A stretch of DNA of 25,461 nucleotides from a virus (lineage: Duplodnaviria; Caudoviricetes): positions 1 to 25,461 of IMG/VR virus record IMGVR_UViG_3300034117_000234. One strand, given 5' to 3'. A model generated the notes under the pieces. That model made no database searches and was not told where the DNA came from. It worked only from the letters and a program-made list of their open reading frames with translations. The position numbers were made by a program, and so were the translations under genes. Shown in pieces: positions 1 through 25,461 of the stretch (positions within the stretch are counted from its first letter, which is position 1; every line of letters starts with the position of its first letter).

Positions 1-260
1 CCTTTTACTTCTCCAAACTGCTTTAGGAGAGTGCTCTTTCCCGTTCCACTAGCGCCCACGATTACGCCAAGACCAAAGGTTCTAGGTAGCGGCGGAAGTT
101 TATACGGGGTGAAACTTGTAGTCCCGTCTGTTTCGTAGTCGAAGTTCTTTATAGCTTCTAGGGCCAGATCCGTAACTACGACCTTAGAAGTTAGGGGTTC
201 TGATTCTTTATCTAGGGTTAGCCAAGAATCGGGGATAGTAAGTTCTTCGGTATTAGACAT
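1..260 (-). CDS. ABC-type P-loop ATPase, N-terminal part (runs off the window edge; not in ORF track)
   Basis: Manual translation from ATG at 260: MSNTEELTIPDSW...RTFGLGVIVGASGTGKSTLLKQFGEVK. Walker A GASGTGKS follows a hydrophobic strand. Start overlaps the stop of the upstream gene. Confidence 0.75.
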   Translation of the reverse strand, partial: MSNTEELTIPDSWLTLDKESEPLTSKVVVTDLALEAIKNFDYETDGTTSFTPYKLPPLPRTFGLGVIVGASGTGKSTLLKQFGEVK

Positions 261-456
261 TCTTAGTTCCCTTCAGAATGGCGATAATCGCGTTTATGTT
301 GGCGGTCTGAGATAGGTTCTTCTCTTGCGCCTGTTTACGAAGGTGAGTTAGGAGCTCGAACATTCGTTGCCGCTCTTCCCTACGTCCGTCGATAAGCCCA
401 GCGTCGTAGGCGGCTTCTTCCCCTTCGGTTGCTAGCCGATCGTTAGGGTTAGGCAT
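253..456 (-). CDS. Hypothetical protein (67 aa, MPNPND...)
   Basis: ORF 253..609 trimmed to ATG at 456, which overlaps the upstream stop (ATGCCTAA coupling). Contains GRREERQRMFELL. Confidence 0.7.
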   Translation of the reverse strand: MPNPNDRLATEGEEAAYDAGLIDGRREERQRMFELLTHLRKQAQEKNLSQTANINAIIAILKGTKNV

Positions 457-838
457 TAGAACCGCCCTGTAGTTCCGTAATGGTCTGCCTAATCTCGTAG
501 CACTTGCCAGAGTGATTGCCACAACGTCCGTCTGAGTCCGCGAGCGCGTCAAAACAAATCTGTCGCTCAAACTTGGTAAGAATCCTATTCCGTTCCGCTT
601 TAGCCCCAAAGTAGAGTTCTGCCGAGCGGACTGTTCCCGCTAAGTCGGCGGTTTCTGAGATAAGGGTCATTAGGTTAAACAGTTCCGTTGGATAGTTGAA
701 TCCACTCGGCTTCTGCCAATTGTCTTTTACAGTTGCGATAAGCGAAATAATTCTTTGGCGCTCCAACTGCCGCCCCGTCGATACTGCGTCCATAATGGCC
801 GTCGATAGTTCTTCCTGCTCAAGCTCTAGTTTCGTCAT
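449..838 (-). CDS. Hypothetical protein with two ERxRI motifs and a C-terminal Cys/His cluster
   Basis: ORF track 449..844; start at 838 or 844; tightly packed with neighbours. Confidence 0.7.
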   Translation of the reverse strand: MTKLELEQEELSTAIMDAVSTGRQLERQRIISLIATVKDNWQKPSGFNYPTELFNLMTLISETADLAGTVRSAELYFGAKAERNRILTKFERQICFDALADSDGRCGNHSGKCYEIRQTITELQGGSNA

Positions 839-992
839 TCTCATACTTTCTAATAAGATCGGTGATTTGTTTAGTCGGCTTAGGAATCGCCTTTAGTTCG
901 GTTAGGATTTCCCGCCGCGCTTCTAACTTCGCGGTCTTACGGGCCAGATCGAGCATACGCTTCATCTCGTCATAGATAGGGGTTTCACTCAA
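819..992 (-). CDS. Hypothetical protein (57 aa, TTG start; not in ORF track)
   Basis: Manual translation MSETPIYDEMKRMLDLARKTAKLEARREILTELKAIPKPTKQITDLIRKYENDETRA; fills the gap between neighbours with short overlaps. Confidence 0.6.
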   Translation of the reverse strand: MSETPIYDEMKRMLDLARKTAKLEARREILTELKAIPKPTKQITDLIRKYENDETRA

Positions 993-1170
993 TTAGCCCA
1001 CCATAAACCCTTTGTAAGTGTGCGATTACTTCTCGGCGGGCGGCGTTAGCGACGGCTAGGATTTCGGGGTCTTGCTCCGAGTAGGATTCTTCCTTTGCGT
1101 CGGCGAACCGAGTTGCTTCTACCAGAACTTCATTTACTAGTTCGATAGTGTCTTTTAGGCGGTCGCTCAT
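985..1170 (-). CDS. Hypothetical protein
   Basis: ORF track; ATGA overlap with the upstream gene. Confidence 0.65.
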   Translation of the reverse strand: MSDRLKDTIELVNEVLVEATRFADAKEESYSEQDPEILAVANAARREVIAHLQRVYGGLIE

Positions 1171-1490
1171 AGGTTGCCACTCCAGACCATAGGGCTTCGT
1201 TCGCTGGCAAGACTACGGATTTCGAAGAGCCCGTCTAGGTCTGCTTCGTTCTTCATAATCTTTCGAGCGTATAAAGCGGTGAAATTATTGTTTAGTTTGT
1301 AGCCGTCTGACTCGGTGAGCCCTGCGACGTGCCATTCCCAGCGAAGCTTCTCGAAGAGAGTTTTGATTCCTAGTTTCGCTCTTCCCGCCGCTGTCCATTG
1401 GCGGGCTAGGCGGACTAACTGTTTGTAGACTTCTGGGTTCTGCGTATCGAACTCGATAAAAGCCTGTTCGATCTTGTTAAAACTTTCCAT
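1167..1490 (-). CDS. Conserved phage hypothetical protein (NPxVY...LRW...KLNNN...YAR type)
   Basis: ORF track; motif pattern recalled from many phage hypothetical proteins; TAATG coupling. Confidence 0.75.
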   Translation of the reverse strand: MESFNKIEQAFIEFDTQNPEVYKQLVRLARQWTAAGRAKLGIKTLFEKLRWEWHVAGLTESDGYKLNNNFTALYARKIMKNEADLDGLFEIRSLASERSPMVWSGNL

Positions 1491-1651
1491 TACTTCTTAC
1501 TCTCCTTTACTGCTCGAATTACGAAATAGGTAAATACGCTGAAGAAAGTTAGGGCGATAAACCAATTGGATTCTTTGGCCAGTTCATTACTGACCCACTC
1601 AATAGCGACGATCCCAGCGACTATGCCAAGAACGATTAGAAGTTCTTTCAC
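1490..1651 (-). CDS. Small two-TM membrane protein
   Basis: ORF trimmed to GTG at 1651 (GTGA overlap); two hydrophobic segments. Confidence 0.65.
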   Translation of the reverse strand: MKELLIVLGIVAGIVAIEWVSNELAKESNWFIALTFFSVFTYFVIRAVKESKK

Positions 1652-1896
1652 GCTTCGCACCCTTCTTCGCCGCAGTTCGAGTCGCAAGAGCAGTCTTCTT
1701 CGTCGTCTTCGCTATAAGCTTCGACATTCTGGAGAAGAGACAGGAGCTCTAGAATCTTTGGCAGTTCTGGGTTTGTATCGAAGAAGCGCCCGATTCGGTT
1801 AGCGGCAAAAGCGATTCCGTCTTGGAACGCTTCGTTTTGTGCTTGCTTAAGTCCGCCGAAAGTTATTGTTAGTTCGTCGTCTGCTTTGTAAGGCAT
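1648..1896 (-). CDS. Hypothetical protein with acidic, Cys-rich C-terminus
   Basis: ORF track; TAATG coupling. Confidence 0.65.
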   Translation of the reverse strand: MPYKADDELTITFGGLKQAQNEAFQDGIAFAANRIGRFFDTNPELPKILELLSLLQNVEAYSEDDEEDCSCDSNCGEEGCEA

Positions 1897-2108
1897 TAGT
1901 TCGCTCCCTGTAGTTCGTCTAGGTCTGCGATTACGCGCTCGGTAAGGATTTCCTGAATAACTTCAATCCAGTCTTGCGCGTGTTGCCCTACGACCAAATC
2001 TTTCTCGACGTAGGCACGATCGTAAGACTTCTTGAAAGCGTCTAGTAGCGCGGTTAGTTCTTCGGTGCTCTTGGCGTTTGCTAGGAGTCTAATTAGTTGG
2101 ATACTCAT
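1896..2108 (-). CDS. Hypothetical protein (MSIQLIRLL...)
   Basis: ORF 1896..2282 trimmed to ATG at 2108 (TAATG coupling). Confidence 0.65.
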   Translation of the reverse strand: MSIQLIRLLANAKSTEELTALLDAFKKSYDRAYVEKDLVVGQHAQDWIEVIQEILTERVIADLDELQGAN

Positions 2109-2434
2109 TATGCGTTTGCTCCTAGCTCTTCGCCCGAAAGAATTGCGATAACGAAATCTTCTACGTCGTCTAGGTCCGCGAGTGTCCAAGTGTCGATCTC
2201 TACGTCGCCACCAGTAGTTTCGCCCTTCTCCCAAGCAGTCGCTTCCCAAGTTCCGTAGTAAGTGAACTTGATTCGAAGCCACCTTTTACCAAAGAGTGGG
2301 TCTAGGTCAAGCGAAGATCCAATTTGCTCTCCGCTTTTCGGCTCGGTTTTGTAAATCTTGACTGGGGCATACTTGCCGCTAACTTCAGTCGCTACTGTAA
2401 AGACGTTTTCTACGTTCATTACTGGATTAGTCAT
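2108..2434 (-). CDS. Hypothetical protein, first gene of a small-gene operon (alternative leaderless GTG start at 2473)
   Basis: ATG at 2434 preceded by AGGGAAAGAAG; promoter directly upstream. Confidence 0.7.
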   Translation of the reverse strand: MTNPVMNVENVFTVATEVSGKYAPVKIYKTEPKSGEQIGSSLDLDPLFGKRWLRIKFTYYGTWEATAWEKGETTGGDVEIDTWTLADLDDVEDFVIAILSGEELGANA

Positions 2435-2479
2435 TTTTCTTCTTTCCCTAGTTGTCTGTAGCCAGTTGGCCACTCTTAG

Positions 2480-2488
2480 AGAGTATCA
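2480..2488 (-). promoter_or_regulatory. Extended -10 promoter (TGA-TACTCT), predicted +1 at 2473
   Basis: TGnTAnnnT match in an intergenic region with the same 6-nt spacing seen at other promoters in the window. Confidence 0.6.
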
Positions 2489-2554
2489 AAGTTTCGACTA
2501 AATAGGGGACATTTCTACAAGTTTTTTAGTTCGTTATCATTCCGTTACAAACGC

Positions 2555-2989
2555 CTAAACCCTTGATAAATAGACCCTAGCGCCCGCAACTGGGTAGGTT
2601 TCGGGGGTAGGGCCCGTCCATAACTTGCGAGCGTCGATCTCGACAATAAGGGAATCGTCTAATAAAACGCCCGCCTGAGTCAGAGAATCGCCGACTGCCC
2701 GGACTAGGTGGTCCAGGTCAGGCTTCCCAGCGGGATAGTCCACATACTTTGACTTAGCGGGCCGCTCGATAAAGAAATCGACTTCAAGCTTTACGGGCTC
2801 ACTAAAAGGCGTAACGTCCATAGACTCATTCAGCGCAAGTTTCGCCGCCAACATAACCGCCGATCTCCACTCAGGAAGATACTTCGACGATTCGACCATA
2901 ACGGCCCTACCACCACGAACGTAAGCGGTCTTGCTACCCTGCGGCGCAGGTCGCCCTTCGACCAAGAAAGAAAACTCAGTCCTAGACAA
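2555..2989 (-). CDS. rusA: RusA-like Holliday junction resolvase
   Basis: VEGRPAPQGSK N-terminus, KPDLDHLVRAVGDSL and DDSLIV motifs typical of RusA. Confidence 0.9.
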   Translation of the reverse strand: MSRTEFSFLVEGRPAPQGSKTAYVRGGRAVMVESSKYLPEWRSAVMLAAKLALNESMDVTPFSEPVKLEVDFFIERPAKSKYVDYPAGKPDLDHLVRAVGDSLTQAGVLLDDSLIVEIDARKLWTGPTPETYPVAGARVYLSRV

Positions 2990-2991
2990 AA

Positions 2992-3354
2992 CTAGAACGG
3001 CATATCGTCGGCTACGGCAGTCCAGTCCGACGGAACTTTGTTATTAGAAACATTTACGCCGACGGGTTCGAACGTAGTTCCGTTTATCGAAACCTTTACC
3101 GAGCGACCAGGTTTACCTTCACGATCGAGCTTTATCGAGCCGTCCACGTTCTTCCAATCTTCGATAACCGCCGAGTGAATCCCACTAAAGACACCTTCAG
3201 CGCCCACGTCAAAACGAACAGGCTTCTCAAACCAAGCCGTATAAGTTCTCTGCGCCGACTCACCATTCTTAGTAGTGAAATACTCCGTAACAGTAACCGC
3301 CTTGCCGTCCCAGAAAATCTTCGTAGCAAAACCCTTAACACTGATAGTCGCCAT
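2992..3354 (-). CDS. ssb: Single-stranded DNA-binding protein (OB fold)
   Basis: Beta-rich 120 aa protein with acidic C-terminal DDMPF tail; next to rusA; GGAAGGGG RBS. Confidence 0.75.
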   Translation of the reverse strand: MATISVKGFATKIFWDGKAVTVTEYFTTKNGESAQRTYTAWFEKPVRFDVGAEGVFSGIHSAVIEDWKNVDGSIKLDREGKPGRSVKVSINGTTFEPVGVNVSNNKVPSDWTAVADDMPF

Positions 3355-3392
3355 TTAGCAACCCCTTCCAATAGATACCACAAGCCTAGCGG

Positions 3393-3659
3393 CTACGGCC
3401 GACAATGTTCAACTTCCACGCAATCCTTATGACCGCAAATTCTCAGCCCGATCATAAACAGCTCGCCGTCCACAATCGGATTGTCGTCCCCGTCAAACTC
3501 CCCACCCCAAGGCTTACAAGGCTTACCAAAACCATAACTAATAGTCTTCGCTGGACGCATACGGCAACTAAAGCACAAGCCGTCTTTACGCTCCCGCTTA
3601 TCCAAGGCCACGAAACTCACCTGCCCGCACCTAACGCAAACTATCTTCTTATCGTCCAC
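3393..3659 (-). CDS. Small Cys/His-rich putative zinc-binding protein
   Basis: CVRC, CFSC, CKPW and CGHKDCVEVEH motifs; leaderless GTG start. Confidence 0.75.
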   Translation of the reverse strand: MDDKKIVCVRCGQVSFVALDKRERKDGLCFSCRMRPAKTISYGFGKPCKPWGGEFDGDDNPIVDGELFMIGLRICGHKDCVEVEHCRP

Positions 3660-3665
3660 CCTAAA

Positions 3666-3674
3666 ACCCTAGCA
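3666..3674 (-). promoter_or_regulatory. Extended -10 promoter (TGC-TAGGGT) for a leaderless transcript starting at GTG 3659
   Basis: TGnTAnnnT, then 6 nt, then the start codon. Confidence 0.65.
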
Positions 3675-3699
3675 GTTCTAATAAACGCTTATGGGTTCT

Positions 3700-4070
3700 C
3701 GAAGGGAGAGAGAAGGGCTTAGTTACGCGCCAACTCTCAAACGCCAAGGGACTCTTGGGTTTCGGTCGGGGTCGAGTCTTACGATATCGACTATCTACGC
3801 CATATGCGATAACGGGCTTCTTCGGTTACTAGGTAGATACGGGTTAGTAACGCCGCTATTGCTCTGCCGATCTCTCTTCGGCTTTTGCTCGGCCAAGGCT
3901 ACATTTCTGCGCCGAGCATACTAAACAGTCTGGCTCTAACCCACTGAAACCGCGACTATGAATCGACGGGAAATTGACTTTAGTTCGGGTTAACGAGTTG
4001 GCACTCTCCGAACACTTGGCCGAAGCCAAGATTTTACCCGAATAGTTCGGGCCTGTTGCTATTCAGTTAT
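3700..4070 (-). ncRNA. Candidate large structured non-coding RNA (boundaries approximate)
   Basis: ORF-free on the minus strand; about 9 hairpins including C(UUCG)G, GAAA and GUAA tetraloops; two pseudoknot pairings; G-U wobbles work only on the minus strand. Confidence 0.65.
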
Positions 4071-4093
4071 AGGAATCTTTCGCTTTCTTGCTC

Positions 4094-4924
4094 TTAGGTT
4101 AGTCCGTCATAATAAGGCGGAACTTCGTTCTTAGTTCTCTCAAACCTAGGCTTTCCCCACCGCTCAAACCAAAACTTTATTACTTCATCTCTTTTAGCGG
4201 GATCGTTAGCCACGTGATAGTAGATACCCCTTTTCTTTCCGTGAACCAAGGTCCGAGATTTATCTCCGCTTGCTTTACGATAAGCACTTATTCTACGCAT
4301 ACGCGGATTACTACCAGAACCAAACTTAGACGAAGGCACTTCAAAATTATTCGCTCGAAGCCAGTTCATCATTTCTAAATACTCGGAATCTGAAATATGT
4401 TCGTGCCCGAAACCTTTTGTATACCCTAAAAACTTATAGACCCGATTATACTGACTGCCTTTGCCGTAAAGACTTGTGGTAGTTATACCGATAAGGTCGT
4501 CCCCGTATTGCTCTTTCCAGAAGTCGCCAAAGGTCGTCGCTAGAAGGGCAACTAGTTTGCCGCCGTTCCAGTGCCAACCGAACGGCTGATTGGCAACGCA
4601 GACACTTAGGTCGGCATAGTTCCTAAGTGCTTTACCGCGCTCCGAAGGGTCTTTCGGTAGCCCTAGAGCAGAATCTCTATCGCTCATATTTATTACAGGC
4701 GAAGCAAGAAAAGCCAAACCCAAGATTAGGTTGTCGTATTCAATAAGAAAACCTAACTTCCTTCCAGGCGCTGGTCTCCATACTGCCTTCGACATTTGGG
4801 GTTGTAGTTTTGCTAATTCCCCTGCGGTAACTTTTCTAACAGTTATGCGCGTCCAATCTAGATCGGTAACCATACAGTTATTTACAATTGCTACGTCGTC
4901 GAATAGTTGCTCTAATGCGGACAT
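4094..4924 (-). CDS. DUF4338 / Druantia DruA-like protein (putative GNAT/Mom-like fold)
   Basis: Motifs PGRKLGF, LASP...RD, QPFG...GGKLVALL, TTTSLYG..SQYNR and GYTKG recalled as typical of this family. Confidence 0.75.
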   Translation of the reverse strand: MSALEQLFDDVAIVNNCMVTDLDWTRITVRKVTAGELAKLQPQMSKAVWRPAPGRKLGFLIEYDNLILGLAFLASPVINMSDRDSALGLPKDPSERGKALRNYADLSVCVANQPFGWHWNGGKLVALLATTFGDFWKEQYGDDLIGITTTSLYGKGSQYNRVYKFLGYTKGFGHEHISDSEYLEMMNWLRANNFEVPSSKFGSGSNPRMRRISAYRKASGDKSRTLVHGKKRGIYYHVANDPAKRDEVIKFWFERWGKPRFERTKNEVPPYYDGLT

Positions 4925-4954
4925 TTCCCCTTCTCTTTTCGCTCTAATTTATTT

Positions 4955-5287
4955 TTATGATCTTGATAAGTAAGTAACTCGGTTGTAGTAATTATCTGCT
5001 AAGAACCAGCGCCCAGTCTTGAGATCGTAATAAGGCGACTGTTCTACATTATGCGAAGCCGACAATTTCCAACCATAAGACCGCGCTATCTCGGCCCACT
5101 CTGCCGACGACTCGATAAGCCCGTTTAGATTCGCACAAAGAACCACAACATTAGACGGGACTTCGCGCTCGCGGCTACCACCCATTCCACGATTAGCCCT
5201 ATGATTTGGGACTGCGGTTTCGGTATCTCCACAATGGACGCACCCGCCGTCGCGGTCGAGATACTTTTGAAACTCTTTCTTAGTCAT
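4955..5287 (-). CDS. HNH endonuclease-like protein
   Basis: RD..CVHCG, NHRANRGMGGS and NVVVLCANLN motifs; the second CxxC is degenerate. Confidence 0.75.
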   Translation of the reverse strand: MTKKEFQKYLDRDGGCVHCGDTETAVPNHRANRGMGGSREREVPSNVVVLCANLNGLIESSAEWAEIARSYGWKLSASHNVEQSPYYDLKTGRWFLADNYYNRVTYLSRS

Positions 5288-5621
5288 TCTCGCCTAATAG
5301 GTAGGCGGCTAGTTCTGGGTTGTCGCGCAACATAAGGACGACGGGCTCTTCATACAGGCCGATAAAGTAATGTTCCCAGTCGTCGTAATCGGTATTCTTG
5401 CTCGGCTGGAAAGATCCGCCGAACGTAACCCTTATAGCGTGAAGTAGCTCGTGGAAGAGCGTAACTCTTTTCATAGACGGGGCTTGCTCGAAATCGAGAA
5501 CGATTGAGTTATTGCCCGTCGAAGTGAACCCGAAGTGATTATTGCTAACCGAGTGTTTGCGCTTCTGCTCGATAATCTCCCAGACTTGAGTTCCGATCTT
5601 CACCGATTTAGGAATAGGCAT
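5280..5621 (-). CDS. Phage HExxH metallopeptidase-like protein
   Basis: TLFHELLHAI plus downstream EE. Confidence 0.75.
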   Translation of the reverse strand: MPIPKSVKIGTQVWEIIEQKRKHSVSNNHFGFTSTGNNSIVLDFEQAPSMKRVTLFHELLHAIRVTFGGSFQPSKNTDYDDWEHYFIGLYEEPVVLMLRDNPELAAYLLGEND

Positions 5622-5959
5622 TAGCGTAGGACTTTCAGTTCGGTTTCCAGTTGGCGGGCGATAGTCTGCGTAGACATTTGAGCTAATTCTAACTGCTTCA
5701 GTTTGAGCTTGATTCGGTTGAATTCGGCTTTAGCCAAATCCGCCGCTAAACGCGCTTCTGCGGCCTTTAGGCGACTAATGGCAGTTCGGTCCGCAACTGT
5801 TCCCTGCGACTCCATAAACGCCAACTGGAGCGTCCTATCGTAGTCATACTCGCAGTCTGCCAACTTACATTCAGCGTCGTAAAGAGCGGCCACGCCCTTA
5901 GCCGCTTCAGTTTGTATGCGGTAAAGTTCCGCTACTATTTGGGTCGGCGTAATGTCCAT
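5621..5959 (-). CDS. Coiled-coil hypothetical protein
   Basis: ORF track; helical composition; coupled to neighbours. Confidence 0.7.
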   Translation of the reverse strand: MDITPTQIVAELYRIQTEAAKGVAALYDAECKLADCEYDYDRTLQLAFMESQGTVADRTAISRLKAAEARLAADLAKAEFNRIKLKLKQLELAQMSTQTIARQLETELKVLR

Positions 5960-6107
5960 TATTTAGCCTTTCTGCTCGGTCGAAAATCGACCAGCGCAAC
6001 GCGTTAGCAAGATTAGGGTTATTAGTTGCGTAGAGTTCCGAGTGAAGTTCCTTGATCTCAACTAGCGCCGCTAGCAGAATCCGTCTGTCGGCTAAGGTCA
6101 TTTCCAT
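5907..6107 (-). CDS. Hypothetical protein
   Basis: ORF track; fills the gap between ERF and the next gene; start at 6107 or 6101. Confidence 0.55.
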   Translation of the reverse strand: MEMTLADRRILLAALVEIKELHSELYATNNPNLANALRWSIFDRAERLNNGHYADPNSSGTLPHTN

Positions 6108-6660
6108 AGGCTTTTACTTTCTCAAGAATCGCAGGGCTAGCTTTAGCCGCTTGCGCCGCCTTATACAGTTTACGGAGTCCTTCTAGATCGTAGACCAAAG
6201 CCAAAGCGTCGGCTTCCGCAACCCAGTCCCTAGCGGGCTTCGACGCTTCATAACTAAAAGAATCTGGGTCTGGCTCGTCCGTAGGTAGGCAAAGCAACTG
6301 GAGTAGAAACGTTCGCATAGCAACGCTCATAGCCTTAGCAGTGGCCTTATCGCCTGAATCGAAGGCTTCTGCCGCGACGATACCCGAAACAGGTTCGCCT
6401 TCATTCCCGTAGACCGAGAACTCGACTTCGACATAGGCGGCGTTCATCTGCGAGCCCTTAGCCGTAGTCAAACTTTCGTGCCTAACCGAGCGAACCAAAG
6501 GAACTATGAACCCGCCCGCTTTTCGCAACGCTGGACCTACCGCGTTCATAACCGCGTCGATACCACGAAAACTAAACCCTTGAGCTTGATTCCTGTCCTT
6601 CTTAGCCAAGCCCTGAACTTCGTTCATTACGGCTAGAACTACTTCTGCGCTACTCGCCAT
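6058..6660 (-). CDS. ERF-family single-strand annealing protein
   Basis: FSFRGIDAVMNAVGPALRK and EAFDSGDKATAKAMSVA...PTDEPDPD motifs of actinophage ERF proteins. Confidence 0.85.
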   Translation of the reverse strand: MASSAEVVLAVMNEVQGLAKKDRNQAQGFSFRGIDAVMNAVGPALRKAGGFIVPLVRSVRHESLTTAKGSQMNAAYVEVEFSVYGNEGEPVSGIVAAEAFDSGDKATAKAMSVAMRTFLLQLLCLPTDEPDPDSFSYEASKPARDWVAEADALALVYDLEGLRKLYKAAQAAKASPAILEKVKAYGNDLSRQTDSASGAS

Positions 6661-6856
6661 TCTTCTTACCCTTCTTAGATGTTGCGGTTATTTTGACCCG
6701 ATCTGAATAGAAGCGGGAAGATAACCCTTCGACTTCCACCCAATAAGCGTCTGGGTTGTCTGCGACATAGCCCGAAGCAACCACAATTCCGAAAACCCAC
6801 GTTTCTAGATGTTGCTCGCTCTTGATAACAATAAAGACCTGTTTCCCTAGTTTCAT
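6650..6856 (-). CDS. Small beta-rich hypothetical protein
   Basis: ORF track; operon packing. Confidence 0.6.
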   Translation of the reverse strand: MKLGKQVFIVIKSEQHLETWVFGIVVASGYVADNPDAYWVEVEGLSSRFYSDRVKITATSKKGKKNGE

Positions 6857-6858
6857 AG

Positions 6859-7029
6859 TTAGCCCAACTTCATAGAGTCGAGCCCAGCGGCCTTTGCCGA
6901 GACATAAGTAATAATCGCCACAGACCCTTCGGCGGTGCGAACCTTTATTTGCTTCTTAGTGTCTGTTTCGTGAATCTCAATAATTACGCCGACGACTCCG
7001 CCCGCAGTAATAGTCTGGCCCACTTCCAT
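6859..7029 (-). CDS. Small hypothetical protein (56 aa, possibly SH3/KOW-like; not in ORF track)
   Basis: Manual translation MEVGQTITAGGVVGVIIEIHETDTKKQIKVRTAEGSVAIITYVSAKAAGLDSMKLG; TAATG coupling and AAGGGG RBS. Confidence 0.65.
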   Translation of the reverse strand: MEVGQTITAGGVVGVIIEIHETDTKKQIKVRTAEGSVAIITYVSAKAAGLDSMKLG

Positions 7030-7226
7030 TATTTCCCCTTCGATACGAACTTGCCGAGCAACTGGAAGATTTCGTTGCTCTTCTTGGCAAGCGTTAGCAA
7101 AGACTTATCGGTCTTGAATAGTTGGAGAATTGCCCTATCGTGCTGAGCCAGCTTGATTACGACATAGATTAGAAGCGCGGCAGAGATAATCTGTAGAGCC
7201 CCTAGAACGATAACTGCGGTTTCCAT
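7029..7226 (-). CDS. Small membrane-anchored protein
   Basis: N-terminal hydrophobic helix. Confidence 0.65.
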   Translation of the reverse strand: METAVIVLGALQIISAALLIYVVIKLAQHDRAILQLFKTDKSLLTLAKKSNEIFQLLGKFVSKGK

Positions 7227-8126
7227 TTATTTACCCTTCTTGATTGTTAGATACGGAGTCCCGCCGTTGCGAGAACTCCTAGTCGCTACAACGTAGCGTT
7301 CCGAACCCACTTCGATTACAGCGGTTTTCGCCGAACCCATTTGGTCCAGAGTTCTAGACTTTAGTTCGTTTAGTTTCGTAGTTAGAGCGTCGATCTCAGA
7401 CTGAGTATTCTGTAGGTCGATTCCTAACTGTTGCGCTATCTCTTCTTCTCGATTCTCAATTTCGGGGTGAAGAAGTTTCGCAGTTTCGTAGGTGTTAGCC
7501 GCGCCGTCCCAGTCTGGCGGGGTCTGAAGTTGTAGAGCTTTACGGAACTCTTTAGCGGCTTCGAGCATTACTTCAAACTCGAACTGATCAAACTCAATTT
7601 CGTAGGTTTCGAAGCGTGAGTCGATAAGTCCCACTAAAACCGCTTTCTTTAGACCAAGCACTCCGAGATACCAGAGAATCTGCGCTCGATAGTTAGCGGG
7701 GACTTCACCGCCCCAGTAGCGACCAGAGAACTTGACTTCGATAAGTCCTAGTTCGCCGTTCTCGTCTACGAATAGCGCGTCTGGGTTTGCTCTAGCCCAC
7801 TCTTCGAAAACACTTGCCCAAGTTCCCGTCCGATAGAACGTCCAGTTAGGTTTCGTCTTTGCGAAGAAATCAAGAATCGGTTGCTCGAAGTGAGTTCCAA
7901 GAGCCATAGCGGTAGATACAGGAATCTCGTTAGGTATTTCGCCTATCGCCTTGTAGTAGCGTGTAACCGCAGACTCCCACTCGTTCACGCCGATAATCGA
8001 ACCGATCGTAGAACCTGTAATGACTCCAGAATCTTCTCTAAGCTTGTGCCACTCGACCGAACCCGATTCGAAAACGCCCAAGCAGGTTGCGTCCGTAATC
8101 TGATCGTGCTGAGTAATTTCTTTCAT
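7227..8126 (-). CDS. YqaJ-like (lambda exonuclease family) recombinase nuclease
   Basis: W...R...ITGS, GTHFE, ANPDAL, IEVK and Y.AQILWYLGV motifs. Confidence 0.9.
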   Translation of the reverse strand: MKEITQHDQITDATCLGVFESGSVEWHKLREDSGVITGSTIGSIIGVNEWESAVTRYYKAIGEIPNEIPVSTAMALGTHFEQPILDFFAKTKPNWTFYRTGTWASVFEEWARANPDALFVDENGELGLIEVKFSGRYWGGEVPANYRAQILWYLGVLGLKKAVLVGLIDSRFETYEIEFDQFEFEVMLEAAKEFRKALQLQTPPDWDGAANTYETAKLLHPEIENREEEIAQQLGIDLQNTQSEIDALTTKLNELKSRTLDQMGSAKTAVIEVGSERYVVATRSSRNGGTPYLTIKKGK

Positions 8127-8149
8127 AAGTAACCCTTCCAGCGTTTGTC

Positions 8150-8165
8150 TTTACGCTAGGGTAAA
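8150..8165. promoter_or_regulatory. Overlapping divergent -10 elements within a 16-bp imperfect palindrome
   Basis: TTTACGCTAGGGTAAA contains TAGGGT (+, toward whiB) and TAGCGT (-, toward the YqaJ gene). Confidence 0.55.
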
Positions 8166-8172
8166 ACTTACT

Positions 8173-8466
8173 ATGAGCCACAGACAAAGCAAACTCTATT
8201 CTGAGCTAACGTTATCTATTCGTAATCTAGGCCAAGACCCGCCCTGCGTCGAAAGATACCTGCTCTACTACCCAGAAGGCGACGAAGCGTTCATAAGGTC
8301 CAGTAATAAGGAAGCAAAAGCCGTCTGCCAGACCTGCCCCGTTATCCAAAAGTGCCTAGATTACGCCCTGTCCGCCCAAGAAGCCGACGGGGTTTGGGGC
8401 GGGACGACCGCTAGAGAACGGGAATCACTTATCGCGGCGAAGAAGCAGACGCGCCTGAATAGTTAG
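8173..8466 (+). CDS. whiB: WhiB-family Fe-S transcription factor
   Basis: Four Cys (C...CQTC.....C) and the GVWGG turn. Confidence 0.93.
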   Translation: MSHRQSKLYSELTLSIRNLGQDPPCVERYLLYYPEGDEAFIRSSNKEAKAVCQTCPVIQKCLDYALSAQEADGVWGGTTARERESLIAAKKQTRLNS

Positions 8467-8495
8467 AAGCTTGACGATAAGCCAAGAAAGCAAAG

Positions 8496-8837
8496 TTACT
8501 GCTCGTCGTCTAGGTCGCCGTAATCTGCCCAGTCGAACTCTTCCATTTCGGCGATTTCCAAAGCGTCCTTGATGTTCTCGTTATCTTCTGCCTGTTGAGC
8601 GACTACGGCCCTGAAAGTCTTTTCAATATCCGCTAAAGTCCAGTGGGCTTTCCAGATAAGGATTACGCCAAGAACAGTTACGATCGTTCCGAGCACAGTT
8701 CCGACGGCAATCATTCCACCCCAGAACCACCCTACGGGCGTAGGCGCTGAGATACCCGCACCCGTTAGAAAGAAAGCCATAAAGATACCTACAATACGGA
8801 TACCAATACTCTTAAGAATCTTCTTGCTACTATCCAT
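8496..8837 (-). CDS. Putative holin (two TM helices)
   Basis: Hydrophobic helices; immediately after the endolysin. Confidence 0.55.
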   Translation of the reverse strand: MDSSKKILKSIGIRIVGIFMAFFLTGAGISAPTPVGWFWGGMIAVGTVLGTIVTVLGVILIWKAHWTLADIEKTFRAVVAQQAEDNENIKDALEIAEMEEFDWADYGDLDDEQ

Positions 8838-9336
8838 TTACTTTTGCTTCCTGTTCTGCGACCCTGCGGGTTAGGTATTTGTGAGCGTCCCAAACTTTGC
8901 CGACCGCTCCGCCCTTAGTAACGTTCGAAAGCGTGAAGTGTAAGTGGACACCGCTAGAAGCCGACCCAGTAGCTCCAGCGCCGCCCATAGAGTCCCCAGA
9001 CTTGACCTTAGTTCCGACCTTGAGCGGCGACTGCTCGTTTAGGTGGCAATACATAAAGAAAAGAGTTGCGGGTTTCTGCTCTTTACCCCAAGGGCAGTTA
9101 GCAACTTTCAGTTCGACGACCCAGCCGAGAATTTCGGACCAATAGTTAGCAGAAACTACACCATTGTTTACCGCTGGGAGTGGAGTGTTCTTTGTGAACG
9201 GGTAAATCTTCTTCTTAGTTTTAGGATCTAACCCGTTGTAGTCGCAACCCCTATGCGGGCGACCTGTTAGGCGTTTGCGTTCTGGGCTAAGTGAGCCGAA
9301 CTCGTCGAATACTACGGGGAAGGGCAATTGCCACAT
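8830..9336 (-). CDS. M23 family peptidase, putative endolysin
   Basis: HRGCD (HxxxD), YCHL and GVHLHF (HxH) motifs. Confidence 0.88.
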   Translation of the reverse strand: MWQLPFPVVFDEFGSLSPERKRLTGRPHRGCDYNGLDPKTKKKIYPFTKNTPLPAVNNGVVSANYWSEILGWVVELKVANCPWGKEQKPATLFFMYCHLNEQSPLKVGTKVKSGDSMGGAGATGSASSGVHLHFTLSNVTKGGAVGKVWDAHKYLTRRVAEQEAKVNG

Positions 9337-9338
9337 TT

Positions 9339-9554
9339 TTAGATTCCTAACAATTTTGCGAGAACAATACCGAGAAGCCCCGATAGTGAAGCTATGCCTA
9401 GAACTGCCCAGCGGAACTGCTCTAGCAGTCGGATTCGCTTTTCGTGATCGAGAACGTTGCGCTCAGTCCAAGTGATGTGATTAGGCAGACGCTCATTTAG
9501 GATAGTTACTTCTCTAATGAGTTCTTGCGCCCACATAGGGACTTGTTCTTCCAC
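9339..9554 (-). CDS. Small coiled-coil plus C-terminal TM protein (lysis module)
   Basis: DHEKRIRLLE followed by a TM helix. Confidence 0.7.
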   Translation of the reverse strand: MEEQVPMWAQELIREVTILNERLPNHITWTERNVLDHEKRIRLLEQFRWAVLGIASLSGLLGIVLAKLLGI

Positions 9555-9594
9555 GCGTCGATTCTTTCTTGTATCGGGCGTAGGGTTTCAAGTT

Positions 9595-9843
9595 TTATTC
9601 GGGTAGAGCTTCGGGTTCTGTTTCGACTTCGGGAACGTATTTTGGCTTCGTAGGTGCGTCCGGGCTGTCCCCCGCGTCGTCTGCGTCGGGGTCAGTCATA
9701 GCAAGAATCGCTTGCTCTGCCCACGCTTCGGCTTCACCTACCGCCCATTCTGAGCCGTCTGGCCAAGTAGGTTGAAACAAAAAAGGCGTTTCGCTTTCGC
9801 CTTCAAAAATTAGAACTGCGCCGTCTACTATTTCGTATCTCAT
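9595..9843 (-). CDS. Acidic tail-associated hypothetical protein
   Basis: ORF track; follows the fibre gene; QPTWPDG..W motif. Confidence 0.65.
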   Translation of the reverse strand: MRYEIVDGAVLIFEGESETPFLFQPTWPDGSEWAVGEAEAWAEQAILAMTDPDADDAGDSPDAPTKPKYVPEVETEPEALPE

Positions 9844-10901
9844 TATCCGTTACTTGGTCCAAATCCGCCTGTTAGCCTTGACGCGTAACTTGCTGTCGAT
9901 CCTGTGTTTACTGAAGAGAAAGAGCCAGAAGCTCCAGTAGTGCTTCTAAAGACTGTTCCGTCGCCGTTGAAAATAACGTAAGTTCCGTTTCCATAAGCAA
10001 TATTGTTGCTTTGTTTTGAAGCGGGCATAGTTATTGTTGCCCAAGTTCCGAGCGGTGTTGATAGTTTGTAAGCTGTCGAGCTAGTGTAACCGCCCGAAAG
10101 AATCCAAAGCTCGTTATTAGCGATAAACATTGGGCTATTGACGTTTGCGAGCGTCGTCATTGTCGTCCAAGTTGGCGACGCGGTAGCGATATTTGCGGTT
10201 CTGTAAATAACGCCGTTGTAATCTTCTACAAACCAATAGCCCTGCCAGAAAATAATATCCCTAAAGTAGTTCGCGGCGGGCGGTGTATAGAAAGCCCAGT
10301 TAGACCAACCTAACTTACCTGCTCCGTCGAACTCGACGGGCATAATACCTGACCCTGATGTTCCCTGAGTCGTAAACCTAGCCCATTGAGTCGTATTGTT
10401 ATCGCTTAGAACTGCCCAAGTCGAAGCCCCGTCCCAAGCAGGACGGCACATAGCCGTAGCGTAAGGGGCTGATCCGTAATACTGACGCAACTTCGCAGAC
10501 TGATCCTGAATACGGGACTGCGTATTTATTCCCCAGTAAAGATTTGCCCCAGCCGCCGTCTGAAACCACCCGTTATTAACAGGGGTGTTATTATTTGACT
10601 GATTATTGTAGTCGCCGTCTAGTTTGCCAGTCAGAAGATCCTTATTAAAAGACGGGATATAGTTTGCTCCGCCGTTCCACCATTGCCAGCCAAGAGTTGA
10701 CCCGTGATAGGTCAAGTATTGCTGAGTAACCGAACCCGGTGTTGTGCGCGAAGTCCAAGTAGACCCGTCCGGGCTAGTTCTAAAAGTAGAAGTTGCGTCC
10801 GCAAACGCGAAGAGTCCTTCGGCTGAAACGTTACCGCCGCTTGTTCTATTGAACTTATCGAAGGTCGTAATACTTGATTTTTTTAGTGTAGAGATCGCCA
10901 C
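9843..10901 (-). CDS. Putative tail fibre / receptor-binding protein (beta-propeller-like repeats)
   Basis: SPDGSTWTSRT and IAYGNGTYV repeats; Thr/Ser/Gly/Trp-rich; position after minor tail genes. Confidence 0.65.
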   Translation of the reverse strand: MAISTLKKSSITTFDKFNRTSGGNVSAEGLFAFADATSTFRTSPDGSTWTSRTTPGSVTQQYLTYHGSTLGWQWWNGGANYIPSFNKDLLTGKLDGDYNNQSNNNTPVNNGWFQTAAGANLYWGINTQSRIQDQSAKLRQYYGSAPYATAMCRPAWDGASTWAVLSDNNTTQWARFTTQGTSGSGIMPVEFDGAGKLGWSNWAFYTPPAANYFRDIIFWQGYWFVEDYNGVIYRTANIATASPTWTTMTTLANVNSPMFIANNELWILSGGYTSSTAYKLSTPLGTWATITMPASKQSNNIAYGNGTYVIFNGDGTVFRSTTGASGSFSSVNTGSTASYASRLTGGFGPSNG

Positions 10902-10910
10902 GATCTACCC

Positions 10911-11243
10911 CTAAGAGATTTCTGAACCGAAAGCCGCAAAGGTTAGGTTAGCGTTTCCAGCGTAGACAGTTAGAACGTCCGAAGCGTCCATAGTAATACC
11001 GAGAGTTAGGTTCGTTGAATCGTTCGCCGCGATAGCCACGTCATAAGCTAGATAGTGAGTATTTGCGAGAGTTGCCCCGTCCGGGCGAACCGAGATACGA
11101 AAAGTCGTAGCCGTAGCCCCGCGGTTACATACAACTAGAGTCGAGATAACAGTCTGCTTACCTGCGCCGACAGTGTAAATATCCGTCGAAGTAGTCGCTG
11201 AAGTTGCGTTCTGAGCTAGAACTTTATATGAAGTAGTTGGCAT
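10911..11243 (-). CDS. Minor tail/virion protein
   Basis: YKVLAQ...DIYTV...STLVVCN...FGSEIS pattern common in tail modules. Confidence 0.7.
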   Translation of the reverse strand: MPTTSYKVLAQNATSATTSTDIYTVGAGKQTVISTLVVCNRGATATTFRISVRPDGATLANTHYLAYDVAIAANDSTNLTLGITMDASDVLTVYAGNANLTFAAFGSEIS

Positions 11244-11247
11244 TTAT

Positions 11248-11505
11248 TTATGCTCCCATTAGTAGAAATTGGTCGAACCCGCCGCCGCCGCCGACAGACT
11301 GCCAAGCGGCCCCGTCGTAAACAGTAACTTCGTTAGTATCCGCGAGATAAGACATCATACCTTCGGAAACCGCAGTTCCCAGCGCCGAGCTTCTAGCCGC
11401 TGAAGAAGCAAAGACCATTACAGTTTGGTCCATTAGGTAACCCTGAACGTTTACGGCAGTAAGAACTTCACCTGCCGAAAAGACTTTGCGACCTAAACCA
11501 GGCAA
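11248..11505 (-). CDS. Minor tail protein
   Basis: FSAGEVLTA..V..YLM.Q...FAS.AAR...EGM..Y motif. Confidence 0.7.
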   Translation of the reverse strand: MPGLGRKVFSAGEVLTAVNVQGYLMDQTVMVFASSAARSSALGTAVSEGMMSYLADTNEVTVYDGAAWQSVGGGGGFDQFLLMGA

Positions 11506-11515
11506 TTGGGACTCC

Positions 11516-12748
11516 TTAGAAACCTAGAACGTTGCTATTAGTATCTAGCATACCAAATACAGGGTCGTCCAAAATTAGGTAGGTTAGATCGACTGTAGCC
11601 AGACCGAAGTTTACGATATGTTCGCCCGCGATATCGACTGAGTGATTTAGGCGGATAATCTCGGCGTAGCGCACGATAGCGGGCGGAAGGTTGGACGGCA
11701 AGAACGTAACCTTTACCACCGAGCCGAGTTCAAGACCGAGAATTTGATTCTGCTCGGCCAAAGTCAAACTGTTTAGGCGGACGTTTAGAGCGTCGAACCT
11801 GTATTGCGGTTGCGAGTATTTCGAAGCCAGAAACAGGGCCGTATCGGTAAGCTGAGTGTCGTCATTTAGAAGAAGGTCATTAAGCGTTAGGTTATAGATT
11901 CCGTAAGCGTTCTGTGAGTCTGTATCGTTAGCGATAACCTGCGTATTAGTAATAACCGAAGTCGCTACAATCTCATTCGCTAAATCTTCCGAGCCATACA
12001 TAACTACTAGATCTTGATAAGGGATACCTGTCCCAGTGTTTGAAAGTTCGATAAGTCCGACCGAACTTGGCGCAACTGTTCTATCCTGAAAAGTTGCTTT
12101 TCCGTCCTTAGCGATAAAGAATCGCCCAAGTTCCGACTGCTCGACCTTCTGAATGTAAGCAAGTGCGCTAGTCCCGTCGGCAATTACGTCTGGCCCAAGA
12201 TAAGCCGAGCCAGTATCTATTTGGCGATTATCTGGGGCCCACTCTACAAACGGACTGTCCAGAACTGCGTTCACTCTCGCACCTGAAAACTGCGGCGTAG
12301 CGGTCGAAGCGGGCAACGTCTGATTAGTGAGCTCGGCAAAGCCGTCCGAAGTAACAAAAGAAGCAATAGCGTCGCCATTAGAAGAGTAAGCAAGATTCCA
12401 GTCGTCTACCGAACCGAAATACTGAATAGTCCCGTTAGTCGAGATCCGAACCTGCCGCTTAGGAATAATGTTTCCAAAATAAGGGGACGCTTCGTAAGTG
12501 GGGTCATAGTAGCGATTCTGATTATTGAGTTCGACGACCGCTTCACCTGAAGAGAAGTTAGCAATATCGTTAGCCTTACCCCGTCGAATAGAGAAACCCG
12601 TAACGTCTCCCGTTATGTCGATAAAAATAGTCCCACCTAGAACCCAGTCTGGGTCGTCAAGTCGGCCCGCAACTGGGTCGTCCAAAACTAGGAATGGCCC
12701 ACCCGCGCCCCGCAGGTCGAACCCGATTTCGACTTTCTCAGTAGGCAT
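11516..12748 (-). CDS. Minor tail / baseplate hub protein
   Basis: Directly downstream of the tape measure gene; 410 aa. Confidence 0.7.
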   Translation of the reverse strand: MPTEKVEIGFDLRGAGGPFLVLDDPVAGRLDDPDWVLGGTIFIDITGDVTGFSIRRGKANDIANFSSGEAVVELNNQNRYYDPTYEASPYFGNIIPKRQVRISTNGTIQYFGSVDDWNLAYSSNGDAIASFVTSDGFAELTNQTLPASTATPQFSGARVNAVLDSPFVEWAPDNRQIDTGSAYLGPDVIADGTSALAYIQKVEQSELGRFFIAKDGKATFQDRTVAPSSVGLIELSNTGTGIPYQDLVVMYGSEDLANEIVATSVITNTQVIANDTDSQNAYGIYNLTLNDLLLNDDTQLTDTALFLASKYSQPQYRFDALNVRLNSLTLAEQNQILGLELGSVVKVTFLPSNLPPAIVRYAEIIRLNHSVDIAGEHIVNFGLATVDLTYLILDDPVFGMLDTNSNVLGF

Positions 12749-14907
12749 TAGACCAGAGCCACGTTCGATCGGTTGTATTTGTTTAGCTCGGCTTGGATAG
12801 CCTGACCTACTGCCTTGCCGTCCGTTCCAAGACCAGCTCGGACGTTGATAGTAATAGTCTGAGCACCCTGCCCGCCCGTAGCCATTATGTAGCGGTTTGC
12901 CAGCCCGCGACTCACTGCGCTATTCGCACCCGCAACCCCAGAGTTACCCTTAGCGATATCGGCGATACTAAGAGTCATACTCTCGATTTCCTGCGAAGGC
13001 ACTTTCAGATTTGTAATCATAGAATTAAACGTAGAAGTAAACGCGTCCGCGAGCGCGGTAGCCGCGTCCACTAAGGCTTGCTCTTGGCTCATAAGACCAG
13101 CCACAAGGCCACCCGCGACTTCCACGCCGTTATTGAACATAACTAGCGCAGTATCTTCCGCTATGGCCGCTCCAACGCGCTCAAGTTCGCTAAACAGGTT
13201 ATTCAGTTCGCTAACAGTTCCAGCGCCGCCCTTGATAATCTCAGCGGCCGTAGCAGACCCCGCTTCAAGCCCTGCGTCTACGATCTGCTTATACAGGTTC
13301 TTATCAAGACCTAGTTCGCGGAGTTGCTTCAACTGCGAAGCAAAAGCCTTAGTCTTAGAAACTACATCTGTAAAGTTCGAAACTAGGTTGCCCGTTTCCT
13401 GATTTACCAAATCAGTAACAGTTGCGAAACCGCGAACCGCGTCTTTTACTTCACCGATAAGAGCTTCGGCAAGTCCACGCTTAGAAGCAAGTTCGTCTCT
13501 TTGGCGAGCAATAGCAGTTAGGGCTTTACGTTCGGTTTCGACATAAGCAAGAAGGTTTCTACCAGCCCGCTCGATAATCGTCCCGTTACCGATTCCGTCC
13601 TTTATAGACTCCGCAATAGCGTCGAAACTATCGACCGAAGCTTGCTCGAACTGTCCTATCTCACGTCCTAGCAAAATAAGCGGTTGGACTGCTCCTGTAA
13701 GACCTTGAAGTTCTTTTACTAAATCAGCGAGAGCTTCTTGCTCTTTCGCCAAGGCTTCTGCTAGGGCTTTTGATTCAGCGGCAAGTTTCTTCTTAGATTC
13801 CGCCGCCGCCTTCTGCGCCGCAGTAAGGGCCTTAGTTCCTTTAGTTGCGGGGTCTAGACCCTTTATCTCTGGAACTTTTAGATCAGTAGTAGTCTCTTCA
13901 ATGTTCTTAATGTTGCTACTAATACTGCCAATCATTAAGTCGAGAGCAACGAAAGTTCCGATACCAGCCGCGAGAGCCGCCGCCGCCGTAGCGATAGCCG
14001 CCCAGCCCTTACCCGATTCCGCACCCTTGATAACAAACTGAGTTAGGGCGATAGCCTTTTGTGCGCCGTAAATTGCTTTCGTAATGTTGAAGATTACGAC
14101 CCAAGCTTTAGCCATAGCCGCAAGACCAGCGATAGTCTGGACGATCCACCTATTGTTACCGAGCCAAGTAACCATAGAAGCGACCGAAGTTACAATCTCA
14201 GCGAAGGCCCTAGCAATTAGTTTCAGTTGCTCTTGCCCTAGCGGTGAACTTAGCCAGTCTGCGAACTGATTTAGATAAGGCAGAAGTGCCATACCGATTT
14301 GCTCTTGGAGATCTCCGAAGATTATGCTTAGACGCTGGTAGGGGTCTAGGTCTGCCGCCGCTTCAGCCGCGCCGCCGTAAGTTTCCTGTAGGAAAGCCAT
14401 TTTGTCGCTAACATTAGCGATTCCAGGAACTAGCCTATTTAGTGCGGTTGCTTGCCCGCCGTGGGCTTTCGCAAGAGCCGAACTAACGGCAGATAGGTCT
14501 TTGCCTGTTCCTGCCGAAACGTCAAGAGCAAGCGACATAAGCCCAGTCGCCGAAGTGATATCGCCCGTAGCAACCACTAAGCGGGAGAAAGCTGGGCGAA
14601 TATTGTCGTCGGCGATAGCCGAAAGATTCTGGAACTTAGTTATCTGAGTTTCAACTGCGGCAATTTGCTCATTAGTTGCGCCTACAGTATTTCTAAGAGC
14701 AATAGCTAAGAGTCCCTGAGATTTAGCGTCCTGCGCCGCGGCTTTACCCGCCGCCTTCAACTGGCCAGTGAGAGCCGCCAAACCAAGGCCAACACCGATA
14801 CCAGCCAAAGATTTCTTGATATTGCTACTAAGGTCGCCAAAACCCTTCTTAGCGTCCTTGAAACCTTTAGGGTCTATCTTTGCGAGAATAGGGACGATTA
14901 CTGCCAT
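12748..14907 (-). CDS. Tail tape measure protein
   Basis: 719 aa, Ala/Leu-rich and helical; position after the tail chaperones. Confidence 0.85.
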   Translation of the reverse strand: MAVIVPILAKIDPKGFKDAKKGFGDLSSNIKKSLAGIGVGLGLAALTGQLKAAGKAAAQDAKSQGLLAIALRNTVGATNEQIAAVETQITKFQNLSAIADDNIRPAFSRLVVATGDITSATGLMSLALDVSAGTGKDLSAVSSALAKAHGGQATALNRLVPGIANVSDKMAFLQETYGGAAEAAADLDPYQRLSIIFGDLQEQIGMALLPYLNQFADWLSSPLGQEQLKLIARAFAEIVTSVASMVTWLGNNRWIVQTIAGLAAMAKAWVVIFNITKAIYGAQKAIALTQFVIKGAESGKGWAAIATAAAALAAGIGTFVALDLMIGSISSNIKNIEETTTDLKVPEIKGLDPATKGTKALTAAQKAAAESKKKLAAESKALAEALAKEQEALADLVKELQGLTGAVQPLILLGREIGQFEQASVDSFDAIAESIKDGIGNGTIIERAGRNLLAYVETERKALTAIARQRDELASKRGLAEALIGEVKDAVRGFATVTDLVNQETGNLVSNFTDVVSKTKAFASQLKQLRELGLDKNLYKQIVDAGLEAGSATAAEIIKGGAGTVSELNNLFSELERVGAAIAEDTALVMFNNGVEVAGGLVAGLMSQEQALVDAATALADAFTSTFNSMITNLKVPSQEIESMTLSIADIAKGNSGVAGANSAVSRGLANRYIMATGGQGAQTITINVRAGLGTDGKAVGQAIQAELNKYNRSNVALV

Positions 14908-14918
14908 TTAATAATCTC

Positions 14919-15437
14919 CTACAATCTGACCATTTTTGTATATTTATCCAAGACCATTCTAACTTCTGCTTCGACAGCGGGCAGTTTCTTATCTACCGCG
15001 GGCCAAACAATACGAGAAGGATTACCGCCCAGACGAGCATTAAGCGATTCAATAAAAGCCGCGCCTTGTTTACTTCTGGCCCGTTGAGCAGTATCGGCTA
15101 TGGCAACCGAAGGTGCGTTCGCAACTACTCTTACTAACGAAGTGATAAGAGTTTTTTTAGATCCAGTGCTCTTGAAACTAACTGAAACTGATTTGGCGGG
15201 AACTCTTTGTTTTTTATAGTTAACAGAGTTATTCCACGAAGTTCGCCCGTTATGACTCCAGCCGTCTTTACGTTTACCAAGAAACGGAGAATAAGCAGGG
15301 ATAGCCTTTACGATAGCGTCCTGAATTACCTTCGCGGGCTTCTTTGCTTCCTTCTGAAGTTCCCGCTTCAACTTCACATCAATAAGGTCTAGCCGCCGAT
15401 TTAGCTCACGAACGTTTGAGTAGATAACGTCTGCCAT
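14919..15437 (-). CDS. Basic tail-completion protein (HK97 gp10-like)
   Basis: Lys/Arg-rich; PSRIVWPAV near the C-terminus; tail module position. Confidence 0.55.
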   Translation of the reverse strand: MADVIYSNVRELNRRLDLIDVKLKRELQKEAKKPAKVIQDAIVKAIPAYSPFLGKRKDGWSHNGRTSWNNSVNYKKQRVPAKSVSVSFKSTGSKKTLITSLVRVVANAPSVAIADTAQRARSKQGAAFIESLNARLGGNPSRIVWPAVDKKLPAVEAEVRMVLDKYTKMVRL

Positions 15438-15595
15438 TATCGTTTACTCATTTCGTTTGCTTTCCAAATAAGGTATCGCCCCATAGTCCAGAGCATACGA
15501 TCTGACTGCTCTAGAAGGACACTTGGAGCGATACCTGTTTCGCAAGCTAGGCTAGCGATATACCAATGGGAACTATCGTCGCCTAGACCTACTAT
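15437..15595 (-). CDS. -1 frameshift extension of the tail assembly chaperone (G-T type; not in ORF track)
   Basis: Slippery C-CCA-AAA at 15601-15595 just before the TAG. The -1 frame is open for 52 codons (IVGLGDDSSHWYIASLACETGIAPSVLL...) and ends in TAATG coupled to the next gene. Confidence 0.8.
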   Translation of the reverse strand: MVGLGDDSSHWYIASLACETGIAPSVLLEQSDRMLWTMGRYLIWKANEMSKR

Positions 15596-15846
15596 TTTGG
15601 GTCTAGTTCCTCACTTGCGCCGACTGTATCTACAGTATCGACCCAAGTATCGAAGTCGAGAGTAGTTGCTTTCGTGCGGGTTTCTGAAGCGTGGACCAAG
15701 AAAAGCAAGTAGCTTATCTTTAAATCATTCTCCAACTTACCCACGGACATATTGAAGTGATTTTCGAACTTGACTAGATCACTAGCCGAGCAAACCACTT
15801 CTTTAGTTTCGCCGTTTAGAAAACTAACGCGTAGGGTTATTCTCAT
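15592..15846 (-). CDS. Tail assembly chaperone
   Basis: Lies between the major tail and tape measure genes; ends at the slippery site. Confidence 0.8.
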   Translation of the reverse strand: MRITLRVSFLNGETKEVVCSASDLVKFENHFNMSVGKLENDLKISYLLFLVHASETRTKATTLDFDTWVDTVDTVGASEELDPK

Positions 15847-15865
15847 TCTTGTTTATCCTTTTGGA

Positions 15866-16276
15866 TTAGGCGGTTGCCCGCGTTATTGCCCCGACAGTCG
15901 GAATCGTGATATCGAATGTCTGGAGATCGCCGACTGCGCCCGTGATTGGCATATATTGAGACACCAGGACAGTTGCGCTATAGGCGGGATTTGTGGCAGA
16001 GACAGTTCCCGAAGCTGGACGAATGACTACAGTTCCTTCAGTTCCCAAGAGCGGGAATAGAGTTGCGTCTACCGAACCTGCTCCGAAGTCCTGGAGAAAG
16101 TTTAGAGTGACCGAACCACTCTTTAGACCTGCGGCAACTTCGCGCCAGCCCTGCGAACCTAGCGAAGTCTTGTCGATCTCTTCGACAGTAATTTCAAGCG
16201 AAGCCCCAGCCAAGCTTGACGATAGGTCAGTTCCGTTTAGACTGACGAATCTTGATGTAACTACTACTTTTGGCAT
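15866..16276 (-). CDS. Major tail (tube) protein
   Basis: 136 aa beta-rich; GLKSGSVTLNFLQD and GAVGDL motifs; synteny. Confidence 0.8.
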   Translation of the reverse strand: MPKVVVTSRFVSLNGTDLSSSLAGASLEITVEEIDKTSLGSQGWREVAAGLKSGSVTLNFLQDFGAGSVDATLFPLLGTEGTVVIRPASGTVSATNPAYSATVLVSQYMPITGAVGDLQTFDITIPTVGAITRATA

Positions 16277-16288
16277 TTTTTTCCTTTT

Positions 16289-16693
16289 TTAGTCAGCCTG
16301 AACGACAACGTTAAATTCTGCCGCTAGGTATGTTGTTTCCCCGATATTTGTTGCGCCGTAGTTGCGCATATCGGTAACCACGACAGCGTAAGCCACGCCG
16401 CCGAGAGTCTTATCTGATTCTATCGCACGTCTGATAGATGAAACTCCGCTAGCCGAGCAATAAGCGTCAAGAGCGTTCTGGGCCGTTCTAGCGTCTGCTC
16501 TACCTACGATTAGAGTAACTGTGAAATTGTATTCGCTAAGTGCGTCATTGAAAGCGCGGTGGTAAGTTACGCCCGCAGGGACGATTAGCGCGAAGGGTGG
16601 GTTTACTAGTTCTGGAAGAGTGGCCGAGCTTCGAACGTTAGCGGTAAGAAGGTTAGCGGCAAGTCCAGACCGAAGAGCGGAAATAGAAGCCAT
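16289..16693 (-). CDS. Tail terminator / head-tail joining protein
   Basis: AIESDKTLGG motif; synteny. Confidence 0.65.
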   Translation of the reverse strand: MASISALRSGLAANLLTANVRSSATLPELVNPPFALIVPAGVTYHRAFNDALSEYNFTVTLIVGRADARTAQNALDAYCSASGVSSIRRAIESDKTLGGVAYAVVVTDMRNYGATNIGETTYLAAEFNVVVQAD

Positions 16694-17292
16694 TAGGCGA
16701 ACTTCACGATCCTATAAGGGTCTACAAGTTGAGCAACGTCCGGGTCGATTCTTGCGCCGACTCGGATAAAGCCGAGATCGGGCGACGAGAGCACGCCAAG
16801 GGGCGAGTCTAGACGTTTGAAAATACGGCTTGACTGAATAATCGTTGCTTGCTTAATGGCGATAGGGACGGCAGACCAGCCCCAAACTCCCGTTACCTTG
16901 ACTAAGGCTTCTCCGCCCCAAATAGGGAACGTATAGTCGCCAATTGCTCTAATGGCGTTGTAAGGAACTACGAGTCCGTCTACTCGTCCATTTAGCGGCT
17001 CTAACTGGTAGTCGTCTGCTTGCCAAATAATATCGAAAGTTCCGTCCGCAGAAGTGTCTGTAGCGACCTGCGTAATCGTTATTGCGTCGTCTAGGTTAGT
17101 TAGGAAATCGTTAGTAGCTTCAAAATAGCGGACCGCAGTTCCAGCGTTGTAGAAGCTTCGCGCGGTATAAGAATCCAGTAGGCGAGAAGCAGACTCAATC
17201 GCCATTTCGAGCAAAGAATCGTCGAGATTATCCCCGATTCTGAGCGCGGCCTTAACTTCCGCTAGGGTTGCGTATCCGTTAGTAATTGCCAT
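16693..17292 (-). CDS. Head-tail connector protein (gp6-like)
   Basis: YATLAEVKAAL...DDSLL...IESASRLLD..T.R.F and WGWSAVP.AIKQA motifs. Confidence 0.85.
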   Translation of the reverse strand: MAITNGYATLAEVKAALRIGDNLDDSLLEMAIESASRLLDSYTARSFYNAGTAVRYFEATNDFLTNLDDAITITQVATDTSADGTFDIIWQADDYQLEPLNGRVDGLVVPYNAIRAIGDYTFPIWGGEALVKVTGVWGWSAVPIAIKQATIIQSSRIFKRLDSPLGVLSSPDLGFIRVGARIDPDVAQLVDPYRIVKFA

Positions 17293-17298
17293 AAACCC

Positions 17299-17304
17299 AT
17301 TCTA
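17299..17304 (-). promoter_or_regulatory. -10 element TAGAAT, leaderless start at ATG 17292
   Basis: TAnnnT, then 6 nt, then ATG; no SD. Confidence 0.6.
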
Positions 17305-17309
17305 TCTGA

Positions 17310-18503
17310 TTAGCGTTTGAGCAATTTAGTTAGCGTCGGCAACCAATGATTCTGCCAAACAGTTTCGGAATCGAACTGTTGAGCAAACTCGACTGACTTC
17401 TTGGAGACTCCACGCTCGGCTTTATACGCTTCTTCGAGCGCGGCGACAATCGACGGGACTAGCGGGACTTGCCAGAAAGACGACTGAGAAGCGTCCCAAG
17501 TAGGTTGCCCTTCGACTAGCCAAGAGTCGTCTGAAACTAGATCTGGAGTAGCGGCCCAGTTTGAGCCGATAGTCCGCACTCCGCAAGCCTGGGCTTCAAT
17601 AGTTGGAACTCCAAATCCTTCTCCGAAGGACGGGGCAAGAAATACGTCCATAGTCGAATAAAGCCCTGCTAAGTCTGTATTAGAGATTCCGTATTTATAG
17701 TCGATAAAAGGCGCAAACAAAACTGCTTCCTTCGGGATACCGAAAGCCTGAACCATAGTAATAAGATTCCAACCGCCCGCACTCCCTAACGGGTCTGTGT
17801 GTAGATAAAGCACCGCGTCTGGGTGCGACTGCCTAAAGATCGAGAAAGCCAGTAAATTCTCGCTAAAGGCTTTGCGGTGAATAAGGCCCGAAGCTTTATT
17901 CGCGGCGTTCATACCAATAACAAACTGGTCCTTCACGCCAAGATACTCTCTGCCGGGTTGCCCGCCGATCGTAGCCGTCGGCTTGAATACCTTTGTGTCT
18001 ACGACGTGCGGAACATACTCGCAAGCAATACCCTTCGACTCCATTTGCCGAACCCCGAACGGGCTCATAGCGATAGGTGTTACGTTCTCTTTCCGCAGGA
18101 ACTCTTCGACCATAGGCGGCATAGTAACGTGATCAAGCGGAGTCCACCAAGCTACAGGGTGCTTATCCCACGCTTTACCCTTGATAACCCAGCAGTCATA
18201 CAGACCTAAAAGCAAATCGGGCTGGTCTCCGTTTAGCGATTTCCAGTGCGCGTGATTCATAGGCGCAACGTCATTCGAATAAGGGTCGCTACCCCGCGCA
18301 TAGTGCGGAATCTCCCCATAAGCCGTTCTATAAGTAGATCGGTTGCCTTCAAGACCATAATTCGACTGAGCGGCCACGTCAAGCCCCGCCCGCTTCATCT
18401 GTTCAATAAGAACCTGAGCTTGGACCCCGTAGCCCGTAGGTTGCCCCGGACTGTTTGAGTAGAGCGTTACAGTGCCCTTTAGTTTCTGCGTAGATTTAGC
18501 CAT
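17310..18503 (-). CDS. GT-B (GT4-like) glycosyltransferase
   Basis: TGYG near the N-terminus; HVVDTKVF; DVFLAPSFGEGFGVPTIEAQACG (ExFGxxxxE). Confidence 0.9.
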   Translation of the reverse strand: MAKSTQKLKGTVTLYSNSPGQPTGYGVQAQVLIEQMKRAGLDVAAQSNYGLEGNRSTYRTAYGEIPHYARGSDPYSNDVAPMNHAHWKSLNGDQPDLLLGLYDCWVIKGKAWDKHPVAWWTPLDHVTMPPMVEEFLRKENVTPIAMSPFGVRQMESKGIACEYVPHVVDTKVFKPTATIGGQPGREYLGVKDQFVIGMNAANKASGLIHRKAFSENLLAFSIFRQSHPDAVLYLHTDPLGSAGGWNLITMVQAFGIPKEAVLFAPFIDYKYGISNTDLAGLYSTMDVFLAPSFGEGFGVPTIEAQACGVRTIGSNWAATPDLVSDDSWLVEGQPTWDASQSSFWQVPLVPSIVAALEEAYKAERGVSKKSVEFAQQFDSETVWQNHWLPTLTKLLKR

Positions 18504-18509
18504 TTCTCA

Positions 18510-18515
18510 AGCATA
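18510..18515 (-). promoter_or_regulatory. -10 element TATGCT, leaderless start at ATG 18503
   Basis: TAnnnT, then 6 nt, then ATG. Confidence 0.6.
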
Positions 18516-18577
18516 GCGAAAACCCCACCGATTTTAAGTCGGCGGGGTTTTCTTTTCGGTAACTAGGGGGAAACCGC
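18516..18577 (-). ncRNA. Candidate ~60-nt small RNA with a C-rich loop
   Basis: Extended -10 (TGA-TACGCT, 18592-18584), then 6 nt, then G18577; hairpin CGGU/ACCG with loop UUCCCCCUAGUU, followed by a terminator. Confidence 0.45.
18518..18556. terminator. Intrinsic terminator, possibly bidirectional
   Basis: GAAAACCCCACCGA / TCGGCGGGGTTTTC inverted repeat with T-tracts on both strands. Confidence 0.75.
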
Positions 18578-18603
18578 TTCGTAAGCGTATCACAGAAACC
18601 AAG

Positions 18604-18645
18604 CAAAGGTAAACCCCGCAAGCCTACGCACTTACGGGGTCTACC
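18604..18645 (-). terminator. Terminator after the major capsid gene
   Basis: 15-bp stem 18608-18622/18631-18645 with G-U pairs on the minus strand, followed by UUUG. Confidence 0.7.
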
Positions 18646-18668
18646 AGTCTAGAACTAGGTTCTAAGGT

Positions 18669-19823
18669 TTAGCTTGCGCCACCCTTGAAGAAACCTACGT
18701 GGCTAGGAATGGTCAAGCCACCGCCAACACGAACAGTTCCCCGGAAAGTTGTAACGTCTGTGTTGAAAGCGTAGTCGCTTGACTGTGCGATCTGGATTCC
18801 ACCTGCGACGCGAACTTTGTAAGACGGCAAGTGCCCAAATAGGACTGACTTAGTGCCAGTTCCAGTTGCCGGGACTGCCGGGTTCTCGAAGACAGGGTAA
18901 CCGAGCAACTGTGCTGGCTGTCCGTTTACTGCGTTGTCTAGCCAGATGTAATTGCCCGCGCCGTCTTTAAGTTTGCGCGCGGCCGCGATACCACTCTTAG
19001 ACATTTGGAAACCGAGCCCGGGCAAAACGCGAGCTCCGTCGGCAATTCCATATACCAAGTCGATTAGATTTTCGTAACTCGCAACACCAGAAACTCCAGT
19101 GCCACCTGTTACAACTGAGCCCGCTGAAGTTACAAGACCAGCAGTTCCAGTAGTTAGTTCCGCGTTCATAGCAATACCTAGAGACGTGCCCAACTGTTGC
19201 GCGATATATGCGCTAATGTCGAACCCTGCGTCGGCTACTAGTTCGTTAGCAACACTAACTAGCGCACCGAACTTCGTAGCTCCAAGAGTAATGCTTGCGA
19301 AAGTAGGGTTGCTCTCTGGAACTGCCGAACCTGCCGCAGTTGCGGTCGAAGATGAAATTGCGGTGGCAGTTGGAATGACCAAGTTCTCCCCGGAAGTTGT
19401 GTTGAAAACTTCTGAAGTCTGAAGCATAGGTCCTACGAGCGTAGCAATTTGAAACACCTGGTCGTAAAAACTGCTTCCGACAGTGTTCGCGCTTGGCACA
19501 AGAGCGGCGCGACGTGAGAACTCAGTTCCGCGCATTTCACCGCGAGCAATTGAACGCAAAACGTCTGCGTCTGAACTCGAAGTTTCAGCGGTAGGAGTGA
19601 ATGAAGCCGCCGCCTGAGCCGCTTCAGCCGAACGCTGTGCGACCTTCTGTGCGGTAGCGATTGAAGAGTCCGCTGAAGCGATATCTGCTTCTAGGCGGTC
19701 GATCTTCTGTAGATCTTCGGCAGACAATCCGCGCTTCTCCTGCTCGGCTAGGTCGATAACTTCTCGGACCTGCGCGATTAGGTTTGAACGAACGTCTGCC
19801 TGAGCTTTAATAAACTCAGACAT
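18669..19823 (-). CDS. Major capsid protein, HK97 family
   Basis: N-terminal coiled-coil delta domain; KFGALVSVANELVADA, LKDGAGNYIW and LLGYPV motifs; AAGGA RBS. Confidence 0.93.
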   Translation of the reverse strand: MSEFIKAQADVRSNLIAQVREVIDLAEQEKRGLSAEDLQKIDRLEADIASADSSIATAQKVAQRSAEAAQAAASFTPTAETSSSDADVLRSIARGEMRGTEFSRRAALVPSANTVGSSFYDQVFQIATLVGPMLQTSEVFNTTSGENLVIPTATAISSSTATAAGSAVPESNPTFASITLGATKFGALVSVANELVADAGFDISAYIAQQLGTSLGIAMNAELTTGTAGLVTSAGSVVTGGTGVSGVASYENLIDLVYGIADGARVLPGLGFQMSKSGIAAARKLKDGAGNYIWLDNAVNGQPAQLLGYPVFENPAVPATGTGTKSVLFGHLPSYKVRVAGGIQIAQSSDYAFNTDVTTFRGTVRVGGGLTIPSHVGFFKGGAS

Positions 19824-19853
19824 AATATTCCTTTGTTTGTTTGATTAGGGATT

Positions 19854-19901
19854 TTCTGCCGAGCAGACTCAGAGCAGAGCAGGTCGAGCAGACTCAGAAC
19901 C
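19854..19901 (-). promoter_or_regulatory. Twin bulged hairpins (14-bp direct repeat) in the capsid 5' UTR
   Basis: CGAGCAGACTCAGA at 19860-19873 and 19885-19898; each copy folds as stem / CU bulge / GAG-UCUG-CUC. Confidence 0.7.
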
Positions 19902-19909
19902 TATAAACA

Positions 19910-19915
19910 ATTCTA
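19910..19915 (-). promoter_or_regulatory. -10 element TAGAAT of the capsid promoter
   Basis: TAnnnT located so that +1 falls at about 19902-19904, just before the first hairpin. Confidence 0.6.
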
Positions 19916-19937
19916 AATGGTGAGTGTAATGCGGAAA

Positions 19938-20021
19938 TGGTGGACTAGCAGAGAATCGAACTCTGGTCTTGTCGCTTCTCACTGAGAGTCTTAGACGACA
20001 ATCGAAACCATTACCTAGCCC
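19938..20021 (-). ncRNA. Minimal tmRNA-like RNA: tRNA-like domain only, no mRNA-like domain
   Basis: GGGCUAG/CUAGUCC acceptor stem with G3-U wobble, A discriminator and encoded CCA; stemless D-loop containing GGUUUCGA; helix UUGUCG/CGACAA; GAC linker; T arm CAGAG-UUCGAUU-CUCUG. Confidence 0.85.
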
Positions 20022-20027
20022 CAGTAA

Positions 20028-20033
20028 ACATTA
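20028..20033 (-). promoter_or_regulatory. -10 element TAATGT for the tmRNA-like RNA
   Basis: TAnnnT plus 6 nt places +1 exactly at G1 (20021). Confidence 0.55.
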
Positions 20034-20042
20034 TTACCAAGC

Positions 20043-20085
20043 AAAGAAAACCCCGCTAGCCGAAAGGGTTAGAAGACTAGCGGGG
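20043..20085 (-). terminator. Intrinsic terminator ending the terminase-portal-protease operon
   Basis: 11-bp stem CCCCGCUAGUC/GGCUAGCGGGG followed by UUUUCUUU. Confidence 0.8.
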
Positions 20086-20099
20086 AACTCGCCGAGCGA

Positions 20100-20258
20100 T
20101 TAGCGAGTTTCTTCTGCGGCTTTCACGCGAACTTCTTTAGTCGCGTTAGCCGAGTTTTGAATAGCGTCGATAAGTTCCTTGACCACGCCGACGCTAGGGT
20201 CTCCAGCGACTTCCTTGATAAGTTTTACCGCTAGTTCGATTTCGTCTTTCGTTGCCAT
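20100..20258 (-). CDS. Small head-module protein (52 aa; not in ORF track)
   Basis: Manual translation MATKDEIELAVKLIKEVAGDPSVGVVKELIDAIQNSANATKEVRVKAAEETR; TAATG coupling. Confidence 0.75.
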   Translation of the reverse strand: MATKDEIELAVKLIKEVAGDPSVGVVKELIDAIQNSANATKEVRVKAAEETR

Positions 20259-22180
20259 TAGATTCCTAACATTAGTAGATCGAGCTTCTTCTTCTTCAGC
20301 GCCAAAATGTCGCCTTCGACTTCTTGAACTTCTGGAGTCTTAGTAAGTTTACTAACTACTTCGCTAACTAGATTTGCTTGCTCCGCTTCTAGTTCTTCTC
20401 CAAGTTCAAGTTTTAGCAAAGCGTCTGCCAGAGTGTCTGCGTCTATCGCGCCTTCAATCGAGCGAACCGAAGTCGTCCCAGTTGTAGACATATATGCCGG
20501 GAAAGCAACTAAAGATACTTCGTGAAGCGAAACTCGATTTAGGGTTCGAACGTTACCCGTCTTATCCCAAGAGTCGCCGCCCTGCGGAACAGTAAAGCCA
20601 AAGCTCATAGCCGAAACGTCCCCACGTTTAAGAAGAACAGAAGCGTCCCGCCCTGCCTGAGTGTCCGGGAGAGAAGCAATAGCCTTCAAGCCGAAAGAAT
20701 CTTCTACTAGGCGCAGGGTCCCCGCTCTAGTCGATCCAAGAACGATTCCCGTATCGTGATTCCAGAGAAGCTTTATATCGTTCCTAGACTGAAGGCTCTT
20801 GCGGAAAGCACCCGGCGCGATACGTTCGATAAAGGGTAGCGGGCTAGAGTCTGAATTGAAAACAGCCGCGTAGCCTTCGAAGGTCATTCCGTCGCCTGTT
20901 TCACGAATCTCGAACTTTACGTCTGCGGTTCGGGTTTCATTAGGGTTCTTGGCCCTGCCTTCGTCCGATACGCCTTCGATTCTGGCCTTTATTGCGTAAG
21001 CCGCGTTTAGCCACTTCGTTCGGGTAGGAATAACCATAGACTCGGTAAGTTCTGGAAGTTCTTCGGGCTCGATAAGCGGCTGGACCTTCTTTAGATCGGC
21101 GATAAGGACAGTAACAGTTAGGCCAGTGGATTCCCAGTTTCTATCTTCTTCTTCGTAGATAGTAACCTGAGCAGAATCGCCTTCAAGGGCTACAACTTCC
21201 CCAGCATAGGCTTCAGTCCCAATAAGCCAAGCAACATAGTCGCCGACGGCTAGTTCGTCTGGGAGAGCGCGGGTCTGTTCAATCATACGTTCGCTTTCTT
21301 CTTGTTCTCTAATTCTAGCAACCACCGAGTCGGCGTAATCTTGAGCGCGGCGAGCGGCGGTCTTGCTTGGTCCACTACCCCAGAGAAGGTGAGCAACTAC
21401 GCCCGCCGAAGGATAGTTGTCTGAATTAGGGTTCGCGTCTGGACTATCAAGGTCTACTAGGTGGCGGGCAATCCACGCCGCTATTCGAATCCATTTGTCG
21501 TCTGAAACTTGGCCTACTGCCATAAGTCGAGCTTCTCGGATAGTTCTATCGACTACGCCGTCGCCCGCTAGTCCCTGCTCGTAGTAGCGAAGTCCTTGTC
21601 TGGCCGCCGCTCTCATATAGGCGGGTGCGTCCTGATTTATCGCGCGAACCGAGTTCTCGTCTGGGAGAGCAACAGGGTCAGTCGCTTTTAGACCGAGTGT
21701 GCGGTAAGCCGCGAGCGCGTCATAGTTATTCTCGACGACTTCGATAATGTTATAGGTTTCGAGAAGTTTCTCGGCGGTGGCCCGCTTGTATTCGGTCTGA
21801 TCTTCGCTAGAACCTGGGTTCATTATTAGGCGGGTATAAGAAACGCCCAAATCGTCTAGGGTCTGCTTAGTGTCCGCTTCGTCGTCTACAGACCTGCCCG
21901 TAACTATGAAAAGCGCCGCGTCGAGCGACTGAAGATAGTTATAGGTTTTGCGAATTAGAGAATTACCACGAATAAGAGTGTCGTCAAGATCACTAATAAC
22001 AATAGGTTCGCCCGCTTCATTTCTCTCTCCCATAAAAGGTTCGTCGTCGCCAAGACTAATAGCGACCGCCTGAGCAATAGCCGAGTCTTTTGTTTCGTGG
22101 CAACCGAAAACTTCGCCGCCCTGATCGACTACCGCCCAGCCTGAGCAGTCCGCCGCTTCGTCCGTAATGTAGTAAGGCAT
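20258..22180 (-). CDS. Multidomain prohead protease (N-terminal HAD-like and other domains; C-terminal HK97-type protease)
   Basis: Start trimmed to MPYY (TAATG coupling). C-terminal FEGYAAVFN...LLWNHD...MSFGF...LHEVSLVAFPAY; N-terminal ISDLDDTL and IVTGR. Confidence 0.88.
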   Translation of the reverse strand: MPYYITDEAADCSGWAVVDQGGEVFGCHETKDSAIAQAVAISLGDDEPFMGERNEAGEPIVISDLDDTLIRGNSLIRKTYNYLQSLDAALFIVTGRSVDDEADTKQTLDDLGVSYTRLIMNPGSSEDQTEYKRATAEKLLETYNIIEVVENNYDALAAYRTLGLKATDPVALPDENSVRAINQDAPAYMRAAARQGLRYYEQGLAGDGVVDRTIREARLMAVGQVSDDKWIRIAAWIARHLVDLDSPDANPNSDNYPSAGVVAHLLWGSGPSKTAARRAQDYADSVVARIREQEESERMIEQTRALPDELAVGDYVAWLIGTEAYAGEVVALEGDSAQVTIYEEEDRNWESTGLTVTVLIADLKKVQPLIEPEELPELTESMVIPTRTKWLNAAYAIKARIEGVSDEGRAKNPNETRTADVKFEIRETGDGMTFEGYAAVFNSDSSPLPFIERIAPGAFRKSLQSRNDIKLLWNHDTGIVLGSTRAGTLRLVEDSFGLKAIASLPDTQAGRDASVLLKRGDVSAMSFGFTVPQGGDSWDKTGNVRTLNRVSLHEVSLVAFPAYMSTTGTTSVRSIEGAIDADTLADALLKLELGEELEAEQANLVSEVVSKLTKTPEVQEVEGDILALKKKKLDLLMLGI

Positions 22181-22440
22181 TAGGTTACCTTCAGCCAACT
22201 AACTAAGTGATTACTTGAACTTGATACAACCCAAACAGAATCACCGGGAGAAACCTGAATCTCTGTGGAATCGGTCTTTTCTAAAATAAGTCCATTAGAA
22301 GTTGTAACGTCGCCGCCGCCAAGATAAAGATTTATCTGATTATCGTTATTATGGATATGTAAACGATAAACGCTTTGGCTTGTGCCGTTCAGTTGAACGC
22401 GCGTAGTTCCTACTGTAACTTGCCCCGAACTAATTGCCAT
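22180..22440 (-). CDS. Small beta-rich virion-associated hypothetical protein
   Basis: ORF track; coupled to the portal gene. Confidence 0.7.
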   Translation of the reverse strand: MAISSGQVTVGTTRVQLNGTSQSVYRLHIHNNDNQINLYLGGGDVTTSNGLILEKTDSTEIQVSPGDSVWVVSSSSNHLVSWLKVT

Positions 22441-23765
22441 TAGTAGACGCTTTCGGGATCTTCTGGGTTTATCTGAGCGACTGACTGAAGTTGCGTCGAA
22501 GGTAGTCCAGTATGAATAATCGCAGGTAGACCCAGCTTCGCAAGAACGTCGGCTGGGTCGAAGCCCGCGTCCGTAAGAGTCTTAGCCATAATAACTTTTT
22601 GCTGTTGCTCGACCAGACCTGCGGCCGCTAGATCTACGTTAGCAAGTGGGACTCGGTAAACTCCGCCGCCGTTTACAGGTGGCAAATCTTCGAAGCGTCG
22701 AACGTCGTCTACTGAAAGCCAGCCAGTTAGAAGCGCAGAGTTGTAAGCGGTAGTTCTTGAATTGAAGTCGCCACGAAGAAGGCCGTCCACGTTGAACTTA
22801 ATAAACTCGCCTGGTGCGAGAAGTTTCGAATAAGACCATTCAATCTTCTCGATAAAAGGACGCAAGCAGTGAGTTACAAACTGAATGGCATTTTGCTCGA
22901 CAGACGCGTAGCTCTGGGTGCCAGGAATGCCCATCATTGAAAGCGGAATGTTGAACGCTCTCGCAATTTCTTCCACCGAGAAGCGGCGGCTCTCTAGGAA
23001 CTGGGCCGCGTCATTGTTTACAGTCGTAGTTTTGTAAGTTGCGCCACCCGTTAGGATTCCTGTTCGGTGTGCTCTGCGGAATCCCTTGTGCGCGGAGTCG
23101 AAGCCGTCGCGCAGTTGCTTCGCTTGGTCTGGCAGAAGATTACCTGGATACTCGATAATTCCCTGAGTAGTCGCACCCTGACCGAAGAAGCGGGCGGCGA
23201 AAGACTGAAGCGCCGAAGCCACGCCCAAGGCTTCCTTGAGTTTCTCGACTCGGCTAATGCCCTTTATAGCGCCGGGTTCAAGAAGGTCTGTTATGTGGAT
23301 TATGTCGTCCGAAGTGAGTCCGTTAGGTTCGCCGTCATAAGAGAAGATTTTGCGACCGATAGCAGAACGGGTAACAGTAACCTTCGTCGGATCGAGAACT
23401 ACTAGGTTTACTACTTCTCCAGCGTTATTTCTAAAAACCCTTGTATAAGAGTTGCCATTGACCATAAGGGAAACTAGAACCTGCTGGTAGTGCGCCGAGC
23501 GGCTTGAGTCAATATCTGGCTGGTCCACCCAAGCAGGGCGGTTAGTTAGGTAAACCCTTTGGCCAAGTTCGCGGCGGTAAGCGCCAAGCGGAAGAGTCGA
23601 GATAGTATCGCTGATTAGGCTAACCGCTGAGAAGAAAGCGACGATCTCGAAAGCAGTCTTAGGGTTGATAATCGTTCCAGACTGATTCTGTATCTCTAAG
23701 TCCGAGCCAGCGCCCCAAACAGTCTGAAAACTTATCGCTCGACCTTCGAAGAGATTACCTAGCAT
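22440..23765 (-). CDS. Portal protein, HK97 family
   Basis: AVSLISDTISTLPL, GNSY, DAAQFLESRRFSVEEIARAFNIP and SVDDVRRFEDLPP motifs. Confidence 0.95.
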   Translation of the reverse strand: MLGNLFEGRAISFQTVWGAGSDLEIQNQSGTIINPKTAFEIVAFFSAVSLISDTISTLPLGAYRRELGQRVYLTNRPAWVDQPDIDSSRSAHYQQVLVSLMVNGNSYTRVFRNNAGEVVNLVVLDPTKVTVTRSAIGRKIFSYDGEPNGLTSDDIIHITDLLEPGAIKGISRVEKLKEALGVASALQSFAARFFGQGATTQGIIEYPGNLLPDQAKQLRDGFDSAHKGFRRAHRTGILTGGATYKTTTVNNDAAQFLESRRFSVEEIARAFNIPLSMMGIPGTQSYASVEQNAIQFVTHCLRPFIEKIEWSYSKLLAPGEFIKFNVDGLLRGDFNSRTTAYNSALLTGWLSVDDVRRFEDLPPVNGGGVYRVPLANVDLAAAGLVEQQQKVIMAKTLTDAGFDPADVLAKLGLPAIIHTGLPSTQLQSVAQINPEDPESVY

Positions 23766-23902
23766 TATTTACTTCTTTCTAAAGCCAAGCCGAAAAGGGT
23801 TAGCCCGATACCTGCCACGATCAGACCTGCGGGCGGAAAGATAAAGCCAACGCCTATAGCGATAGCGACTAAGCCGAGAGCTTGCGTAAGAGTAGCTAAC
23901 AT
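23765..23902 (-). CDS. Small membrane protein between terminase and portal (45 aa; not in ORF track)
   Basis: Manual translation MLATLTQALGLVAIAIGVGFIFPPAGLIVAGIGLTLFGLALERSK; TAATG coupling to the portal gene. Confidence 0.75.
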   Translation of the reverse strand: MLATLTQALGLVAIAIGVGFIFPPAGLIVAGIGLTLFGLALERSK

Positions 23903-23908
23903 ACCTGC

Positions 23909-25429
23909 CTAAGAGTAGAACTGCGGGATAACTTGTTCTTCCATTCTAGCCGAAGCCCTGTCGTAAGCCATAAGTAAAGCGATAGCATTATCGACCTTCA
24001 GTTTCGGTTGTCTGTAATCCTTCGTGATTCTTGCGCCGCGAGCGTCCATTTTGAGAACGCAGTTATCTATGTGCCTTGAAAGCGACGGATCGCCATTATG
24101 TATAAATTTTACATTTTGGATAGCGTCGTAAAGTTTCGAAGTTGCGGGGACTGTTCGTTCGGGACTGTTCCGATACATTACGACGGGGATTCCTGATTCC
24201 TGCCAGAGAAGAAGCTCGTCGAACCAATAAGACGGGTCGCAAGCCATTTCCTTTATGCGCGGAAACTTGTCTACGAAGTCAAGAAGCCAAGCGGTTACTT
24301 CGTCCTTCGATACTCTCCAAGAGTCGTCGTCTACCGCGAAGTTCTTCTCCCACGAAGCCGCTCGGACCACTCTGAAGGGTTGCCCTTCTTCTTTCGGCAA
24401 GATAACGGCCACGATCGAAGTCGAGTCATTATTCCAAGACCCGTCGAAGCCGAGAACATACTCGTCGTCTGGGGACATTTCGAAGTCCCGTTTCAGATTC
24501 TCCCAAGCGCCCGCAGGTAGCCAAGCCTGTTTCTGGCTAACCCACTGATTAAGACGTTTAGTTCGAAACTCGGCTTCAGGAGTGCGCCTAACTGTGCTCT
24601 CGAAATCCTGCTCGGAAACTAGATCGTTAAAACCTGGGTTTGCTTTGCGCCATTGAGCAGGGTCTTTATGGTCGCCTTCGGGGTCGGCTTCCCACCACGC
24701 CATAAAGAACGCTGGGTCTATCACTTCGCCGTTGATTATCTGTTTGCCGTAATTGTAAAGTTTGTAAGCAATAGAGTCTTCGCCCGTAGAATCTGTCTTA
24801 GTTCCTGCCGTGGTAATCGCTACTAATTGAGCCAGTTTGCCGCGGTTACCCAAACTTAAACTGAAAACGTCGAATAGGTCGCGGTTCTTATGCGCGTGGA
24901 GCTCGTCCATAATTACGCGCGAACAGTTCAAACCTTCTTTCGAGTAAGCTTCGGCAGAGACTACCTTGAAAACTGAGTTAGTCGAAGGGACGTAGATCGA
25001 GTCCTTATAGATTTGAACTAACTCGCTAAGTTCCGACGACTCGACCATTCTCTTCGCTTCGTTGAAAACAATTCTGGCCTGTTCCTTCTCGGCGGCCACC
25101 GCGATAACTTCTCCACCGCCAATACCTTCACCGAGCAAACTGTAAAGACCGATAGCCGCAGAAGATAGAGCGCTTTTGCCGTTCTTCCTGGGCATACCGA
25201 TAAGGCAAGTTTGATGAACTAAGCCGCCTTCAGAATCTCGCGCATAAACTCGGCGCAAAAGTTCCTTCTGCCAGTCCCGAAGTTTTAGCGGTTGCCCCAT
25301 AGCACCCGCGATTCCGTCCTTACCGATAGACCCAAACGCTTCAGCGAACTCGGCGACGTAATTGCCGTCCCCAGCCTTTATCGCTTCTTCGCTAACCGCA
25401 GTAACCCAAGCGGGCGGCCAACTACTCAC
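23909..25429 (-). CDS. terL: Terminase large subunit
   Basis: Walker A PRKNGKS, Walker B VIMDELH, ITTAG, nuclease GFDGS and KVD; start trimmed to GTG 25429. Confidence 0.95.
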   Translation of the reverse strand: MSSWPPAWVTAVSEEAIKAGDGNYVAEFAEAFGSIGKDGIAGAMGQPLKLRDWQKELLRRVYARDSEGGLVHQTCLIGMPRKNGKSALSSAAIGLYSLLGEGIGGGEVIAVAAEKEQARIVFNEAKRMVESSELSELVQIYKDSIYVPSTNSVFKVVSAEAYSKEGLNCSRVIMDELHAHKNRDLFDVFSLSLGNRGKLAQLVAITTAGTKTDSTGEDSIAYKLYNYGKQIINGEVIDPAFFMAWWEADPEGDHKDPAQWRKANPGFNDLVSEQDFESTVRRTPEAEFRTKRLNQWVSQKQAWLPAGAWENLKRDFEMSPDDEYVLGFDGSWNNDSTSIVAVILPKEEGQPFRVVRAASWEKNFAVDDDSWRVSKDEVTAWLLDFVDKFPRIKEMACDPSYWFDELLLWQESGIPVVMYRNSPERTVPATSKLYDAIQNVKFIHNGDPSLSRHIDNCVLKMDARGARITKDYRQPKLKVDNAIALLMAYDRASARMEEQVIPQFYS

Positions 25430-25461
25430 GTTGCGATTTCCTAGCCAATAACTCTTCAAGC
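25422..25461 (-). CDS. C-terminal end of the upstream gene, probably terminase small subunit (partial)
   Basis: Frame reads LEELLARKSQRE* and overlaps the terL start; identity inferred from position only. Confidence 0.4.
   Translation of the reverse strand, partial: LEELLARKSQRE

What the first reader, a model, noticed from the sequence alone, without database searches (positions are those of the whole stretch)
3700..4070. ~350-nt highly structured, doubly pseudoknotted candidate ncRNA in the replication/recombination module
Seen: this is the largest gap without a minus-strand gene in an otherwise overlapping gene array. Hairpins: 4037-4051; 4015-4030 (6 bp, C-UUCG-G on minus); 3983-3988/4008-4013; 3950-3969; 3886-3893/3911-3918 (8 bp enclosing a GAAA loop); 3866-3882; 3825-3831/3845-3851; 3771-3791 (GUAA loop); 3744-3758. 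Tertiary-type pairings: loop 3995-4004 with 3727-3736 (10 bp, about 260 nt apart, one G-U valid only on minus) and loop 3833-3839 with 3792-3798 (7 bp, H-type). An alternative 7-bp pairing 3841-3847/3936-3942 suggests a conformational switch. Inference: a large phage ncRNA that I cannot assign to a known class. It could be a replication primer RNA, a ribozyme, or a partner of the flanking DUF4338 or zinc-finger protein.
Basis: partly seen in the sequence, partly recalled or inferred. Interest (0 to 1): 0.8.

Follow-up and report, generated by a model that had tools for sequence, protein, structure and literature searches.

The report
Phage RNA replacing replication initiator protein
Lake phages carry an uncatalogued, roughly 330-base knotted RNA gene in the place where their relatives carry the protein and DNA repeats that start genome copying, so the RNA likely starts replication itself by pairing with its own DNA template.

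Summary
The structured RNA is real and belongs to no Rfam family. It lies on the minus strand (core 4013 to about 3682) of a freshwater actinophage. I found 44 distinct homologous stretches. In 32 aligned sequences, 57 of 79 pairs show two-sided compensatory change, including four pseudoknots. Its long-range pseudoknot pairs strongly only in the window's clade, and its switch is not conserved.

The RNA alternates with the lambda-O-like initiator and its iterons. Of 80 loci chosen by a neighbouring gene, 16 have the RNA and no initiator or DnaB; 63 of the other 64 have one or both. Ten of 11 near-complete RNA-bearing genomes show no known initiator, primase, helicase or polymerase; the eleventh looks chimeric. 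A mini-phage pair shows the same swap. A covarying 6-9-nt direct repeat near the 3' end fits the RNA invading its template.

Best reading: a ColE1-like, RNA-primed origin in tailed phages (about 0.6; some role in initiation about 0.8). Expression and priming are untested.

The parts
3682..4013 (-). Conserved core of the structured RNA (about 330 nt, P1 to the 3' repeat)
   Evidence: 44 distinct homologous stretches; covariation; no conserved frame
4014..4071 (-). Clade-specific 5' region: candidate -10 hexamers at 4071-4066 (non-canonical last base, invariant in 5 close relatives) and 4036-4031, plus two hairpins (4037-51, 4015-30)
   Evidence: the start site here is inferred, not mapped
3983..4013 (-). 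P1/P1b hairpin with a conserved A / GUUAG-type internal loop
   Evidence: 100% of cells paired, 7 of 9 pairs covary
3972..3991 (-). 2-bp pseudoknot 3991-3990 with 3973-3972
   Evidence: both pairs covary, 32 of 32 paired
3901..3969 (-). P2 hairpin (3950-3969) whose loop 3961-3958 kisses the P4 loop 3904-3901
   Evidence: P2: 5 of 7 pairs covary; kissing helix: 2 of 4 covary, 91.7% paired
3926..3946 (-).
   Evidence: 5 of 6 pairs covary
3886..3922 (-). P4 (3886-93/3911-18) and a 3-bp pseudoknot 3922-3920 with 3899-3897
   Evidence: only 2 of the 3 pseudoknot pairs form in the window
3866..3882 (-). P5: 5-bp stem with a 7-nt purine loop (T-loop-like by recalled consensus)
   Evidence: 5 of 5 pairs covary
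3792..3863 (-). P6/P7 stem with H-type pseudoknot 3839-3833 / 3798-3792; the most conserved core
   Evidence: kept with different letters in L031 (read by eye)
3771..3791 (-). P8, GNRA-capped hairpin
   Evidence: 6 of 7 pairs covary; double compensatory change in near-identical strain L001 and in run X12
3738..3745 (-). R1, upstream copy of the covarying direct repeat (3' strand of P9); predicted to pair with template DNA
3692..3737 (-).
   Evidence: P10 weakly supported: 1 of 5 pairs covaries, misaligned for this clade
3682..3689 (-). R2, downstream copy of the repeat, 56 nt after R1; predicted site of RNA-DNA hybrid nucleation and approximate origin
   Evidence: function inferred
3666..3674 (-). 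Extended -10 promoter 6 nt before the zinc-finger start codon (leaderless mRNA predicted)
   Evidence: TANNNT 6-7 nt before the start in 32 of 32 RNA loci with a zinc-finger start; 17 of 56 RNA-less loci
3393..3659 (-). Cys/His-rich zinc-finger-like ORF of unknown family
   Evidence: no Pfam or PHROG hit; Atlas hits at most 0.80
2992..3354 (-). Probable single-strand DNA-binding protein
   Evidence: no direct hit; same BLAST cluster as a protein matching SSB family phrog_44
2555..2989 (-). RusA Holliday junction resolvase
   Evidence: PF05866
4094..4924 (-). DruA/DUF4338-like gene in a variable slot; not part of the system
   Evidence: PF14236; replaced by methyltransferases in L002-L004

Best explanation
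The locus encodes a roughly 330-nt, four-pseudoknot RNA that sits in place of the lambda-O-like initiator gene and its iterons and likely starts phage DNA replication as a ColE1-like pre-primer. Shown: the fold, the swap with initiator plus iterons, the absence of known replication enzymes, the flanking -10 boxes and the covarying direct repeat. Inferred steps: (1) host RNA polymerase would transcribe the RNA from the -10 box about 9 nt upstream of P1; (2) the folded RNA would present R1 so that it pairs with the template strand opposite R2 as polymerase opens it 51-63 nt downstream, nucleating a persistent RNA-DNA hybrid; (3) host RNase H and DNA polymerase I would process and extend the 3' end; (4) the displaced strand, coated by phage SSB, would let host PriA and DnaB assemble a fork; (5) the separate leaderless promoter would keep zinc-finger, SSB and RusA expressed although transcription is caught at the RNA's 3' end. 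Some role in initiation: about 0.8; this primer mechanism: about 0.6.
For: Mutual exclusion: of the best 80 (of 207) zinc-finger loci, 16 carry the RNA and 0 of these an initiator or DnaB, while 63 of 64 RNA-less loci carry one or both; the last has only 415 nt upstream. Whole records: HTH_36 in 0 of 22 RNA-bearing and 17 of 17 RNA-less; the initiator matches phrog_270 and O-like families. Ten near-complete RNA-bearing genomes, four with terminal repeats, lack phrog_270 and Prim-Pol. No initiator, primase, helicase or polymerase among the ORFs scanned with PHROGs, and no hit of my initiator or DnaB profiles in 556 ORFs. Iteron arrays in 5 of 5 initiator loci and 0 of 5 RNA slots. RNA and initiator phages interleave on TerL (4 changes) and capsid (3 changes) trees, at least 2 forced by starred branches. 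Collinear mini-phages G017 and the first 13 kb of G194 (capsid 61% identical) differ between the same two genes by RNA versus initiator plus iterons. A third virion type also has the RNA and no HTH_36. TANNNT lies 5-11 nt before P1 in 20 of 34, background 6.6%. Direct repeat: longest shared run 6.21 against 3.93 permuted (0 of 100,000; 19 representatives; control segments 3.7-4.4). Mismatches compatible with RNA-template wobble number 25 against 3 reverse. The P9 5' strand pairs worse with R2 in 16 cases and better in 5. No conserved RNA partner for R2 exists. ColE1 precedent: PMC5043065.
Against: No transcript, hybrid or replication was observed. One record (G194, rated 99% complete) has both an initiator and the RNA; I read it as a chimera because the RNA lies in an opposite-strand block 64-88% identical to large-phage genes and cuts into the mini-phage module, but this is unproven. 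On the RecE tree only 1 change is forced, so some of the exclusion is shared ancestry. An unrecognised small protein could be the initiator; ORFs under 70-90 aa were not all scanned. The RNA lacks ColE1's guanine-rich stretch (PMC6317783); its tail is C/U-rich, which by recalled rule disfavours R-loops. The predicted hybrid is only 5-12 bp. The G-to-A bias could partly reflect G being needed in P9. No conserved antisense promoter was found (at most 8 of 26 in any bin). In the window's own clade no canonical -10 is conserved next to P1. The RNA and initiator profiles were built from members of the tested set.
Confidence: 0.6

Rival explanations
1. The RNA replaces the initiator as a scaffold or protein mimic: it would recruit host helicase, loader or PriA, or hold RNA polymerase stalled at the origin, without itself being extended as a primer.
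For: Same exclusion data. The fold is more elaborate than a primer needs: four pseudoknots, T-loop-like loops and an invariant core. DnaB is lost along with the initiator.
Against: It does not explain the covarying direct repeat and its wobble bias, unless the repeat only tethers the RNA.
Confidence: 0.17
2. The RNA has another job (ribozyme, anti-defence or regulatory RNA, protein-free assembly) and these phages replicate by recombination-primed forks using RecE/RecT/ERF, SSB and RusA; the slot-sharing is historical.
For: RNA-bearing genomes keep recombination genes. The RecE tree allows a single origin. One record holds both. Large phage RNAs such as ROOL and GOLLD form assemblies of unknown role (PMC12641628).
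Against: Initiator phages carry the same recombination genes. The swap recurs in a separate mini-phage family and across structural-gene trees. Recombination-primed replication still needs a first origin (general knowledge). The topology does not fit group I, group II, RNase P or tmRNA as recalled, and Rfam and ARAGORN find nothing.
Confidence: 0.12
3. The structure acts as single-stranded DNA, a single-strand-origin-like signal for host RNA polymerase or primase.
For: Weinberg 2017 notes that plasmid motifs such as GEBRO may act as ssDNA (PMC5737381). No RNA data are in hand.
Against: GNRA tetraloop, many one-sided G-U changes and a position-fixed -10 box just before P1 point to a transcript. 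There is no rolling-circle Rep to generate ssDNA.
Confidence: 0.07
4. It is a cis-regulatory leader (riboswitch or attenuator) of the zinc-finger/SSB/RusA operon.
For: It lies directly upstream of the zinc-finger gene in most homologs.
Against: That gene has its own leaderless promoter in 32 of 32. In G017 the next gene is SSB, and in five further homologs other genes follow. It does not explain the initiator loss.
Confidence: 0.04

Closest known systems
ColE1 RNA II pre-primer (class B theta replicon)
   Same: No encoded initiator; a promoter-driven structured RNA hundreds of bases long at the origin; hybrid, RNase H, polymerase I and D-loop helicase loading is the model I borrow (PMC5043065 passages). 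Pairing of an upstream RNA segment with downstream template (Masukata and Tomizawa 1990) is recalled; I saw only its citation.
   Different: Tailed dsDNA phages of Actinomycetota rather than enterobacterial plasmids; about 330 against 550 nt; no sequence or Rfam match; no guanine-rich stretch; the repeat varies in sequence and covaries; no RNA I-like antisense promoter found; interchangeable with an O-like initiator.
MRB (Marine RNA-based) plasmid RNA II / PAGEV motif
   Same: Rep-less, iteron-less origin encoding a long RNA (PMC3035462 passages; PAGEV in PMC5737381; equating the two is my inference).
   Different: Vibrionaceae plasmids, RNA II at least 465 nt with a 68-nt antisense RNA I; no Rfam or BLAST match here.
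ARRPOF and GEBRO motifs
   Same: Large structured motifs (223-349 nt range for the three plasmid motifs) in replication regions; ARRPOF lies in a region that replicates without rep.
   Different: Fusobacterium and Streptococcus plasmids; no Rfam match at E up to 1-10.
Lambda O-type initiator with internal iterons (phrog_270, HTH_36; RepO of Pontimonas phage phiPsal1)
   Same: Occupies the same genomic slot in sister phages.
   Different: It is a protein plus DNA repeats; the window's phage has neither.
ROOL, GOLLD, OLE large ornate RNAs
   Same: Large, pseudoknotted, often phage-borne, function unknown.
   Different: No Rfam match; shorter than their recalled 580-800 nt; no tRNA genes in the window.

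Membership tests
ColE1-type RNA-primed replicon | No element-encoded initiator protein | tested here: met
   10 of 11 near-complete RNA-bearing genomes; the exception G194 is probably chimeric
ColE1-type RNA-primed replicon | Promoter-driven long structured RNA ending at the origin | tested here: inconclusive
   Structure and -10 box shown; transcript and origin position not observed
ColE1-type RNA-primed replicon | Sequence or structure homology to RNA II / RNA I | tested here: not met
   No Rfam hit; no plasmid BLAST hit with homolog L034
ColE1-type RNA-primed replicon | Guanine-rich stretch upstream of the origin | tested here: not met
   Tail is C/U-rich in the alignments; a variable direct repeat is present instead
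ColE1-type RNA-primed replicon | Antisense RNA I over the 5' end | tested here: inconclusive
   Antisense TANNNT in at most 8 of 26 per position bin; no RNA data
ColE1-type RNA-primed replicon | Persistent hybrid, RNase H processing, polymerase I dependence | not testable with these tools
   Needs biochemistry and genetics
ARRPOF / GEBRO / PAGEV | Match to the Rfam covariance model | tested here: not met
   (presence of these models in Rfam 15 is recalled)
MRB replicons | 488-bp homologous origin with 68-nt RNA I, in Vibrionaceae plasmids | tested here: not met
   No match among 72,556 plasmids with homolog L034
Group I / group II intron, RNase P, tmRNA | Covariance-model or ARAGORN match and core topology | tested here: not met
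   topology compared from memory; no interrupted gene
Self-cleaving ribozyme (any class) | Site-specific self-cleavage | not testable with these tools
   No Rfam class matches; activity untested
Retron or OMEGA RNA | Dedicated reverse transcriptase or IscB/TnpB partner gene | tested here: not met
   None among the ORFs scanned; upstream neighbour is variable

The most novel reading that the evidence does not exclude
A new class of pseudoknotted RNA is the sole replication initiator of several families of tailed freshwater phages: it invades its own template through a sequence-variable guide repeat, primes host replication, and is exchanged as a cassette with lambda-O-type protein initiators.
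Probability: 0.55. Interest if true: 0.92.

Novelty: new variant of a known kind. Interest (0 to 1): 0.83.

Why it matters
The papers I could read describe RNA-only initiation for plasmids (ColE1, MRB). If this holds, tailed phages swap a protein initiator and iteron origin for a 330-base RNA, repeatedly. That would explain phage genomes with no recognisable replication gene and give a function to a new large ncRNA class. A 2016 review calls the trigger for persistent hybrid formation speculative even in ColE1 (PMC5043065); the naturally covarying R1/R2 repeat makes that question testable by simple compensatory mutations. A compact protein-free replicon could also serve as a vector for freshwater Microbacteriaceae.

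Tried and rejected
Rfam at E up to 1 (window), 5 (8 homolog loci) and 10 (7 divergent homologs): nothing near a gathering score. BLAST of annotated phages and plasmids: one 30-nt chance hit, otherwise none. Core covariance model in 151 genomes of the Leifsonia family sample: not found in those searched, no positive control. GTDB pattern scan: 1 real hit of 69, a phage-like contig in a Saccharibacteria bin. Metagenome scan: most of 111 hits were chance. Two exact-motif hits (L029, L030) were chance. phiPsal1 has RepO and no RNA. Sequencing runs: no RNA holder listed; contigs gave only strain variants. GC skew peaks around the early region in both phage types and is uninformative. The RusA tree did not finish. 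A full-length covariance model was too slow to calibrate, so only the core was modelled. An RNA-RNA switch for the repeat is disfavoured. The window's AAA ORF (3-260) was checked as a possible helicase and is an ABC ATPase-acetyltransferase. Literature: ten searches found no description of this RNA or of RNA-primed initiator-less tailed phages; most subscription papers are not covered. Fremin 2023 (PMC10690425) lists viral candidates of at most 151 nt; its alignment archives could not be searched, so fragments of this RNA may be among them.

Full report
Context. The window is a 25-kb piece of a tailed phage with HK97-type capsid, WhiB, RecE, ERF and RusA. The 24 listed sequencing runs that hold part of the region are DNA metagenomes, 22 of them labelled lake water. 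The closest cultured relative by capsid is Pontimonas phage phiPsal1, 49.5% identical, so a Microbacteriaceae host is inferred. The candidate lies in a 434-nt gap between a DruA-like gene (4094-4924) and a zinc-finger-like ORF (3393-3659), followed by a probable SSB and RusA.

Observation. Folding energy alone is only moderately unusual (z -2.9 minus, -1.5 plus). Rfam gives nothing for the window, 8 homolog loci or 7 divergent homologs.

Homologs. Protein-anchored and pattern searches, filtered with nucleotide profiles, gave 44 distinct matching stretches besides the window; a few are near-identical and one is partial. The 32 aligned in A7 have 64% mean and 45% minimum pairwise identity. No reading frame is kept.

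Structure. On A7, 79 pairs in 17 helices are 92.5% paired, with 57 pairs changing on both sides; the score is 0.547 against 0.22 for shuffles and at most 0.12 for slid partners. The structure was derived from this alignment, guided by an unbiased covariation scan. A strain 99.5% identical over 2.1 kb carries a double compensatory change in P8, also seen in run X12. The proposed switch is not conserved.

Boundaries. A TANNNT hexamer lies 5-11 nt before P1 in 20 of 34 homologs against 6.6% background. The window's clade instead has a 5' extension with two hairpins and no conserved canonical hexamer. A second hexamer sits 6-7 nt before the zinc-finger start in 32 of 32 loci, and in 17 of 56 RNA-less loci. 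The downstream operon therefore has its own leaderless promoter and the RNA is unlikely to be its leader. The upstream gene varies (DruA, methyltransferases, Mom-like, HNH).

The swap. Among the best 80 of 207 zinc-finger loci, 16 have the RNA and none of these an initiator or DnaB; of the other 64, 51 hit the initiator profile, 52 hit DnaB and 63 hit at least one (profiles built from members of the set). DnaB occurs in 0 of 21 RNA-bearing viral records and 11 of 17 RNA-less. The initiator matches phrog_270 and O-like families. Iteron arrays are present at 5 of 5 initiator loci and at 0 of 5 RNA slots. Ten RNA-bearing genomes rated 96-100% complete lack phrog_270 and Prim-Pol; PHROGs scans of 101, 53 and 60 proteins show no initiator, primase, helicase, polymerase or integrase apart from the controls and G194. 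Very short ORFs and most structural ORFs were not scanned.

Independence. On TerL and capsid trees the two states need 4 and 3 changes, at least 2 forced; on RecE only 1 is forced. A mini-phage family shows the swap separately: G017 has ERF-like gene, RNA, SSB where collinear G194 has ERF-like gene, a 104-aa gene, initiator with iterons, SSB. A third virion type (G191, G196, G197) has the RNA in a different gene order and no HTH_36. The exception is G194 itself, which also carries the RNA in an opposite-strand terminal block resembling large phages; I take it as a probable chimera.

Mechanistic clue. The 6-9 nt after the P9 loop (R1, window 3745-3738) recur 51-63 nt downstream (R2, 3689-3682), and the repeated word differs between clades. 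Across 19 representatives the longest shared run is 6.21 against 3.93 permuted (0 of 100,000); control segments give 3.7-4.4 (L031 was mis-anchored there, which lowers the score, and was corrected). In 27 distinct pairs, 190 of 243 positions are identical; 25 differences allow a wobble between upstream RNA and template, 3 are the reverse and 25 are transversions. R1 bases unpaired in P9 are about as often identical (60 of 80) as paired ones (130 of 163). R2 has no conserved partner within the RNA. The simplest shared partner is the template strand. This resembles the recalled ColE1 mechanism, but P9 constraints could contribute to the bias.

Model and comparison. ColE1 uses a host-transcribed RNA that forms a persistent hybrid, is cut by RNase H and extended by polymerase I, with helicase loaded on the displaced strand (PMC5043065, passages; PMC6317783, passages). 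MRB plasmids are a second Rep-less, RNA-dependent family (PMC3035462, passages). ARRPOF, GEBRO and PAGEV are replication-linked motifs (PMC5737381, passages); PMC12641628 (passages) covers their cryo-EM structures. PMC12753305 (abstract only) describes a protein-dependent replicon and does not bear on this. This RNA is predicted to work like RNA II but fails membership by sequence, G-tract and antisense tests. Earlier notes of this scan report similar ideas in other elements; I did not check them and do not count them as support.

Verdict. A real new RNA family; about 0.8 that it acts in replication initiation and 0.6 that it is the primer. Novelty: new variant of a known kind. Interest 0.83.

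Noticed in passing
window 4094-4924: A stand-alone DruA/DUF4338 gene occupies a variable slot that holds DNA methyltransferases or Mom-like genes in relatives, and sits between initiator and DnaB in RNA-less phages (L007); possibly a DNA-modification or counter-defence cassette.
   Followed up: partly
window 3-260; L322:7730-8872: 380-aa ABC ATPase plus acetyltransferase fusion (phrog_11143); a similar-looking gene precedes the zinc finger in L042.
   Followed up: partly
window 20258-22198: Prohead protease carries an N-terminal HAD phosphatase-like domain (PF03767).
   Followed up: no
window 17310-18503: Glycosyltransferase gene between capsid and head-tail adaptor, conserved in most relatives and in phiPsal1; possible virion glycosylation.
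   Followed up: no
L002:1409-2573; L003:97-1501; L032:1327-2647: Cytosine methyltransferase encoded as two overlapping ORFs in different frames, directly upstream of the RNA.
   Followed up: no
L438 (G194) about 13100-16171: Mini-phage record ending in an opposite-strand block from a large phage; probable chimeric assembly rated 99% complete.
   Followed up: partly
L274:3912-4237: Close homolog of the window's RNA, with zinc finger, SSB and RusA, on a contig binned in a Saccharibacteria genome; likely mis-binned phage DNA.
   Followed up: partly
L431:17226-19105: RNA ligase and polynucleotide kinase pair in RNA-bearing phage G191 only.
   Followed up: no
L347 and L438: A family of about 13-16 kb tailed mini-phages with fused protease-capsid gene and both replication types.
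   Followed up: partly
window 3660-3674 and homologs: Strictly spaced leaderless promoter before an unclassified Cys/His zinc-finger gene found in at least 207 viral loci.
   Followed up: partly

Follow-up and report, generated by a model that had tools for sequence, protein, structure and literature searches.

A tag-less 84-nt tmRNA in a tailed-phage genome belongs to a family present, yet unannotated, in hundreds of phage sequences

An 84-nt element on the minus strand of a virus record of the Caudoviricetes, at 20021-19938 of the 25.5-kb stretch analyzed here (the window, 25,461 nt; the record is 81% complete), is the tRNA-like end of a tmRNA without an anticodon or a tag reading frame. The first-pass annotation had read it as a mini-tmRNA, a tmRNA tRNA-like domain (TLD) lacking the coding domain, and this identity is confirmed. 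RNAs of this kind turn up without annotation in hundreds of phage sequences; ARAGORN and Rfam both miss the window copy. The window copy itself is an ordinary member of its family; the gain lies in the breadth of the family, its apparent mobility, its absolute alanine identity and its carriers among cultured phages.

Fold and parts of the element

The minus-strand sequence reads as had been quoted, and its parse (Table 1) agrees with the 7-bp acceptor stem with G3-U, the discriminator A, the CCA and the perfect T arm described before, as well as with the missing D stem and anticodon arm. All seven acceptor positions pair (20021-20015 with 19948-19942, including G3 (20019)·U70 (19944)). The D-loop and the GAC connector are separated by 33 nt in which helix 2 is closed short; the 5' half precedes the 3' half, and there is no tag frame. 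Closure of helix 2 after some 20 nt, as first described, corresponds to the 21 nt inside P2a, to which an A-rich internal loop and a 3-bp P2b have to be added. The D-loop and GAC motifs and the score against model R1, which was built from 15 gap-free family members excluding the window copy and the RNA of Mycobacterium phage DS6A, likewise uphold the assignment to a tmRNA tRNA-like domain without a tag-coding domain.

A structural descriptor matched once in the window, whereas 300 sequences simulated from it with a first-order Markov model gave no match. Folding of the single sequence was unremarkable (z -1.0; 35 of 200 shuffles folded equally well), and the tmRNA-like fold is 3.1 kcal/mol less stable than the minimum-energy fold of the single sequence. 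ARAGORN reported 0 genes in the window and missed the element, which scored 19.7 bits with the Rfam tRNA model (RF00005), below the cut-off of 29, and did not match the Rfam tmRNA model (RF00023; cut-off 47 bits) or the mt-tmRNA model RF02544. The tmRNA-end hits that had been expected from ARAGORN and Rfam tmRNA therefore did not appear. A canonical tRNA was rejected, in line with the annotation, as the element has no D stem and no anticodon arm or loop, scores below the RF00005 cut-off and is not called by ARAGORN. A bacterial Y RNA was also rejected: no Ro gene was found among the window ORFs scanned, and the ends form a CCA acceptor.

Table 1. Parts of the mini-tmRNA and neighboring features in the window
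Feature	Position	Strand	Basis or remark
TLD-only (tag-less) tmRNA, 84 nt	19938..20021	-	parse; 58.5 bits with model R1; covariation
Acceptor stem 5' strand, G3 at 20019	20015..20021	-	sequence; covarying pairs 4-7
Stemless D-loop, 13 nt, CGA at end, G18 and G19	20002..20014	-	end motif common to full-length tmRNAs; 18/55 covariation
P2a, A-rich internal loop and P2b hairpin, in place of the tag domain	19969..20001	-	pairing counts; DS6A architecture
P2a strands	20001-19996 with 19974-19969	-	6 bp, 21 nt enclosed
P2b hairpin, 3 bp	19988-19978	-	inside P2a
GAC connector and T arm (5-bp T stem)	19949..19968	-	T stem pairing; GAC frequency in family
Acceptor 3' strand, U70 (19944), discriminator A73 (19941), encoded CCA	19938..19948	-	sequence
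Major capsid gene	18669..19823	-	phrog_10; nearest cultured match Pontimonas phage phiPsal1, 49.5%
Prohead protease gene	20258..22198	-	phrog_80; PF04586
Conserved 52-aa ORF after protease gene	20100..20258	-	seen in relatives compared; overlaps protease stop codon; no Pfam family
GC-rich hairpin and U tract, likely intrinsic terminator of upstream operon	20043..20085	-	sequence; stems of other letters in relatives
Candidate -10 box, 6 nt before G1	20028..20033	-	read from the sequence
Candidate -10 box of capsid promoter	19910..19915	-	read from the sequence; TAnnnT here in relatives with and without mini-tmRNA

A widespread family and its carriers

Two patterns were run against IMG/VR. Pattern 1, in which no pairing was required, gave at least 120 loci listed and an estimated 410 or so, and 97 of 99 unique sequences among the matches listed folded (acceptor 6-7 of 7, perfect T stem); the two dropped from these matches are ends of full-length tmRNAs. 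For pattern 2, which covers other D-loops, at least 120 loci were listed, about 220 were estimated, and 77 of 94 unique sequences among the matches listed passed folding, the 17 dropped there being chance matches and probable members with a bulged P2a. Together, 174 of 193 unique sequences among the matches listed fold. Since the structural descriptor missed the RNAs of DS6A (which has CAC) and of Streptomyces phage Riptide as well as locus L217, the pattern counts are lower bounds. Family lengths range from 69 to 98 nt.

A short subclass of 69-73 nt without P2b accounted for 33 of the 77 unique pattern 2 sequences among the matches listed, nearly all of them with A18 and G55; its loci include L225, L228, L233, L239 and L257 (about 1500-1570), and terminase genes adjoin in L228 and L257. 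Two copies per record occurred at L148:176-255 and L148:1488-1566 and at G033:C1:42520-42602 and 109671-109753; the second L148 copy has an unusual T loop opening with G, which is outside the patterns' reach.

In GTDB genomes 19 loci matched, and 15 of these score at least 42 bits; they lie in assemblies named Streptomyces, Cellulosimicrobium, Mycobacterium, Christensenella, Sinomicrobium, Prochlorococcus and others, where they may be prophages or mis-binned contigs. Short copies in the bacterial assemblies reached 54.5-76.8 bits with RF00023 (cut-off 47), with tRNA-sized hits at 37.5 bits or less; relatives overall scored 33.5-76.8 bits. When cultured phages were searched by BLAST with the element, only short 3'-end matches appeared, among them 28 nt shared with the 3' end of phage tRNA-Ala genes, and the L092 homolog used as query led to Streptomyces phages. 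An unannotated mini-tmRNA stands inside the tRNA arrays of three cultured Streptomyces phages, BRock, Shaeky and Riptide; the BRock and Shaeky papers name tmRNA only in a reference title. These copies make the role of a tag-less tmRNA testable in cultured phage-host pairs. The tRNA region of Riptide also contains, some 2 kb away from the mini-tmRNA, a gene for a Ro-like RNA-binding protein (L223:1-335).

Covariation and invariant positions

The family is under strong selection. When 91 matches were aligned with R1, 96.6% of the stem cells paired and all four helices covaried, with a covariation score of 0.768, where shuffles gave 0.163 and slid controls 0.11 or less; this alignment leans to the model, and the raw parse without alignment shows the same pair swaps. 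By helix, pairing in the 91 aligned sequences amounted to 99.8% for the T stem, 94.6% for P2a and 91.0% for P2b, and GAC occurred in 89 of them. The R1 seed of 15 is 98.2% paired, with double changes in 15 of 22 pairs. The check for conservation and covariation in related phages that the annotation had proposed thus turned out in its favor.

G3·U70 was present in all folding sequences among the matches listed (97/97 and 77/77, together 174/174), although both patterns permitted C70 and pattern 1 left position 3 free, and acceptor pairs 4-6 swap among all pair types while G3·U70 stays. Control scans of the whole IMG/VR collection for a purine at position 70 and for a non-A discriminator yielded three hits each, none of which folds, and an apparent A3·U70 in L154 proved to be a two-base alignment shift. 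An encoded CCA ends only 79 of the 174 folding sequences among the matches listed (32/97 for pattern 1 and 47/77 for pattern 2). D-loop position 18 covaries with T-loop position 55 (G·U in 121, A·G in 43 and other combinations in 10 of the 174 among the matches listed). In the 43, A18 and G55 are strictly reciprocal, but these cases are not independent, about 31 sharing one D-loop type, mostly of the short subclass; 3 of 10 full-length tmRNAs likewise combine A18 and G55.

The same data bear on whether the element might be a decayed ssrA, an attachment-site remnant or an odd tRNA-Ala. The weak Rfam tRNA match of 19.7 bits and the 28-nt match to phage tRNA-Ala genes would suit such an origin, and ssrA is reported as a frequent phage integration site (PMC11915505). 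However, all four helices covary and both tmRNA ends are present. Of the 14 bacterial assemblies that have a short copy, 10 contain a full-length tmRNA as well, and in all 10 the short copy shares just 4-8 terminal bases with the resident tmRNA. Of 401 genomes of the Cellulosimicrobium order a single one had a match, of 19 internal nt alone. No tyrosine integrase was found in the window, from a record 81% complete, and no integrase among the 100 of 211 flanking ORFs scanned. A tRNA-Ala would have an anticodon loop, and true tRNA-Ala genes adjoin the mini-tmRNA in L105, L158, L213, Shaeky and Riptide. Covariation and divergence from the host ssrA ends therefore rule out an att remnant and also a decayed gene, against which the annotation had argued, and we give this whole group of explanations almost no credence. 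The annotation's own argument against decay, drawn from the unusual acceptor letters, carries little weight, as full-length bacterial tmRNAs vary there too.

Genome setting and transcription

The minus strand of the window encodes terminase, portal, prohead protease, capsid, tail and recombination genes, and an actinobacterial host is inferred from the nearest cultured capsid, that of phiPsal1. The 646-aa protease ORF also has a HAD acid-phosphatase-like match (PF03767) at residues 84-164, N-terminal to the S78 domain, and a glycosyltransferase gene (17310-18503, minus strand) lies between the capsid and head-tail adaptor genes. ARAGORN and Rfam tRNA found no tRNA gene in the window phage.

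A GC-rich hairpin with a U tract is followed by the mini-tmRNA and then by the capsid promoter region. The annotation had placed a terminator before the element and a -10 box setting +1 on G1, and had concluded that the RNA is selected and separately transcribed. Selection is borne out by the covariation. The terminator and the box can be read from the sequence and in some relatives: a TAnnnT box stands at the same spacing, but as another hexamer, in L005-L008, whereas it is absent in L003, L004 and L013. A consensus promoter and terminator scanner reported 0 promoters and 0 terminators in the region, its hairpin loops being limited to 8 nt or less and the loop of the terminator candidate measuring 13 nt. 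Among the matches listed, a TAnnnT box at spacing 5-7 preceded 15 of 93 family members, against a background with a mean of 4.2 and a maximum of 16. An own promoter is therefore not a general feature of the family, and separate transcription of the window copy is plausible. In a small RNA run (7% of words, contigs only) a relative's capsid gene was covered and 36 nt of the element occurred on an unrelated contig, which speaks neither for nor against expression.

The protease-capsid gap is a hotspot of stacked small non-coding cassettes, each opening with a TAnnnT box right after a terminator (upstream of the capsid gene in L018 at about 3700-3800, L036 at about 3500-3900, L054 at about 1830-2200, L073 and L079). 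One unidentified RNA-like sequence is common to L036 and L073 and another to L036, L054 and L079; the cassettes gave no Rfam match at gathering scores. In the capsid leader (19856-19901, minus strand), a small hairpin motif occurs twice in tandem ahead of the capsid gene. By regular expression, 27 of 47 unique relatives have two copies, and the middle stem pair is complementary in 68 of 68 matches, with three pair types. The motif has no match in Rfam and is possibly a protein-binding operator.

Presence at two sites in related phages

The upstream flank measures 400 nt or more in 68 of 80 capsid-related loci. The descriptor located a mini-tmRNA at the protease-capsid site in 14 loci, namely 13 of these 68 and the short L008, while L009, with a capsid 93% identical, shows a clean absence at this site. 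In a quick tree built from 55 capsid rows, presence at the site needs five changes, four of them forced by strong branches.

The reading that relatives without the RNA at the protease-capsid site lack it altogether was overturned by whole-record searches: six of nine such records that are at least 89% complete carry one elsewhere, as does 1 of 20 shorter records. Across the 16 related records searched that are each at least 79% complete, 11, including four picked as known carriers, have a mini-tmRNA, at two different sites. In the six fetched cases of the second site, it follows a 389-390-aa ORF without a Pfam family, and in L376 the next gene encodes an NlpC/P60 hydrolase. The second-site copy in L372 (capsid identity 74%) agrees with the window copy in acceptor and T arm, and with L005 in 31 of 33 P2 bases. 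Given this near-identical allele at the second site, the mini-tmRNA gene appears to be mobile between genomic sites in this phage group.

Accessory and mobile behavior of this kind (the five tree changes and the allele at the second site) resembles that of counter-defense genes. The RNA might accordingly be a decoy or spare part, in that a tRNA-shaped molecule without an anticodon loop or coding strand absorbs or escapes defense nucleases cleaving tRNA or tmRNA. In one anti-CRISPR, tmRNA fragments are reported to act (PMC11662646), which is a loose parallel. Such a role, however, does not need G3·U70, A73 and the tmRNA-specific CGA and GAC to be kept, and we consider it unlikely.

Proposed function

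Determinants of AlaRS are G3·U70 and A73, and D-loop/T-loop contacts are reported to be needed for SmpB binding (PMC3968760). SmpB was found in none of 50 carrier records, 19 of which are at least 90% complete; the mini-tmRNA would thus depend on host SmpB, if it uses any. The invariance of G3·U70 across the family argues that the charged form is used in the selected role, so that charging would matter in nature.

The reading that we favor, and regard as evenly balanced between right and wrong, is a TLD-only tmRNA that is likely transcribed and alanylated and would then be bound by SmpB and compete with host tmRNA at stalled ribosomes, likely lowering SsrA tagging. It builds on fold and family membership, on the invariance of G3·U70 and A73, on the covarying D-loop and T-loop and on the absence of both a tag frame and a phage SmpB. 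Either transcription start or RNase P would set the 5' end at G1, CCA would be completed on the RNA, and the host would charge it with alanine. The charged RNA would bind host SmpB (at the elbow) and EF-Tu, and the complex would enter the empty A site of a stalled ribosome instead of host tmRNA and receive the nascent chain on its alanine. With no resume codon, the ribosome could not terminate on it and would next take a further Ala-TLD, host tmRNA or another release factor. The net effect would be to divert host SmpB and stalled ribosomes from the tagging route. Transcription, maturation, alanylation, SmpB/EF-Tu binding, A-site entry and peptidyl transfer are taken here from known tmRNA biochemistry.

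An RNA like that of DS6A was reported to inhibit tmRNA strongly in E. coli (Mao 2009, cited in PMC4131195 and PMC11915505), independently of chargeability (PMC4131195). Since charging was not needed there, the published test leaves the invariance of G3·U70 unexplained; the inhibition may be an over-expression effect. Against a competitor, blocked rescue could cost a lytic phage ribosomes.

The inhibition by chargeable and unchargeable RNA alike, perhaps by titrating SmpB (PMC4131195), and the conserved SmpB-binding features would also suit a passive SmpB sponge that never needs the ribosome. Strict G3·U70 in all 174 folding sequences among the matches listed, with no folding exception in the control scans, speaks against it, although charging might be selected just for RNA stability, which would be compatible with a sponge. 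We regard the sponge as quite improbable.

A tag-free rescuer is possible, if doubtful. Here the charged RNA and host SmpB would eject the broken mRNA and add at least one alanine, and release of the ribosome would fall to another factor, as has been assumed for tmRNA in mitochondria; the phage would gain ribosomes when host nucleases cut mRNA or the coding part of tmRNA. The invariant alanine identity fits such a role, as do the frequent location in tRNA arrays (a tRNA in the fetched flank of 23 of 120 loci among the matches listed; BRock, Shaeky, Riptide), the polyalanine that TLD together with SmpB is reported to form in vitro in the absence of a template (Shimizu and Ueda 2006, cited in PMC3929946) and the mitochondria described as keeping CDS-less tmRNAs with SmpB (PMC11915505). 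On the other hand, the RNA has no stop codon and release needs another factor, the similar RNA inhibited tmRNA in E. coli, and the window phage has no tRNA gene. The suggestion of the first-pass annotation that alanine is added without a degradation tag is weakened: C-terminal alanine tails are reported as ClpXP degrons in Bacillus (PMC8012679), so that added alanine need not spare the protein. In its widest form, which we hold as tentatively, phages of several host phyla would encode a tag-free rescue RNA, a charged mini-tmRNA that hijacks SmpB, ejects broken mRNA, tails stalled chains with alanine and reroutes host quality control. It would then rank with the most frequent phage RNA genes that lack annotation, would be near-core in certain groups of freshwater phages and would shift from one genomic site to another.

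Comparison with known systems

A phage TLD-only tmRNA has already been published for DS6A (PMC4131195, PMC11915505), so that the annotation overstated the novelty of the element. The 2025 tmRNA database is reported to hold nine standard-order CDS-less entries among 97,179 sequences (PMC11915505), further ones of which may be phage-borne, and a literature search conducted largely outside subscription journals met no description of a widespread phage TLD-only tmRNA family. As far as these sources go, the kind was known from one phage and the database has nine standard-order CDS-less entries, yet for two narrow patterns about 410 and about 220 stretches are estimated in IMG/VR. New here are the presence in 11 of 16 near-complete relatives at two sites, the 50 carriers without SmpB and the unannotated copies in cultured Streptomyces phages.

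With tRNA-Ala (RF00005) the mini-tmRNA shares the acceptor identity elements and the T arm, but neither D stem nor anticodon loop. Bacterial tmRNA (RF00023, including full-length phage tmRNAs) agrees with it in acceptor, D-loop motif, GAC, T arm and 18/55 covariation; bacterial tmRNA measures 357-398 nt with pseudoknots and a tag frame, whereas the mini-tmRNA has 84 nt and neither of these. The CDS-less tmRNAs of mitochondria and plastids (RF02544; PMC11915505) are likewise described as tRNA-like domains without a tag frame; they are the organelle's sole tmRNA and mostly permuted, whereas the viral RNA would coexist with a full host tmRNA.

The closest counterpart is the DS6A RNA, located at JN698994 28478-28560, which scored 43.2 bits with RF00023. 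Model R1 gave 63.0 bits for DS6A, 58.5 for the window copy and 26.8 for the best tRNA. Both RNAs are phage-borne, 83-84 nt long and combine G3·U70, A73, a stemless D-loop with a CGA end and a T arm with P2a, an A-rich internal loop and a short P2b hairpin. They differ in their helix letters, in the connector (CAC in DS6A, GAC in the window copy) and in the CCA, which DS6A does not encode. The DS6A RNA precedes a DNA polymerase III gene, and the window copy lies between protease and capsid genes. Judged by sequence and architecture, the window element is a member of the DS6A-type TLD-only tmRNA family, and its kind is not new.
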